A program made the translations under genes and the position numbers. Shown here one piece after another: positions 1-64,000 of a stretch of DNA of 64,000 bases. The DNA lies in contig JBIKLL010000002.1 of the NCBI GenBank assembly GCA_044359815.1, positions 1 through 64,000 on the forward strand, in the 5' to 3' direction. The notes under the pieces are model-generated. The model was not told the origin of the DNA. It searched no databases and saw nothing but the letters and a program-made list of their open reading frames with translations. Positions within the stretch are counted from its first letter, which is position 1. Every line of letters starts with the position of its first letter. Source of the stretch: Pseudobdellovibrionaceae bacterium. Its GTDB lineage: Bacteria > Bdellovibrionota > Bdellovibrionia > Bdellovibrionales > Bdellovibrionaceae.

Positions 1-16
1 GAGAAGCAGGAGCTGT
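1..16 (+). repeat. 3' end of the conserved core of a fold-back element, truncated by the window start
   Basis: GAGAAGCAGGAGCTGT is identical to 3031-3046 and is followed by AT-rich sequence, as in the other copies. Confidence 0.75.
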
Positions 17-152
17 GACCTATTTTAACAAAATCATACATTCAATTTTCCAAAAAATTTGTTTTGCTGAATCCGTGAAGATTGGTTTTTAATACAGAAT
101 TCAAGACCCATCTTTGGTCGGTGATCCACACACTGAATTTCTTGTGTTTGGT

Positions 153-404
153 CTAGAGGCGGCCGGTGGAAAGCTGATCGATGACCGATTGATGCTGATC
201 ACGCAACGCCAGTTGCAGGTCCTTGGTACCCAATGATGGGCGATTGGCCAAGATATCGTGGTAGGATTTTTTGACTGTTTTGACGACAGCGCCTTCTAAA
301 AAAACTCGGGTAATCACAATCTGATTGTCAGTGCCCCAGTCCTCGGTTTGGACATGGTATTTGAAACCCTTGATATTGACGTCTGAATTAAATCCCCTCT
401 GCAT
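153..404 (-). CDS. small conserved hypothetical protein
   Basis: 83-aa ORF with ATG start; GFNSDV..G..YHVQTEDWG motif that I recall from deltaproteobacterial hypotheticals. Confidence 0.75.
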   Translation of the reverse strand: MQRGFNSDVNIKGFKYHVQTEDWGTDNQIVITRVFLEGAVVKTVKKSYHDILANRPSLGTKDLQLALRDQHQSVIDQLSTGRL

Positions 405-726
405 ACAGAAACTACGGTAGCAAAAACAAAAATCCGTGGCAAAAAATTTTTGAATTGTGATTTAAAAATAGTCTTTGCTGATTGAACAACCAGTGTCTTG
501 GGGAATCTGACAGTCCTGGTCCTTTGCAGAAACTGATTTTTTGCAGGGAAAATATGCCGACAAACAATAATCACATTTGCGATCACAGTATCGAAATATC
601 AGAATGATATGTTTCATACTAAATCGCATTTTCAGTTTGGTATGACGAACCCGACCTTGGTGTTACAAATAATCTAACACCTGTCAAAAGGCTGACCAGC
701 AAAATCCATCACGTTGGGGTCTAACC

Positions 727-742
727 TGGCAAAATCATTGCA
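727..742 (+). promoter_or_regulatory. sigma54 -24/-12 promoter
   Basis: TGGCAAAATCATTGCA, GG-N10-GC spacing, 35 nt upstream of ATG 778. Confidence 0.7.
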
Positions 743-777
743 TATTCTAATGGTATACGGGGCGGGGGAATATCAAA

Positions 778-1347
778 ATGAGACAGCTTTTAGCAGTGGT
801 TATAGTGTTGTTTTCGGTATCAGCAATAGCTGCTGAAGGCGAAACAGTTAAAAAATCACGTTCAAAACTGGATACTAAAAAAGAAGACAAGCTTTTAAAA
901 CGTCTTGATAAATTTCAAAATAAATTTTGCACTCAGGCTGATGAGTCCAACGCTGCAAACTGCGCACAATTGCGTGGTGAAATTGCTCATACAAAAGACA
1001 TTGTTCAACATTTTAAAGAAGGCGCTGCTGAACGCGCAGACATCGCCGCAAAAGTAAAATCCATGCGAAAATTAGCCAAGGAAATCAGAAAAAACCATAA
1101 ACTGGCAAAAAACAATCGCATCGGTGCAAAACAAAAACGTGTGGCCCGCAATCAGGAAATTAAGAAGATGCAAAGCGATGTTTCCAGCGAAAATTTTATT
1201 AAGGCCCATGGTACTAGGACTGAAGTCGTAAAACGCGATCCAAGCAGTGTTGATGATGGAGCTCGTATTCAACTTAAAGTAGACTGGGATGTAAACCGAA
1301 TCCGCCCTGCCTTTCCTGCTCAACAAAGCAGTTCAGGCGTGAATTAG
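778..1347 (+). CDS. secreted basic hypothetical protein
   Basis: signal peptide (MRQLLAVVIVLFSVSAIA), G-rich RBS, helical Lys-rich body. Confidence 0.8.
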   Translation: MRQLLAVVIVLFSVSAIAAEGETVKKSRSKLDTKKEDKLLKRLDKFQNKFCTQADESNAANCAQLRGEIAHTKDIVQHFKEGAAERADIAAKVKSMRKLAKEIRKNHKLAKNNRIGAKQKRVARNQEIKKMQSDVSSENFIKAHGTRTEVVKRDPSSVDDGARIQLKVDWDVNRIRPAFPAQQSSSGVN

Positions 1348-1358
1348 GAGAATATATT

Positions 1359-2783
1359 ATGAAAAATATTTTTGCTTTGTTTTTAATTGTGGGAGTTTCG
1401 ATACATGGCTTGTTAGCGAGGGCGGCGGATGGCAACCAATTCCCCACCAGCGGTATGACTCAAGCACAAATTGATTTAATAATGAACAGATGTGATATCA
1501 CAAAACAAACAACGCCTCCTTATACAAAAGTTCAAAAGGATTGTTTAGACAAGTTTTTACCCATCGGCAATCCAACAGGTACTTGCACTGAGTTTGCTAG
1601 AGAATATAAAAAATATGCTGAAGCCTGTGCGGGTAACAAAGTTTCATTGGCAGAATGTGCTGATAAGCTGAATGAATGCCAGGACGAACTTTCTGGCACT
1701 GGTGGTGATTCTGCTGGATCCATTGGAATCCAAATGATGAGCATGTTTGGTATTAACGCCGATTCAGTCGGTCAGTTCAGTTCAAGCTCATGTTCAACCA
1801 TCACTTCCAAGGACTATCATGCTGAACTTCGCAATATGGAATCTGATACCAGAAATATGGAAGAACAGCTGGAAAGAGCCAACGAAGAATTAGCCAGAAA
1901 TCAAAAAGACACCTTGGACGAGCGCAAAAAAATTGCCCGTGAAGCCGTAGAATTGGACGAACAAAAAGCAAAAGATAAAGTCGAGCGCCAAAAGCAAGAA
2001 ATGGAAGACGGCGTAGCTGCCCAAGAATCCTTTGCACGGATGGTTGAAAATATCGATAAATTGCAGGCTGACACCATCGAAGCCACCAGACAGCGCGATC
2101 AATTGATGATGCAAAAAACCAAGGTTCTGTCTGCGCTGAATAATAACTACGTCAAAGTCGTCTGCACTGTTGAAGCTAAAAAGAAATTTTCAGAACAGGG
2201 ACAACAACGTGCTGGTACAATTTCGTCACTGTCTGGCAAAGCCGGCAATGTGAAATTGGCTGTAAAAACAATCTTTCAGGCCTGTGTGGATAAAATGATC
2301 CTTGAGCGCGAGGGCGAACGCAAATCATTGGAATCACAAATTCAAGCAGCTGATGCCCGCATTACAGGTTTGAACCGTCAATTACAGCTTTCAAAAGAGT
2401 CCTTAAAGTTAATGGAAGCTAATGTGGCCAAGGCCCAACAGATGAGAGCCGAAGAAACCGCCAACGCTGAACAATCTTATCTGGCAAAAAAGAAAAATTT
2501 TCTGCAGGACTTGATTGATCTACAGGCTAACTTTCAGACAGCTCAAAGAAATCATTCACAAAAGGTTTCCAGGTTGAACAAGGGCATCATGGCTGCCAAA
2601 ACTAATTTTTACAGCTCGTTTTCAAAACCAGTTTCTGGCGCGACAAAAACCATCGCAGATATTCAAGCAGAAGCTGAAAACATCAGAGCTTTTGCCAGCT
2701 CAACCAATAATTGTGGATTTGATCCTAAGACAATGCAGTTAAGAGACACATCTTCTGATAAACCGGCACCTGGAGTCAATTAA
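1359..2783 (+). CDS. secreted Cys-containing long coiled-coil hypothetical protein
   Basis: AGGAG RBS, signal peptide, Cys-rich N-terminal region, extended helical heptads. Confidence 0.85.
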   Translation: MKNIFALFLIVGVSIHGLLARAADGNQFPTSGMTQAQIDLIMNRCDITKQTTPPYTKVQKDCLDKFLPIGNPTGTCTEFAREYKKYAEACAGNKVSLAECADKLNECQDELSGTGGDSAGSIGIQMMSMFGINADSVGQFSSSSCSTITSKDYHAELRNMESDTRNMEEQLERANEELARNQKDTLDERKKIAREAVELDEQKAKDKVERQKQEMEDGVAAQESFARMVENIDKLQADTIEATRQRDQLMMQKTKVLSALNNNYVKVVCTVEAKKKFSEQGQQRAGTISSLSGKAGNVKLAVKTIFQACVDKMILEREGERKSLESQIQAADARITGLNRQLQLSKESLKLMEANVAKAQQMRAEETANAEQSYLAKKKNFLQDLIDLQANFQTAQRNHSQKVSRLNKGIMAAKTNFYSSFSKPVSGATKTIADIQAEAENIRAFASSTNNCGFDPKTMQLRDTSSDKPAPGVN

Positions 2784-2890
2784 AGGGACTAACCAATAAA
2801 AACCCTTGGCGGCGGATCAAACTAAAATCCGCCCCACAGCAATAAAAAATTAAGCCCTAATAATCCTTCAGTCCTGAGCTCAGTCTCAGG

Positions 2891-3146
2891 ACCTACTGTC
2901 TGGATGCAATCAATCAATTTTTCCTGGCCCCAAAAAATACTTCTTATACAACTATTGAAAAACAATTATTTGCACTTTCCCTTTTAAGGGATCTCCGCGG
3001 AGTCTGGATGACGGGGGCTTGGCCCGAGCGGAGAAGCAGGAGCTGTATCCCTTAAAAGGGAAAGTGCAAATAATTGTTTTTCAATAGTTGATTATAGGTT
3101 TTATTCTGGGCCAAAAAAATTGATTGATTGCATCTAGTCTGTAGGT
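2891..3146. repeat. long fold-back element with conserved GC-rich core
   Basis: perfect 44-bp IR 2949-2992/3047-3090 and perfect 20-bp IR 2903-2922/3115-3134 around core 2993-3046. Confidence 0.95.
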
Positions 3147-3230
3147 ACTAAAACATAATTATCTGCCACAAGGGCTAAATCCCCGACAAACACGTAGCCG
3201 CTACAGCAATTTACCGGCACAATCTAAGCT

Positions 3231-5972
3231 ATGTCACAACTTAAAAAAAAGCTTTTAATCGCCGGTCTGATTGGTTTTGTCGTTTGTGGATTTACAGCGT
3301 GGGGTGGATATATTTATCTGAAATACACCCTGCCCAAATTATTTTCTGTCGAGGACTACGATCCCTTGTTGGTCACAAAGGTTTACGACAGAACAGGTAA
3401 AGTTTTGGGACAGTTTTTTAAAGAACGCAGAACACTGATGCCTTACAGTGAATTTCCTAAAGACCTTGTCTATGCTTTTTTAGCAGCCGAAGACGATCAG
3501 TTTTTTCAGCATAAGGGGATTAATTATATTGCCATTTTTCGTGCAACTATAGCTAACATACTGGCAGGTCACACTGTGCAGGGTGGATCCACTATAACCC
3601 AACAGGTTGCTAAAACATTTTTTCTGTCGTCTGAAAAAAAGCTTATCCGTAAAATCCGCGAAGCCCTGCTGGCCACCGAAATGGAAAAGCATTTATCCAA
3701 AGAAGACATTTTGTATTTGTACCTGAACCAAATTTATTTTGGTCAAGGCGCTTACGGGATTGCTACAGCTTCTGAAACCTATTTCAGAAAACCTGTAAAG
3801 GACCTAAACCTGGGTGAAATGGCAATTTTAGCAGGATTGCCAAAAGCCCCCAGCGAATATTCGCCTATCAAAAACCCCTCGCGCGCCAAGGAACGACAGG
3901 TCTATGTGTTGAACCGAATGGCCGACGTGGGATTTATCACCAAGGACCAAGCCACAAAAGCCGCCGAACAACCTGTGAATGTTTATTTTCGCGAGAAGTT
4001 CGAAGACCAAGCCCCCTTTGCTCTGGAAACTATCAGACAAATTTTAGTTCAGAAAATCGGCGAAGATTTGATCCTGGAAAAGGGCGTCAAGGTCTACACC
4101 AGCATTGATTTAAAAGCTCAGTTATCGGCACAGGATTCGTTAAGCAAAGGTTTAAAAGAAGTCGACAAACGACAGGGGTTCCGTGGACCCAAGGATAATT
4201 TTACTGACCCCCAAAAGGTCGGTGATTTTTTGCTGAAAACCCGCAACGAGCTGATTGCCAACAAAATCCCCGAGCGCACGATCATGCCCGATGGTAAATT
4301 CAAAGACTACGGTCCACTGGATTTAAATTATGATTTAAAAACTGCAGGGCTTCCGTTTTATCTGACCCTTGAACAAGAAGCCGAAGCCATAGTTTCAAAA
4401 GTCGATGATCAATTAGGATTGGTATTTGTCAGAGTCGCAGAAATCGAAGGTCTGATCGATCTGGAAACCATGGATTGGGCACGCAAACCCAACACCAACA
4501 AAAGATATGATTTAGACACCATCAAAAAACCCAGCGAGGCTTTGAAAGTTGGGGACATTATTTCAGTTAAAATCGTCAGCGGAAAATTTGCACCCACATC
4601 CAGAATCCAAAAAATAATGTTTGCCAAAACTCCCAAGGGAAAACCGGCACAGATTGTTGGACCCGAAATTAATTGGGAAAAATACGCCGAAGTCGAACTT
4701 GAACAAGAGCCTTTGCTGGAATCAGGATTAATTTCATTTGATCAGCAATCACAACAGGTCATCGCCATGGTTGGTGGTTATGATTTTAATCGAAATAAAT
4801 TTAATCATGCCATACAAGCAGCCAGACAAACCGGATCATCCTTTAAATCCATTGTTTATTCTGCAGCTTTGGACAAAGGCTACCACGCCAGCACTCCGAT
4901 TATGGATGCCCCTATTGTTTACGAAGAAGAAGCCAAAGAAGACAACGAAGGCCAAGAAACAAACACAAAAGTCAGCAAAGACAACAAAGACCAAAAGGAC
5001 ACAAAGGTCTGGAAGCCCGACAATCACGGTAAAAGTTTTGGTGGCGATATTATTTTCAGAAACGCTATCGTAAAATCCCTTAATATCCCAACGGTAAAAA
5101 TAATCGAGGACATCAAGGTTCCCTATGTGGCCGACTATGCAAAACGCTTGGGGATTTTTAGTACTTTAAATTTAGATTTCACATTGGCGCTGGGATCCAG
5201 CAGCTTAACCCTGTATGAAATGACAAAAGCATTTTCGGTTTTTGGACGTCAGGGTAAGCGGATCAGACCATTGATCATTCAGAAAGTCCTTGGCCGTACA
5301 GGCACAAAATTGTCAGACGAAATTGGACTGGATGTCAGATTTGAAAAAGAAATTTCAACCATTGATACGGATTTTGAAACCCGCAGATTGGCTTATCTGG
5401 AGGATTTGAAAAAAAATGTCAAAACCCCCGAAGAACAAGAAAAGCTTAAGAAAACTTCTATCGATCCCAATATATTTTTTGAAAACCCTGATCAGCTGAT
5501 CAAGCCCACCACAGCCTATTTGACGACGTCGATGTTAAAAGCCGTCGTTGAAGACCGCAATGGTACAGGCCAAAGAGCTAAAGCCTTGGGACGAGAAGTC
5601 GCAGGCAAGACAGGCACCACAAATGGCTATATTGACGCATGGTTTATAGGCTATACACAACAGGTTGCGACGGGTGTTTGGGTTGGCTTTGACCAAGAGA
5701 AATCCATCGGCAAGGGCGAAGTTGGCGGCCGAGCGGCACTTCCGATCTGGCTTGAGTATATGAAAACGGTGCACGAAGATTTGCCTCAGGTTAATTTTTC
5801 TGTGCCGCCTGGGATTGTGTTTGCAAATATTGATGCCGAAACTGGCGAGCTGGCCAGCGGTGGATCAAAAAACATTGTTCGACAAGCCTACTTGGAAGGA
5901 ACTGAACCCTCAACAAAGCGTGATAAAAAAGAAGAGGACACAGACTTTTACAAGCAGGATTTAACTGAATGA
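3231..5972 (+). CDS. mrcA: penicillin-binding protein 1A (transglycosylase/transpeptidase)
   Basis: EDDQFFQHKG, GGSTITQQ, SSFK (SxxK), SLN and KTGT motifs; N-terminal TM helix. Confidence 0.95.
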   Translation: MSQLKKKLLIAGLIGFVVCGFTAWGGYIYLKYTLPKLFSVEDYDPLLVTKVYDRTGKVLGQFFKERRTLMPYSEFPKDLVYAFLAAEDDQFFQHKGINYIAIFRATIANILAGHTVQGGSTITQQVAKTFFLSSEKKLIRKIREALLATEMEKHLSKEDILYLYLNQIYFGQGAYGIATASETYFRKPVKDLNLGEMAILAGLPKAPSEYSPIKNPSRAKERQVYVLNRMADVGFITKDQATKAAEQPVNVYFREKFEDQAPFALETIRQILVQKIGEDLILEKGVKVYTSIDLKAQLSAQDSLSKGLKEVDKRQGFRGPKDNFTDPQKVGDFLLKTRNELIANKIPERTIMPDGKFKDYGPLDLNYDLKTAGLPFYLTLEQEAEAIVSKVDDQLGLVFVRVAEIEGLIDLETMDWARKPNTNKRYDLDTIKKPSEALKVGDIISVKIVSGKFAPTSRIQKIMFAKTPKGKPAQIVGPEINWEKYAEVELEQEPLLESGLISFDQQSQQVIAMVGGYDFNRNKFNHAIQAARQTGSSFKSIVYSAALDKGYHASTPIMDAPIVYEEEAKEDNEGQETNTKVSKDNKDQKDTKVWKPDNHGKSFGGDIIFRNAIVKSLNIPTVKIIEDIKVPYVADYAKRLGIFSTLNLDFTLALGSSSLTLYEMTKAFSVFGRQGKRIRPLIIQKVLGRTGTKLSDEIGLDVRFEKEISTIDTDFETRRLAYLEDLKKNVKTPEEQEKLKKTSIDPNIFFENPDQLIKPTTAYLTTSMLKAVVEDRNGTGQRAKALGREVAGKTGTTNGYIDAWFIGYTQQVATGVWVGFDQEKSIGKGEVGGRAALPIWLEYMKTVHEDLPQVNFSVPPGIVFANIDAETGELASGGSKNIVRQAYLEGTEPSTKRDKKEEDTDFYKQDLTE

Positions 5973-8815
5973 GGGAAATACACCTTTGGGGTGTAAAGCA
6001 AAATAATCTTAAAAATATCGAAGTCAAAGTGCCCATCGGCAGTATGACCGTCGTTTGTGGACCCAGTGGGTCTGGCAAATCTTCTTTGGCTTTTGAAACT
6101 TTGTTTGCCGAGGGTCAACGTCGATTTATCGAAAGCATGTCCAATTACGCCAGACAGTTTTTAAACAAGGCTCCCAAGCCTGACATCGAAGGCATCAACA
6201 ACATCCCGCCAGCGATTTCGATCGAGCAAAAGAATTCTGTTAAAAGCTCTCGCTCGACCGTCGGTACATCCACAGAAATCATAGATTACCTGCGCTTGCT
6301 GTACGAAAAAATCGGTAAACCCTATTGCCCCACACACAAAATTCCTACCGAGCGACAAAGTGTCACCGAAGCCACTGATAAAATTTTAGCAAATTTTAAT
6401 GATCAGCGTGGTTACATATTGATCGAAATTGGTTCGCAAAACCGATTGGCCGAGGGCAAAAAATTATTGTCTCTGATTTTACAAGACGGATTTGCCAGAA
6501 TCATTCAAGTCAAAAAATCTTCTAAGGCTAAATCCAAAGATATCACTTACACCCTGGGTGATCTGATTGATCTGAAAGATCCCAAAGTTTTAAAAAAGGG
6601 TTTACCCAAAGAAGACTTTTGTTTGGTCATTGATCGCTTGGCGTTTAATGATTCCGAAAAAGGCCGCATAGCTGATTCAATCACTCAGGCTTACGAATAC
6701 AGTCTTAAATATTTATCCAATGTCACTGTCAGAAATTGTTTGGTGATTACGACAGAAGGCAAGGCCTTGAAATTAACCGAGGAAAGCTGTTGTCCAATCT
6801 GTGGGTACAATCCTCCGACTGTTTCATCCAGATTGTTTAGTTTCAACAGTCCGGTTGGCGCCTGCCCAACCTGCAAAGGATTTGGTAATATCCTAAAGCT
6901 TGATGAAGCCAAGGTTGTCCCCAATCCAAAATTATCCATCAAAGACAACGCATTGAACCCTTTTGGCATGCCCAGTGCCCAGAGCGACAAAAAAGATCTG
7001 ATGAGTTTCTGCAAAAAATATCGCATCAAAACTAATGTTGCTTGGGAAGATCTAAAACCAGAGCAAAAAAAATTAATCTGGGATGGCAACAAAGATTTTT
7101 ATGGCGTGGTGGGATTGTTTAAATATCTGGAAGACATTAAATACAAAATGCATGTTAGGGTTTTTATTTCCAGATACAGAAGCCCATCGGTCTGTCCTGA
7201 TTGCGAAGGCTCCAGACTGTGCAAAGATGCTCACAATGTTTTTATCCAAAAATACAACATCGTTGATTTTGGCAAAATGAACATCGCAAAACTGCAAAAA
7301 GTTTTTCAAGAAATCAAACTGACCCCTTCTGAAACCGAAGTCGCCATCGAGGTCTACAAACAAATCGGCTCAAGACTGGATTATCTGATGCGTGTTGGAG
7401 TTCACTACCTGACCTTGGATCGCGAAACCAGGACATTAAGCGGTGGCGAATACCAGCGAATCATGCTGGCTAATCAATTGGGTATGGGTTTATCGCAATC
7501 GCTGTATGTGTTGGATGAGCCCACTGTGGGATTGCACCCCAGGGATAATGACAGATTGATTTCGATTCTGAAGGATTTAAAAAATTTGGGAAATACACTG
7601 GTGGTTGTTGAACACGATCATGATGTTATTAAAAATAGCGATTATGTGATTGAAATGGGTCCAGGCAGTGGATATCTGGGTGGAAAAGTCGTTTACAGCG
7701 GTGCTACCAAGGATTTTTATGACTGCAAAGAATCCAATACCAGCTATTATTTAAAACCCAAAAAAAACTGGGTGCCCATGAAGGCAGTCAGACCAGTTGA
7801 TATTGAATCTTATAAATACAAAATCGAACTGCAGGGAGCCTCAGGAAATAATCTTAAGGAAGTGGATTTACAAATTCCGTTAAACCGACTGGTTTCAATC
7901 ACAGGTGTTAGCGGCAGTGGCAAATCCACACTGATCACCCACACATTGTATCCTGCATTGGCTCGCGAACTATCCATTGATTTTATGACAGCCAAACCAT
8001 TTCAGAAAATTTACGGCAGTGATCAAATCAAATCCGTATTGCTGATTGACCAGTCATCCATTGGTAAAACAGTTCGTAGTACACCAATCACATATCTGAA
8101 AGCCTTTGATTCAATCCGCGAACTGTATGCCTCGATACCCGAAGCCAAAGCCCGCGGATACACTCCTGGAACCTTTAGTTTGAATGTGGATGGCGGCAGA
8201 TGCCCGTCCTGTCGTGGCACTGGGGTTGAGGAAATCGACATGATGTTTATGGATAACATGATCATCCCCTGTGATGTGTGTGACGGCAAAAAATACCGAA
8301 ACGAAATTTTGGAAATTCAATACAAGGGTAAAAACATAAACGAAGTTTTAAGCATGACGGTTTTTGAAGCCATGAATTTTTTTGTGGCCTATCCTAATAT
8401 CAGAAAGCCATTGAGTGTGTTAAAAGAAGTCGGTTTAGATTATCTGAAACTGGGACAATCAGCCGCAACCCTAAGCGGTGGTGAATCCCAAAGACTTAAA
8501 ATCGCCAAAGAAATTTCTCAGGTTCAGCAAAAATCAACGCTTTATATTTTGGACGAACCAACCACAGGACTGCATTTTAAAGAAATAGAATTATTAATGA
8601 AGGTTTTAAATAAACTGATTGAGGCCGGCGGATCCGTGATCGTGGTTGAACACAATTTGGATGTGATACTGGGTTCTGATTACATCATAGATTTAGGACC
8701 AGATGCTGGTGATAAAGGCGGTCAAATTGTTGCCACAGGAACTCCAGAACAGATAATGGAAAATAAAAAAAGCCTAACAGGACAGTATTTAAAAAAATAT
8801 GCTCTCAATCATTAG
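5969..8815 (+). CDS. uvrA: excinuclease ABC subunit A
   Basis: two Walker A motifs (GPSGSGKSS, GVSGSGKST), LSGGE signatures, zinc fingers CPTCKG and CPSCRG. Confidence 0.95.
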   Translation: MREIHLWGVKQNNLKNIEVKVPIGSMTVVCGPSGSGKSSLAFETLFAEGQRRFIESMSNYARQFLNKAPKPDIEGINNIPPAISIEQKNSVKSSRSTVGTSTEIIDYLRLLYEKIGKPYCPTHKIPTERQSVTEATDKILANFNDQRGYILIEIGSQNRLAEGKKLLSLILQDGFARIIQVKKSSKAKSKDITYTLGDLIDLKDPKVLKKGLPKEDFCLVIDRLAFNDSEKGRIADSITQAYEYSLKYLSNVTVRNCLVITTEGKALKLTEESCCPICGYNPPTVSSRLFSFNSPVGACPTCKGFGNILKLDEAKVVPNPKLSIKDNALNPFGMPSAQSDKKDLMSFCKKYRIKTNVAWEDLKPEQKKLIWDGNKDFYGVVGLFKYLEDIKYKMHVRVFISRYRSPSVCPDCEGSRLCKDAHNVFIQKYNIVDFGKMNIAKLQKVFQEIKLTPSETEVAIEVYKQIGSRLDYLMRVGVHYLTLDRETRTLSGGEYQRIMLANQLGMGLSQSLYVLDEPTVGLHPRDNDRLISILKDLKNLGNTLVVVEHDHDVIKNSDYVIEMGPGSGYLGGKVVYSGATKDFYDCKESNTSYYLKPKKNWVPMKAVRPVDIESYKYKIELQGASGNNLKEVDLQIPLNRLVSITGVSGSGKSTLITHTLYPALARELSIDFMTAKPFQKIYGSDQIKSVLLIDQSSIGKTVRSTPITYLKAFDSIRELYASIPEAKARGYTPGTFSLNVDGGRCPSCRGTGVEEIDMMFMDNMIIPCDVCDGKKYRNEILEIQYKGKNINEVLSMTVFEAMNFFVAYPNIRKPLSVLKEVGLDYLKLGQSAATLSGGESQRLKIAKEISQVQQKSTLYILDEPTTGLHFKEIELLMKVLNKLIEAGGSVIVVEHNLDVILGSDYIIDLGPDAGDKGGQIVATGTPEQIMENKKSLTGQYLKKYALNH

Positions 8816-10541
8816 AAAAATCATACCCATTGAAATCAGACGGATCCTACGGGAACTGACGGCATTTAAAAAGGCCCTGTGGATTGTTGCTATCAGCGGT
8901 ATTTTGAATTCTCTGTTTATGAGCGCCAATGTGGGATTGATCAGATCCCTGATGAACGAAGCCTCCAGTGATTTTCGCAGGGTCTTGGACATTGCGGGAC
9001 TAATGCTGGGTTTTGCTTTGTTTGCTGGGATTTCCAGATATTTTCATATTTTTACTATGAACTACACTGGTGAAAAGGTCGTTCAAGGTTTACGACAACA
9101 ATTGCAAAATAAATTTATGAATCTGAATCTGACCTTTTATAATAAATTTGAATCTGGTTCCGGCGGAATGATTTCCAGAATTTTAAACGACATGGTCGTG
9201 GTTCAAAACGGCCTTAGGATGTTTGCAGATTTTTTCAGGGAACCCTTAACTCTGTTTTTTATGATTGGATGGTTATTTTATATTAATGCCAGACTGACGT
9301 TTGCGGCATTGATCGTGTTGCCAATAATTTTAATATTTTTAAAACAGATTTCTAAAACTATAAAAGATTTTTCTGAGCGGGGCCAACAGCAATTGGAAAG
9401 AATCACAGCAACCATCAAAGAAACTCTGGATGGAGTCAGGATTATCCAGTCATTCAATCTGGAATCAGAAATGTCTGAAAAATTTAAATCTGAAGGCAGA
9501 AATTATTTGGAATCACGCAGAAAGGTTCATTCACGCATCGAGGTAGCCAGTCCTGTGAATGAATTTATCGTCACATTTGTTGTTTTGTGCATAGTGGTTT
9601 ATTTAAGCTACGAACAATCCATTGGTAGGGCCTCCATAGGTGATTTTGTTGGTTACATTGCCGCTCTGTTAGGATTAAGTCCTCCGATTAAGAAATTGCA
9701 AGAAAGCTATGTACGGATTCAAGAAACAATTGTGTCAGCCAGAAGGATTTTTCAAATCTTGGACGATGAAAACGAAGTACCTGGTGGCACTTCAAACGAA
9801 CCCTTTCCTAAAAACTGGGACAGCATCGTTTATAAAAATGTTTGGTTTAGTTATCAAAACAATCCCGTACTGAAAAATTTCAATCTGACAATTAAACGGG
9901 GCCAGATGATCGCCATCGTTGGAGCCAGCGGCAGCGGTAAATCCACAGTCGTGAATTTGCTGGAAAGATTTTTTGATGCGACTGAGGGTAAAATCTTAGT
10001 CGGCGGTAAAGACATCACTCAGATTAATCTAAAGGAACTGCGTTCAAACATTGGATTGGTTTCACAAGACGTATTTTTGTTTAGTGACTCGATCGAACGC
10101 AATATCTGGGCCGGTGATTTTTCAAAAGCACCGGATAAAATCACATCTGCTGCTCGCGCTGCGAACGCCACAAATTTTATTGAACGCATGCCTGATGGTT
10201 TTAAAAGTCGTGCCGGAGATCGGGGAAGCTTAATGTCGGGCGGTGAAAAACAGCGGGTATCCATTGCCAGGGCTATATTGAAAGACGCTCCGATTTTGAT
10301 ATTGGATGAAGCCACCAGCGCACTCGACACCAATAGCGAGCAAGAAGTCCAAAGGGGCTTGGATACGCTGATTGAGGGCAGAACCACAATCGTGATCGCT
10401 CACAGATTATCGACAGTCGCAAAGGCTGACATGATCATCGTTATGAAAAACGGCGAAATCATCGAGTCGGGTTCACACGAAGAACTAATTCAAAAGCGCG
10501 GCGAATATTCGCAGCTGCACGAAATCCAAACAGGCCACTAG
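8799..10541 (+). CDS. msbA: MsbA-like ABC exporter (fused TMD-NBD)
   Basis: multi-TM N-terminal domain, GASGSGKST, MSGGEKQR, ILDEATSALD. Confidence 0.8.
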   Translation: MLSIIRKIIPIEIRRILRELTAFKKALWIVAISGILNSLFMSANVGLIRSLMNEASSDFRRVLDIAGLMLGFALFAGISRYFHIFTMNYTGEKVVQGLRQQLQNKFMNLNLTFYNKFESGSGGMISRILNDMVVVQNGLRMFADFFREPLTLFFMIGWLFYINARLTFAALIVLPIILIFLKQISKTIKDFSERGQQQLERITATIKETLDGVRIIQSFNLESEMSEKFKSEGRNYLESRRKVHSRIEVASPVNEFIVTFVVLCIVVYLSYEQSIGRASIGDFVGYIAALLGLSPPIKKLQESYVRIQETIVSARRIFQILDDENEVPGGTSNEPFPKNWDSIVYKNVWFSYQNNPVLKNFNLTIKRGQMIAIVGASGSGKSTVVNLLERFFDATEGKILVGGKDITQINLKELRSNIGLVSQDVFLFSDSIERNIWAGDFSKAPDKITSAARAANATNFIERMPDGFKSRAGDRGSLMSGGEKQRVSIARAILKDAPILILDEATSALDTNSEQEVQRGLDTLIEGRTTIVIAHRLSTVAKADMIIVMKNGEIIESGSHEELIQKRGEYSQLHEIQTGH

Positions 10542-10753
10542 ATCCGTCTTAAGAAAACACATTAAAGAATTTTTCTATAAAATATTTTGTTCTTTTTTTA
10601 TTTAAATAGGCCCTCCGCGGAGCCTGGATGGCGGGGGCTTGGCCCGAGCGATCTGAATAGAGATACGAAACAAAGAGCTGTGGCCTTTTTAAGTAAAAAA
10701 AGAACAAAATATTTTATAGAAAAATTCTTTAATGTGTTTTCTTAAGGCGGATC
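10541..10753. repeat. long fold-back element with conserved GC-rich core
   Basis: 72-bp IR 10541-10612/10682-10753 with 3 mismatches, around core 10613-10681. Confidence 0.95.
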
Positions 10754-10916
10754 GCTGGACCTTTGGCTGATTTTGTTGGCTGCGGGCGGTGGGGGTGATG
10801 GGATTTTGCTGGACCTTGGTCGAAAAAATTATCGTGAAAGTGTCTGCGCACTTTAGATTGTCCAAACTTTTGACGACAAGAAAAGTGACAGTTTCGGTAA
10901 ACAAAAGGAGAACATC

Positions 10917-12479
10917 ATGATCAATTGGGATGAGTTTGAACATATACATGTGATCAAACGACTTAGACATATATTAAGCGCATGGTGGAATGTCGACGTT
11001 ATCTTTACTGACGAGCGTGGACAGATCAAAGGCTTTGATTCTGGCAAAACCGTTTTTGCAAATCCAGCAAACGGATTTTTAATGTCAAAAGAATCTGCAG
11101 TGAACGCGCTTAGCGAAATGGTTGTAAAAACAATCGACGATCTGCGAGTTTCTGACAATCGATTTGCGATGAAGCGATGGGATATGGGTTCCTTTGATGT
11201 GGGGATCTTTCCAATCATGATCGACAATGATTTTATGGGAACAGTTGTTGCCATGGGATTTTTTAAGGAAGCAAATTTTTCTACAAGAGTTCCAGAGGTT
11301 CGCGATCGATTAGCAGCTTTTGGCGCCAGTGGCGAACTGGTTGAAAAAGCACTTTCTAAATTTAAGCATTTAGATGACAACGAAAGACAACACTTCTGTG
11401 AAATCTGTGATCTGGTTGCTCAAGAGGTCGTAACATTACATCTGGAAATCACCAGACGTGAAGACAGAATCCGCGAGCTAAACAAAGAACTGGGAAGCCG
11501 ATATAAATACGACAACATGATTGGTAAATCTAAACCAATGCAGGCTTTGTATGCTTTATTGGATAAAATCAAACACGCTGATTCAACTGTGTTGATTCAA
11601 GGTGAAAACGGTACTGGTAAAGAACTAATTGCCAAAGCCATTCACTATAATTCGCACAGAAAAGATAAAACTTTTGTGATTCAGAACTGTTCTGCATTTA
11701 ATGACAATTTATTAGAGTCAGAATTATTCGGTCACGTTAAAGGTTCGTTCACTGGCGCTTTAAAAGACAAAAAAGGTCTGTTTGAAATCGCTGATAAGGG
11801 AACATTTTTCCTGGATGAGATCGGTGATACTTCACCAACCATGCAGGTTAAATTATTACGTGTTCTGCAAGAGGGTACTTTTTTACCTGTAGGTTCGACT
11901 GAAGTTCGCAAAGTTGACGTGCGAATCATCGCAGCTACAAATAAGAATTTAAAAGAAATGGTTGAACAAGGCACCTTCAGGGAAGACTTGTACTACCGAT
12001 TAAACGTGATCAATCTGCGCGTTCCACCACTGCGTGAACGTAAAGAAGACATTCCATTATTGGCAGAATTTTTCCTGCAGCGAGCGGCTGAAGCTCAAGG
12101 CGGCGCAAAACGCATGCTGACCAAGCGAGCTCTTGAAAAATTATATGATTATCCATGGCCAGGAAACGTCAGGGAATTACAAAACGAAATGGAAAGACTG
12201 GTAGTATTGGCTGGCGAAGAAACCAAGATTTTGCCAGAAATGCTGTCGCCAAAAATCTTAGAAGTTAGTGAAAAATCAAAAGTCCAAGGTGCTCGATTAC
12301 AAGGTAAACTGAAAGACGCACTGGAAGAGCTTGAGCGAGATATGATTAAAGAGGGCCTTCGCCGAACTGGATGGAATAAATCCAAGCTGGCCAAGGAACT
12401 GGGGATATCTCGTGCTGGATTGATTATGAAAGTAGAAAAGTACGGCCTTGATAAACGAAAAGTGGCCAGAGCTACATAG
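10917..12479 (+). CDS. sigma54-dependent Fis-family enhancer-binding protein with PocR-like N-terminal sensor
   Basis: GENGTGKE, ESELFGH, GSFTGA, FLDEIG, WPGNVREL and a C-terminal HTH. Confidence 0.95.
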   Translation: MINWDEFEHIHVIKRLRHILSAWWNVDVIFTDERGQIKGFDSGKTVFANPANGFLMSKESAVNALSEMVVKTIDDLRVSDNRFAMKRWDMGSFDVGIFPIMIDNDFMGTVVAMGFFKEANFSTRVPEVRDRLAAFGASGELVEKALSKFKHLDDNERQHFCEICDLVAQEVVTLHLEITRREDRIRELNKELGSRYKYDNMIGKSKPMQALYALLDKIKHADSTVLIQGENGTGKELIAKAIHYNSHRKDKTFVIQNCSAFNDNLLESELFGHVKGSFTGALKDKKGLFEIADKGTFFLDEIGDTSPTMQVKLLRVLQEGTFLPVGSTEVRKVDVRIIAATNKNLKEMVEQGTFREDLYYRLNVINLRVPPLRERKEDIPLLAEFFLQRAAEAQGGAKRMLTKRALEKLYDYPWPGNVRELQNEMERLVVLAGEETKILPEMLSPKILEVSEKSKVQGARLQGKLKDALEELERDMIKEGLRRTGWNKSKLAKELGISRAGLIMKVEKYGLDKRKVARAT

Positions 12480-12539
12480 TATTCAGTTTTGATTAACCGC
12501 TTTGATTAGCAACATTGTCTACATCTTGAAAAGCAGCAT

Positions 12540-12573
12540 AACCCCGCCTAAACAGCGGGGTTTGTCTTTTTTT
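12540..12573 (+). terminator. intrinsic terminator
   Basis: AACCCCGC-ctaaaca-GCGGGGTT followed by a T-rich tract. Confidence 0.8.
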
Positions 12574-12658
12574 CTTGGCTGTCATTTTCGCGAACAGGGC
12601 GAAATTTTCAATCAAATCGCCATCTTAAATTAAAGCCCTCAGTAACCACAAAAGCATC

Positions 12659-12674
12659 AGGCATGCAGTTTGCC
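12659..12674 (+). promoter_or_regulatory. sigma54 -24/-12 promoter
   Basis: AGGCATGCAGTTTGCC, GG-N10-GC, upstream of ATG 12738. Confidence 0.65.
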
Positions 12675-12737
12675 TTATGGATCCAATAAGCACTCGGCCG
12701 TGGGTATGGCCGATCAGGGATATGTGAAGGGACATGT

Positions 12738-13565
12738 ATGATAAATGATGTTTTAAAAACATCATCAGTTTCACGATTGGTGGGTTTGATAAATAGCCGC
12801 TATGGCAAGGGGTTAAGTTTGTCTTTTTTGAACGATACCAGTTCAAAAGAGATTCTGTCGCAGTCGCCATCTTTGGTCGAAAGCGATTTGCGGATTCCGA
12901 TTACTTACAATGATAAGTATTTGGCGACTGCAACAATATCTGAGGCTGGGGATCTTTCGCGCGAAGAACAGATTCAAATCTGTCACTTGGTGCGAATGAT
13001 TCTGCAGCCGGTTTTGTACAATCAGTATTTACAGCAAAAACCAATGGTCCAAAATCAATCAACAGAAAAAGCCCCTAACGTTGTTAAGATGATCGGGACT
13101 GGCACAAATGTTTCAGAACATTTTAGCCCCAGAGTTTTTGAAACCAATATTATATTTTTACAAAGCTCCAGCGAACTGCTGTTACAAAAAGTCAGTAATA
13201 TCGTGCATGAATTTTCATCACGATGGGCTTATTTACCAATTGATTCAATTGCCTCGACCGTAAAAACTTCGGCTGATCTGACCGCTGTGGGTGACGTTAC
13301 GATTTGTGTAACAGTTGATAATTTACGAAATCCTGAAATCCAGAATCTAGTTTTGAATTATATTAAATCGACTGACAGAAACAGCGGCGGTCCTTTGATA
13401 CTGATTCAATCTGCATTAGTGCCAAAAGATTTAGCTCATTCTATGGATTTGGATTCAGAGCTTTTGCAGTTTTTAAATAAAAATTTAATCGAGTGTCATC
13501 GCCTGCCTCAGGACCTAGACATGATGACAGAAGCCCTTGAGCTTTTGCTTGAGGTCAGAGGGTAA
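12738..13565 (+). CDS. hypothetical protein, possible degenerate sigma54-activator-like (pseudo-AAA+) protein
   Basis: 275-aa ORF with RBS; segments align by eye to the upstream activator but Walker A and GAFTGA are missing. Confidence 0.75.
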   Translation: MINDVLKTSSVSRLVGLINSRYGKGLSLSFLNDTSSKEILSQSPSLVESDLRIPITYNDKYLATATISEAGDLSREEQIQICHLVRMILQPVLYNQYLQQKPMVQNQSTEKAPNVVKMIGTGTNVSEHFSPRVFETNIIFLQSSSELLLQKVSNIVHEFSSRWAYLPIDSIASTVKTSADLTAVGDVTICVTVDNLRNPEIQNLVLNYIKSTDRNSGGPLILIQSALVPKDLAHSMDLDSELLQFLNKNLIECHRLPQDLDMMTEALELLLEVRG

Positions 13566-13586
13566 TCCATCTACAATTTTAGGTGT

Positions 13587-14597
13587 ATGGATTATCCGTT
13601 CAAGACTTTTCTACAGGACTATTTCAAAGCCCCAGGCTTTAAAGTCATTCAGTTAGCTGGTGATGCCTCTAACCGCCGTTATTACCGCGTGGTTAAGGAT
13701 GAAACTTCAGTGGTGCTCATGCAATGGGAGCCCTTTGAACCCAAAGGTTACCCGTTTTTATCCGTTCAAGAACATTTTTTAAAACACAATGTCCACGTCC
13801 CAAGGGTCCTGGCAATGAATCCCATGCAGGGGTTTGTCTTGTTGGAAGACCTGGGCGATCTGACATTAGAACGAAAATTTTGGGAAAACCAAAATCCCGA
13901 AGTTTCAATGTCATTTTACAAACAAGCTATTGATGAATTGCTGAAAATTCACACCAAGGCCTCTGCAGATAAATCAGACTGCATAGCCTTTAAGATTGAA
14001 TTCGATGTAGAAAAACTGCTGTGGGAAATGAACTATGGCCGAGACAATTTATTATTTGGCGTTTGTGGATTGAAGCTTGATGAAAAATCAAAAAACGAAC
14101 TGTTGAATGTTTTTGTATCGATTTGCCAGTTGCTGCACAATCAACCAAAGTTTATCGCACACAGGGATTACCATTCGCGAAATCTAATGATTAAATACGA
14201 TAAAATGCGTGTTATTGATTTTCAGGACGCCAGGCTGGGGCCTATCCAGTATGACCTGGTTAGTTTGCTGAAGGATTCTTATGTGCAGATTCCTGATTCA
14301 ATGGCTAATGATTTGATTGGGTATTATCTGGATCAGGCAAGGCCCAATTTACCCAATAATTTTTCAAAACAAGAATTTGATAGAATCTATGAAATCCAAA
14401 CCATTCAAAGATGCTTTAAGGCCTGCGGCAGTTTTTCAAGCTTCTTTCATCAACGACAGGACCGCCGGTATTTAAAATACATTTCTGGAACGCTGAAACG
14501 GGTGAAAAAGAGCTTAGACAGGTTTCCTGAATACAAGGTTTTTGAAACTGTGCTGAATGATTCGGGTGCCTTTGATAAGGACTATGCCTCGCTATGA
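13587..14597 (+). CDS. amgK: anomeric MurNAc/GlcNAc kinase (APH-family phosphotransferase)
   Basis: LAGDASNRRYYR, LEDLGD, HRDYHSRNLM, IDFQDA, YDLVSLLKD; adjacent nucleotidyltransferase. Confidence 0.85.
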   Translation: MDYPFKTFLQDYFKAPGFKVIQLAGDASNRRYYRVVKDETSVVLMQWEPFEPKGYPFLSVQEHFLKHNVHVPRVLAMNPMQGFVLLEDLGDLTLERKFWENQNPEVSMSFYKQAIDELLKIHTKASADKSDCIAFKIEFDVEKLLWEMNYGRDNLLFGVCGLKLDEKSKNELLNVFVSICQLLHNQPKFIAHRDYHSRNLMIKYDKMRVIDFQDARLGPIQYDLVSLLKDSYVQIPDSMANDLIGYYLDQARPNLPNNFSKQEFDRIYEIQTIQRCFKACGSFSSFFHQRQDRRYLKYISGTLKRVKKSLDRFPEYKVFETVLNDSGAFDKDYASL

Positions 14598-15442
14598 AAA
14601 AATATAATTTATTTTTACTGTGTGCGGGTGAGGGCACTCGGCTGCGACCCTTTACCATGCAGCGGCCTAAACCATTGATACCTTTTTTAGGCGTCCCTCT
14701 GGTTGAGTGGGTCAGAAGATTATTCAACCCGTCTTATGTGGATAAAACTGTGGTTAATGTCTTTCATTTAGCTGATCACATAGAAAAATATTTTAAATCA
14801 GAAGGGGCGCAGGTGTCTGACGAAAGACATCGTTTATTGGGAAGCGGTGGTGGAGTTCACAAAGCCCTCAGCTTATTGTCCACCACTGAGAGCTTTTTTT
14901 ATGCTAATGCAGACGAAATTATTTTGCCTACAAACAAAAGCTGCATCGATCGCTTGATTGAAAAACACGAGTCCACTCAGGCCATTGCAACCCTGCTGGT
15001 GACAAAGCATCCCCAGGTCGGTGAAAAATTTGGCGGAGCCTGGAGCAAGGATCATGAAACCGTTCAAATGTTTTCCAAAGAAAATCCAGGCAAAGGTTTT
15101 TATGGGTTTCATTTTGTCGGAATCATTTTGATTAATAGCCGTATCAAGAAATATTTTAAACCACAGGTCACAGACGAAAATATTTTATACGAGACCCTGT
15201 CCAAGGCCATCAACAATGGCGAAAAAGTCATCCTGCACGAAGAACCCATGGACTGGTTTGAGACGGGCAACCCCAAAGATTTTCAAAACTCAGAAAGCCA
15301 GATTCATTTTCATATACAAAATAATGACAGACCTTGGGTGAATGAAATCAAAGGATTTATACAGGGCAAGGGAACACAGGAAGTCATTGTGACGGATAAT
15401 CGCAAAAAATCCGAGGACAGAATCAAAGACCTGCTGAGCTGA
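14594..15442 (+). CDS. murU: MurNAc-1-phosphate uridylyltransferase-like nucleotidyltransferase
   Basis: CAGEGTRLRPFT..RPKPL, LLGSGGG; 4-bp overlap with amgK. Confidence 0.75.
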   Translation: MKKYNLFLLCAGEGTRLRPFTMQRPKPLIPFLGVPLVEWVRRLFNPSYVDKTVVNVFHLADHIEKYFKSEGAQVSDERHRLLGSGGGVHKALSLLSTTESFFYANADEIILPTNKSCIDRLIEKHESTQAIATLLVTKHPQVGEKFGGAWSKDHETVQMFSKENPGKGFYGFHFVGIILINSRIKKYFKPQVTDENILYETLSKAINNGEKVILHEEPMDWFETGNPKDFQNSESQIHFHIQNNDRPWVNEIKGFIQGKGTQEVIVTDNRKKSEDRIKDLLS

Positions 15443-15841
15443 AGGCAAAAAGGTTTTCGTTCACAGAAAATCAACAATGTGTCTTTTAATTCCAGATGGC
15501 ATCTTTTTCTGTGATTGATTTGAATTTTAGAAATTAGGTCTATAATTTTACACCTAGTGAATACTTGCTAACGGCCGCAAGCTCATCTCTCGTATCGAGT
15601 CATTTATTTGAATTAGGTTTATGATTAATAAATTACCATAAACCTAATTCAAATAAATGACTCGACACCAGATATGCCATGCGCGCTCGCAAATGTATTC
15701 ACAAGATGTAAAATTATAGACCTAATTTCTAAAATTCAAATCAATCACAGCCTTGTGGGCCAGTTATTTCTTAACAAAACACATTGTTGATTTTCTGTGA
15801 ACGAAGTTTTTTGGTTCAGCTCGACAGGTATTTGATTCTGT
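15417..15841. repeat. 425-bp nested imperfect palindrome
   Basis: perfect paired blocks of 27, 44 and 29 bp (15456-15482/15779-15805; 15509-15552/15707-15750; 15595-15623/15637-15665) and a 13-nt central loop. Confidence 0.95.
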
Positions 15842-15887
15842 ACCTTATGCGCTTAGGGGGAGGGTTTAATTAGAACTTTTTTTAGTG

Positions 15888-16391
15888 CTAGGACCAGTTT
15901 TTGAGGTGGTATTTTAGGCGGAAGATCAGAAATTTTTTGTCGGCGTGTGCACCGGCAAATTTTAGTTTTGGCACGGCGTTTTTACCCATGGCTTTTAGGA
16001 TTTGCGTGGCATTAAATCTGGCAATCAGTTCCAGAACTGTTGCTGCCACATCAGTCATATTGTTTTTTGATAACTTTTCCAGAAAGCTTTCCATAAAATC
16101 TCGATCCATACTGACTGATTTATCAATGATAGCTGTGTCTAAAAATCTGCTGATAGCTTTCTGATCAGCGATACCCAGACTGGCGTGTTCGAAAGCTTCG
16201 ATTTTGATATTAGCTAAATAATTTTGGCAAAACATTTCAAAGAGACGCAAGCCCAGTGGTGATTTAATCATTTTTGCAGTTTTGAGTTTTGGTTTTTTGA
16301 TTTTAAAATTTATGGATTCATCCAAAAATATTTCAATAGTTGGTTTTGATATTTTTGCTTTTTGTTTCATGCAACTGATAAAAGTTTGCAC
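15888..16391 (-). CDS. hypothetical protein
   Basis: 167-aa ORF co-oriented with the upstream pair; start uncertain. Confidence 0.5.
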   Translation of the reverse strand: MQTFISCMKQKAKISKPTIEIFLDESINFKIKKPKLKTAKMIKSPLGLRLFEMFCQNYLANIKIEAFEHASLGIADQKAISRFLDTAIIDKSVSMDRDFMESFLEKLSKNNMTDVAATVLELIARFNATQILKAMGKNAVPKLKFAGAHADKKFLIFRLKYHLKNWS

Positions 16392-16414
16392 GACGAAATT
16401 TATTTACACAACAA

Positions 16415-17371
16415 TTAATAATTCCAAGATTCATTAGTATAAATAAATTTGTATCTTCGATTTTGGATTTTATAGATTGAATCCACTGCAACACCGATTT
16501 GTTCGCCGTTATACATAACTGATGATCCTTCTACCTGTGCGGGATCCCGATTAACACCAATCGATCCCTGTCCTGCACCGGCAATTCCAAAACCAATGCC
16601 ACCTGATCCTGCTGTTGCAGATCTGCCACCTCCGCCACCGTCTCCACCCGAATAATCTCCCGTTGATTCAATAACGCTGGTATCGGTTGAGCTTCCATCA
16701 ACGCCTTTTGCGGCTTTATTGATTTTCTCCATCACTTTACCAAAATCAGCAATCTGCGCACCGGAGAATCCCTTGGCTGCCATAGATTGCGGGGAATTAA
16801 AATCGCTAGCTGCAAAGGTTGACCCATCCGGCATCGTGAATTTGCCTTTTTTAAGATCTACTTTGATGCCCATGGATTTTAATTTATCAATGTCCCTCAT
16901 GGCCTGTTGGTATTTAGGATTATTTTTTAAATCAATGCCTTTTGATCCCGTCTTTCCAGATCCTGGATCTCCAATATTTGATGTCACGTCGGCCACTGCA
17001 GCGCCGGAAGTTTTCGAGGCACCACTCATAGCCAGGGTAGCAACGCCAGCCATTGCGGCTCCGGCAACCCAGTATGGACACTGGGGATTGCCGGGTTTGG
17101 AGCAAGTTACAACAGCCATTGTTGTTGCCATAGCAGTTGCTGCTACACCCAACATAGTTCCCATGTTTTGAGAATCTTGCGCAGCTTGAGCCGTTTTTTT
17201 AACAGCTGGAGCTTCGAATTTCGAAGTACTGGTTGCTGTTGAAATATTTCCGTCAAGGCCTTTTGTCGGCGCAGGACCCACAGTAGACTGTCTGGCTTGC
17301 GCATGCACAGCAACACTAAAAAAAACTTGGCTTAGAACTAAAGTCAGTTTCATGATCAAATGCGATTTCAT
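16415..17371 (-). CDS. secreted Gly-rich hypothetical protein with hydrophobic Cys-closed hairpin
   Basis: signal peptide, two Ala/Gly-rich hydrophobic helices flanking CSKPGNPQC, Gly-rich linker. Confidence 0.85.
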   Translation of the reverse strand: MKSHLIMKLTLVLSQVFFSVAVHAQARQSTVGPAPTKGLDGNISTATSTSKFEAPAVKKTAQAAQDSQNMGTMLGVAATAMATTMAVVTCSKPGNPQCPYWVAGAAMAGVATLAMSGASKTSGAAVADVTSNIGDPGSGKTGSKGIDLKNNPKYQQAMRDIDKLKSMGIKVDLKKGKFTMPDGSTFAASDFNSPQSMAAKGFSGAQIADFGKVMEKINKAAKGVDGSSTDTSVIESTGDYSGGDGGGGGRSATAGSGGIGFGIAGAGQGSIGVNRDPAQVEGSSVMYNGEQIGVAVDSIYKIQNRRYKFIYTNESWNY

Positions 17372-17379
17372 AAAACTTC

Positions 17380-18795
17380 CTATCTTCCGCCGTCGCGTAC
17401 TAGCGACGAAGCTTTAATTAAATACGTGCTGTTTATTTTTTCAAAATTTGATTTGCCACTGCCGACAGTGATTCCAGCTGCAGTCATAGCTGCGACGTTT
17501 GATGGAACCCTGCCTGGATCGTTTTTGCCGTTTGGAGCATAGGCTGCCATTCGAGCTGCGTAGTCTGAATAGCTGCTGCTGCTGCCATAGCCTCCGCCAC
17601 CGCCGCCACCACCACCACCGCCTTCACTGCCGCTCAGAATATTTGTATTGTATCCAGAACCTTTGCCAGCAGTTTTGGCCGGACTGCCTTTGCCACCCAT
17701 GGGTAGCCCAACGCCGCCACCACCACCGCCATCAACACCTTTTTGGTTTGTTTTTGCGGCTGCAGTTCCAAAATGTTTCATAGCTGTATTGTCTGTTGTG
17801 ATTGTGGTTCCCATTGAACCAATACCGCTGCCAGCACTGTCTGTGCCCGTGGCTGTTCGACCACCGCTGGAAGAACTGAATGATGCACCTGATGATCCCA
17901 TCTTGTAGCTTCCGCAACCAGGAAGGGCTGGATTATTTAGACAGATACATTTTTCTTTGGATTTATTTTCGGGTTTAGAACAATCAACCTCTGCAGCAGC
18001 AACGCAAACTGGATCGGTTGGATTTAATCTGCAGTCACTGTTTGCTTGTTTTTGTTCGCAGCCTTTATGCGTGGTCATCAGTTGCGAAATAATTTTTGTT
18101 AACCCCAATCCAGCCGCACCCAGCTGAATATAGTAGTCATCGCATTTTGCTTTTCGCGCTTGGGATCTCATAACTGCTGGTTGAAGTTCAGCTATATCTG
18201 CAGTAATCGCTTTAATTTCCGCTTTTGCAACTCCAGTATCCATTCCAGTAGCAACTATTTTTTCAAGGGGAGGCAATGCTGCCTTTAGATCTGCTATTGC
18301 TTTCTCATAAGCGACCGTTAAGTTTGCGCATCTGTTGTTACAAGCCAGTCTGTAACCACCGCAAGTGGCATTGTATCCGGCCAAAGCCCCGCTTAAGAGC
18401 TTCATTAGATCGTTTGATTTTTCACAGGCCTGCTTACCACTAGAGCCTTCAAGCATTGGCAACAAAGCCCCTGCAGCCGCTGTTCCGTATTTTATATAAG
18501 GACTGGTTTGTTCCAGACAGATTGCATCTGCGGCTTCGGCATTCGATTTACATCTTGAAGCGGCTAAATCTAATGATGTTCTCAGCTGAGCTGAAGCCAT
18601 TGATTTGAGAACTGGTGGACACACTAAAATTGGTGATGCCATACTTTCTACACCGACACCGGGCGGACCACTCCTAGCTAATTCTACCAGCAACTCTTCT
18701 GATTTAACTCCATCCATACAAGTCTGAGCGCTGGCGAAAGACGAAAATATCAAAAATGTCGCTATAAATGTCAGTGCAAAAACACATAGTTTCAT
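17380..18795 (-). CDS. secreted Cys-rich/Gly-rich hypothetical protein
   Basis: signal peptide from ATG 18795 (ORF open to 18882), many Cys, poly-Gly tract. Confidence 0.85.
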   Translation of the reverse strand: MKLCVFALTFIATFLIFSSFASAQTCMDGVKSEELLVELARSGPPGVGVESMASPILVCPPVLKSMASAQLRTSLDLAASRCKSNAEAADAICLEQTSPYIKYGTAAAGALLPMLEGSSGKQACEKSNDLMKLLSGALAGYNATCGGYRLACNNRCANLTVAYEKAIADLKAALPPLEKIVATGMDTGVAKAEIKAITADIAELQPAVMRSQARKAKCDDYYIQLGAAGLGLTKIISQLMTTHKGCEQKQANSDCRLNPTDPVCVAAAEVDCSKPENKSKEKCICLNNPALPGCGSYKMGSSGASFSSSSGGRTATGTDSAGSGIGSMGTTITTDNTAMKHFGTAAAKTNQKGVDGGGGGGVGLPMGGKGSPAKTAGKGSGYNTNILSGSEGGGGGGGGGGGYGSSSSYSDYAARMAAYAPNGKNDPGRVPSNVAAMTAAGITVGSGKSNFEKINSTYLIKASSLVRDGGR

Positions 18796-18802
18796 AACAG
18801 AC

Positions 18803-18829
18803 TTTTCGGCAGATTGAAGACCTTGATTA
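18803..18829 (-). promoter_or_regulatory. putative sigma28 (FliA) promoter
   Basis: TAAT-N15-GCCGAAAA on the minus strand, 7 nt before ATG 18795. Confidence 0.45.
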
Positions 18830-18968
18830 AAGCAATTTAATGATCTCAATTTCATCCCCCCGGATACTGATAAGGGATGCAATACAGCGGCTAGACCAAA
18901 GGCTATCTATTGGATTTGAGACACTTTTCCTGCTTAAAACCTGGCACTCTGTCGTAACTTTAGACAGC

Positions 18969-19670
18969 CTATTTCAGCATTATCCAATTCAGATTCCGCA
19001 GACCAGTGGGTTGCCTGCGATGTGAATGAAAATCTTTATCTGTAAATGTGTCTATGTCCAGGGTCAGGATTTGCGATCTCTGGATTCCACAATCAATGAT
19101 TTGTCCAATCACGATCTCTTGTAAATTGACGTAAAATTTTTCGCCCTTTTTCACAGAAAATTTTCCTGTGGGATCTAATTTTTTTGCTACATCCAGATCA
19201 ACCTGAAAACTGTTTTGCATTATATGGGGACCGATCCACACTATGGCGTTAGCTGGTTTGATTTTCTGCAGAGATTTTTTTGTGATCTGGTTTTCAACAC
19301 CTCGCCACCCAGCATGGATGGCAGCCACAGTCATTGATGTTTCATCAAAAATCATTATCGGCAAACAATCAGCCGTGTTAATCAACAGGGCTTTATTTTT
19401 TATTTTACTAAAATGTGCATCTGCCACTGGTAACTGAAAATCTAAATTTCCGCTACCGACTGAGACAGTTGTTGGATCTGTGGTTCTTTCGGCCTGTTGG
19501 TTCGTGGACTTTTTATCCCATTCGAAAACCTGATCACCATGAACCTGTTTGATACGCAAACTATCAAAACCCAATTTGCCCAATCCTGCTTGATCCAATT
19601 GTCTGTGACCAAACAAGCCCATTACAAATTTATTTTCAAATTCATATCCCAAATCTGTTTTCGAAAACAA
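18969..19670 (-). CDS. pgeF: YfiH/PgeF peptidoglycan editing factor family
   Basis: KQVHG, TADCLPI, AIHAGWRG and IGPHI motifs; follows rluD. Confidence 0.9.
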   Translation of the reverse strand: MFSKTDLGYEFENKFVMGLFGHRQLDQAGLGKLGFDSLRIKQVHGDQVFEWDKKSTNQQAERTTDPTTVSVGSGNLDFQLPVADAHFSKIKNKALLINTADCLPIMIFDETSMTVAAIHAGWRGVENQITKKSLQKIKPANAIVWIGPHIMQNSFQVDLDVAKKLDPTGKFSVKKGEKFYVNLQEIVIGQIIDCGIQRSQILTLDIDTFTDKDFHSHRRQPTGLRNLNWIMLK

Positions 19671-20598
19671 AATTATTCTCCGTCAGTATTTTTAATTCTT
19701 TAACCGGCCAAGACCTGAAAAACCTTTTTGTCTCGCCAGTGGATGGATGTACAAATCCCAAAACGCAAGCGTGCAGGGCAAGCCTGGGAAATTCAATTTT
19801 ATTTTTTGATCCATTACCTGAAGCCACTCCGTAAATGGGATCAGCCAGCAGGGGACAACCCTGTTCGCGCATGTGCACCCTGATTTGGTGGGTTCTGCCT
19901 GTTTCCAGTCGCAATTCCAGTGAACACAGTCCATTGAGCCTTTGCAAAACCTTATAATTAGTCACGGCGATTTTTCCCAGGGCTGCGTTTTTAGTTGATG
20001 CATATTTTTTTCGATCGCTGGGATGCCTGGCCAACAATGATTGGATTTTACCTGTATCCAGTTTGGGCGCATTCACACTGACTGCCCAGTAGACTCTTTC
20101 GGTGGTTTTATTTTTAAACTGCGATGCAAGGCTTTCATGAGCATGATCATTTTTGGCAACCACAATCAATCCACTGGTATCCATATCCAGTCTGTGCACT
20201 ATGCCCGGTCTGTTTTCACCAAACCTCATGGACAGTTTTTTTGTGTGCGCCAACAACATATTTACCAAGGTATCCTGTTCGTGGCCGGCCGCTGGATGAA
20301 CTACCAATCCAGAAGGTTTATTGATCACAATTAATTCCTCGTCTTCAAAAACCACATCCAGATTTTGATGAAGCGGAACCAGATCCGTGGGTTTTGGCTC
20401 GGGTAAATTGATTTCAATACTGTCCTGTGCGCTGACCTTGTACGAAGATTTTTGAACTTTATTATTTACCTGCACACAATCATTATCAATCAGCCACTGT
20501 GCTTTGGTACGAGTTTGTATTTCAGGATGATTTCCCAATGCTTTATCTAACCGCTGTCCAATCCAATTTTCGGGGGCTTTAATGCTGATTCTGTTCAA
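19642..20598 (-). CDS. rluD: 23S rRNA pseudouridine synthase RluD
   Basis: S4 domain, NKPSGLVVHP, GIVHRLDMDTSG, LETGRTHQIRVH. Confidence 0.9.
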   Translation of the reverse strand: MNRISIKAPENWIGQRLDKALGNHPEIQTRTKAQWLIDNDCVQVNNKVQKSSYKVSAQDSIEINLPEPKPTDLVPLHQNLDVVFEDEELIVINKPSGLVVHPAAGHEQDTLVNMLLAHTKKLSMRFGENRPGIVHRLDMDTSGLIVVAKNDHAHESLASQFKNKTTERVYWAVSVNAPKLDTGKIQSLLARHPSDRKKYASTKNAALGKIAVTNYKVLQRLNGLCSLELRLETGRTHQIRVHMREQGCPLLADPIYGVASGNGSKNKIEFPRLALHACVLGFVHPSTGETKRFFRSWPVKELKILTENNFVFENRFGI

Positions 20599-21230
20599 GC
20601 TTCTGGCGCTGCAGGTTTTGCATTGTAATTATTCATGTAACCGTCTGCTACGATTTTTGTGTCTAAACCCAAAACTTTTGCAATCTGAGTGATATATCCC
20701 CTGACAAACACAGGTGCGGGCAGATTTTTTCGGTCTTCATTTTCCACTGCGTTCAGATAAAAGGAGCTGATTTTTGTGATTGCGCTCAATCGATCCAATG
20801 GAATGCCTTTATAATTTCTGACCTTTGCCAACATCTGACCATTCCATACAGTGCATTGCTTGATTTCTTTTTCAAAGCCTTCGTCGACTGTGTAGGCTAT
20901 CGGTTTTGGTTTTGGCTGAGGTTTAGATAAATCCTGCACAGCCAGTTTGCTTTGCAATGCTAATTTATCGTAACTGATGTCTTCGGCCTTGATGCCTGTC
21001 TGAGAAATTTTTTCGTCATAAATTGTTCGCAAAGCTTTGTTTCCCAAAACCGAATAAGCTTCTTCGATTAATTTCAACATGTCTCTGGCTTCGCCTTCAG
21101 AAAATATTGTATAGATAGCCGAGTTTTCGCCAGAATAGGTCAGCTTGGCCCGCTTGTACGCAGAGGTGATTTCATGCTGTTGGCTGTGCGGGGAAACTTC
21201 CAATAAATCGTAATAATTAAACCGGCTCAT
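20595..21230 (-). CDS. J-domain-like (no HPD) plus C-terminal RodZ-type HTH protein
   Basis: NYYDLLEVS..EITSAYKR..IEEAYSVL at the N-terminus; LPAPVFVRGYITQIAKVLGLD at the C-terminus. Confidence 0.8.
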   Translation of the reverse strand: MSRFNYYDLLEVSPHSQQHEITSAYKRAKLTYSGENSAIYTIFSEGEARDMLKLIEEAYSVLGNKALRTIYDEKISQTGIKAEDISYDKLALQSKLAVQDLSKPQPKPKPIAYTVDEGFEKEIKQCTVWNGQMLAKVRNYKGIPLDRLSAITKISSFYLNAVENEDRKNLPAPVFVRGYITQIAKVLGLDTKIVADGYMNNYNAKPAAPEA

Positions 21231-21246
21231 ATTTTATTAGTGTAAA

Positions 21247-22167
21247 CTAAACAACATCCTTAAACAAATTCGTATTATGGTTAGGGCTTAACAGGGTTTT
21301 GCAAATAGTTAAAAACTGTCCAGCCAACGGGGTGAATGGTTTTTCAATCAACACGGGCTCACGGTTCTTAATCGACTGCCATACTGCATTATCGTATTCA
21401 ATATGACCTTTATAATCCATAAGCAGCCCAAAATATTTATAAGCCACACTTCGGATAGAAAAACCCAGATCTTCGTCCTGGTTACTGCGGGTGCCATTAA
21501 CTATTAATCTAATCGGGGATTCATCAAACTTGGCAAAAGTGTTTTCGTTTCTGCTAAATTTTTCCTCGATGATGTCTTTAAAGGTTTTAAAATCTTTGCC
21601 TTGGTTTTTTCTGAAGTCCCTCAAAAATGCCTGCGCCTCATGCAAATTGTTTTTGAAAATCGATTTCTGCAGTAAAAAGCACAGATAAGACTCTATAAAT
21701 CTATAATTTTTCTCAACCGAGGTTGGCTCAGAACTGGTGATCAAAAATCTTTCATCTGCCAGATCAAACAGCTCCAACTGTGGCAACCATGCACCGGCTG
21801 TCGTATCAACAATAACAAAATCAAACTTTCCGCTGTTTTTTATCTGTTCGACAAACTTGTGAATTTGCTCTTTTGACAAATCTGTTTGCGACCATGTATC
21901 CCAAAATCCTTGGATAAAACTCAAGTGAGGAATTTTCGTTGGAACAGCTAGCTCAGACAGCTTTTGATTTTCGAAAAAATATTTTCTTAAGTTTTTATCA
22001 GTCAGTGGCAATCCGAAAACTGAATGCAAATTTCCGCCCGAGCTGTCTAAATCAACCAGGCAAACTTTCTGATTAAGTTTTGAAAGTGTAATCCCAAGGC
22101 TTGATACAACGAAGGTTTTCCCAACGCCGCCTTTACCTGCAGATACAACCCAAAGCTGTGTACTCAT
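21247..22167 (-). CDS. MinD/FlhG(FleN)-like P-loop ATPase
   Basis: deviant Walker A GKGGVGKT, VDLD..GGNLH, IVDT.AG, EPTS. Confidence 0.85.
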   Translation of the reverse strand: MSTQLWVVSAGKGGVGKTFVVSSLGITLSKLNQKVCLVDLDSSGGNLHSVFGLPLTDKNLRKYFFENQKLSELAVPTKIPHLSFIQGFWDTWSQTDLSKEQIHKFVEQIKNSGKFDFVIVDTTAGAWLPQLELFDLADERFLITSSEPTSVEKNYRFIESYLCFLLQKSIFKNNLHEAQAFLRDFRKNQGKDFKTFKDIIEEKFSRNENTFAKFDESPIRLIVNGTRSNQDEDLGFSIRSVAYKYFGLLMDYKGHIEYDNAVWQSIKNREPVLIEKPFTPLAGQFLTICKTLLSPNHNTNLFKDVV

Positions 22168-22194
22168 TCACTCTCCGAAGAATTTTCAGTTTCC

Positions 22195-22818
22195 TTAGTG
22201 GTCTTCGGCTTTTAAAGATCTTAAATAAATGGGGGAAATTGATTTCCAGTCTAAAGGCTTAAGAGTGGATTTATTTTTAAAAACATAATTTCCCATTCGA
22301 ACTGCGCTGGGAAAATCATCAAATTCTGATTTTCCAGAATTTTCAGCAATCAGGCTTCTGCCGTCACCGATTACCTGAATGTCTGAACGAGTATCCAAAA
22401 ACTGTTTTGCCTGTTCAATTGACCAGACTTCAGCGGCTTTTCCCAGACCTTGGCCTATATAAACTTTGTTATTAAAGGCATTTACTGCAGCAATCTGGTT
22501 AGTCACACCTGACTGAAACAATAAGTTATCCAATGATCCTAATGGATAAATTGGCTTATCCAAAACATAGCTGAAACTTTTTACGATATTGATTCCAACC
22601 CTGATACCGGTGAAGGAACCTGGACCAACACCGACAGCAAAGGCATCCAATGCTTTTAGATCAATGCCCTGAGTATTCAAAATTTTATCGATTTCAGAAT
22701 TCAAAACTTCGGCTTGGGAAAAAGGCTGATCCAAACTGTACGTTTGCAGGCACTTAGCATCTTCAAACAATGCAACAGTTGCTTTTGGCGAACTGGTTTC
22801 AATCGCCAAAAGTCTCAT
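22195..22818 (-). CDS. tsaB: tRNA threonylcarbamoyladenosine biosynthesis protein TsaB
   Basis: LAIETS, GVGPGSFTGIRVG, C-terminal PIYLR. Confidence 0.9.
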   Translation of the reverse strand: MRLLAIETSSPKATVALFEDAKCLQTYSLDQPFSQAEVLNSEIDKILNTQGIDLKALDAFAVGVGPGSFTGIRVGINIVKSFSYVLDKPIYPLGSLDNLLFQSGVTNQIAAVNAFNNKVYIGQGLGKAAEVWSIEQAKQFLDTRSDIQVIGDGRSLIAENSGKSEFDDFPSAVRMGNYVFKNKSTLKPLDWKSISPIYLRSLKAEDH

Positions 22819-24474
22819 TTACCACATTCCAAACAGCCTAGAAAAATCATTGAACAATGCCAGTACCATAAGACTCATCAAAACAACAAGACCTACCTGT
22901 TGAGCCACTTCGATTTTTCTCATGCTTAACGGTGCGCCCTTCAGTCCTTCAATGATAAAAAACAGTAAATGCCCACCATCCAATACAGGGATAGGCAACA
23001 GATTCAGAATAAATAAATTAACAGAAATAATGGCCATCATCTGCAAAAACTGCCGAATGCCAATTTTAAAAGTTTCGCTGGCGGCCTGACCTATTGAAAT
23101 CACTCCACCAATATTTTTTGGCGAAATTTTTGCCTGAATCAGTCTTAAAAAGCTGATCACAGTCATCTGTGTGACTTCAGCAGTTTTGTCGTATCCCTTT
23201 ACGATTCCTTCAAAAACTCCAGCTGATGGCAGTTTTTTGATTGCCGGCGGAGCCATTTGAATCCATGGCACTATCCCCACTGTAAATCGTTTTTCTTCGG
23301 CCCCTTGTGCCGTCATCTGATTGGTCAATTTTGGAGAGATTTGGTAATTTGTGATTTTACCTTCACGTTCGATATCAATCGATACCATTCCATTGCCATC
23401 GTAGGATTTTATAGAGCCCAAAACATCGTCCCATTTATAGGGGACGTCTTTACCGATTTTCACAATTCTGTCGCCGACCTGCAAACCTGCAGCACGGGCA
23501 GGGGATTGATCCACAACTTTATACAGATACAATTCCGCTGATTCCACACCAATGCTAATTAATGACGAATATTTCGCAGAAGGCATTTTCACAGTGATAT
23601 TTTCAGTTTTTTCATTGAAGGTTCGCTTGATTTTAATTTCGATGGGCTGATTAATTTTAGTAATCAAAATATTTTCAAGTTCCCTAAAAAATGTCACCGG
23701 AGTTTCATTAACACTGACAACCAAATCCCCAGTGCGCATTCCTGCCGAATAGGCAATGCTGCCATATTTCACACCCAAAACCGGCGCCATTGATAAAAAT
23801 CCCAGGCCATCAATATCCCCAACAAATTCTTTGGGGCTCAAAATATTTGAATTCGGTTTCAAGGCTGGTGTAACCGTCAATGCCGTTTTTAAAGTGGTGT
23901 TTTCCCTCTGCACATCAACAATCACTGATTGATTGTGCTTTTCATTAATGTATTCTTGAAACTCTTCCCATGAATTTACAGATTTTGAATCCACGCTAAC
24001 AATCGAATCACCTGATCTGAATCCCTTGGTAAAAGCATCTGAGGCAGGATCCACGTCACCGATTTTAGGCGCGCGAACTTCCTCGCCCATCCAACCAATA
24101 ATTGCAAAAATCAAAACTGCAAAAAAGAAATTCATCAAAGGACCGGCTAACACCACTGCAATTCTTTGCATTAACGGTTTATGGGTAAACGAAAACTTCT
24201 TTTCCTGTTCTGAAATGTCAGCGCCCAATTCATCGCCAAACATTTTCACATATCCACCCAGTGGAATAATGGACAAACAGTAGTTAGTGTCACCTTTTTT
24301 GTAGCTCAGGATTTTTTTGCCAAATCCCAAACTAAAAACTTCAACACGAACACCAAAATATTTGGCGACTAAAAAATGCCCTAATTCGTGGACAAAAATT
24401 AACAGACCCAACAGAATGATAAAGGGGACAATCGCCGAAAAGCCAGAATGCAGATAGTTCAATAAAATATCCAT
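22819..24474 (-). CDS. rseP: RIP metalloprotease RseP with multiple PDZ domains
   Basis: HELGH, PLGGYVKM, NLLPIPVLDGG. Confidence 0.95.
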   Translation of the reverse strand: MDILLNYLHSGFSAIVPFIILLGLLIFVHELGHFLVAKYFGVRVEVFSLGFGKKILSYKKGDTNYCLSIIPLGGYVKMFGDELGADISEQEKKFSFTHKPLMQRIAVVLAGPLMNFFFAVLIFAIIGWMGEEVRAPKIGDVDPASDAFTKGFRSGDSIVSVDSKSVNSWEEFQEYINEKHNQSVIVDVQRENTTLKTALTVTPALKPNSNILSPKEFVGDIDGLGFLSMAPVLGVKYGSIAYSAGMRTGDLVVSVNETPVTFFRELENILITKINQPIEIKIKRTFNEKTENITVKMPSAKYSSLISIGVESAELYLYKVVDQSPARAAGLQVGDRIVKIGKDVPYKWDDVLGSIKSYDGNGMVSIDIEREGKITNYQISPKLTNQMTAQGAEEKRFTVGIVPWIQMAPPAIKKLPSAGVFEGIVKGYDKTAEVTQMTVISFLRLIQAKISPKNIGGVISIGQAASETFKIGIRQFLQMMAIISVNLFILNLLPIPVLDGGHLLFFIIEGLKGAPLSMRKIEVAQQVGLVVLMSLMVLALFNDFSRLFGMW

Positions 24475-24550
24475 ATTTTTACCTCAGGTAATCATTGTAA
24501 TGACAAGGCTATTTCAGTTCCAGCGCATTTTAATCGGCCAGACCATTTGA

Positions 24551-25366
24551 TTAAAACAATTGCGTCAAAGCAGTCGCAAATAACACAACAATGGGCGCTG
24601 CAAACAAAACCCCGTCTATTCGGTCCAGTATACCGCCATGTCCTGGCATAATAGAGCCCGAATCTTTGGCATTTGCCACCCTTTTTAAAAGGGATTCAAA
24701 CATGTCGCCCAATTGGGCAATCAAACCGGCCGTTGCTCCCATAACTAGAAATGTCCAAATCGGAAAGGTAAACCACTGCGAACAATATGCGGCGGCAACC
24801 AAAGATCCAATTAATCCGCCCCAAGCACCTACCAAGGTTTTTTTAGGCGATATCCGCGGCAGAATTTTTTTATCGCCTAATAACATCCCTGCAATATAGG
24901 CAAAGGTATCCCCGATAAAAACAATAGCCAGCATTGTTAAAAACCAGCTCAAGCCATTTTCAAAATCCAAAGTTTGCGCAGCAAATCCAGGCAATGACCC
25001 CGCATAAAAAATCCCCAAGATTCCTTTGGCCTGAAAAGCTGATAGTTCTGATAGCTCCTTAAATTCTGACTCAAACAAAATCGATGAACATAAAAACAAA
25101 ACTGCTAGGCTTGAAAAAGCCAAAAACTGAAACTGCTGATGATAAGCGGTCACCAAAAAATTCAACAAAACACTGACGGTAAATAAAATCCTCAGAAAAA
25201 TTCTTTCCGATCCCAAAAAAAGCAATTTAGAGACTTCAATTGTCCCCAACAGACTGACCAGCAAACACAAAAACTTTAGGCCATCGTGTTTAAATACGAA
25301 ATACACATAAAAAAATATGGCCAATGCAACTGCTGCAGAAAAAATTCTAGTTAGGATGGTTTTCAT
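24551..25366 (-). CDS. cdsA: phosphatidate cytidylyltransferase
   Basis: ISPKKT, GDMFESLLKR..KDSGSIMPGHGGILDRID; start set at ATG 25366. Confidence 0.95.
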   Translation of the reverse strand: MKTILTRIFSAAVALAIFFYVYFVFKHDGLKFLCLLVSLLGTIEVSKLLFLGSERIFLRILFTVSVLLNFLVTAYHQQFQFLAFSSLAVLFLCSSILFESEFKELSELSAFQAKGILGIFYAGSLPGFAAQTLDFENGLSWFLTMLAIVFIGDTFAYIAGMLLGDKKILPRISPKKTLVGAWGGLIGSLVAAAYCSQWFTFPIWTFLVMGATAGLIAQLGDMFESLLKRVANAKDSGSIMPGHGGILDRIDGVLFAAPIVVLFATALTQLF

Positions 25367-26072
25367 TATTTGTGATAGCGCCGAATCTGCGGTTACGTTG
25401 TTTAAAGTCCGAAATTGCTGCGTGCAGATCGTCTTTGCCAAAATCCGGCCACAAAATATCTGTAAAATAAAATTCTGAATAAGCCGCCTGCCACATCAGA
25501 AAGTTTGATAATCTGGATTCACCCGATGTCCTAATGATTAAATCAGGATCAGGAAAATTCTTAGTGTACAAATTTTTGGATATTGAATGCTCATCAACCT
25601 GATCAAAATCCATTTCGTCATTGGCAATTTTGGTTATTATTGATTTTGCAGCTTCAACAATTTCCTGTCTGGAACCATAGTTGATCGCAAAAACCAGATT
25701 CAAACCGTTGTTGATGCTGGTCTTAGAAACCGTCACATTAATTTGTTCCACAATTTCTGCAGGCAATCGGGACAAATCACCAATGGTAGTGAATTTGATG
25801 TTTTTTTTAACCAGATTGTCTGTTTCTTTTTTCAGATATCTTCTGAGCAATCTCATTAAAAAATTAACTTCGGCTTCAGGCCTTAACCAATTTTCAGTGC
25901 TGAATGCATACAATGTTAAATATTTGATCCCTAAATCAGAACATTCAGTGATGATTTTTTTAGCTACACGAGCGCCTTTAACATGACCAAAAATTCTTGG
26001 TTTGCCCCTAGCTTTGGCCCATCTGCCATTGCCATCCATAATAATTGCTAGATGTCTTGGTAACAAACTCAA
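25347..26072 (-). CDS. uppS: undecaprenyl diphosphate synthase
   Basis: HLAIIMDGNGRWA, AFSTENW, IRTSGESRLSNF. Confidence 0.95.
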   Translation of the reverse strand: MSLLPRHLAIIMDGNGRWAKARGKPRIFGHVKGARVAKKIITECSDLGIKYLTLYAFSTENWLRPEAEVNFLMRLLRRYLKKETDNLVKKNIKFTTIGDLSRLPAEIVEQINVTVSKTSINNGLNLVFAINYGSRQEIVEAAKSIITKIANDEMDFDQVDEHSISKNLYTKNFPDPDLIIRTSGESRLSNFLMWQAAYSEFYFTDILWPDFGKDDLHAAISDFKQRNRRFGAITNNENHPN

Positions 26073-26082
26073 GCCCCTTACA

Positions 26083-26640
26083 CTAAATAGTCATTATGCT
26101 TTTTTCTTTTTCATCAGAAACTTGGTCGACCTTTTTGATATAATCATCAGTCAGTTTTTGAACTTCAGCTTCAGCTTTTTTCAGTTCGTCTTCGCTGATA
26201 GCTTTGTCTTTCTGCAATTTTTTAACTTCCTCATTGGCGTCTCTTCTGGCCAAGCGGATTGCGACCCTGGCGTCTTCAACAATTTTTTTTGTTTGTTTTA
26301 CCAGTTCTTTACGTCGGTCTTCTGTCAAATCTGGAACTTTTAATCTGATCACTTTACCGTCGTTTATGGGCGACATGCCGATGTCACTTTTAACAATGGC
26401 TGATTCGATTTCTTTTAAAATTGAACTTTCCCAGGGCGAAATCAAAAATGATTTCGCATCCGGCGTGGTCACACTGGCGACCTGATTCAGTGGCGACATG
26501 TTTCCGTAGTAATTCACCTTCACATTGTCCAGCATGGAAACTTGCGCCCTGCCTGTACGAATTTTCTTAAGTTCGTTGATCAACCCCTGAAGGGATTTTT
26601 CCATTTTATCCTGACATTTTTTTTTGCTATCTGCGACCAT
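26083..26640 (-). CDS. frr: ribosome recycling factor
   Basis: IRTGRA, LTEDRRKELVK; synteny. Confidence 0.95.
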   Translation of the reverse strand: MVADSKKKCQDKMEKSLQGLINELKKIRTGRAQVSMLDNVKVNYYGNMSPLNQVASVTTPDAKSFLISPWESSILKEIESAIVKSDIGMSPINDGKVIRLKVPDLTEDRRKELVKQTKKIVEDARVAIRLARRDANEEVKKLQKDKAISEDELKKAEAEVQKLTDDYIKKVDQVSDEKEKSIMTI

Positions 26641-26654
26641 CAGAACCTCATTAA

Positions 26655-27380
26655 TTAATGAACAGTTGTTCCTATATCTTCACCCAAGACTGCTCTTAGG
26701 ATGTTTCCCTTTTTTGTTAAATCAAAACTTAATATGGGCAGTTTATTGTCCATACACAAACTGACTGCCGTCAAATCCATAACCTTTAAATTTTTATTAA
26801 GCACATCGATGTAGCTGATTTTTTCAAACTTCACGGCATCTTTATGTTTCATCGGATCTTTATCATAGATTCCGTCCACCTTCGTGGCTTTCATTAAAAT
26901 CTCGGCATTGATTTCCATAGCTCGCAAAGCGGCTGCAGTGTCGGTAGTAAAATAAGGATTTCCCGTGCCCGCACCAAAAATCACGACGCGATCTTTTTCC
27001 AAATGCCTGATAGCTCTTCTGCGGATATAGGGTTCGGCGATTTCTGCCATTTCAATTGCAGTCTGTACCCGAGTGGGAACATCTGCTTTTTCCAAAGCGT
27101 CTTGCAACGCCAAAGCATTGATAACCGTCGCCAACATTCCCATGTAATCGGAACTGGCGCGATCCATACCCTCAGCAGAGGCAGCCACACCCCGAAAAAT
27201 ATTTCCACCACCAATAACAATTCCGATTTGCACACCGGTTTTGTAGGCTTCGGCCACATCATTAGCGATTTGGGCAATCACTGTTGTGTTGATGCCCGTA
27301 CCAGCTGTACCGCCCAGTGATTCACCACTGAGCTTTAACATTATTCTTTTATACTTTGCTTTTTTTGCCACTGGAATCAA
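26655..27380 (-). CDS. pyrH: UMP kinase
   Basis: [22 protein letters not shown]. Confidence 0.95.
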
Positions 27381-28303
27381 TGTCCCTTGGCTTGGGCTGC
27401 GACCTCTTCAGCAAAATTATTAGTTTTCTTCTGAAGACCTTCACCCAATTCAAATCTGATGAACTGTTTAATTGCGATGGGTTCGCCCGATTTTTTCTGC
27501 ATTTCTTTTGTGTAATCGTTAACCTTTAGGTCAGGATTTTTAACAAAAGCTTGTTCCAACAGACAGCTTTCGCTCAAAAATTTGCGAATCTGTCCTTCAA
27601 CAATCTTGTCGATCATTTCAGGTTTTTTACCCTGTTCGATATTTTTAGCTTTTAAAATGCTTTTTTCTTTGTCGACAATGTCTTTAGGAACTTGGTCTTG
27701 AGATAATGCCAACGGATTCATTGCTGCCACATGCAGACAGATATCATTTGCAAAAGTCTTGATATCATCAGTGACTTTACCTGTGTTGATTTCAACAATC
27801 ACACCAATTTTGCCATCACCATGAACATAGGAATGCAAATATCCAGTAGTTTCAACTCTGTTGTATCTGCGAACTACAATGTTTTCACCGATTTTGGCGA
27901 TCAGTTCTTTTAAATGATCACCGATTTTAGTACCGGGACTTTTGTAAAATGGCAGATCCAATAATTGAGTTGGCTCATTTGGAACATTCTTTGCCTGCAA
28001 AACCTGTTGAGCTACGTCCGAAATAAATTCTTTGAACTGTTCGTTTTTAGCAACAAAGTCAGTTTCAGAATTCACTTCAACGACCACAGCAGTTTTTCCA
28101 CCCTGGCCTACAGTTGCCAATACTAAACCTTCAGAAGCCAATCGATCTGCTTTTTTAGCAGCGGAAGCCAGGCCTTTTTTACGAAGCCACTCTACAGCAG
28201 CTTCGAAATCGCCCTTTGTTTCTTCTAATGCTTTTTTACAGTCCATCATTCCTGCATTTGTACGTTCACGCAGGTCTCTTACCATAGTTGCTGATATGCT
28301 CAT
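27377..28303 (-). CDS. tsf: elongation factor Ts
   Basis: [26 protein letters not shown]. Confidence 0.97.
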
Positions 28304-28305
28304 GT

Positions 28306-29250
28306 TTACTCCTTAGATCCCGTGTCTTCGTCTTTGGGCTCTTCTGGGCTTTCAAGCTCAGCTTGGATTTCAACAACTTCAGCCATTCCAGCCGCAACCA
28401 ATTTTCTTTGCTTGCTGGCTTTAACAACTGAAGGACCTTCAGATTTTTTAGCTTCAGGTTTAGGAGCGCCACGAGTGCGTTTTTTCTCTTCAACTTCTTT
28501 AGGTTGCTGCTGTTGTTCAGCTTGCACATCAGAAGCTTTATCGGTTTGAGTTCGCAATTTCTGCTCCCAAACTTTTGCACCTTCGATGTAAGCATCTGCT
28601 ACCAGATTTGAAAATAATTTGATTGATCTGATCGCATCGTCATTTCCAGGAATTGGATATTCAATAATTTCTGGATCAGAATTTGTATCAGCAATACCTA
28701 CCACAGGAATGCCTAAACGTTTTGCTTCAGCAACAGCAATGTGTTCCTTGGGCAAATCAACGACAAACATAGCTCCGGGAGTGTCTTTCATGTCTTTGAT
28801 ACCATTTAAAAACTCAGACAGTCTGTTGTATTCTTTTTCGATGCGAGCGCGTTCTTTCTTGGAATAAAAATCCAATTCATTTTTTTCGCGCATTTGATCG
28901 ATTCGTTTAAGCCTGTCGATTGAAGCTTTGATCGTTTCAAAATTGGTAAGCATTCCGCCCAGCCAACGTTTTGTAACGTGCAGCTGACCACATTTGCTGG
29001 CAGCTTCTAAAATAGGTTCTACCGCTTGCTTTTTAGTACCTACAAAAATCAGTCGCTTTCCGTTAGCTGCAACTTCTTTGATAAACTCTGCAGCTTTATT
29101 GGCTTTGCCAACTGTCTTTTGAAGGTCAATGATGTGAATCCCACCGCGAGCGGTGTAAACGTAAGGTTTCATCTTGGGATTCCATCTTTGGGTTTGGTGT
29201 CCAAAATGAACACCAGCGTCTAACATTTCTTTCATGGTTACTTGTGCCAT
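28306..29250 (-). CDS. rpsB: 30S ribosomal protein S2
   Basis: AGVHFGHQT.RWNPKM, RWLGGMLTN, PGNDDAIRSI. Confidence 0.97.
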   Translation of the reverse strand: MAQVTMKEMLDAGVHFGHQTQRWNPKMKPYVYTARGGIHIIDLQKTVGKANKAAEFIKEVAANGKRLIFVGTKKQAVEPILEAASKCGQLHVTKRWLGGMLTNFETIKASIDRLKRIDQMREKNELDFYSKKERARIEKEYNRLSEFLNGIKDMKDTPGAMFVVDLPKEHIAVAEAKRLGIPVVGIADTNSDPEIIEYPIPGNDDAIRSIKLFSNLVADAYIEGAKVWEQKLRTQTDKASDVQAEQQQQPKEVEEKKRTRGAPKPEAKKSEGPSVVKASKQRKLVAAGMAEVVEIQAELESPEEPKDEDTGSKE

Positions 29251-29264
29251 GAGTATCTCCTTTT

Positions 29265-29437
29265 CTGGTTAAGCCTCCCAACGGTCAGGGACTGTGAACG
29301 TGGATATCGTTTTCAGTAGATTTTGTTTTAATCCCAATGATTTGACTCAACTGATTCATATGTTTCGTGCGATTCATCTGATTCAATTAAAAAACCATGA
29401 AATTAAACAAACACCAGCAATGACCGAAGGTGTGTAA
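29265..29437 (-). ncRNA. rpsB 5' leader (t44/S2 autoregulatory leader-like)
   Basis: minus strand ACACAC..CGGTCA..GGTG...TGACCG..GGGAGGCTTAACC directly before the rpsB RBS; CGGTCA/TGACCG closing stem. Confidence 0.65.
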
Positions 29438-29504
29438 TTTAGTCTTAGGGGCTAACATAAAGCTTCACACCGAGCAATAGATATTTTAGTCCTTGTAGGC
29501 ACTT

Positions 29505-30017
29505 ATGGAATTTCGAATCGCTCAACTAACAGACTGTAAATTGCTTTCTGATTTTGTTAATCGCGCCTATCGCGGCGATGAAGCCAAATCAGGATGGACA
29601 ACTGAAGCTGATATTTTGGATGGTATCCGAACAAACACTCAAGAATTGTCAGAACTGGTTGCCCAACCAAACAATATAATTTTAATGGCGTATTTGGATC
29701 AAAAGCTGGTGGGTTCTGTGCATTTAGCTAAAAATGGCGCACGGTGCTATTTAGGGATGCTTACCGTTGATCCCCATCAACAGAACAAGGGCATCGGCAA
29801 ACAGCTTTTGGCCCGCGCAAAATCTGAAGCGCTGAACTGGGGTTGCCAATTGATTGAAATCACCGTGATCACTCTGCGGACTGAATTGATCAATTTTTAT
29901 TTAAGACATGGCTTTCAGGCCACGGAAAAATTTATAGATTTTCCGTCTGATCCAAAATTTGGGGTTCCAAAGGTTGCTGATCTGCAGATGCAGTATTTTG
30001 AACTGCCGCTAAGATAA
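29505..30017 (+). CDS. GNAT family N-acetyltransferase
   Basis: VDPHQQNKGIGKQLL acetyl-CoA motif, AYRG...GWTTEA, FYLRHGF. Confidence 0.9.
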   Translation: MEFRIAQLTDCKLLSDFVNRAYRGDEAKSGWTTEADILDGIRTNTQELSELVAQPNNIILMAYLDQKLVGSVHLAKNGARCYLGMLTVDPHQQNKGIGKQLLARAKSEALNWGCQLIEITVITLRTELINFYLRHGFQATEKFIDFPSDPKFGVPKVADLQMQYFELPLR

Positions 30018-31041
30018 ACTGCGCTTGTAACAAAGTTCCCAATAAACCCGGTTGTTCATTGGCAATGCCTGAACCAATCCAAAAATTATTAAAATCCTGC
30101 AAGGTCCCGTTGCCGTTTAGATTCCAAGATGAGCTTTTAAAAAGCGCTGGAGTTAAAATCAATTTTTCATGTTCAGCTGATTCAAACAATCCAGGGATGT
30201 GCTTTTTTAAGAGTTTCCTGAAATTCTGAACTGATTTTCCCAGCTGCTCAGTGTCCTCAGAAAACTGATCATCAACCAACGTGAACCACTGAGATTTAAT
30301 CGTATCATTTGATTTATAAAAAAGCCCCATCGCAGACACAGCTTCATTCTTATTGCTGGAATTTAAAACAAACAAAGTTTCAAGGGGTAAATTATTGGGA
30401 ATCTGTTTGTGAACCAGATCCACACTAATCTGAGTCCAAAAGGGCCCTTTCAGAAATTTAACGACATTTTTATGAGCCAGTTTGGTCTGAGGGACTATCA
30501 ATTTAAATTCAGAGGGATCAGCACAATAAAAATAACGATTGCCTCGGATTATTTTTTTACTGGACAGTTCTAAAAAATCCACATGGCCAGCAAGTTCAGC
30601 GGCCTTGATTACACGCGAATTAAAAAGCGTTTTTTCAGATAATTCCTGTGAAATTTGTCTGACCCAGTTTTCAAATCCCAAGACGTCTTTTGCATAACCC
30701 TTGGTAAAGGGAAACAGATTTTCATAATATTCTGGAGCGAATTCACCAAAACCAACAAAAGGTAAAATTTCTTTGTTTTCAAAAGTCACGACATCCGAAT
30801 TGATTTCAGCACTATAGTTCTGGCCAGAAATTTGATTAAAAAACCGCACTGCCATGGGTGTCAGCTCGGAAACAGGCAATAGCCTCAGACCACCGGTAAA
30901 AAAACTGCCACCCAATCTGTCGCTGGCTTCAAGAATCAAAAAATCCTGACCCGCATCCTTCAAGCCCTTTGCGATCAAAAGCCCACTGAGTCCACCACCG
31001 ATAATAATATTTTCTGCATTTATTTTTTGTTCAGCTGTCAT
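29932..31041 (-). CDS. FAD/NAD(P)-binding protein
   Basis: N-terminal IIGGGLSG...LEASDRLGG Rossmann motif; start set at ATG 31041. Confidence 0.75.
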   Translation of the reverse strand: MTAEQKINAENIIIGGGLSGLLIAKGLKDAGQDFLILEASDRLGGSFFTGGLRLLPVSELTPMAVRFFNQISGQNYSAEINSDVVTFENKEILPFVGFGEFAPEYYENLFPFTKGYAKDVLGFENWVRQISQELSEKTLFNSRVIKAAELAGHVDFLELSSKKIIRGNRYFYCADPSEFKLIVPQTKLAHKNVVKFLKGPFWTQISVDLVHKQIPNNLPLETLFVLNSSNKNEAVSAMGLFYKSNDTIKSQWFTLVDDQFSEDTEQLGKSVQNFRKLLKKHIPGLFESAEHEKLILTPALFKSSSWNLNGNGTLQDFNNFWIGSGIANEQPGLLGTLLQAQFILAAVQNTASADQQPLEPQILDQTENL

Positions 31042-31075
31042 ATTTTTACAGTGTCCACAAACAGACCGAGTCAAA

Positions 31076-31924
31076 TCAAGATTTATTTTTATGTAACCAA
31101 TTTGTTGCTAAAAAAAGCATCCATCGTACAGGTGGTTTCACAATGGGAATCAAATCCATAAATTGAGCAATCTTGGGTGAAATGCGATAGTACGCAGTCA
31201 CAAACAATCTGCCTAGAGTTTGATTTTCTAGGGATTCGTCCCGGAAAGTCGAAAGCGCCAACACAATTGGGTGATGAGGGCTGTTGTAGGCAGAGGTCGC
31301 AATAAAACACCTACCCTTTGACTGATTAGCATTTTTCAGAAAATTCTTAATCACATTCTGATTGCGCGCAGTTTTGGCAAATATCTCGGCCTTTTTAATA
31401 ATATCAGGATATATGGGTGTGAATTTCAAAAAAGCCGCCAGCTTGTCACAGGCTTTGTTCATGCGTTCCAGATATTTATCGCTGGTATCATAGATTCGAA
31501 CCAAATCCCAAAACACAGAAACCACAACTGTCAGTTCTTGAGTTCGGGCAGAGTCTTTGAACATTTCGGGTGTCAGTTCACCAGGTTTACAATCATAAAC
31601 TGTTTCCATGACCTTGATGTATTTTTCATAGGTCAAAGCCGCATCAGAAAACATTTTTTCGTTCATGTATTGTCTGGCTTTTTTAATTAAATTCACTCGT
31701 GATTTCCAAAGCATCAGTTTTTTTTGTTCTTTGGATTTTTCGCGCATCAAAAGCACAGATCCCCTGGCCACGCCACCAGCAACCTGCGTGTAACAAGCAT
31801 TGCATACTTGTGGTGGAAGGTTTTCGGTATTTCCACCTTCTTTGATTTTTGCTAAAATTGCAGGCTCAATAGGAACCAAGCCAGCAGTTTTTGCTCCGCA
31901 CCTGGGACAAACTACTTCAGACAT
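31076..31924 (-). CDS. CFI-box-CTERM domain protein with N-terminal zinc ribbon
   Basis: CPRC...CNAC at the N-terminus; GRCFIATSAY...FRD...GRLFV..YYRISP at the C-terminus. Confidence 0.85.
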   Translation of the reverse strand: MSEVVCPRCGAKTAGLVPIEPAILAKIKEGGNTENLPPQVCNACYTQVAGGVARGSVLLMREKSKEQKKLMLWKSRVNLIKKARQYMNEKMFSDAALTYEKYIKVMETVYDCKPGELTPEMFKDSARTQELTVVVSVFWDLVRIYDTSDKYLERMNKACDKLAAFLKFTPIYPDIIKKAEIFAKTARNQNVIKNFLKNANQSKGRCFIATSAYNSPHHPIVLALSTFRDESLENQTLGRLFVTAYYRISPKIAQFMDLIPIVKPPVRWMLFLATNWLHKNKS

Positions 31925-31938
31925 ATCTATTGATTTTG

Positions 31939-33960
31939 TTAAAGAAGATAAATGGGGTCAACATCAACCACTATGCGCACTCCGGCCAATACCCATTCTT
32001 CATCAGAAATAAGCATTTTCAGGACTTGGTGAATTTTGGATGAAGAATTTGTCTTTACCAAAGCCTGGTATCTGAACATTCCCCGCAGTTTTGAAATCGG
32101 TGCTTCAACAGGTCCCAGAAATTCAACATCACCAAATTGCTGAATGTATTTTGCCTGCAGATTTTTAAACCTTACAGACATAAGTCTGGAAGTTTCAATC
32201 ACCTTATTCAATTGAGTGCTCTGAATCCTGATGCCGACCAATTTACCCAGCGGCGGGTAGCTTAGCATCGCGCGATTTTCAATTTCCTCGGCGGCGAAAC
32301 CTTTAAAATCATTCGCAAGAGCATACTTCAACGCCGGATGATCAGGATTATAAGTTTGAATAATAACTTTACCACTGGATCCTTGTGACAAATCCCGGCC
32401 GGCTCTGCCTGCCATTTGTTGCATCAACTGAAAACTTCTTTCGGTGGCTCTGAAATCTGGCAGATGGAAACCAACGTCAGCCAAAATAATTCCAACCAAA
32501 TTAAGTTTTGGGAAATCCAAACCCTTGGCAATCATTTGAGTGCCAACTAAAATTTGTGTTTGGCCTGATTCCATTTCTGAAATCAATTGCTCCAAGTCTT
32601 TGCGGTTTTGAATTTCATCGCGGTCAGCACGGGCGACTTTGATATCGGGAAACAAAGATTTTAAATCGGTTTCTACCAGCTCGGTACCAGCGCCAATGGG
32701 GCTGAGTTCACCATCACGGCAAGATCCGCATTCCAATTTATAGCGTTTTGAAAATCCACAATAATGGCACAACAATTCTGTACGGTGATGCAGGCTCAAC
32801 GAAATATCACAATTGGGACATTCCTCGATATAACCGCAACCTTGGCACAATACAAACTGGGCACTGCCCCTGCGATTTAAAAACAAGGCTACCTGCAAAT
32901 TATTTTCCAAAGTATTTTTAATCGCATCATACATAGGAATGCTTAGCCATTTTGGCAGATTTGGGTCCACATGAGCCTTGTTTTTAAAATCAACGATCGA
33001 CACTTCGGGCGCTGGAATTTGATTTACCCTTGATGGCATTTCAGACAACAAATATTTTTTAGTAATTACATTGTTCCAAGATTCAAGGCTGGGAGTGGCT
33101 GAACCCAATACAATTGGAATATTAAAATTTCTGGCCAACATAACTGCGCAATCTCTGGCGTTGTATTTTAATTTTTCATCCTGCTTATAGGATTGCTCGT
33201 GCTCTTCGTCGACGATAATCAATCCCAAATCATTCATCGGACAAAATAATGCCGACCTGGCGCCGATTAAAATCTTTTTGTTGCCCTCGGTGACTTCCCA
33301 CCAAAAATCTGTTTTTTCACGGGGAGTCAGCTGCGAATGTATCACTGCAATTTGATCACCGAATCGCGAATAAAACCTTTGCACCAGTTGTGGGGTCAAT
33401 GAAATCTCTGGCACCAATACCAAGGCTTGTTTACCCCTGGCTAAGGTCTTTTCGATCATTCGCAAATAAACTTCGGTTTTGCCAGAACCAGTCACGCCAA
33501 ACAGCATCTGCACAGCAAATTGTTCCAGTTTATCAAAATCTCTTAAGACGTTCTGTTGTTCGGAGGTCAATTCGGGTTTGGCTTTTACGGATTTATCAAT
33601 TTCGGCTAAAACTTTTTCTGATGATTTAATTTTTTTAGTGCTTTTTTTGGCCGGAGGAAAAAATCCACTAACAACCATACCCACCGGATAAAAATAATAA
33701 TCAGCAATCCATTTTGCCCAGCTTAAATATTTTTCAGACAGTAAAATTCCATCCTGAAATGGTTCTTTGATTGATTTAATTTTTTCTTTGACCAGATCAC
33801 TGGGGTTTGGTTCTTCCTCGATCAAAATTCCTGTGGCAGATCGTTTTCCCAATGGGACAACAACCCTTTGGCCTTTGACCAAAGGTTCGCTCAATAAAGA
33901 TTCTTGGTAAGTTAATAACTCACCGATAGGTGCGTCGACCGCGACTTTCCAATATTTCAT
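31939..33960 (-). CDS. priA: primosomal protein N'
   Basis: GVTGSGKTEVY, DEEH, four CxxC, GTQMIAKGLDF. Confidence 0.95.
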   Translation of the reverse strand: MKYWKVAVDAPIGELLTYQESLLSEPLVKGQRVVVPLGKRSATGILIEEEPNPSDLVKEKIKSIKEPFQDGILLSEKYLSWAKWIADYYFYPVGMVVSGFFPPAKKSTKKIKSSEKVLAEIDKSVKAKPELTSEQQNVLRDFDKLEQFAVQMLFGVTGSGKTEVYLRMIEKTLARGKQALVLVPEISLTPQLVQRFYSRFGDQIAVIHSQLTPREKTDFWWEVTEGNKKILIGARSALFCPMNDLGLIIVDEEHEQSYKQDEKLKYNARDCAVMLARNFNIPIVLGSATPSLESWNNVITKKYLLSEMPSRVNQIPAPEVSIVDFKNKAHVDPNLPKWLSIPMYDAIKNTLENNLQVALFLNRRGSAQFVLCQGCGYIEECPNCDISLSLHHRTELLCHYCGFSKRYKLECGSCRDGELSPIGAGTELVETDLKSLFPDIKVARADRDEIQNRKDLEQLISEMESGQTQILVGTQMIAKGLDFPKLNLVGIILADVGFHLPDFRATERSFQLMQQMAGRAGRDLSQGSSGKVIIQTYNPDHPALKYALANDFKGFAAEEIENRAMLSYPPLGKLVGIRIQSTQLNKVIETSRLMSVRFKNLQAKYIQQFGDVEFLGPVEAPISKLRGMFRYQALVKTNSSSKIHQVLKMLISDEEWVLAGVRIVVDVDPIYLL

Positions 33961-34760
33961 CTAAACTTTGAATAAAATTCTTCGATTTTTTTTCTTTGCT
34001 CGGATGCAACCAAAGGATCAATTTTGAAAGTCCCTTGTTTGATCAATCCAGCTATGTCTTTACCTTTGCCAAGCACATTCAGTGTTCTGATTCTGGTTGT
34101 ATTGCTTTCCCATTTAATGACTCTTTCAGATGGGTAACTCATCCCTCTGGCAAATTGCGAATATTTACTGACGTTCAGCTCCAGACCATCACGGATTTTA
34201 ATTTTGCGAACAAAATATGAATCTTGTTCAACCCACAGTCCACTGATGCCCGGGCTTTGACTGGGATCAAAATACAAAAACTGAGGCAACCCTGAAAGCT
34301 TTGAGTATCTAACAAAAGGTTCAAAATTTATTTCACCGGTTTTATTGTTTTTATAGGGACGCTTTTGCAGAACATTTTTGGGTAGCAGTCTAAAATCCTG
34401 ACCCAATTTAACAAATTCCTCGGGACTTTTTGCATGAAAAAAGGGTTCAAAAAACACAGACTCAGAATCTTTTTTAAGTTCAGAATATCTAACGCCATTT
34501 CTGTAGATAAAATTAGCGTCGACTAAACCCTTAAGGTTTTTAGTTCCGGAAACATGCACAGACATGTTGTTGTTATCAATGATGTACCAAGTTTCCTTTA
34601 ACGACACGGTTTCTGTTTCGGTTATTATTTCCACATCCAGATTGATTTCATAGGGTGGTTTTCCCGATTGTTCGGCAACCCTGCCTATTACGTAGCTGGC
34701 TCTGGGAATAAATGCTTGTGCAGAATTGATAATTACAAAAAATAGTCCAATAAAATTCAT
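33957..34760 (-). CDS. secreted hypothetical protein (possibly LolA-like fold)
   Basis: signal peptide ending AQA-F, beta-rich body; operonic between galU and priA. Confidence 0.75.
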   Translation of the reverse strand: MNFIGLFFVIINSAQAFIPRASYVIGRVAEQSGKPPYEINLDVEIITETETVSLKETWYIIDNNNMSVHVSGTKNLKGLVDANFIYRNGVRYSELKKDSESVFFEPFFHAKSPEEFVKLGQDFRLLPKNVLQKRPYKNNKTGEINFEPFVRYSKLSGLPQFLYFDPSQSPGISGLWVEQDSYFVRKIKIRDGLELNVSKYSQFARGMSYPSERVIKWESNTTRIRTLNVLGKGKDIAGLIKQGTFKIDPLVASEQRKKIEEFYSKFR

Positions 34761-34762
34761 AC

Positions 34763-35644
34763 CTAAATCCTTTTCAATAATTTCTTAATGTAATCCTCAA
34801 GAGGCTTTTTTAAATCGGGTCTCTTAAGTGCAATCTCGATATTGGCAATTAAATATCCTAGCTTATCACCAGCATCAAATCTGTTGGACTGCAATTGGGT
34901 GGCTATGACTGTGCCTTTATGTGCTTGTTGGTTAATGGCATCTGTCAGCTGAATTTCTTGATTTTTGCCTGGCTTAGTTTCCTTCAAGAGATTAAAAATC
35001 TGCGGGTTTAATACATAGCGCCCCGGCAATGCCCAACGGCTTTTTGTTTCATTGGCAGCAGGCTTTTCAATCAAATTTGTGACTTTAAAAAGCGAATCTT
35101 TCCATTCGGTAACCTCGGCAATACCGTATTTGCTCACGCTATCATCGTCTACGGTCATTAATGGGATGGTGGATTCTTGGTATTTATTAAATACTGAAAT
35201 CAACTGAGCTGTCGCATTGGCCGATTGCCCATCGTTTTGAAAAATCTCATCCCCCAACAGCACCGCAAAAGGTTCCGAACCAATAATTTTTTCTGCGCAC
35301 AAAACGGCATGACCTAATCCCAAAGGATTTTTTTGTCTGACACTTATGATGTTGACGTTATCCCTGATTTTTTTGAGCAAATTCAAAAGCTCTAGGCGGT
35401 TTTCAGATTCCAGCTTGCTTTCCAACTCAAATGAAACATCAAAAAAATCTTCGATGGCTGTTTTGCCGCGTCCTTGAATTAAAACAATGTCTTCAATCCC
35501 GGCTTTCAGGGCTTCTTCGACTACATAAAATATAATCGGGGCATCTACGATTGTGAGCATTTCTTTGGGAATGGTTTTAGTAGCTGGCAGAAACCTGGTT
35601 CCAAGTCCTGCTGCTGGGATGATTGCCTTACGAATTTTACTCAT
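34763..35644 (-). CDS. galU: UTP-glucose-1-phosphate uridylyltransferase
   Basis: KAIIPAAGLGTRFLPATK..PKEML, GLGHAV, EIQLTDA. Confidence 0.95.
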   Translation of the reverse strand: MSKIRKAIIPAAGLGTRFLPATKTIPKEMLTIVDAPIIFYVVEEALKAGIEDIVLIQGRGKTAIEDFFDVSFELESKLESENRLELLNLLKKIRDNVNIISVRQKNPLGLGHAVLCAEKIIGSEPFAVLLGDEIFQNDGQSANATAQLISVFNKYQESTIPLMTVDDDSVSKYGIAEVTEWKDSLFKVTNLIEKPAANETKSRWALPGRYVLNPQIFNLLKETKPGKNQEIQLTDAINQQAHKGTVIATQLQSNRFDAGDKLGYLIANIEIALKRPDLKKPLEDYIKKLLKRI

Positions 35645-35767
35645 AGATTGGTTTTCCCAAAACCTAAGTCATGTGACAACCCTAAAACTGTCTCAAAATG
35701 AGATTTTTGGCCGCATTCAACAGTTCTTGTTTTGGTGTCGCAGATTGTTACGTGTTACACTCTAAGG

Positions 35768-37090
35768 ATGGGGAAATTCAAAGTTTATTCGACCAGAGTT
35801 TTGTTACTTTTGATTTGCATTGTGTTGATTGTTCCTGTTTTTCAAAACTGCGGAAATCCTACTCTGGATGAAGAAGCCTCATTGGAAGTTGGAACAACCA
35901 GTGACCCCAAAATATTATCGACCGAAGCTAAACATTTTCCCTATGAATTGTCGATCAATCAAGTAGCCTATATGTCTTGCCCAAATACAGCAGGTTCCAG
36001 CGGAGTTCATTCTTCTACTTTTACCTTCAAGATTGGCGGCTATGATGTGACTGGCACCCCGACAACCGCGCTGGGGATGAAAGAAGGCGGATTGCGTATC
36101 AATCCCAGTTATTTCAGTGAACTCAATGCTCAGTTTGCAAATCTGCCTCAAAGCTCAAAGGATGGTAAATTTCTGGAAGCCCTGTCTTCTGGTGTTTACA
36201 CTAAAACCACAGGACTAGAGGTCGCTCTCAGAAGCACTCAGTTGGGTTTGCGAACCATGGTTTATGCCAGAGGCAGCTCCCCTGAAGATCAAATTGGCAA
36301 GTTTTTACCCATACTCAGTGATTCGGGAGTAGCCAGCGCACTGATCGAAAAAGCAAAAACTAATTCAACAGGTTACACGAACTATTTTCCCAATGTTTCA
36401 GAGCAGATTCTAAAACATTTTGAAAGCGGGATTTCCATACCCGTTGGTGAAGGCTCTGATGAAAGTGTTTTCAGAAGCGAGCTTTCAAACACAATGTTAG
36501 TGACTGGATTTGCAGACACAGCTGTGGCCTCGGCAACCAGTTATGGTAACGAGCCTTTCACAAAAGACAAAACATCCAAAGATTCAATGCTTGGAACTGG
36601 ATTTGGGTTTACGTTTTCAAGACCTGGCGGAGTGAATTTTTCTAATTATCCAGCCAGGACAATTTCAAATATTCAGGAATTCGATCTGTCACCTGCCAGA
36701 CCCCAAGCTGTTGCTGCAAATTGGAATTGTTCATTGAAACTCAAAATTGTGCGCGAAACAGATCGGTTGATGCCAGTCTATGTTACCAGCTCTACCAAAA
36801 AAGAAGCTTGTCCCTTTGAACCAGTGGCAGCTCAAGCATCTTCTACTGCAAAAGCACAAATGCAAGTCCTAAGAAGATTTTTACCAGCTGAATACTGGGA
36901 CATTAATTTGACTGACAAATGCGTGGTCCCCAGAAACGGAACCAATCTGTGTTACGCTGGAAATGTTGATCCCATTGTCTATGACAGTTATTTTTTCCCA
37001 ACCGCGGTTCAAGCGGGGCAATACACTGGTTGCAGCGTCAGTGGCCAATATGAATGCGCGCATTATGTGACCGTCTGTTACAAGAACTAG
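35768..37090 (+). CDS. Cys-containing lipoprotein, hypothetical
   Basis: hydrophobic signal followed by FQNCG; start set at ATG 35768. Confidence 0.8.
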   Translation: MGKFKVYSTRVLLLLICIVLIVPVFQNCGNPTLDEEASLEVGTTSDPKILSTEAKHFPYELSINQVAYMSCPNTAGSSGVHSSTFTFKIGGYDVTGTPTTALGMKEGGLRINPSYFSELNAQFANLPQSSKDGKFLEALSSGVYTKTTGLEVALRSTQLGLRTMVYARGSSPEDQIGKFLPILSDSGVASALIEKAKTNSTGYTNYFPNVSEQILKHFESGISIPVGEGSDESVFRSELSNTMLVTGFADTAVASATSYGNEPFTKDKTSKDSMLGTGFGFTFSRPGGVNFSNYPARTISNIQEFDLSPARPQAVAANWNCSLKLKIVRETDRLMPVYVTSSTKKEACPFEPVAAQASSTAKAQMQVLRRFLPAEYWDINLTDKCVVPRNGTNLCYAGNVDPIVYDSYFFPTAVQAGQYTGCSVSGQYECAHYVTVCYKN

Positions 37091-37126
37091 TTGTCAATAT
37101 CTGGAAATTTAGATTCAATTTATCTT

Positions 37127-37978
37127 ATGAAATTTGCTGTCATCATTGGAATTTTTTTGTCGCAATCATTATCGGCTTATGAAGGCGCTGTCAGCCGAGC
37201 CAATGGCGGAGTCGGTGCCGCCGTGGTCGAGGCCGGGGAAACTCCATTTCAAAATCCTGCTGGAATTGCCCATTTAAGAGGTTACCGCTTTACCAGTGGG
37301 TATTCGGTTTTTAATGAATCAGAAGCAATCAAAAATTCGTCATGGGCGTTTTCTCTGACTGAAAACACGAAGGACACCGTAGTGCCCACATCGCTTTCGT
37401 ATTACCAAACCAAACATGAGGAAATTGATCAGCTCCAAAACGAATACTTGATCCGCGAAATCCGATTAGGGTTTGCAAATTTTTTCAAAAGAAAATGGTC
37501 TTTTGGATTAGGGGTTAATTTTAACGAAAATCGATACCGTGAAAAGTCATGGACACAAACTAATTTGGTTGCAGGAATGCTGTTTGCCCCTTCACCAAAA
37601 ATTGGATTTGGAATGTTTATTAACAATCTGGTTCCGCCAAAATCCGAGGTTCCAGAGGTTGTCAGACAGAAACAGATTTCAAGCTTTGGGACTACGGTGA
37701 ATTATTTGAAATACATCCGCATAAAAGCCGATATCCGTTCTGCCGAAAACCTGAATTTTGGCAAGCCCACTATTGGGGGCGGAATTGAGACCTATATGAA
37801 TGATTGGGTGATTTTTCGAATCGGAGCTCAAAAAAACTATCAGCTTAATCAGGAGTTTTATTCTACAGGTCTCAGTTTTGATGGCCCAAGGTTTGGACTT
37901 CATTATGGGTTTTTGATGTCACCCGAAGACACCAGGCTCACCAGCCATGCCATTGACTTAAGCTTGCCGCTTTGGTAG
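37127..37978 (+). CDS. putative outer-membrane beta-barrel protein
   Basis: signal peptide, NPAG motif of FadL/PorV-like barrels, alternating beta strands, terminal W. Confidence 0.75.
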   Translation: MKFAVIIGIFLSQSLSAYEGAVSRANGGVGAAVVEAGETPFQNPAGIAHLRGYRFTSGYSVFNESEAIKNSSWAFSLTENTKDTVVPTSLSYYQTKHEEIDQLQNEYLIREIRLGFANFFKRKWSFGLGVNFNENRYREKSWTQTNLVAGMLFAPSPKIGFGMFINNLVPPKSEVPEVVRQKQISSFGTTVNYLKYIRIKADIRSAENLNFGKPTIGGGIETYMNDWVIFRIGAQKNYQLNQEFYSTGLSFDGPRFGLHYGFLMSPEDTRLTSHAIDLSLPLW

Positions 37979-38002
37979 ACCCTCTAAAAAACGGAGAGTG
38001 TC

Positions 38003-38131
38003 ATGGCTTCTAAAACTAAAGCAACTGAACATAAAAGACTGAGAAGAGATAAAAATATGGGTAAAAAGCGTAAAGCAAAAGCCCGTAACAATGGAAGCAC
38101 CAAAAGCGAAAAAGCTTTGTTTGGCGACTAG
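38003..38131 (+). CDS. 42-aa basic small protein (not in the ORF track)
   Basis: GGAGAG RBS at about 37993, ATG 38003 to TAG 38131: MASKTKATEHKRLRRDKNMGKKRKAKARNNGSTKSEKALFGD. Confidence 0.75.
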   Translation: MASKTKATEHKRLRRDKNMGKKRKAKARNNGSTKSEKALFGD

Positions 38132-39243
38132 TTAGCTCCTACTTTTCTTCTGAGGGTGGTTGGCTTTTCTTGAACGCCGCCCTTTAGATCCCATTTAAAT
38201 GGGATTTCAACCCAACCCTCTTGTCCTGGATAAAATCTCCATTCCTTTAATGCCGCTAACGTTTTGCTGTCCAATTCACGGTGACCAGTTGAATTCACTA
38301 ATTCAAATTTTGCGGGAACTCCTGATTTTGTAATGTACGCTAAAAGTGTGATATCGCCCTGACGTTTTCTGAGTCTGTCATCAACCCCATACATTGGTTT
38401 TTTGTTTCCAGGCATTTGCCTTAGGTCTTCCAGTGCTCTGACATTGGATTTACCCTCGTAAGCATTTAGGCCATTGCCGCCTTCGCCCTCGAACTTCTGC
38501 TTTTTGGCATTCTGAGCAGCCAAGGCAGTCGCCATCTCAGAGTCTCTTTTGGCTTTTAAGGACTTAGCTTTATTATCCAAATCTTGATCATCTTCAACCA
38601 CCAGCTGTTTCAAGGCATCAAATTCTTGATCAATATTTTTCATTTCTTTATCAGATTGTTCTGATAAATCCTGACTGGCCTTTAAGATTTTTGAATTTTC
38701 TTGGTGATCGACTTCATCAAAATCATTTTCGATTTCTTGAGCTTGCAGATTTTCAGGTACCAAGACCTTAGTTTCACCTAAATCATCATCTAACATGGGA
38801 ACTTCTGATTCTGAGTCCAGATCATAAGTTTCAACAGGTTTTGATTTATAGTTTTTGTCTTTGATCAATTTAACCGCAGGTTCTGTGATTAATTTCGGGC
38901 TACTTCTGTGAACTCTTGTTGGCTTATTTTGAGCAATATTTTTGGCTTTTTTAACAATGACTTCTGATCGGTCATTAAGCCGAGTATTATTAGCAACAGG
39001 AACATCAGCGGTCGAATTGTCCACGGCAGACGATTCTGCTTTTTCAATCGGCTTTTCGCCTGGTGCTGCAATGGGTGCTGCTGTTGCCAATTTAAATTCG
39101 ATTTCAATGATCTCTGGTTTTGGCTTTAGCAGAGTGTAGTAGGTCAGGCCAATTACAATTGCTACATGCAGAATTGCTGACAATCCTACGAATCCAATTG
39201 TACGTCCTTTGCCGGCACCTGCCGTGCGAGTCTGAATATGCAT
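38128..39243 (-). CDS. TonB family energy transducer
   Basis: N-terminal TM with SAILH, long charged linker, C-terminal STGHRELD..L.ALKEWRF.P. Confidence 0.85.
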   Translation of the reverse strand: MHIQTRTAGAGKGRTIGFVGLSAILHVAIVIGLTYYTLLKPKPEIIEIEFKLATAAPIAAPGEKPIEKAESSAVDNSTADVPVANNTRLNDRSEVIVKKAKNIAQNKPTRVHRSSPKLITEPAVKLIKDKNYKSKPVETYDLDSESEVPMLDDDLGETKVLVPENLQAQEIENDFDEVDHQENSKILKASQDLSEQSDKEMKNIDQEFDALKQLVVEDDQDLDNKAKSLKAKRDSEMATALAAQNAKKQKFEGEGGNGLNAYEGKSNVRALEDLRQMPGNKKPMYGVDDRLRKRQGDITLLAYITKSGVPAKFELVNSTGHRELDSKTLAALKEWRFYPGQEGWVEIPFKWDLKGGVQEKPTTLRRKVGAN

Positions 39244-39402
39244 CTGTTACCTCGCATAAATGCATAACAAGAATTGGGCCTAAGTAAGCTGCGTCCCTTT
39301 AGCTTATTGACAGTCCAAGACTGTAGAATCTTCATTGGTGTAAGGATTGTGGTCACGTCAGTTGTTAAAAAGCGACGATTTTTGCTGTATAGACAGAACC
39401 AA

Positions 39403-40530
39403 TTATTCTTGTAGCTTCTGAATCAAGTTTGCTGGCACTGAGCCTTTTTTAACAGCCTCAGAAAGCGCTTTGTGATCTGCATGCCCAACCATTTTCTGAG
39501 ATTTCTCCCAAGACAAACCGGCATAGTCTTTCACATGGTGAACTCTGAATTCTAAATTTCTTTTGTATGTGGCTTCCAAATGCGCCGCTGACAGTTTGCC
39601 GTCTGAGACAGCTTTTTTTATAGCTTCGACAGCGATTTGTTGGCTTTCGGGTTCATTACAATACAACAACATGTCGGCCCCGGCTTGCAATGCTCTGACT
39701 GGGATAAAATCCTTGGCATAGTGTTTTGCCATGGCCTTCATATCCAGATCATCAGTGATGACCATTCCGTTAAATCGCAGTTCATCCCGTAAAATATTTT
39801 TCAGAAATTTTTCTGACAATGTAACTGGCCAGTCTGGATCGATATTTTTAAAGCGAATGTGTGCTGTCATTACAAAATTAGCCTTAGATTTAAAAGCTTT
39901 TTTAAATGGAATCATCTCGGTATTTCTGAGCCGTTCCAGGTCGGCCTCTTCAATGGGCAAATCCTCATGGGAATCAATCAAGGTATGACCGTGTCCTGGA
40001 AAATGCTTAATACATGGCAGTACTCCGGCTTTCAGCAAACCTCTGATCAATGCAGAACCGTGTTTTGCAACCAGCTCAGGATCTGAACCCACAGAACGAT
40101 CACCAATGATTTGGTTTTGAGGGTTAGTAAAAATATCCAAGCAAGGAGCGAAATCCACATTGATTCCCACAGCCGCTAGCTCCAGACCCAAAGATTGATA
40201 AGCTAAAAAAGAAACTGTGGGAGAATCCAAATCCCCATAGGCTTTCAGCGCAGGCCATTCTGTGAATGGATTTTTTAGCCTAGCGACCCGGCCACCTTCC
40301 ATATCTATGGCCACAATAAATGGAGCTTTAGATTTCATTTGATGTGACAACTGATGCAGTTCTTGAGTCAGCTCAAAAACTTGTCTGGGGTCTTTGACGT
40401 TTCTGGCAAATAAAGTCACTCCAGAAATATTGTTGTTTAAAATAAATTTCTTTTCATCTTCTGTTAACGACAGTCCCGAAATACCTATACAAATATGTCC
40501 GCCAATGGCTTCAGTGATGTCAGACAACAT
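39403..40530 (-). CDS. nagZ: beta-N-acetylhexosaminidase (GH3)
   Basis: DMEGGRV.R, KHFPGHG.T..DSH, TDDLDM. Confidence 0.92.
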   Translation of the reverse strand: MLSDITEAIGGHICIGISGLSLTEDEKKFILNNNISGVTLFARNVKDPRQVFELTQELHQLSHQMKSKAPFIVAIDMEGGRVARLKNPFTEWPALKAYGDLDSPTVSFLAYQSLGLELAAVGINVDFAPCLDIFTNPQNQIIGDRSVGSDPELVAKHGSALIRGLLKAGVLPCIKHFPGHGHTLIDSHEDLPIEEADLERLRNTEMIPFKKAFKSKANFVMTAHIRFKNIDPDWPVTLSEKFLKNILRDELRFNGMVITDDLDMKAMAKHYAKDFIPVRALQAGADMLLYCNEPESQQIAVEAIKKAVSDGKLSAAHLEATYKRNLEFRVHHVKDYAGLSWEKSQKMVGHADHKALSEAVKKGSVPANLIQKLQE

Positions 40531-41309
40531 TACTTCCCCTTTTCCTTGTACGATTTAGAGACTGGATTTTCCTGCCCCAATGGTACGGCACCAAACAGTG
40601 AAGTCAAAGTATCTGTTGGAATCGGTAAATTCAAAGTTGCCTCAGATGATTGATGTACCAGCTCACTCTGCAAACTGAACGAAGGTGATTTGGTTGATAT
40701 GACTTCGCCTTTTTCAGTAACATAGCTTATGAATTTTACATCCTTGAAATCATTAATCACTCGGTATGCTTGAATTGAATTAACGGCTTCCATTTTCTGA
40801 ACCACTGCCAACCCCTGATAAATTTCTGCGTCTTCTTCAGCAATGGCCTTGTAATCAAATTTTGTTTCCGGTTTAAAGCCAGTTTTGCTTTTTAAAATCA
40901 AGTAGGTCAAAAACGTGCTCAAAAAACTGCCCTTAGGAAGATCCTTTGAAATCTTTTTGTCTTTACCGGATCCGTCCTTGATTGTGGCCGTCATTTTTTG
41001 ATTTTTAAAACTGGCATCTATGGCTTTTGCTGATTTACCTACTAACGTTGTGTAGCTGTAGGAAACCGGAGATAACTTTTCATCAGCAATGGCCTTTAAG
41101 CTTTCAGCCACGTTGCCACCCAGTTCATTGGTTTTTAAAAAACTGGTAGCAATAAATTGCTTTTTTTTGGGATCAAACTCATAGCGATTTACCGAATATC
41201 CAACATGGGCACCACCAGAACTGATTTTGAAATACCCTTCAAACAAAACCTCTGCCCGCAGTTGAAAGCAACTTAAAAAGATTGGTAAAAACAATGTCCA
41301 TCTGACCAT
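40530..41309 (-). CDS. secreted hypothetical protein
   Basis: signal peptide, beta-rich; 1-bp overlap with the nagZ start. Confidence 0.8.
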   Translation of the reverse strand: MVRWTLFLPIFLSCFQLRAEVLFEGYFKISSGGAHVGYSVNRYEFDPKKKQFIATSFLKTNELGGNVAESLKAIADEKLSPVSYSYTTLVGKSAKAIDASFKNQKMTATIKDGSGKDKKISKDLPKGSFLSTFLTYLILKSKTGFKPETKFDYKAIAEEDAEIYQGLAVVQKMEAVNSIQAYRVINDFKDVKFISYVTEKGEVISTKSPSFSLQSELVHQSSEATLNLPIPTDTLTSLFGAVPLGQENPVSKSYKEKGK

Positions 41310-41403
41310 AGTCTGGAACTCCCGCTGCGAGGTTGGTAGATAAAAGTCTGACTTTGTAAAGCTGAACTGTCAAAGACTCAGAAGTCGAGTTTTAATATAA
41401 CAA

Positions 41404-43539
41404 GTGCCTATGAAAAATAAAAACCCCATCAATAAACAAAGTGGCCAAGTAGCGTTGTTTGTTGCTTTGATATTTCAAGTTCTGTTTGTCTTTTTTGCGA
41501 TGATCATCAATATCGGATTACTTGTTCATCATAAAATTAATTTGCAAAATTCTGTCGATCTGGCTGCTTATTATGGTGCGATGAAACAGGCAGAAACTTT
41601 TAATGCTTTGTCACACATCAATTATCAAATCAGACAAGCATACAAATTATTGATGTTCAGGCATCACTCAATTGGAACTGCTGGCTATCAAGGCGACAAG
41701 ACTCCCTTTGATTTTTCAACCAAAAGAATCAAAATCGAAACCGATGAAGAAATTAAATATCCAACTGTGTTTTGCATGGGATACGAACCCGTTAGTGGAA
41801 TTGCCGACAACGAAAACTATTGCAAAGAAGCTTACGGCCAAAACAATATAACCCTGCCAGCAAAACCTGATTTACTGGGCGGAATTGCCAGATTTGGATT
41901 TTTAGGTTTTTACAATGTGATCCGAGGAACATCTATAGCCGCGAATTTGGCTGCCAAAAGAGGATGCGAAAGAATTTCTCAGATGAACTATTATGCGTTG
42001 GCCAGATTTATTGTTGCCTACAAGCAAGACATTGCAAATCGTAAAAAAGTTTTTTTGAAATTGGCGAACGAAATTTCCAAAGACAACCCCAGGGATATCG
42101 AAGGCACTAATATCAAAGAGGGTATGTTTCGCACACTGGTAAGTAATTTGACCTCTCAAAACGCTGGGCCATTAAAATCGGCCTATGGCGAAAAAGGCGA
42201 CGGGGCCGGAGCAAGCAAAGTGAATTTTGAAATTCAGAATTCCTTGTCATTGGCCGACTGTGGATCAAAAGGCAGCGAATTTGAACCCCCCGGCTGGTTA
42301 ACGGAACAGCTGTTCTGGAATCCATTTTGGTACGAAGATGCAAATTGCAGCGGCGAAACTGCAATTTCTTGGATTCCGCAGGTAATTAACTATCCGGCCA
42401 ATGCGCCCAGAAATATCGGGGACATTGTTACCAGACAATTTGTGGAACAAGTTAACGACTATCTGATGGAGCCCCCACCAGATAATGCCGAACTGAGGCT
42501 TTATCATTCGTCCATGGGGTTTGAGAAAAATCCATGGTGCATGTCTTATATGGGAGTCACTGCTACTACAACCCCATCCATTCCGTTTTCGCCAGGTTTT
42601 ACTGTCACACTGAAAGCCACGGCATATGCTAAACCCTTTGGCGGCAAACTGGGCACTTGGTACGGATCGACTTGGCCCAATGGTGCGCAGACCTCATCGA
42701 TGACTCCTGAAATCACAGAAAAACCTGGGCCGGTTCGCCGAATCCCTGGCGAAGACATCGATCCCAATAGGTTCAGACAAAATAATTCCCATGTTGATCA
42801 CAGTATTGCCAGATACCCTGGTGATGTCGCAGGAGTCAGATCAAATCTGACATTGGCATATCATCACCGTGCGATCTTCAGTAACGGAATCATAAAGCTT
42901 GGATGGTGGGATCATTTATTTTCAGAGGAAATCGGCAAATCTGGTTCCAGTAACGATCCTTTGGCGTGGGACGCAGATACAAATGCCGCTCCGTTTATGC
43001 GTGATATGGAAATCGAAGCCATCGCCCCGAACCTGTTTGATGTGGCCAATTACTCGATTGAAGCTGACTGGTACGATAATTACCTGGTCAAAATCAGAAG
43101 GGGATATGCTGCCGAAATCAACACTGTTGTCAGAGGGGATTTGGGTTACCGCGAAAATGCTAATGACAATTTAACTAAGAAATTTTCCATCAAAGATCAG
43201 CTTAATCACGTAGCTAACCCTAGCAAAACCAGAACTGACATCGCAAACAAACTGACTTACACTCTGACAAACTTGGGATCATTGTTGACCAGTTGGCAAG
43301 CACCTAGTCCCGACAATTACGTTCTGGATAGCGATCGCTTTGGTAAATGCCCAGAACCCGTCAAAGAAGAAGACGCACCTGATATGAACGCTCCTGGTAA
43401 TTGCAAAAAGGGAGCAAGGGTCGGTTACAGTGTAAAGTTAGTTTCAGAAGATTATCTGAAAAATCAAAGTTCATTAGAGATCGGCGGATCCGGGGCATCT
43501 GGTATTATTAAAAACAAACCTACACTGAGCGCCAAATAA
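41404..43539 (+). CDS. TadG-like Flp/Tad pilus-associated protein
   Basis: prepilin-like SGQVALFVALIF, then LQNSVDLAAYYGA Tad motif; alternative ATG at 41410. Confidence 0.8.
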   Translation: MPMKNKNPINKQSGQVALFVALIFQVLFVFFAMIINIGLLVHHKINLQNSVDLAAYYGAMKQAETFNALSHINYQIRQAYKLLMFRHHSIGTAGYQGDKTPFDFSTKRIKIETDEEIKYPTVFCMGYEPVSGIADNENYCKEAYGQNNITLPAKPDLLGGIARFGFLGFYNVIRGTSIAANLAAKRGCERISQMNYYALARFIVAYKQDIANRKKVFLKLANEISKDNPRDIEGTNIKEGMFRTLVSNLTSQNAGPLKSAYGEKGDGAGASKVNFEIQNSLSLADCGSKGSEFEPPGWLTEQLFWNPFWYEDANCSGETAISWIPQVINYPANAPRNIGDIVTRQFVEQVNDYLMEPPPDNAELRLYHSSMGFEKNPWCMSYMGVTATTTPSIPFSPGFTVTLKATAYAKPFGGKLGTWYGSTWPNGAQTSSMTPEITEKPGPVRRIPGEDIDPNRFRQNNSHVDHSIARYPGDVAGVRSNLTLAYHHRAIFSNGIIKLGWWDHLFSEEIGKSGSSNDPLAWDADTNAAPFMRDMEIEAIAPNLFDVANYSIEADWYDNYLVKIRRGYAAEINTVVRGDLGYRENANDNLTKKFSIKDQLNHVANPSKTRTDIANKLTYTLTNLGSLLTSWQAPSPDNYVLDSDRFGKCPEPVKEEDAPDMNAPGNCKKGARVGYSVKLVSEDYLKNQSSLEIGGSGASGIIKNKPTLSAK

Positions 43540-43660
43540 AATTATGGGGAATAAACAGAAGCGCCCTGCTGTACAAGAGCTGTGCAGCTTAGCTAGACCT
43601 TGGGCCAGATCAAAATTGCAAAGCTACAGCCTTAGCTGAAAAATCTTTAAGCTAACCAGA

Positions 43661-44254
43661 ATGATAAAATATTTATTTCTGATAATGTTGGTTTCAAATA
43701 ATGCTAGTGCATTCAAAGACGGTGCTTGGAATTTAGGTATTGGATACTTTGGCCAAAACCAATTTGGCAAAATCACAAAGGACATCACAGGTAAGGCATC
43801 ATCTTCAGGAACATTCACGCTGCCCTTTATCGTGCGCTTTGATGGCGAAATTAAGGATGATTATTTTATGGCAGTACGACTTGAAGCTGGCTTGCTGGGA
43901 CGCCAGATGACAGGCGGCGGAACAGTTAATATTTATCATTTATATTTTCCAGTGGGCGGCAATATCAGTCTGCCAAACAATCAAATTTTTGAATGGTATG
44001 GTGGACTGGGTATTATGACTTCTTACTTTAAAGGACCCGGTGGAACTCAGGTTTTGGATAACGGAAACTCTACCTCAACATTTGCTTTGCCTTCGTCAAC
44101 AACCTCGAGCCGAATTTACACCATTGGCGCAGGATGCGGAGTTTATTTTGAAAAAACCGATCTAGGATTCACATTGGATTTATTATTAGAGGGCCCTTTG
44201 GGTGGCAAAAAAACTGCGATGGACACATTGATGTCTTTGGTGATTCAACTATGA
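43661..44254 (+). CDS. small outer-membrane beta-barrel-like protein
   Basis: signal peptide, amphipathic strands (WYGGLG, IGAGCG). Confidence 0.7.
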   Translation: MIKYLFLIMLVSNNASAFKDGAWNLGIGYFGQNQFGKITKDITGKASSSGTFTLPFIVRFDGEIKDDYFMAVRLEAGLLGRQMTGGGTVNIYHLYFPVGGNISLPNNQIFEWYGGLGIMTSYFKGPGGTQVLDNGNSTSTFALPSSTTSSRIYTIGAGCGVYFEKTDLGFTLDLLLEGPLGGKKTAMDTLMSLVIQL

Positions 44255-44982
44255 AAATTATAACACTGCTTTTGTTTTTCTCTTTAAGTGCCGAAGCGTT
44301 TACCTTGATTGGGGCTGGGGGTAAAGGTTGGCGAAGAAATGATATCGCTTTCAGCTACGACATTTCAGAATGTCCTAATTTTAATATTGAACCAGTGCTC
44401 ACACAGGCATTTGCCATTTGGAACAATATCCCTGGATCAAATTTGAAACTGAGTCTTGCTGGTGCAACCACCAATCGAATAAAGGATCCTCCAACAATTT
44501 TTTGTGAAACTGATTTTAGCACCTACGGCAGCATTAATAACATTCCAGGAGTTGCATTGGATCCTTCCGAGGATTCAGAAGGTTACATTGATGGTGGCTT
44601 TGTGGTTCTAAATGCATCTGCAGGACAAGCCAGTATAAATAATTTTGATCCAACCTTGCTGGCAGTGATTCTGGCCCACGAAATTGGACACGCAATTGGC
44701 TTAGGTCATACCAGTGATCAGAATGCCTTGATGTATTTTGATGCCAGCTACAAAACCTCATTGGGACTATCACAAGACGATATTGATGGAGTGACCTATC
44801 TGTATCCACGGGATGAATTGAGTGGTGACAAACCTTTTGGTTGCGCGCGAATTGAAAATATAAACAATAATAACAATTCACGAATGATTTTATTGTTACT
44901 GTTGTTACCATTATTGGCGGCAATAATTTTGCGAATGGCCCGTGCTAAGCGAAAACTTTTTGGACGCACTGTCAATATTTAG
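44251..44982 (+). CDS. matrixin-family (M10) zinc metalloprotease with C-terminal TM anchor
   Basis: HEIGHAIGLGH, Met-turn ALMY, LSQDDIDG; GC motif then TM and basic tail. Confidence 0.9.
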   Translation: MKIITLLLFFSLSAEAFTLIGAGGKGWRRNDIAFSYDISECPNFNIEPVLTQAFAIWNNIPGSNLKLSLAGATTNRIKDPPTIFCETDFSTYGSINNIPGVALDPSEDSEGYIDGGFVVLNASAGQASINNFDPTLLAVILAHEIGHAIGLGHTSDQNALMYFDASYKTSLGLSQDDIDGVTYLYPRDELSGDKPFGCARIENINNNNNSRMILLLLLLPLLAAIILRMARAKRKLFGRTVNI

Positions 44983-45082
44983 CGGCCGTTAGTGACTGAA
45001 ATCATTCAATTTTAAAAAAACCTCTTAATTTTTTTTGCTCAAAACATTTGCTTATCATGCAATTCTCTCTTGAAATAATCAG

Positions 45083-45655
45083 ATGGAAATTAATTTTACA
45101 AACTTTACGGGCACCCAAGTTGATTCAAAATTATGGCTATGCAAAGAGCTTGAAGCCACGATGTTGGACAAAACTCTTTTAAAAATTTGGATTTTAGGTT
45201 CTTCATACAGTTTATTGGCTCAACAGCTGTTAACCCGTGAAAGGATTTCTATCAGTTTGATCAGGTCTTTTGATTTGGATAAATCAGCTGTCGAGTTTTC
45301 AAACAAATTTTTGGAAACTTGGGTTTGGAAGGATTGGTCCTTCAGAGCTTTTCATTTGGATGCTAATAAATTGAAATTTAATGAGACTGCTTTTGGCGGG
45401 GAGCCTGATCTGGTCATTAATGCTAACGTTGAAAAATTCGCATCCAGAAATTGGTGGGATAATATACCTTCAGGAAAACTGGTGGTGTTGCAAGGTCGCT
45501 TGGAAGATAACAGTGACTACGTTTTCAAGAATCCAAATTTAACTGCTATAAAAAATGAATTTGCTCTGGAAAAAGTTCTATTTGAGGGAACAAAAACCTT
45601 TACCTTCGCCCAGTACAGTACAACTCGATGGATGTTGATCGGTACCAAGTACTAA
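45083..45655 (+). CDS. hypothetical protein, class I SAM-methyltransferase-like
   Basis: IWILGSSYSLL, IRSFDLD, DAN and PDLVIN segments spaced like Rossmann methyltransferase motifs. Confidence 0.6.
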   Translation: MEINFTNFTGTQVDSKLWLCKELEATMLDKTLLKIWILGSSYSLLAQQLLTRERISISLIRSFDLDKSAVEFSNKFLETWVWKDWSFRAFHLDANKLKFNETAFGGEPDLVINANVEKFASRNWWDNIPSGKLVVLQGRLEDNSDYVFKNPNLTAIKNEFALEKVLFEGTKTFTFAQYSTTRWMLIGTKY

Positions 45656-45822
45656 GAATCTTAGTTTGAGTCGCAGATTTTTTATTCGATATTTGTGACC
45701 TAAACAGTGTTTTATGAGATATTTCCTCAAGTACTGATATCCTCTGATTTAAACCCTTTAAAAACCAGGTAAGCTATTGATATCTAGTATGTTTTCTGCA
45801 TCCCTAAATCGGTGGGGGTAGC

Positions 45823-46497
45823 ATGCAAACAAAGAATTTAGTCCTATTTTTGGTTTTCACTCAGATTAACCTGATGGCCTTCAATGCCACAGCTCAGGAT
45901 CAGACTTCTGATACAAAATTTATTGAAGTCTCAGATGATTATGCTCCGCCGATGGGTTTTGCCTTTGGATTTCGGCAATTACAAATAACCCATCATCATG
46001 AGAAATCTTATACATTAGATTCCGATGGTCCTACTAGGTATTATGAAGGAACAAGCGCTCTTTATGGACTAAAATTTTCCTATGATTCATTACCATCAAG
46101 TGGATGGGGCTGGAACATAGGACTTTCTTTTTTAACATACTCTGAGTACGGATCAGGTGAAAGCACTGTCCCTGAGTTTAATATATTATATAGAGTTTCA
46201 GAGAAATTTAAGTTTTATGGCGGAGTAAATACTTGGTCTATGATCAAAGATGCAAAGACCAAGGGTGACTATTTTCTGGGTATGGGGCAACAGATAGGAG
46301 TTATATTTAATCCGACTCCTATAGTTTCTTTTTCGCTCGGATACACCAGACTGGTAACTACATATAGAAATATGGATCACTATCAACCTCCAATGACTCT
46401 AACAGAAGGCTCTACACCAAGTGATCCAAAGTACTTCGGAAGAAACACTGAAATTTCGGCAGGTGGAGTTTCAGGCGAAATCACTTTTTATTTTTAA
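45823..46497 (+). CDS. outer-membrane beta-barrel-like protein
   Basis: signal peptide, amphipathic strands, C-terminal TFYF. Confidence 0.75.
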   Translation: MQTKNLVLFLVFTQINLMAFNATAQDQTSDTKFIEVSDDYAPPMGFAFGFRQLQITHHHEKSYTLDSDGPTRYYEGTSALYGLKFSYDSLPSSGWGWNIGLSFLTYSEYGSGESTVPEFNILYRVSEKFKFYGGVNTWSMIKDAKTKGDYFLGMGQQIGVIFNPTPIVSFSLGYTRLVTTYRNMDHYQPPMTLTEGSTPSDPKYFGRNTEISAGGVSGEITFYF

Positions 46498-46514
46498 AAA
46501 ATTTTTGGACGGCT

Positions 46515-47039
46515 CTAATCAGAATTTCTGCAATAAAAGTTCAAAACTTCCCAACCTTGTTTGCGAAAAAAGCTGCTTTTAATTACAGAACTTCCAAGAT
46601 TTACCAGATAGGTCTTATTAGTTTTTTGAACCAACTGCAGCAGCATTCTTGATTGTTTGTTTGGACTCAAAAAAAACTGGGTTTCGTAAAATCTTTGGAT
46701 TGAATATTCATCATTTGAAAACCAATCAGCGCTAAGCAATTCTGATTCAATCTCTGCTTCTTTAAATTCCAAATAAGATCCTTGCGAGTCTTCCAATGAT
46801 TTGGCCAAATCCTGCAGTTTTTTTTCAAAAAATCCAAGGTTTGAAAAACTGACCCTAACTTTATCTTGAAAAGCCGATTCAACCTGAAATGCCAAAACCC
46901 CTCTGGAATCATAGCAAAGCAAAGTTTCAGCATTCGTCGCTAAAGCCAAGTTTGAATAAATCGTCAATATCGATAAAATTATTCTTACCATCATCATACC
47001 CACTAAATAATAAAATTTTTTGAGGTTTATAATGAACAA
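46515..47039 (-). CDS. secreted hypothetical protein
   Basis: hydrophobic signal after the MMM cluster (true start probably near 46997), Cys near each end. Confidence 0.6.
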   Translation of the reverse strand: MFIINLKKFYYLVGMMMVRIILSILTIYSNLALATNAETLLCYDSRGVLAFQVESAFQDKVRVSFSNLGFFEKKLQDLAKSLEDSQGSYLEFKEAEIESELLSADWFSNDEYSIQRFYETQFFLSPNKQSRMLLQLVQKTNKTYLVNLGSSVIKSSFFRKQGWEVLNFYCRNSD

Positions 47040-47060
47040 TCTTTCCGTTTACAACTTTTT

Positions 47061-47442
47061 TCCGCCACTCCCAAAATACACTCTAACGAGGCGAACAAGA
47101 ACTTGCGACTGAGGCGAGGTTACTACCACGTCGCAAGGAAGCAAGTTTGCAGTTCAACAATGTTAGAGTGTATTTTCGGAGTGGCGGAGAGAGAGGGATT
47201 GACTCGGGCTCATGCCCTCGTCCCCTCGCTTCGCTCGGGGCTTACGCTCAAAATTAGCCTCCTGCTAATTTTGTCGAACCCAAGGGTACGAACCATCACC
47301 ATATCCGCCACTCGAAAAAACCCCAAAGACAAGGCGCAGAGATAGTGAAAACCGAGGCAGTTCAAAGCGCCAGTGGCGCTTTGATTGATAAGTCGCAGGT
47401 TTGAGCTATCGAATGCAACGATGTATTTGGGGTTTTGTCGAG
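47061..47442 (-). repeat. tRNA-linked rtT-like repeat region with two fold-backs
   Basis: second copy of the tRNA 3' end at 47182-47200; T-arm split by inserted hairpins; IRs 47061-47087/47162-47188 and 47304-47327/47426-47449. Confidence 0.75.
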
Positions 47443-47532
47443 TGGCGGAGAGAGAGGGATTCGAACCCTCGAAGCCCGCGAAGGCTTGCCAGTTTTCAAG
47501 ACTGGTGTATTCAACCGCTCTACCATCTCTCC
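47443..47532 (-). tRNA. tRNA-Ser (anticodon TGA)
   Basis: GGAGAGATGG...CCAGTC-TTGAAA-ACTGG, long variable arm, GGTTCGAATCC, encoded CCA; 90 nt. Confidence 0.97.
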
Positions 47533-47603
47533 GAGATCGGTTTTATGTGTTTTGCCCACTCGGATCAACGGAATTTTTGGTTTTTTTCTAGACGCGGATG
47601 CGC

Positions 47604-48905
47604 TTAAGACTTCTTAATCTCGGATTTTCCGCTCATATAAGGCCTTAAAACTTTGGGAACCTCAATGGAGCCATCTTCCTTTTGATAGTTTTCCAAAATA
47701 GCGATCAAAGTTCTGCCAACTGCCAAGCCACTGCCATTAATAGTGTGAACAAACTGTGGCTTTCCGCCACCACCGGGCCTGAATCTGATCATGGCTCTGC
47801 GGGCTTGAAAGTCTTCAAAATTCGAACACGAACTGATTTCACGGTAGGAATCTGTTCCTGGCAAATGAACTTCCAGATCAAAACATTTTGCAGCTCCAAA
47901 ACCAATATCACGACTGCATAAGAGCATTCTTTTGTAGGGAAGCTCCAAATCCTCTAAACATTTCTCAGCATGCAAGGTCAGTTGTTCGTGCAATTGATAG
48001 GACTGTGATGGATGCGAATAAATCATCAGCTCAACTTTGTGAAACTGATGCTGTCTGATCAAACCTTTTGTGTCACGACCGTGCGATCCGGCTTCCGATC
48101 TAAAACAAGGTGAAAAAGCCGCAAATTTTTGTGGCAACATGGATTCTTCTAATATTTCATCACGGTAGTAATTTGTAACTGGAACTTCCGCAGTAGAAGC
48201 TAAAAAATAATCAGTTTTTTCCAAATGAAACACGTCTTCGACAAATTTTGGGAACTGTCCCGTTCCTATATACGAATTTGTATTAACCATGTAAGGGGGA
48301 ATCATTTCCACGTAGCCATGTTTTTGGCTGTGTAAATCCATAAAATACTGAATCAGTGCTCGTTCTAACTGTGCTGCGCCACCTTTTAAAAACGCAAAAC
48401 GTGTTCCGGTGACTTTCCCAGCTCTTTCAAAATCGATTATCCCCAGCTGCTCACCAATGTCCCAATGCTCTTTGGCCTTAAATGAAAATTTTCTGGGTTG
48501 GCCGATTTTTTTAATTTCAACATTGTCTTCTGCCCCTTTACCCTCGGGGACCTCGGCATTTAGTTGATTAGGAAGCGTTAGCAGAATTTTATTAACTTCT
48601 TGATCGACCTCAGAAGCCTTTGCTTCCAATTCTTTAACCTGCCCCGACAGCTTGCCCATTTCGCCTAACAAACTGCTGGCGTCTTTACCCTCACGCTTTA
48701 ATTTCGCAATTTCACCACTGGCTTTATTTTGCGACGCCTTGGCTGTTTCAGCGGCGGTGATAAATTCTTTGCGCTTTTTATTTAAAGCAAGAACTTCATT
48801 CAATCCATCGGTGGGGTATCCACGCATTTGCAAAGTTTTTTTGTATGCCACCAGGGTTGGTGATTCTGAATCACCTTTATTTTCAAGCAGTTTGATATCA
48901 ATCAT
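47604..48905 (-). CDS. serS: serine--tRNA ligase
   Basis: [39 protein letters not shown]. Confidence 0.97.
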
Positions 48906-48917
48906 TGAGTTGCCTTT

Positions 48918-49226
48918 TTAAGGAGCCATTAAGATGTACATTCTTAAAAGCAACCCAACCAAAACGCAAATTAAATCAAAAAGCAAAACCTGCAAAATAG
49001 ACCAATTCCAAAGCAATCTCATAACCAGACTGGTTACCACTACCATTATGAAAACAAAGGCAAAGTTACCGAAAGTCATCATTTCTTGCATGATCAAGGC
49101 CACCGTGTAGGCCAGCATAAAAGAAGTGAAGGATTTTAATGAAACTCCAAAAATTGATGTTGTGGACCGCTTTACGCCATCTTGCATCTGCGATGCGATT
49201 CGCTCTACCTTATCAGTGATTCCCAT
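48918..49226 (-). CDS. small membrane protein
   Basis: three TM segments; GAGGGGG RBS before ATG 49226. Confidence 0.75.
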   Translation of the reverse strand: MGITDKVERIASQMQDGVKRSTTSIFGVSLKSFTSFMLAYTVALIMQEMMTFGNFAFVFIMVVVTSLVMRLLWNWSILQVLLFDLICVLVGLLLRMYILMAP

Positions 49227-49262
49227 AAATCCCCCTCTTTCAATAGACTGACACAAAAAAAT

Positions 49263-52163
49263 TTACCTGCCAAGGGTCGTAATTTTTGATTCGATTTCGT
49301 TTTTGTCAGGAGCATTGGGTGACAATGCTAAATATTTATTAAATGCCGCCGCGGCTGCACGCCCATCACCTCTGGCTTCAAAAATATACCCCTGTTCTTT
49401 GTAAACTTCTGGCAAACCCGATTCTTGCGCGGCTGCTATATTGATCATGCTTTCGGCGATATCAGGACTTCCGGCAAATCGGTAACATCTGGCTATATTG
49501 ACGTAAATCATCGCTCCTTGGGGTCTGATTTTAATGACCTGCTGATACTCCTCCGCACATTTTTGGTATTGCTTTTGAATAAAATAAATCTGTGCTGTCA
49601 GCAAATAGGGATCGGCCAAATTAGGATTATTTTTTTTCTCTTCCTTTGCAGCCGACAATGCCAGATTCAGATCACCGGCATCCATGGCGGCCTTACCAAT
49701 ATAATAATTTAACTTGGGATACATTGGATTAATTTTACCAGCTCGTTGAAACTGCATAATTGCTTGCTTGTATGAATTTGCTTCCAGATGAACCAATCCC
49801 GCTCTGATCAGACCTTCTGGATCCGAAGGATCAATTAATGTGGCTGATAAAAAATAACTCAAAGCTTTGTCCCTCAATCCTTGGGCGTTCAGGCTTTCAC
49901 CAATGCCTAACAAAGCTTTTTTATTTCTGGCTTCGACCTGCAAAATTTGGCCATAAATTGTTTGAGCTTCTTTGTATTTAGATTGCTCACGATACATTTC
50001 AGCCAAAGCAATTCTGAATTCTATGGTGTAAGAAAATTTGTTAATTAAATCTTTCATGTAAACAACACCGGTTTCTAGCCCTTGAAACTGGGTCAGAATT
50101 TTTCCATAAACTACTTGAGCGTCTTGATTAGTGCTGTCTAATTCCAAGGCTCTGACAACATATCTTTGCGCCTGCGGAAACTCATTGTTTGCAGCATGAG
50201 CTTTTGCCAATAATACCAAGGTTTCGGTGTCATTTTCATAAAGCTTCAGTGATCTTTGCAAAAACCCAATGGCTGACTTTACGTTATTTCGACGAAATTC
50301 AATTAAGCCAAAACCTTTCAGCACTTCCGAATTATTCGGAAACAATCTGGCAGCTTTATTTAAAATCTGTACCGAGTTACCATAATCATATCTGGCGGAT
50401 AAATAATCCGCCTGCAGAATATAGGCTTGGGTTAATTTAGGCTCAGCTTTTATTGCCAAATTCAACCATCTGATAGCTTCTTGCGATTGGCTTAACGTCC
50501 ACAAACAACGGGCAGCCTTCATCGCCGCCACTCCGTTTTTTTTATTCATTTCATAAGCAGCCTTGTATTGCCCTTGCGCTGCCAAACAGTTTCCTGTTCT
50601 GGCAAACTGATCACCCAGAAAAATCAAATCATTGTTTGAACCGCTATATTCTTGATTCACATCCGCACCCAGCTTTGCCAAAATTTCTTTGTATTTTGGT
50701 TCGGCTGGATTTAATTCAAAGGCTCTTTTTGCTGACTGTTTTGCTTGTTCCAGGTTTTTTCTTTGAAACCAAATTTTAGCCAACTGATAATGCCCTCTGG
50801 CTTCTACCAAAGAAGGCACAGAGCTTTTTATACCCACAGCCGCTATCAAGGTTTTAAGGGCATCATCGTCTTTGTTAAAATGCTCAGACAACATCACGCC
50901 ATATTCTAGCAATGCTCTTTTATGGGATGGATTGTAGTTTAAAGCTCTCATTAATGAATTTATTGCTTTTGACTTTTCATCGACCTTTGAAAAATAAATC
51001 CCGGTATCAACAATTGGTTTGATCCATTCTGGCCACAGCTCGCTGGCCTTTTGTGAATACAAAGCAGCAGTTCTAAAATCACCTTCCTGCGCTACCAGTT
51101 CCGCTTTCAGCCAATACAAAATCGGTGCTGTCGAAAATTTTCTGTCTTCCAATGTGTGCTCAACCACGCCCTTGGCTTCTTTAAATTTACCTAAAATCTC
51201 AAGCCTTATCACATCACAATAAGTTCCATTAACTCCCACAGGATCCAGATTTCGTGCAGTTTGCGTCACCGCTAAAACTAATTTTTGTTCTTCAGGCGAT
51301 TGGGCAGAAAACTGCCAGAGTTCTTTGTAAACCAAACACAAAGTTCCAAACGCATCCAGATTATGATTAGTGCCTTCAATCACACTGATCAGCAGACTCT
51401 GTGCTTTTTCATAATTTTCTGTAGTGTCCTTAACAAAATACTGCACAGCTTTTCCAACCAAATCTTTAACCTGTTCAGGTTTTAGATGGGCTTTGCCAGG
51501 AAGCTTTGGCCCCAGCAGTCTAACGGTGTTTCGATTACCAGTTTTAATTTTTTTAGGAGTTGTAAAAACCGTCAGAATCACAGCTCCCAGAATCATAAAT
51601 CCTGCCGCCATAAACAGTCTGCTCAGATCTGTTTTTTGTTTTCTTTTCGGTTTGGATTTTCTGGTTTCGACATAAGTTGCTGGTTGTTGTCTGGGTTTTG
51701 GTTGATGCTTGGGCTCAGGCGACATCGGAATTTCGGCTTCATCAATAAAAACTTCGGTGGCATTTCCTCCGGATGATTGCGATTGATCTTGAGTTGATAT
51801 CTCAGAGTCAATTTTTGAAATCGAAACTTCCTGAGCCGTTGACTGATTAATTTCCTCATCAATTTTGTTAAGCAGAATTTCCGATTTGGTTTGGTTAATA
51901 TTTTCGATGTTTTGTTCGATAACTTCAGATGGAAGGTCAGGTTGTTTAATTTCATTCAATGCATTTATAAGCGCATCGTAAAATTCAGATTTAGTCGAAA
52001 TATCTATCCATTTGCCATCAGGAGAACGACGAACTTTCTCATCACCCTGCAAGGCCCCTTGATTAATCATCCTCAGGATTGCATCTGTTGGGTAAGGGCC
52101 CAGCAATTTTCCCTTTTTGGTGATAACATCCCAAACAATTGAAGTGTGTTTTGTATCGCTCAT
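49263..52163 (-). CDS. membrane-anchored TPR protein with N-terminal GYF_2-like domain
   Basis: GPY...I..G.L.G.E.V..W motif, single TM helix, long TPR array. Confidence 0.85.
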   Translation of the reverse strand: MSDTKHTSIVWDVITKKGKLLGPYPTDAILRMINQGALQGDEKVRRSPDGKWIDISTKSEFYDALINALNEIKQPDLPSEVIEQNIENINQTKSEILLNKIDEEINQSTAQEVSISKIDSEISTQDQSQSSGGNATEVFIDEAEIPMSPEPKHQPKPRQQPATYVETRKSKPKRKQKTDLSRLFMAAGFMILGAVILTVFTTPKKIKTGNRNTVRLLGPKLPGKAHLKPEQVKDLVGKAVQYFVKDTTENYEKAQSLLISVIEGTNHNLDAFGTLCLVYKELWQFSAQSPEEQKLVLAVTQTARNLDPVGVNGTYCDVIRLEILGKFKEAKGVVEHTLEDRKFSTAPILYWLKAELVAQEGDFRTAALYSQKASELWPEWIKPIVDTGIYFSKVDEKSKAINSLMRALNYNPSHKRALLEYGVMLSEHFNKDDDALKTLIAAVGIKSSVPSLVEARGHYQLAKIWFQRKNLEQAKQSAKRAFELNPAEPKYKEILAKLGADVNQEYSGSNNDLIFLGDQFARTGNCLAAQGQYKAAYEMNKKNGVAAMKAARCLWTLSQSQEAIRWLNLAIKAEPKLTQAYILQADYLSARYDYGNSVQILNKAARLFPNNSEVLKGFGLIEFRRNNVKSAIGFLQRSLKLYENDTETLVLLAKAHAANNEFPQAQRYVVRALELDSTNQDAQVVYGKILTQFQGLETGVVYMKDLINKFSYTIEFRIALAEMYREQSKYKEAQTIYGQILQVEARNKKALLGIGESLNAQGLRDKALSYFLSATLIDPSDPEGLIRAGLVHLEANSYKQAIMQFQRAGKINPMYPKLNYYIGKAAMDAGDLNLALSAAKEEKKNNPNLADPYLLTAQIYFIQKQYQKCAEEYQQVIKIRPQGAMIYVNIARCYRFAGSPDIAESMINIAAAQESGLPEVYKEQGYIFEARGDGRAAAAAFNKYLALSPNAPDKNEIESKITTLGR

Positions 52164-52254
52164 TGAGTCCTACTTTGGAACCACGCTGCCCTTATATTGG
52201 AACCACTGCGCTGAGTGTTAATGTCTTTATAATTAATATACCCAATCTAAATTG

Positions 52255-52270
52255 TGGCACCAAGATTGCT
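52255..52270 (+). promoter_or_regulatory. sigma54 -24/-12 promoter
   Basis: TGGCACCAAGATTGCT matches the consensus TGGCAC-N5-TTGC(A/T). Confidence 0.85.
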
Positions 52271-52300
52271 ATACATCAAGTCGATCATGGGGGATCAAGA

Positions 52301-52720
52301 ATGAAATCATCAAGAATTACATTTGGAAGTAAGAAAATAGATCGTTCAACGGTCAGAAATATTCTGATCGGGATTTATGTTTTGTGCGTTTTGGGGCTCT
52401 CAGCTACGGCTCGTGCTGATCAACAGTACATGCCAGTTAAGCCTTCAGATAAGTGGAAAGTCGCTGAATATCGCGGCACCGCTGCTTTAACAACAGATGG
52501 CAAGAGCTATCTGATTGTTTCTGAAAATGAAGCTTATTTGCTGAACTCAAATAAAGATCTTAGCCAGTACAATGGTTTACTGGTTAGGGTTGTTGGATTA
52601 GGAGCTAATGTCGAAGCAGGAAAACAGCAAGAAGAATCCTTGGTGCCCCTCACTGAGGACGAAATACAACCTGAAAAGCCTGTTTTGAATGTGTTAGAAA
52701 TCTCAGAGGATCTTTACTGA
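52301..52720 (+). CDS. small secreted hypothetical protein (possibly OB-fold-like)
   Basis: GGGGG RBS and ATG 52301 downstream of the sigma54 site; signal peptide ending ARA. Confidence 0.75.
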   Translation: MKSSRITFGSKKIDRSTVRNILIGIYVLCVLGLSATARADQQYMPVKPSDKWKVAEYRGTAALTTDGKSYLIVSENEAYLLNSNKDLSQYNGLLVRVVGLGANVEAGKQQEESLVPLTEDEIQPEKPVLNVLEISEDLY

Positions 52721-52792
52721 TTCTTTGAGAGTTGACGTTCCAGCCCAATCCCCTCCGGGCTGGGACATTAACTATAAAAATAACAAGCTTAG

Positions 52793-52834
52793 AAGCCTCG
52801 TCGATCTTCCCCTCCAAGACGAGGCTTTTTTTTT
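52793..52834 (+). terminator. intrinsic terminator
   Basis: AAGCCTCGTC-loop-GACGAGGCTT followed by a T run. Confidence 0.8.
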
Positions 52835-54083
52835 ACCCAATTCGTTTTGTTTGAGCGCCTAATTTTTTAAGTTTTTCTTCAAGCTTTTCATATCCACGAT
52901 CTAAATGATAAATCCTGCTGACTGTGGTTTCACCTTTTGCAGCCAATCCTGCCAATACTAAACTGGCGCTGGCTCTTAAATCTGTAGCCATAACAGGCGC
53001 GCCGACTAATCCACCGACTTTTCCACGTATGACTGCGACTCGGGATTTGGGTGTGATGTCGGCTCCCATTCTGCAAAGTTCTGGTACGTGCATAAAACGA
53101 TTTTCAAAAACAGTTTCGGTAATCACACTGCTGCCTTCTGCAATGGTCATCATTGCCATATACTGAGCCTGCAGATCCGTAGGAAACAATGGAAATGGTT
53201 GAGTTGTAATATCAACGCCCTTCCAGCCCTTGTTTTTATGTACGATCACAGCGTTAGATTCCTCTGTGATTTTAATTCCAGCTTCTTTCATCTTAAGTGT
53301 TAAGGACTCAACATGATCTGGAATGGCGTTGATCACCCTGACCTCACCACCAGTCATTGCACCGGCTATCATCAAAGTTCCTGCCTCGATTCGATCTGGC
53401 ATAATTTTGTGTTCAGCAGGATTTAATTTACTGACTCCTTCAATAACAATGATCGAAGTTCCATGGCCTTTAATCTTAGCGCCCATTTTTATTAGGCACT
53501 CTGCCAGATCTACGATTTCAGGTTCTTTAGCTGCATTTTCAATCACAGTGGTTCCCTGAGCTAGCGCTGCCGCCATCATCAGATTTTCGGTACCACCCAC
53601 CGTGCAAGATTCGAAAACAAAGTTACTGCCTTTAAGTTTACCTTTTGCGTGCACGTAACCGTCTTTCAATTCGATTTCTGCGCCTAAGGCCTTCATAGCA
53701 TCTAAATGCAAATCAATGGGACGGGTTCCAATGGCGCAGCCACCAGGCATGGAAACAACAGCTTCGCCATATTTTGCCAGTAAAGGACCTAAGCATAAAA
53801 TACTGGCTCGCATTTTTCGAACCAAATCATAATGGGCTTCAAAATTTTTAGGCTTTTTAACTTCGACGATAAATTTATCAGAATCTCGACGACAATCGGT
53901 GCTGAGAGTTTTTAATAAATCGCTGGTTGATTCAATGTCCTTCAGATCAGGAACATTTGTAAATACATGTTTGCCTTCAGCCAATAATGTTGAAAACAAA
54001 ATCGGTAGCGCTGCATTTTTGGCTCCACTGACTTGAATTTCACCATTCAAAGCCACTCCACCTTTGACAACTATTTTATCCAT
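52833..54083 (-). CDS. murA: UDP-N-acetylglucosamine 1-carboxyvinyltransferase
   Basis: GAKNAALP, PGGCAIG.RPIDLH, FPTDLQ, DLRA, HLDRGYE. Confidence 0.97.
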   Translation of the reverse strand: MDKIVVKGGVALNGEIQVSGAKNAALPILFSTLLAEGKHVFTNVPDLKDIESTSDLLKTLSTDCRRDSDKFIVEVKKPKNFEAHYDLVRKMRASILCLGPLLAKYGEAVVSMPGGCAIGTRPIDLHLDAMKALGAEIELKDGYVHAKGKLKGSNFVFESCTVGGTENLMMAAALAQGTTVIENAAKEPEIVDLAECLIKMGAKIKGHGTSIIVIEGVSKLNPAEHKIMPDRIEAGTLMIAGAMTGGEVRVINAIPDHVESLTLKMKEAGIKITEESNAVIVHKNKGWKGVDITTQPFPLFPTDLQAQYMAMMTIAEGSSVITETVFENRFMHVPELCRMGADITPKSRVAVIRGKVGGLVGAPVMATDLRASASLVLAGLAAKGETTVSRIYHLDRGYEKLEEKLKKLGAQTKRIG

Positions 54084-54095
54084 AAATTTGCCTTT

Positions 54096-54932
54096 TTAAA
54101 GAGATGCAAAAATAAATCTATCTTGACCAGAATAGTCTTTTTTTATCTGAATGGATCTAAAAAAATTTAAATTTTTAAAAAATTCTTTCACTTCTGGACC
54201 CTGCTTATAGCCGATTTCAAAAATCAAAAGCCCTTTAGGTTTCAATAATTTTGCAGATTCTGTTGCCCAAGTTTTTATAAGAGCCAATCCATTATCATCG
54301 GCAAACAGTGCAATGTGAGGTTCGTATTTTCTGACATGAGGGTCGACTTCGGGATCCGTGACTGCAATGTAAGGGGGATTAGCCAGAATCAAATCAAACA
54401 TTTGATTAAATAAGCTGGCTTTAAATTCACTATTTAAAATTTTAACATTGGAAATCCCAATTATTTTCTGATTTTTTTGTGTCACTAAAAAAGCTTGTTC
54501 GGACTTTTCGATCAATATTCCCTGGCTGGCTTGAACCTGCTTAGCAACACTAAGTCCAATACAACCCGAGCCGGTACCGATATCCAAAAAACTGGGATTG
54601 AGTTTTGTTTTTAAAAACTCTATGGCTTCTTCAACCATGATTTCAGTTTCAGGTCGGGGAATTAAAACATGTTCGTTCACAACAAAAGAATTCTTATAAA
54701 AATATTTTTCACCCAAAATAACTGCTAAGGGTTTGCCCGTAAAACGTAGGTTCAAATATTCTGACAAAGTTTCTTGGTCACTGGCTGATAAGTTTTTATT
54801 AGGATTTAAAATAATCTGCGATTTCGAGAGCCCAGTGACCTTTTCTATCATCAAATAAATTTCAATTTCTTCTATAAATTTATACTCAGAAATCTGAGCC
54901 TTAGCCCATTGAATAAAGCTTGTAAGCTCCAT
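54096..54932 (-). CDS. prmC: release factor glutamine methyltransferase
   Basis: VLIPRPETE, DIGTGSGCI, NPPYI. Confidence 0.95.
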   Translation of the reverse strand: MELTSFIQWAKAQISEYKFIEEIEIYLMIEKVTGLSKSQIILNPNKNLSASDQETLSEYLNLRFTGKPLAVILGEKYFYKNSFVVNEHVLIPRPETEIMVEEAIEFLKTKLNPSFLDIGTGSGCIGLSVAKQVQASQGILIEKSEQAFLVTQKNQKIIGISNVKILNSEFKASLFNQMFDLILANPPYIAVTDPEVDPHVRKYEPHIALFADDNGLALIKTWATESAKLLKPKGLLIFEIGYKQGPEVKEFFKNLNFFRSIQIKKDYSGQDRFIFASL

Positions 54933-54935
54933 TTA

Positions 54936-56018
54936 TTAAACCGACTTGCTTTGATTTTTTAAAGCTTCTGCCTGGAAATGCGCGATCAACGGATCAATTA
55001 TGATTTCAAAAGATCCGCCCATAACATCAGGTAGTTGATGAACAGTCAGTCCGATTCTGTGATCTGTGATACGAGTCTGAGGGAAATTGTAAGTTCGAAT
55101 TCTTTCGGATCTGTCACCAGTTCCAATCTGCTCTAGTCGTACGTCAGAGGCTTCCTGACGAGCTTTTTCTTCCTCAAGTTTTAATAGTCTTGAGTACATA
55201 ACCTTAAAGGCTTTTTCTTTGTTAGTCGTTTGGGATTTGCCCTCTTGGCAATGCACTATGATTCCAGTTGGCAGATGTGTCAGCCTGACTGCAGACTCGG
55301 TTCGGTTAACAGATTGGCCACCGGCTCCACTGGCTCGCATAACATCAATTCGAATTTCATTGGGGTTAATTTTGACATCGACTTCATCCGCTTCTGGAAT
55401 GACTGCCACAGTAACCGTCGATGTATGAACTCTTCCAGCAGCTTCGGTCTTAGGGACTCTTTGAACCCTGTGAACACCGCTTTCGTATTTTAACTTGCTG
55501 TAAACCTTTTCCCCGGAAATTGCGGCTACAATTTCTTTATAACCACCGACATTGCCTGGCGAAACTGATAAAACTTCAACCTTCCACCCTAAGGTGCTGC
55601 TGAAATGAGAATAACCTCTGAACAATTCATCGGCAAACAAACTGGCTTCATCACCACCAGCTCCTGCGCGGACTTCCAGAATAATATTTTTGTCATCATT
55701 AGGATCTTTAGGCAGTAGCAAAATCTTGAGCTCGTCTTCGATAGTCGCGACACTTTTTTCAAGCTCGCGGTTTTCTTCCTTAGCCATTTCCCTCAGTTCA
55801 TTATCGCTTTCGTCCTGAGTGATTGCCCAATTGTCTTGGATTTGCTTTTTTTTGTGTTTGTAGTCTCGATAAACAGTAACAACCTTTTCCAAATCAGAAA
55901 GCTCTTTCATTAGCTTTCTGTATTCAGATTGGTTTGAAGCTACGTCAGGTCTTTGTAATAATAAATTAACCTGTTCGTATCTGGATTCGACGCTGTTTAA
56001 TTTATCAAATATGCTCAC
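54936..56018 (-). CDS. prfA: peptide chain release factor 1
   Basis: GAGGQ, PKT specificity loop, [14 protein letters not shown]. Confidence 0.97.
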
Positions 56019-56260
56019 TTCTTAGCGTATTTTTTCTTGAATCTGTCGATGCGTCCTTCAGTATCTAGGACACGTTGTTTACCAGTAAAAAATGGATGTG
56101 AAGCGCTGGAAATCTCAACCTTGATCAGAGGATATTCTTTACCGTCTTCCCACTTTACTTTTTCTTTTGAGTCCATTGTTGATTGGCTTAAAAAAGAATA
56201 GTCACAAGAGACATCCTTAAAAACTACGTTTCGCACTTTTGGGTGAAGTTCTTTTTTCAT
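56015..56260 (-). CDS. rpmE: 50S ribosomal protein L31, type B
   Basis: [25 protein letters not shown]; lacks the CxC/CxxC zinc set. Confidence 0.95.
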
Positions 56261-56380
56261 ATTATCCTCATCATCAAATTATTATGATTGTTCTAAATAT
56301 TAAGCATGCATTGTTACCATAAGTATCGGAAATCTGTAAAGAATTATAAATTTACAGATTTCCTCAATTATTACAGCAAG

Positions 56381-58087
56381 TTAGCTGCCGCCACCGCTCA
56401 TGCTGGTCAGAAAGGCTTGGTTGGTTTTTGCCTGTTGAATTTTATCAGTCAAAAATTCCATAGCATCAACGACATTCATTGGTGCTAATACTTTTCGTAA
56501 AATCCACAAACGATTCAGATCCGCTTTTTCGATCAACAAATCTTCTTTTCGAGTTCCGGATTTATTAATGTCCATACAAGGGAAGATTCTTTTTTCCATC
56601 AGCTTTCTGTCCAAATGAATTTCAGAATTACCTGTTCCTTTGAATTCTTCGAAAATCACTTCATCCATTCTGGATCCAGTGTCGATCAATGCAGTTGCGA
56701 TAATCGTCAAGCTTCCGCCTTCTTCGATATTCCTAGCTGCACCAAAAAATCTTTTTGGTTTGTGTAAAGCATTTGAATCCACACCACCAGACAAGATCTT
56801 GCCGCTTGGTGGAACGACTGTGTTGTAGGCTCGAGCTAAACGAGTGATTGAATCTAACAAAATAACCACATCATGTTTGTGCTCAACCAGTCTCTTGGCT
56901 TTTTCCAATACCATTTCGGCAACCTGTACGTGGCGTGTAGGTGGCTCATCAAATGTTGAACTGATAACTTCGCCCTTCACAGATCTGAGCATGTCAGTAA
57001 CTTCCTCTGGTCGCTCGTCGATTAATAAGACAATCAGTTTTACCTCGGGGTGATTGACCGAAATTGCATTGGCAATATTTTGCAATAAAACTGTTTTTCC
57101 CGTTCTGGGTGGAGCAACAATTAAAGCCCTTTGACCTTTACCCAGTGGGGCCATCAGATCCACAACTCGGGTCGTGAAGTCCGTTGGATTGTGTTCAAGC
57201 TTTAAACGTTCATTGGGATAAAGCGGTGTTAAGTTATCAAATAAAATTTTATCTTTAGCCGCTTCTGAACTTTCGAAATTTAGCGAGTCTACTCGGGTTA
57301 AAGCAAAATACCTTTCACCCTCTTTAGGTGGGCGAACTGTGCCCGTAATTGTATCACCTGTTCTGAGGCCAAATTTTCTGATCTGTGAAGGTGAAACGTA
57401 AATGTCATCTGGACCTGGCAGATAATTGTAATCAGGCGATCTCAGAAATCCGTAACCATCTGGCAGAATTTCTAAAACACCTGAGCCGTAAATATCACCC
57501 AATCTGGCAGCACGTTTTAGAATTTCAAATACCATGTCCTGTCTGCGAAGACCGGCTGCATTTTCAATTTTCAATTTAATGGCAAGCTCAGTAAGCTGTT
57601 GGATGTTTTTTGTTTTTAGATCCTTAGAGCTTAACCAAGTTTTTTCCTCTTCGCTCAGATTAATATCTGCTAAATCAACCTCTGGCTCGTTAGAAGCTTG
57701 TTGGACAGGTGGCATTGATTCAGATTCATCTTGATAATGCTTGTTGCGATCGTTTCTGTCGTTTCTGAAATCCCTTCGATTGTTATTGTTTCTGAAATCA
57801 CGATTGTTGCGTTTATCAAAATAACGATGGCGGTTGTTAGTGCCTTCTCGATTATTAGTGTTGTTTTCTCGTCTGGGAGCTTCTTCACGAACTTCGGTTT
57901 TTTGTGCTGGAGGCACCGCTGCTGCTTGAGGTTTTGTAGTTTCAGCTGGTGTTGATGCTTCCACTTTGTGTTCTGGTGATTCTGATTTTTCGGATTTAGA
58001 TTCTGAATCTTTTTTGGAAGTTTTGGTTTCTACAACTTTTTTAGGCTTCTTTTTTGAACCTTCGACTTCTTCTTTTGAGTCTGACAA
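56381..58087 (-). CDS. rho: transcription termination factor Rho with N-terminal low-complexity extension
   Basis: [39 protein letters not shown]. Confidence 0.97.
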
Positions 58088-58541
58088 GCTTTGCTCCTTG
58101 ATATTTGTGTTAAAAATTTGTTTTAGGTAAGTTTAAAATTATAAAATCTGTTTTAAAAAATTTGTTTTCCGCTTAAAAATTAACTTTAAATTAAGTTTTG
58201 AATTGAAAAGAAAAACCCAATTAAGAGAAATTCTGATTAAGTAGAGTATGTTTGAGCACAGGACTTTTGTCAAACACATATAGATTTAAATGTGGGCAAT
58301 TAAGAATGCATTTTAAGTATCAAGAAATGTTTCATTCTGAGACAGTTCGATGGAAGGTTTTTTGGTATGAGTTGGTTTCTGAAAATCATTATACTGTGGA
58401 CCGCGACAATCGAGTGACTCAGAATGGGATAAGCTGTTGATATTTTTGGTATTTTTTTGATTTCATTGATATAAAGATCTAAGGGCAATTGCGGAATGTA
58501 CACAGACTGCTCAAACAAACCCATATTCAGACTTTAAACGG

Positions 58542-58570
58542 TAAAGTTCCTAAATGCTTATACCGAATAA
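58542..58570 (+). promoter_or_regulatory. putative sigma28 (FliA) promoter
   Basis: TAAAG-N15-ACCGAATAA about 30 nt upstream of GTG 58602. Confidence 0.4.
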
Positions 58571-58601
58571 GGAATCTGAACAATTGGGAAAGGAGCATTT
58601 T

Positions 58602-58967
58602 GTGGAAACAACACAAACACCAGCACCAAGAACACCACTATTTATCGATGTTGAGTTTCGACGAAACTACGCACGTGAAAATGGTAAAGGGACCTTAAGA
58701 AATATCAGTATTACTGGTGCTTTTTTAGAGTTCACCAACGAAAACTTTAGAAACGGCGAGAAAGTATTTTTGAAGTTTCGCGTGGCAGGCCGAGAAAGAA
58801 CCATTCAAGCAATGGTTGTTTGGTCTAACGAAAAAGGATCAGGAATTAAATTCTTACCTTCAAACAACAGAGATGTGCAGATTGTTGATGATTTAATTTA
58901 TTTCGTTGAGTCCAAGCGTGGTGGCACCAAAGATATCTTGGATCAAATCTTTAAAAAAGTAGCTTAG
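58602..58967 (+). CDS. PilZ-domain protein
   Basis: AAGGAG RBS then GTG; APR..., NISITGAFL (D/NxSxxG), VVW, GIKF; RxxxR is incomplete. Confidence 0.85.
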   Translation: METTQTPAPRTPLFIDVEFRRNYARENGKGTLRNISITGAFLEFTNENFRNGEKVFLKFRVAGRERTIQAMVVWSNEKGSGIKFLPSNNRDVQIVDDLIYFVESKRGGTKDILDQIFKKVA

Positions 58968-58996
58968 ATTTATTTTAAATTTCGAATCCAGATTTT

Positions 58997-59026
58997 TGGC
59001 CAGCTATAATTGCTGGCCATTTTTTT
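58997..59026 (+). terminator. intrinsic terminator
   Basis: TGGCCAGC-tataatt-GCTGGCCA followed by a T run. Confidence 0.75.
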
Positions 59027-60338
59027 ACATTCCGACTTGTGTATCGCTAAATGCTTGCGACATTTCTCGTTGCTGTTTACGTTTTCGGTACATCAAAATT
59101 CCTACTGCAAACAAGGCAATACCACCAGCGGCACCTAGGTAAACTAAGTCATCACCCATTCCCATGCCTTCGGTCTTTTTAGTTTTCTTAGCCATTGGCG
59201 GAGGTGGAGGTGGATTAAGTGCTTCAGCCGGAGGTGGCGGCGGAGGCAAATCGATCGGTGGAGGTGGAGGTGCTGAAGCTTCCATCGGTGGAGGAGGCGG
59301 CGGCATTTCTGGCATCGGAGGCGGAGGTGGCGGCATTGAATTAGCACCAGTCATTCCGGCAGCTGTGCCCATTGATGGATCAGCTGGCATAGAATTTTGT
59401 GCTATCTCTGTTGCTTGAGCTGGAGCTGCTTTCCAATATCTGAGCTCGGTACCAGCAGGGATTTTACCTTTTGATTCAACCATATTTGTTGCCCAGATTT
59501 CTTGCCAAGCATTGTCGTATCCCAAAAGATCCTTAGAGATATTTCTAATATTGTCTCCGTCTTTTGAAACATAGACTTCTGGAACCATTCCCAGATCTTC
59601 ATAATAAGTCAGGATCTTGGTGCGATCATCTGCCCTGACGGGGGAATTATAATAAATTTTATTTCCAGGCTTTGGTTTTGAAATAGATGGGTTAGCTTTT
59701 TTAATGTCTCTCCATCTGTCTTCAGAGCCATAAATCATTTTTGAAATTGATTTGTAAGAATCACTGGGTCTGGCTACATAAACAGCATTCAGCAATTGTC
59801 CGCCACGTTCGAAGGGAGTTGATTCCACCTTCTTGAGCGAAGCTTTTGGTTTTGGAGGCTCATCAAACGAAGGAGCTGCTGCAACTTCGGGAGCTGGTTC
59901 AGATGGTGGAGTCAATTCAGGTGGAGCATCAGTTGCCGGTGATCCTGGATCGACAGCCGAGAAACTGTCAGCCGGTGGTGTATCAGCAATTAAAGGCGGA
60001 GCATCTGCAGGTGGAGTGTCCGTCAAAGGAGCTTCTGCAACCAGATCATTTGGTGGAGGCTCGGAATCAGTGGGTGGAGCTGGAGCTTCTTCAGCAGTTG
60101 GAGGAGCTGATTCGCCAAGTGTGTCTGAGAGTGTTGCACTGTCATTAGCTGCTTGGTCCGCTGCTGCCGTTGCATCATCGACCCCTTCAACCTGTTCTAG
60201 GTTTTCAGTGCCCTCAGTGAGAGCTACGTCCCCTTCTTCTACGACTTCAGTACCATCTTCTGCCGTTTCCGCAGATGTACAACTGATTGTTGTAACCAGT
60301 GCTGGTATGATTGCCAATAATAGGATTATTTTTTTCAT
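59025..60338 (-). CDS. Pro-rich lipoprotein with two LysM-like domains and C-terminal TM
   Basis: lipobox-like TISC, acidic/Pro linker, YV.R..DS...IS and YV.K.GDN...IS repeats, poly-Pro, TM helix. Confidence 0.85.
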   Translation of the reverse strand: MKKIILLLAIIPALVTTISCTSAETAEDGTEVVEEGDVALTEGTENLEQVEGVDDATAAADQAANDSATLSDTLGESAPPTAEEAPAPPTDSEPPPNDLVAEAPLTDTPPADAPPLIADTPPADSFSAVDPGSPATDAPPELTPPSEPAPEVAAAPSFDEPPKPKASLKKVESTPFERGGQLLNAVYVARPSDSYKSISKMIYGSEDRWRDIKKANPSISKPKPGNKIYYNSPVRADDRTKILTYYEDLGMVPEVYVSKDGDNIRNISKDLLGYDNAWQEIWATNMVESKGKIPAGTELRYWKAAPAQATEIAQNSMPADPSMGTAAGMTGANSMPPPPPPMPEMPPPPPPMEASAPPPPPIDLPPPPPPAEALNPPPPPPMAKKTKKTEGMGMGDDLVYLGAAGGIALFAVGILMYRKRKQQREMSQAFSDTQVGM

Positions 60339-60460
60339 GCCACTCTTCCTTGATGTTGCGTCTAGAACTTTCTGTTCCTTCTTTAAATTAGATCATAGTT
60401 GAATATTAATGCAAACCATTAAAGGTCCTGACTGATTTAGAGTTTGGGTATTTAGTCTAG

Positions 60461-60943
60461 CTATTTGTTAGTTTTGGTATCTGATTTTAGTATAGAAAAA
60501 GTCGTGCCCACCTTGATGCCATTATTTTTAAACCAATTTTTGTTCATTTCTAAAACGAACTGGGTGGGAAACTGGCTAGGGTAGCGAGGCACATCGACTT
60601 GCAATTCAGAAGTCACTGGAATCATTTCTAGAATTTCAGTCAGTTTTTTATTTTTATCAAAATATCCGATCGACAAAGGTATGAAAGTATTTTTCATCCA
60701 AAAAGTGTGAAAATCTTCTTTATCGAAAATAAAAAGCATTCCCGAATTGGCTTCAAGCTTTTGCCTGAACATCAATCCTTGCTGTTGGGCCTTGGGAGTA
60801 TCTGCTATTTCAACAGTAATGATTTTATTTCCTAATTTAATTTCTCCTGTTTTAAATAAATTTTCGTTAGCTGTTGCTGACGTGCTGACTGCGATTAATA
60901 ATATCCAATGCCAAACCATACCTAAGTCCTTTGGTTGAAACAC
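60461..60943 (-). CDS. DUF192 family protein
   Basis: VEIADT....GLMFR, GMLFIF, FWMKNT.IPL, VLEM; start may be 60919. Confidence 0.9.
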   Translation of the reverse strand: MFQPKDLGMVWHWILLIAVSTSATANENLFKTGEIKLGNKIITVEIADTPKAQQQGLMFRQKLEANSGMLFIFDKEDFHTFWMKNTFIPLSIGYFDKNKKLTEILEMIPVTSELQVDVPRYPSQFPTQFVLEMNKNWFKNNGIKVGTTFSILKSDTKTNK

Positions 60944-61790
60944 TTAATTTCTGCTGTGCAAATTTATCTAATAAATAACTTAAAATAGTTGCTCCAGCAA
61001 AAATAATATCAGCTCGCCCTTTGTCTATACCAATTTCAATTGTTTGCTGTGGATTTAACAATTGCAACTGCTGAGTCTTGCTTTGAAGCCATTCAGCAGA
61101 AAACTGATATCCATTGATTTTATCAAAATCAAAAGTTCCAATTTCAGCTCTGGCTAATTCAGTGGGCGTGCCTGCAACCGCAATTAATTTTCGTTCTGAT
61201 GTATCAGTGATCTTTTGGAATGCAGCTGAGAACAAACTATCTAATGTTGATCGTATTTTTATTGGATCCCTGTTTTTCAGATCTGCTAAATCTAATTTTT
61301 CAGTTAAATTCACAGCACCAATTGGAACGCTGATAGAAAATTCGATACTGGCGCCCTTGCCTAAAACAATTTCAGTTGATCCACCGCCAATATCAATGAT
61401 TGCCAGTTTTCCATGGGACAGAAAATCCGCAGCAGCACCCAGATATGTTAGCCTGGCTTCCTCGGATCCAGAAATAATTTGTACCGGTATCTGTAATAGT
61501 TGGCAGATATTGATTAAAGGTGATGGATCTGAAACTTTTCTGGCGGCTGCGGTTGCTACCGCAGTAATAATATCAGGTTTAAATTTATCAATTTGGATTT
61601 TGAACCTAGCCAAGGTTTCTTGGGCGCGAATAAGGGCTTGCGGATCAAAGCTTTTTTGAGACTCTAGATTTTTACCCAGCCGAACAATTTCTACCTGATC
61701 ACTCAGAGTCTTCAAGATTCCATTACTGTCTGTTTCAGCCACCAGACACAAAAATGAGTTTGATCCCAGGTCTAAAGCTGCCAGTTTCAT
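60867..61790 (-). CDS. ppx: Ppx/GppA family phosphatase
   Basis: AALDLGSNS, ATAAAR, ISGSEEA, DIGGGSTE, RADII.AG, GLRYG. Confidence 0.9.
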   Translation of the reverse strand: MKLAALDLGSNSFLCLVAETDSNGILKTLSDQVEIVRLGKNLESQKSFDPQALIRAQETLARFKIQIDKFKPDIITAVATAAARKVSDPSPLINICQLLQIPVQIISGSEEARLTYLGAAADFLSHGKLAIIDIGGGSTEIVLGKGASIEFSISVPIGAVNLTEKLDLADLKNRDPIKIRSTLDSLFSAAFQKITDTSERKLIAVAGTPTELARAEIGTFDFDKINGYQFSAEWLQSKTQQLQLLNPQQTIEIGIDKGRADIIFAGATILSYLLDKFAQQKLSVSTKGLRYGLALDIINRSQHVSNS

Positions 61791-63223
61791 TTGGAGCTAA
61801 GCTTTTGGATCAGGATTTTATTAACCAAATCAGGGTTGGCCTGTCCCTTGGATAGTTTCATCACAGCTCCAACAAAAAATCCTAAGACTTTTGTTTTTCC
61901 AGCTTTATATTCTGCGACCTGACCGGCGTTTTCGGATAAAACCTGATCTATGATTTTTTCGATAGCACCACTATCAGAAATCTGCATTAAAACCTTTTCA
62001 GAAATAATTTCTTGTGCTGATTTTCCGCTTTGCCACATTTCACTGAAAACAGTTTTGCCAATTTTTCCACTGATTTTACCGTCTTCGATGAGCTGAATCA
62101 GTTTTCCCAAGCTGCTGGCAGTTACGGGACTTGATTTAATCTGCAGATTTGAAGCTTTCAATTCACGAATCAACTCTGTCATTACCCAATTAGAAGCAGA
62201 TTTTGCATTACCACATTCTTTAAAAACAGCTTCAAAATATTCTGACAAACCCAATTCAGAAGTCAAAATTTGGGCATCATATTCAGGTAAACCCAATTCA
62301 CTGATAAATCTGTTTTGTTTTGCCTCGGGCAGTTCGGGAAGTTGGCTTTTTATTTTCTGAATATATGCTTCATCAATTACTATAGGCAATAAATCTGGAT
62401 CCGGAAAATACCGATAGTCTTGAGCGTCTTCTTTGGTTCTCATGCTGAAAGTTCGATTTTTATCAGGATCCCAAAGCCTGGTTTCTTGAATTATTTTTTG
62501 ACCTGACTCTATTAAATCAATCTGACGATCAATTTCGTATTCTATGGCTTTTTCAACAAACCGAAATGAATTTATATTTTTAAGTTCTACCTTTGTGCCA
62601 AATTTTTCGATACCTGTTTTTTTGACACTGACGTTGCAATCACACCTGAGGGATCCTTCCTCAAGATTTCCATCGCAAACATCCAAATACTGCAAGATTT
62701 GTCTGATGGTTCTGGCATATTCGGCAGCTTCTTGAGGAGTTCTGATGTCAGGTTCAGATACAATTTCAAGTAACGGAATTCCGGCCCTATTATAATTTAA
62801 CAAAGTGTATTCACCATGGTGAGTAGATTTACCCGCGTCTTCCTCCATGTGTGCTCTGGTGATACCTATGGTTTTTGATTTACCATCTAATTTAATATTA
62901 ATTTTGCCGTTTTCACAGATAGGTAGCTCATACTGTGAAATCTGATACCCCTTAGGTAAATCAGGATAAAAATAATTCTTGCGGGCAAATACAGATTTTT
63001 TACGAATATTGCATCCTAGAGCTAATCCAGTTTTTACTGAATACTCAATTGCGCGCATATTCACCACAGGTAAAGTTCCTGGCATTCCCACAGTCACAGG
63101 AGAAATGTTTTCGTTATCGCCAGCATCAAAATTAGTCGGGTCAGAACAAAACATTTTAGATTTTGTTTTTAGCTGAGCATGAATCTCAAGTCCAATGACA
63201 GCGTCATATCCCCTAAAAGACAT
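61787..63223 (-). CDS. gatB: Asp/Glu-tRNA amidotransferase subunit B
   Basis: IGLEIHAQL, RKNYFYPDLPKGYQISQ, DYRYFPDPDL; start set at ATG 63223. Confidence 0.97.
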   Translation of the reverse strand: MSFRGYDAVIGLEIHAQLKTKSKMFCSDPTNFDAGDNENISPVTVGMPGTLPVVNMRAIEYSVKTGLALGCNIRKKSVFARKNYFYPDLPKGYQISQYELPICENGKINIKLDGKSKTIGITRAHMEEDAGKSTHHGEYTLLNYNRAGIPLLEIVSEPDIRTPQEAAEYARTIRQILQYLDVCDGNLEEGSLRCDCNVSVKKTGIEKFGTKVELKNINSFRFVEKAIEYEIDRQIDLIESGQKIIQETRLWDPDKNRTFSMRTKEDAQDYRYFPDPDLLPIVIDEAYIQKIKSQLPELPEAKQNRFISELGLPEYDAQILTSELGLSEYFEAVFKECGNAKSASNWVMTELIRELKASNLQIKSSPVTASSLGKLIQLIEDGKISGKIGKTVFSEMWQSGKSAQEIISEKVLMQISDSGAIEKIIDQVLSENAGQVAEYKAGKTKVLGFFVGAVMKLSKGQANPDLVNKILIQKLSSK

Positions 63224-64000
63224 TTGGAGTCCTTTGGTTATTAAATGTTTTTTCAAACGAATACGCTATTTGCAAAAGCTTTTCCTCTTGAAAATGACCG
63301 CCCGTAAGCTGAATACCAATGGGCAATCCGGATTCAGAAAAACCGTATGGCAGGCTCATCCCAGGTAGGCCTGCTAAATTTGTTGAAGTCGTAAAAATGT
63401 CATTTAAAAACATTGCTAATGGGTTAGCGATTTTATCCCCGATTTTAAACGCTGGAGTTGTAGATACCGGGCTTAAAATCACATCGCATTCTTTTAATGC
63501 ATCTACCATTTGATCCCTCAGAAGTCTTCTGACCCTGCAGGCTTTTAAATAATAAGCGTCAAAATATCCTGATGATAAGCAATAGGTCCCGATCATAATC
63601 CGTCTTTTAACCTCTTTGCCAAAGCCTTCAGCTCGAGTAGATCCATAGAAATTCTCAAGATCCAAATCAGCCAAGTTTTCAAAATGACTGCGGTGACCGT
63701 ATTTTACACCATCATAACGGGCTAAATTACTGGAAGCTTCGCTGGCAGCAACCAGATAATAAATTGGCACTGCAAATTTGGTTAAAGGCACTGATAGTTC
63801 TTTGATCACAGCACCATTTTTCTGAGCCGTTGTGATCGCTGATTGAAATACCTTTTCAACATCTTTATCCACAGCACCTGATGTGTATTCTTTTATAATT
63901 CCAATTTTAAGTCCCTTAAAATTTTCTTTCAAATTTTTCGAAAATTGAGGAACGGGCTTTTGCGAAGTAGTTGAGTCCAATTCATCATGTCCACAAATGC
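63213..64000 (-). CDS. gatA: Asp/Glu-tRNA amidotransferase subunit A, 5' part outside the window
   Basis: EASSNLARYDG, GFGKEVKRRI, NLAGLPG. Confidence 0.95.
   Translation of the reverse strand, partial: ICGHDELDSTTSQKPVPQFSKNLKENFKGLKIGIIKEYTSGAVDKDVEKVFQSAITTAQKNGAVIKELSVPLTKFAVPIYYLVAASEASSNLARYDGVKYGHRSHFENLADLDLENFYGSTRAEGFGKEVKRRIMIGTYCLSSGYFDAYYLKACRVRRLLRDQMVDALKECDVILSPVSTTPAFKIGDKIANPLAMFLNDIFTTSTNLAGLPGMSLPYGFSESGLPIGIQLTGGHFQEEKLLQIAYSFEKTFNNQRTPNVF

Follow-up and report, generated by a model that had tools for sequence, protein, structure and literature searches.

The fold-back repeats described here, which we term family A, are an undescribed family of small hairpin repeats of Bdellovibrio-like predators. 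They are dispersed, settle at the 3' ends of genes, are lost by deletion and are replaced at the same sites by other copies. In one genome (G012) they are flanked by direct repeats of 6–11 bp that look like those produced by staggered-cut transposition, and compensatory changes have preserved the pairing of both core and arms, also at one orthologous locus in the Bdellovibrio-genus group of genomes. They are not REP/RAYT elements, do not belong to a family in Rfam and are not assembly artefacts. Of several possible explanations we favour one in which family A probably consists of mobile repeats of the MITE/ERIC kind that are non-autonomous, form hairpins (fold-backs) and carry a selected single-strand structure.

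Copies within the window

The window, i.e. the complete 64 kb stretch of DNA that was analysed, contains two complete fold-back copies (2888–3149 and 10541–10753) and, at positions 1–71, the tail of a third, all three in the same orientation. Their parts are as follows.

1..71, + strand: 3' part of the third copy, with core tail 1–16 (GAGAAGCAGGAGCTGT) and right arm 17–71
2888..2992, + strand: left arm of copy 1, pairing with 3047–3149 (87 of 99 aligned positions complementary)
2993..3046, + strand: core of copy 1, 54 nt, folded into helices P1–P4
2993–2998 with 3028–3033: P1 of copy 1
3002–3004 with 3010–3012: P2 of copy 1, loop TGGAT
3015–3018 with 3022–3025: P3 of copy 1
3035–3037 with 3042–3044: P4 of copy 1, loop AGGA
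3047..3149, + strand: right arm of copy 1
10541..10612, + strand: left arm of copy 2, its first base being the last stop-codon base of the ABC-exporter ORF 8799–10541
10613..10681, + strand: core of copy 2, 69 nt, the "long 3' module" variant, with ATCTGAATAGAGATACGAAACAAA in place of the short P4 hairpin
10682..10753, + strand: right arm of copy 2, complementary to the left arm at 69 of 72 positions

An earlier note on this DNA had recognised the two complete copies with their conserved core, as well as the third core end at 1–16, and its sequences agree with ours, as does its figure of 72 bp with 3 mismatches for the arms of copy 2; the maximal palindrome of copy 1 is slightly wider than the 2891–3146 given there. 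The missing left arm and core head of the third copy form the end of contig C41, the last 55 bases of which equal window positions 17–71, so that this copy is complete and has been split by an assembly break inside the repeat.

A 38-nt core pattern has two matches in the window and none in any of 100 shuffled sequences. The two differences previously reported within these 38 nt (T/C at 3003 and A/G at 3011) are the two sides of one P2 base pair, GTC..GAC in copy 1 and GCC..GGC in copy 2, and thus represent a single compensatory change. The arms of copies 1 and 2 had been judged not alignable with each other, in keeping with an identity of 0.54 (shuffled median 0.46, 95th percentile 0.63).

Abundance, placement and arm variation

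A search of the genome with a core profile (nhmmer) returned 63 core matches at E<1e-8, of which 4 lie at contig ends. Long inverted arms, with at least 38 aligned positions and 80–100% complementarity, are present on 55 of the 59 matches that were judged, which bears out the suggestion that the window copies belong to a family. Elements are about 145–340 bp long and consist of a GC-rich core of 54–70 nt clamped by a stem of 40–100 bp. Among the 59 judged copies, 37 are found between convergent ORFs, 19 between co-directional and one between divergent ORFs, while two have an ORF on one side only; the arms often adjoin stop codons. This 3'-end placement fits a role at transcript ends without demonstrating one. 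Relative to the flanking co-directional genes, 9 copies point one way and 10 the other, an absence of preference that counts against simple co-transcription.

Conservation is higher in the core than in the arms, which nevertheless remain paired: complementarity within a copy is 0.96, against a median identity of 0.59 between copies. The conserved core on variable yet complementary arms, as first noticed in the window, is therefore a property of the family. The conclusion that this architecture is the reverse of an ordinary MITE is not supported in that form: the inner ~45 nt of the arms follow a family consensus and can be recognised as homologous in many copies, identity lies above the shuffled 95th percentile in 26% of 1485 arm pairs, and the consensus is visibly common to family B, a second, larger repeat family with other GC-rich modules. 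(These figures are based on pairwise identities, as an arm profile run with nhmmer gave 19 arm hits and was too insensitive on AT-rich sequence.) Nor do the data favour arms that are generated locally, since 9 of 55 copies have an arm identity of at least 80% to another copy, indicating that arms travel with copies. Of the interpretation given in the earlier note, both alternatives survive, namely a non-autonomous element recognised in trans and a structured single-strand module on a variable stem, and these are not mutually exclusive.

Mobility and turnover

One indication of mobility comes from G012, where direct repeats of 6–11 nt flank 5 of 9 copies (four exact by script, the fifth by eye) and none of 72 mismatched control pairs reaches 6 nt. 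The copies in this genome have conserved terminal inverted repeats with tips GAAACTGGCCCC, as in an ordinary MITE, and the direct repeats surround the whole palindrome, not the core. No target-duplication signal was found among the 55 copies of the window's genome, where a flanking direct repeat of at least 6 nt occurs on 8 copies, compared to 5.9% of control pairs. There is also no common sequence at the ends of its family A palindromes, whereas its family B arms have the common tip CTGGCCCAC.

Turnover became evident from ten metagenome contigs which are 88–97% identical to this genome. At the C27 site, comparison with L109 shows that the core has been deleted between AAGGT repeats; at the C116 and C73 sites only an outer arm remnant is left; and at the C43, C92 and C14 sites a different copy is present. 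C43 and L106 have flanks, tips and core type in common, yet their inner arms are unalignable. Three apparently empty sites in the window's genome were rejected as they are deletion relics, which removes a further argument for local generation of arms. No clean empty site was found for one G145 copy when compared with other species of its genus, the divergence (~70–77% identity) being too high.

The process that we favour is one in which a trans-acting transposase would move the whole palindrome, while the core would act in folded, single-stranded form, as RNA or DNA with the sequence of the written strand, either as a module needed by the mobilising machinery or as an RNA structure used by the host. 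The arms would be free to change as long as pairing holds, and cores and arms may be reshuffled between copies. Several observations speak against this explanation: no transposase that could be assigned to the family was found among the Y1_Tnp matches and multi-copy ORFs, and this genome has neither a target-duplication signal nor common palindrome ends; there is little strand bias in the arm mismatches and no orientation preference; and similarity between arms does not follow similarity between cores (r = 0.02), which a simple model of a whole unit copying itself does not predict.

Core fold and a copy at a conserved locus

The core folds into four short helices, with P1 enclosing P2 and P3, and with P4 beside P1. 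The assignment of P1–P3 is based on pair counts and compensatory changes, that of P4 on a cross-genus comparison. In a model-fitted alignment of 37 distinct sequences, 95.2% of cells pair, compared to at most 51% when the partners are slid, and both-side changes occur at 10 of 19 pairs, a value reached by none of 500 shuffles. The most conserved loop letters are the GGA of two hairpins, the P2 and P4 loops being mostly NGGAN; a sizeable minority of this genome's copies have ACGA as the P4 loop, and in some variants whole P2 or P4 modules are absent or swapped.

Related elements were identified in 50 of the 150 other genomes examined from this bacterial family, representing 19 of 41 genera and including named Bdellovibrio isolates, while the first model matched none of 16 genomes from other families of the order. 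A related core pattern was found at 22 loci, nearly all of them in named Bdellovibrio or Bdellovibrionales records, including named complete chromosomes, and had no match in viral contigs. Copy number varies between relatives from 1 to >60, and several Bdellovibrio-genus genomes, mostly complete assemblies, showed only 1–2 matches. A literature search brought up no account of repeats like these from Bdellovibrio, and none of the eight attack-phase small RNAs listed in PMC3627812 is described there as repeated or palindromic.

Eleven Bdellovibrio-genus genomes have a copy in one shared position, with a PrpD-like gene on one side and a PrpB-like gene on the other. A plain MAFFT alignment of these syntenic copies (n=11), which come from related species and are not independent, yields 50 RNAalifold pairs, 27 of them with compensatory double changes, and 26 G-U cells versus 4 A-C cells. 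Compared with its complement, the written strand gives the more stable fold in all 11 syntenic copies (mean -8.6 kcal/mol) and in 40 of the 55 copies in this genome. Among the arm mismatches of this genome there is little strand bias (G-T 63, A-C 52); in 29 copies from other genomes the numbers are 57 and 40. When the syntenic locus of G008 was used to look for public RNA runs, the matches consisted of metagenome contigs with small shares and of unrelated raw-read sets.

These data raise the possibility, which we regard as unlikely although it deserves serious consideration, that family A is primarily a structured RNA, either non-coding or cis-acting, which serves the host, for example as an RNA that binds a protein and has two GGA loops, or as a hairpin that stabilises or terminates an mRNA, and that the many copies seen here reflect a secondary burst. 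Retention of a copy at one locus in 11 genomes, several of which showed just 1–2 matches, speaks more for a host function than for a purely selfish element, and the double-changed pairs, the excess of G-U over A-C cells and the uniformly more stable written strand all point in the same direction, as does the conservation of GGA in two hairpins. However, the stable strand at this locus is antisense to both flanking genes, so that it would need its own promoter, and a simple scan of the window copies found no consensus promoter or terminator inside them; in neither of the two did it show a GC-rich stem-loop with a T run behind it, the form of an intrinsic terminator. RNAs bound by CsrA/RsmA are transcripts with invariant GGA motifs in hairpin loops; the P2 and P4 loops are mostly NGGAN, but the ACGA loops of P4 and the missing or swapped P2 and P4 modules are difficult to reconcile with a strictly GGA-binding partner. 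In a search of Rfam 15 with window positions 1–12000 and four related loci, as had been proposed in the earlier note, no family threshold was reached; the sole overlap, Phe_leader (32.4 bits vs a threshold of 55), arises from the AT-rich stem. The counts at the single locus are subject to the non-independence already mentioned, and both the direct repeats in G012 and the turnover of sites show mobility.

Possible exchange of cores and arms

The lack of correlation between arm and core similarity among copies has a counterpart in individual cases, as copies with the closest arms often bear different core variants. In addition, palindromes are nested inside outer, copy-specific palindromes. A modular system is conceivable, in which an AT-rich palindromic "chassis" common to families A, B and perhaps D has folded GC-rich modules exchanged within it. 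The family A module would then function as a single-stranded structure, probably as RNA, whose two GGA hairpins bind protein, and Bdellovibrio would have kept it at one locus since its species diverged. We consider this doubtful; if true, it would mean that a structured RNA is spreading through genomes on a hairpin vehicle, as opposed to a decaying transposon remnant.

It is rather improbable that the core by itself is the mobile or exchangeable unit and enters pre-existing AT-rich palindromes, such as old repeats or terminator hairpins, so that the arms would largely be those of the target or of a shared chassis. The uncorrelated arms and cores, the different core variants on similar arms, the consensus shared with family B and the nested outer palindromes would be consistent with this, and so would the pair C43/L106, with its unalignable inner arms in an otherwise matching context. 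The direct repeats in G012, though, surround the whole palindrome; the one coreless palindrome that could be traced (C27 vs L109) is a deletion product; no true empty palindrome matching a filled one was found; and the mosaics are equally well explained by recombination between copies.

Search for a mobilising enzyme

No mobilising gene had been seen in the window, and in agreement with this a Y1_Tnp search gave no match in the window's contig, and the members of the ten largest repeated-ORF clusters listed all lie elsewhere. The genome as a whole has 9 Y1_Tnp matches. Multi-copy ORFs of this genome, such as those for Y1-like and HNH proteins, are not consistently beside the repeats; HNH-endonuclease gene families (4 and 3 copies) were tried as partners and rejected for this reason. 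In G012, no longer element with the terminal repeat of its copies was seen, and no pair of the tips at insertion-sequence distance.

It is very improbable that a RAYT moves family A as a REP/REPIN, or that a Y1 HUH transposase moves it as an IS200/IS605-type derivative, with P2 and P4 as the two recognised hairpins. P2 and P4 are indeed similar hairpins on the same strand, the genome has the nine Y1_Tnp matches, and on contig C8 one Y1-like paralog and a degenerate, armless core are ~800 bp apart. Yet a RAYT gene is expected to lie between copies of the repeat that it mobilises, and the one RAYT-like gene here (C8:9768-10106) has a different repeat, family C (AAAAGAGACCGTACGAC...), on either side; family A does not flank any of the 8 Y1-like paralogs. 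The co-occurrence with such enzymes that the earlier note proposed to test is not seen across genomes: in genus g3, relatives of the Y1-like protein occur in 26 of 33 genomes and the element in 0 of 33, while no such protein was found in G019, with its 10 element matches, or in G008 and G001. A RAYT/Y1 transposase was for now rejected as the mobiliser on account of the family C flanks and the missing co-occurrence. Flanking direct repeats as in G012 are not expected from HUH transposition, and orientation by chromosome half is mixed in complete genomes (judged by eye, with the origin assumed near base 1).

Finally, although the draft assembly comprises 125 contigs, several of which break inside family A repeats, an assembly artefact is refuted, as the same architecture occurs in single-contig genomes of relatives, in named complete chromosomes and in ten independent metagenome contigs.

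Comparison with known repeat families

Small palindromic repeats are common in bacteria, and for most of them movement and use are unexplained. The core fold of family A can be tested, one locus has a fixed copy, and the family is present in isolates that are in culture and have complete genomes; the range of copy number makes both mobility and function accessible at the bench. The repeats explain part of the fragmentation of this genome into 125 pieces. They also occupy a large share of convergent intergenic regions, which is relevant to annotation and to the reading of transcript 3' ends in these predators.

In REPINs the paired halves are conserved REP sequences in inverted order and the spacer varies (PMC3116915, PMC3337134, bioRxiv 10.1101/2021.07.10.451892). 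Family A likewise is a hairpin-forming, dispersed repeat of long vertical persistence in which pairing of the halves is kept, but here the unpaired centre is conserved while the paired halves vary, and the RAYT-like gene belongs with family C. With the RNA families of Rfam it has in common a covariation-supported multi-helix fold, yet it matches none of them at the gathering score.

MITEs such as Correia/NEMIS of Neisseria are small, non-coding elements with terminal inverted repeats and target duplications. Family A is similarly small, non-coding and located at gene ends, and the G012 copies have both tips and direct repeats. It differs in that no parent insertion sequence was found in G012, that no fixed termini or duplications are seen in the window's genome, that the whole arm, not the tips alone, takes part in pairing, and that the internal core is the part conserved across 19 genera.

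There are close parallels with ERIC/IRU sequences of enterobacteria, imperfect intergenic palindromes of 100-odd bp or more that are transcribed, occur in either orientation, vary from few to hundreds of copies between related species, are in part kept at orthologous sites and maintain their stem by compensatory changes; no transposase is known to move them. Of these features, the intergenic palindrome in either orientation, variable copy number, orthologous copies, compensatory stem and lack of a known transposase recur in family A, the comparison being one of architecture, not of sequence. Family A is set apart by its different host clade, by longer arms of nearly free sequence and, above all, by a four-helix, GC-rich centre which is far better conserved than the arms that enclose it.

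Copies of the element

The fold-back repeats of family A, each a GC-rich core carried on long inverted arms, are real and no artefact. In the window they occur as follows.

2888-3149, copy 1: palindrome with a 54-nt core at 2993-3046
10541-10753, copy 2: palindrome with a 69-nt core at 10613-10681
1-71, 3' part of a third copy: core tail at 1-16, right arm at 17-71

The description of these sequences in the earlier note was borne out on inspection, as was its third core end at 1-16, which belongs to a complete copy: the left arm and the head of the core form the end of another contig of the same genome (C41), the last bases of which are those of window positions 17-71. Two matches to the 38-nt core pattern lie in the window and 100 shuffles gave none, and the two letters by which the window cores differ in their first 38 nt are both sides of one base pair (GTC..GAC vs GCC..GGC). 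Copy 1 has an ORF without Pfam match on one side and, on the other, the gene for a class A penicillin-binding protein; the first base of copy 2 is also the final base of an ABC exporter gene's stop codon. A simple scan of the window copies revealed no consensus promoter or terminator inside them.

Across the genome (G000; 2.95 Mb in 125 contigs, 41% G+C), the 38-nt pattern has 15 matches at up to 3 mismatches, the reversed control none, and a core profile (nhmmer, E<1e-8) has 63, of which 4 are too close to contig ends for their arms to be judged. The earlier note had made the arms part of the family, and when sought around the other 59 core matches they were present in 55, with at least 38 aligned positions and 80-100% complementarity; the four copies without such arms are at C85:28583, C53:9117, C49:29278 and C8:22483. 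Whole palindromes measure 144-342 bp. The flanking ORFs of the 59 copies are convergent in 37 cases, co-directional in 19 (9 copies oriented with the genes, 10 against), divergent in 1 and one-sided in 2, and the arms often start a few bases from stop codons.

Spread in relatives

A first model matched 6 of 24 other genus representatives of the same bacterial family and 0 of 16 genomes from other families of the order. When 150 other genomes of the family were searched with a second model, built from all matches of the first, 50 had the element, equivalent to 19 of 41 genera with G000 counted, although incomplete genomes may hide copies; it is present in 26 of 32 genomes of the Bdellovibrio-genus group (g9) and in 0 of 33 of genus g3. 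The 22 loci with the g9-type core pattern include named Bdellovibrio bacteriovorus and Bdellovibrio sp. isolate chromosomes, several Bdellovibrio and Bdellovibrionales MAGs, and one MAG labelled Kineosporiaceae. Every copy inspected in the relatives is built alike, with a core that is conserved and inverted arms that are specific to the copy. In 11 g9 genomes a syntenic copy lies between MmgE/PrpD-family and PEP-mutase/isocitrate-lyase-family (PrpB-like) genes, on the strand opposite to both, and its arms vary in sequence by species with the pairing kept.

In the relatives' genomes G145 and G019 (loci L077-L084), short conserved asymmetric sequences are seen just outside the variable arms (TCGAAGGCAAA and CCCCGCAYYAC in G145, TTCGAAGAC and GTTCGGAGAC in G019). 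Two possible readings are a preferred target that is duplicated and a composite repeat of which these sequences form part.

The core as a folded module

The core of family A is a folded module, in which helix P1 encloses P2 and P3. Its layout, from 5' to 3', is:

CTCYGC: 5' side of P1
GCC-NGGAN-GGC hairpin: P2
GGGC-loop-GCCC hairpin: P3
GCRGAG: 3' side of P1
last small hairpin, e.g. AGC-AGGA-GCT: P4
GT, then the arm

Within G000, compensatory variants occur in P3 (GGGAGC..GCTC and GGGGAC..GTCC) and in P2 (GTC..GAC), while the Y of P1 pairs with the R, T-G combinations occurring and C-A none. The core is modular: P2 is absent from some copies, and others, including window copy 2, have a longer hairpin in place of the short P4 segment.

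In a model-fitted alignment of 39 core matches (37 distinct sequences) from G000 and six other genomes, which is biased towards the model, 95.2% of cells are paired as opposed to 35-51% with slid partners, double-sided changes affect 10 of 19 pairs, and 0 of 500 shuffles reach these values. Because of this leaning, the 11 syntenic copies were also aligned with MAFFT alone. From that alignment come 50 pairs predicted by RNAalifold, comprising the arms and P1, P2, P3 and P4, and 27 of them show compensatory double changes.

There is moderate evidence suggesting that one strand matters, a reading that would fit RNA and single-stranded DNA alike. At the syntenic locus, where the counts come from related species and hence are not independent, the predicted pairs contain 26 G-U vs 4 A-C cells, and the strand on which the core is written folds more stably than the complementary one in all 11 copies, by a mean of 8.6 kcal/mol. 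The same strand is stabler in 40 of 55 copies in G000 (mean 3.0 kcal/mol). Raw mismatch counts, by contrast, are nearly even, at 63 G-T vs 52 A-C in G000 and 57 vs 40 in 29 copies from other genomes. A query of public sequencing runs with the syntenic locus turned up no usable one.

Arms and turnover

Family A copies are mosaics. The arms of the window copies were said to be unalignable with each other, and their identity is indeed 0.54 (shuffled median 0.46, 95th percentile 0.63). Between copies in general, arm identity over the inner 46 nt has a median of 0.59 (again 0.46 and 0.63 for shuffled arms), with 26% of 1485 pairs above the shuffled 95th percentile, as against 0.96 complementarity between the two arms of one copy. 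An inner-arm consensus is recognisable, roughly gaatttgaattttaaaaatctaaatatttgattttatttaaaaagg, and is visibly common to the arms of family B, another repeat of this genome. As 9 of 55 copies have at least 80% arm identity with another copy, arms travel with copies. Arm and core similarity are not correlated (r = 0.02), and the pairs with the closest arms often bear different core variants.

Ten core-bearing metagenome contigs, 88-97% identical to G000, allowed sites to be compared. At C27:~7170-7230, G000 has an AT-rich palindrome which, by comparison with L109, is a family A element that retains both arms, the core having been deleted between AAGGT repeats, where the breakpoints lie. In two further comparisons (C116 vs L110/L104, C73 vs L105) G000 retains only the outer part of one arm, with breakpoints at 7-11 nt repeats. 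Three sites carry an element in both genomes, though a different one: C43 and L106 have flanks, tips and core type in common and unalignable inner arms, and for C92 vs L103/L111 and C14 vs L108 the core variant differs too. From these site comparisons we conclude that deletion removes copies and that others take their place at the same permissive sites. No clean pre-insertion site was found. Another AT-rich palindrome without core lies at C58:44886-44976.

The nine copies in the relative G012 end in GAAACTGGCCCC...GGGGCCAGTTTC, and in four of them a script found exact flanking direct repeats of 6-11 nt (AAAGAA, TTCTAGTTT, AGCCTTTCA and AAATAAAAACG); a fifth, ACTCGAT, was read by eye. Not one mismatched control pair out of 72 reached 6 nt, and repeats of this kind are the mark of a staggered-cut insertion. 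No longer element with those ends was found in G012. In G000 there is no flanking-repeat signal (at least 6 nt in 8 of 55 copies vs 5.9% of control pairs), and no sequence is common to the ends of the palindromes.

Other repeats and candidate mobilising genes

A scan of G000 for long inverted repeats gave 149 candidates, of which 51 belong to family A; the remaining 98 reduce to 89 places. Family B accounts for 56 places and consists of near-perfect palindromes of 400-500 bp, in which two GC-rich modules, TTGCTAACGGCCGCAAGCTCATCTCTCGTATTG and TTGCGAGCGCGCATGGCATATCTGGTGTTG (132 and 72 BLAST hits genome-wide), are set between AT-rich arms resembling those of family A; many contigs end in these modules. 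The rest belong to family C, to family D, or to both. Family D is a fourth fold-back family with copy-specific arms and a core that starts CGAGTTCGGA and ends CCGCTGT(C/T)TGAG. In the relative G019, a CGAGTTCGGAGAC motif comes directly after the family A palindrome.

Window 15417-15841: family B, near-perfect palindrome of about 425 bp
C2:3183-3501: family D
C68:3724-3983: family D
C106:37404-37781: family D
C38:1199-1356: family D

Nine matches to Y1_Tnp occur in G000. One is a RAYT-like gene (C8:9768-10106) flanked on both sides by family C (AAAAGAGACCGTACGACTTTTTCTGTCTACA, 53 BLAST hits), which is different from family A; gene and repeat look like a classical REP/RAYT pair. A REP/REPIN-RAYT system was rejected for family A, which did not pass the tests for one.

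The other eight are Y1-like paralogs of about 206 aa (C23, C47, C48, C49, C56, C100, C125 and C8; 80-86% DNA identity), which match Y1_Tnp weakly (23.9 bits vs a cut-off of 23) and are each preceded by their own short tandem array, e.g. of CTAACTAT, CCGATT or TTGGTTGA units. Family A flanks 0 of the 8. Of 150 other genomes of the family, 103 have relatives of these paralogs, often in several copies, and the 103 include 26 of 33 genomes of g3, the genus without the element; none was found in G019, with its ten element matches.

Two multi-copy families encode proteins ending in an HNH-endonuclease motif, one with four copies (C35:422-1780, C107, C17, C34) and one with three (C19:583-1965, C48, C8). 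They are possibly mobile genes, and neither consistently adjoins repeats in G000.

Comparison with known systems

The earlier note had allowed for a match to a described REP/REPIN family or an Rfam model; the REP/REPIN-RAYT reading did not hold for family A, and Rfam gave no match in window 1-12000 or at four related loci. Literature searches turned up no account of such repeats in Bdellovibrio, and the small-RNA section of PMC3627812, with its eight attack-phase small RNAs, makes no mention of repeats. Family A belongs to a known general kind of repeat but is itself undescribed. In behaviour it is closest to ERIC-type intergenic palindromes and to MITEs such as Correia elements. It is set apart by its pattern of conservation, with a multi-helix centre kept across 19 genera and arms for which pairing is the main constraint.
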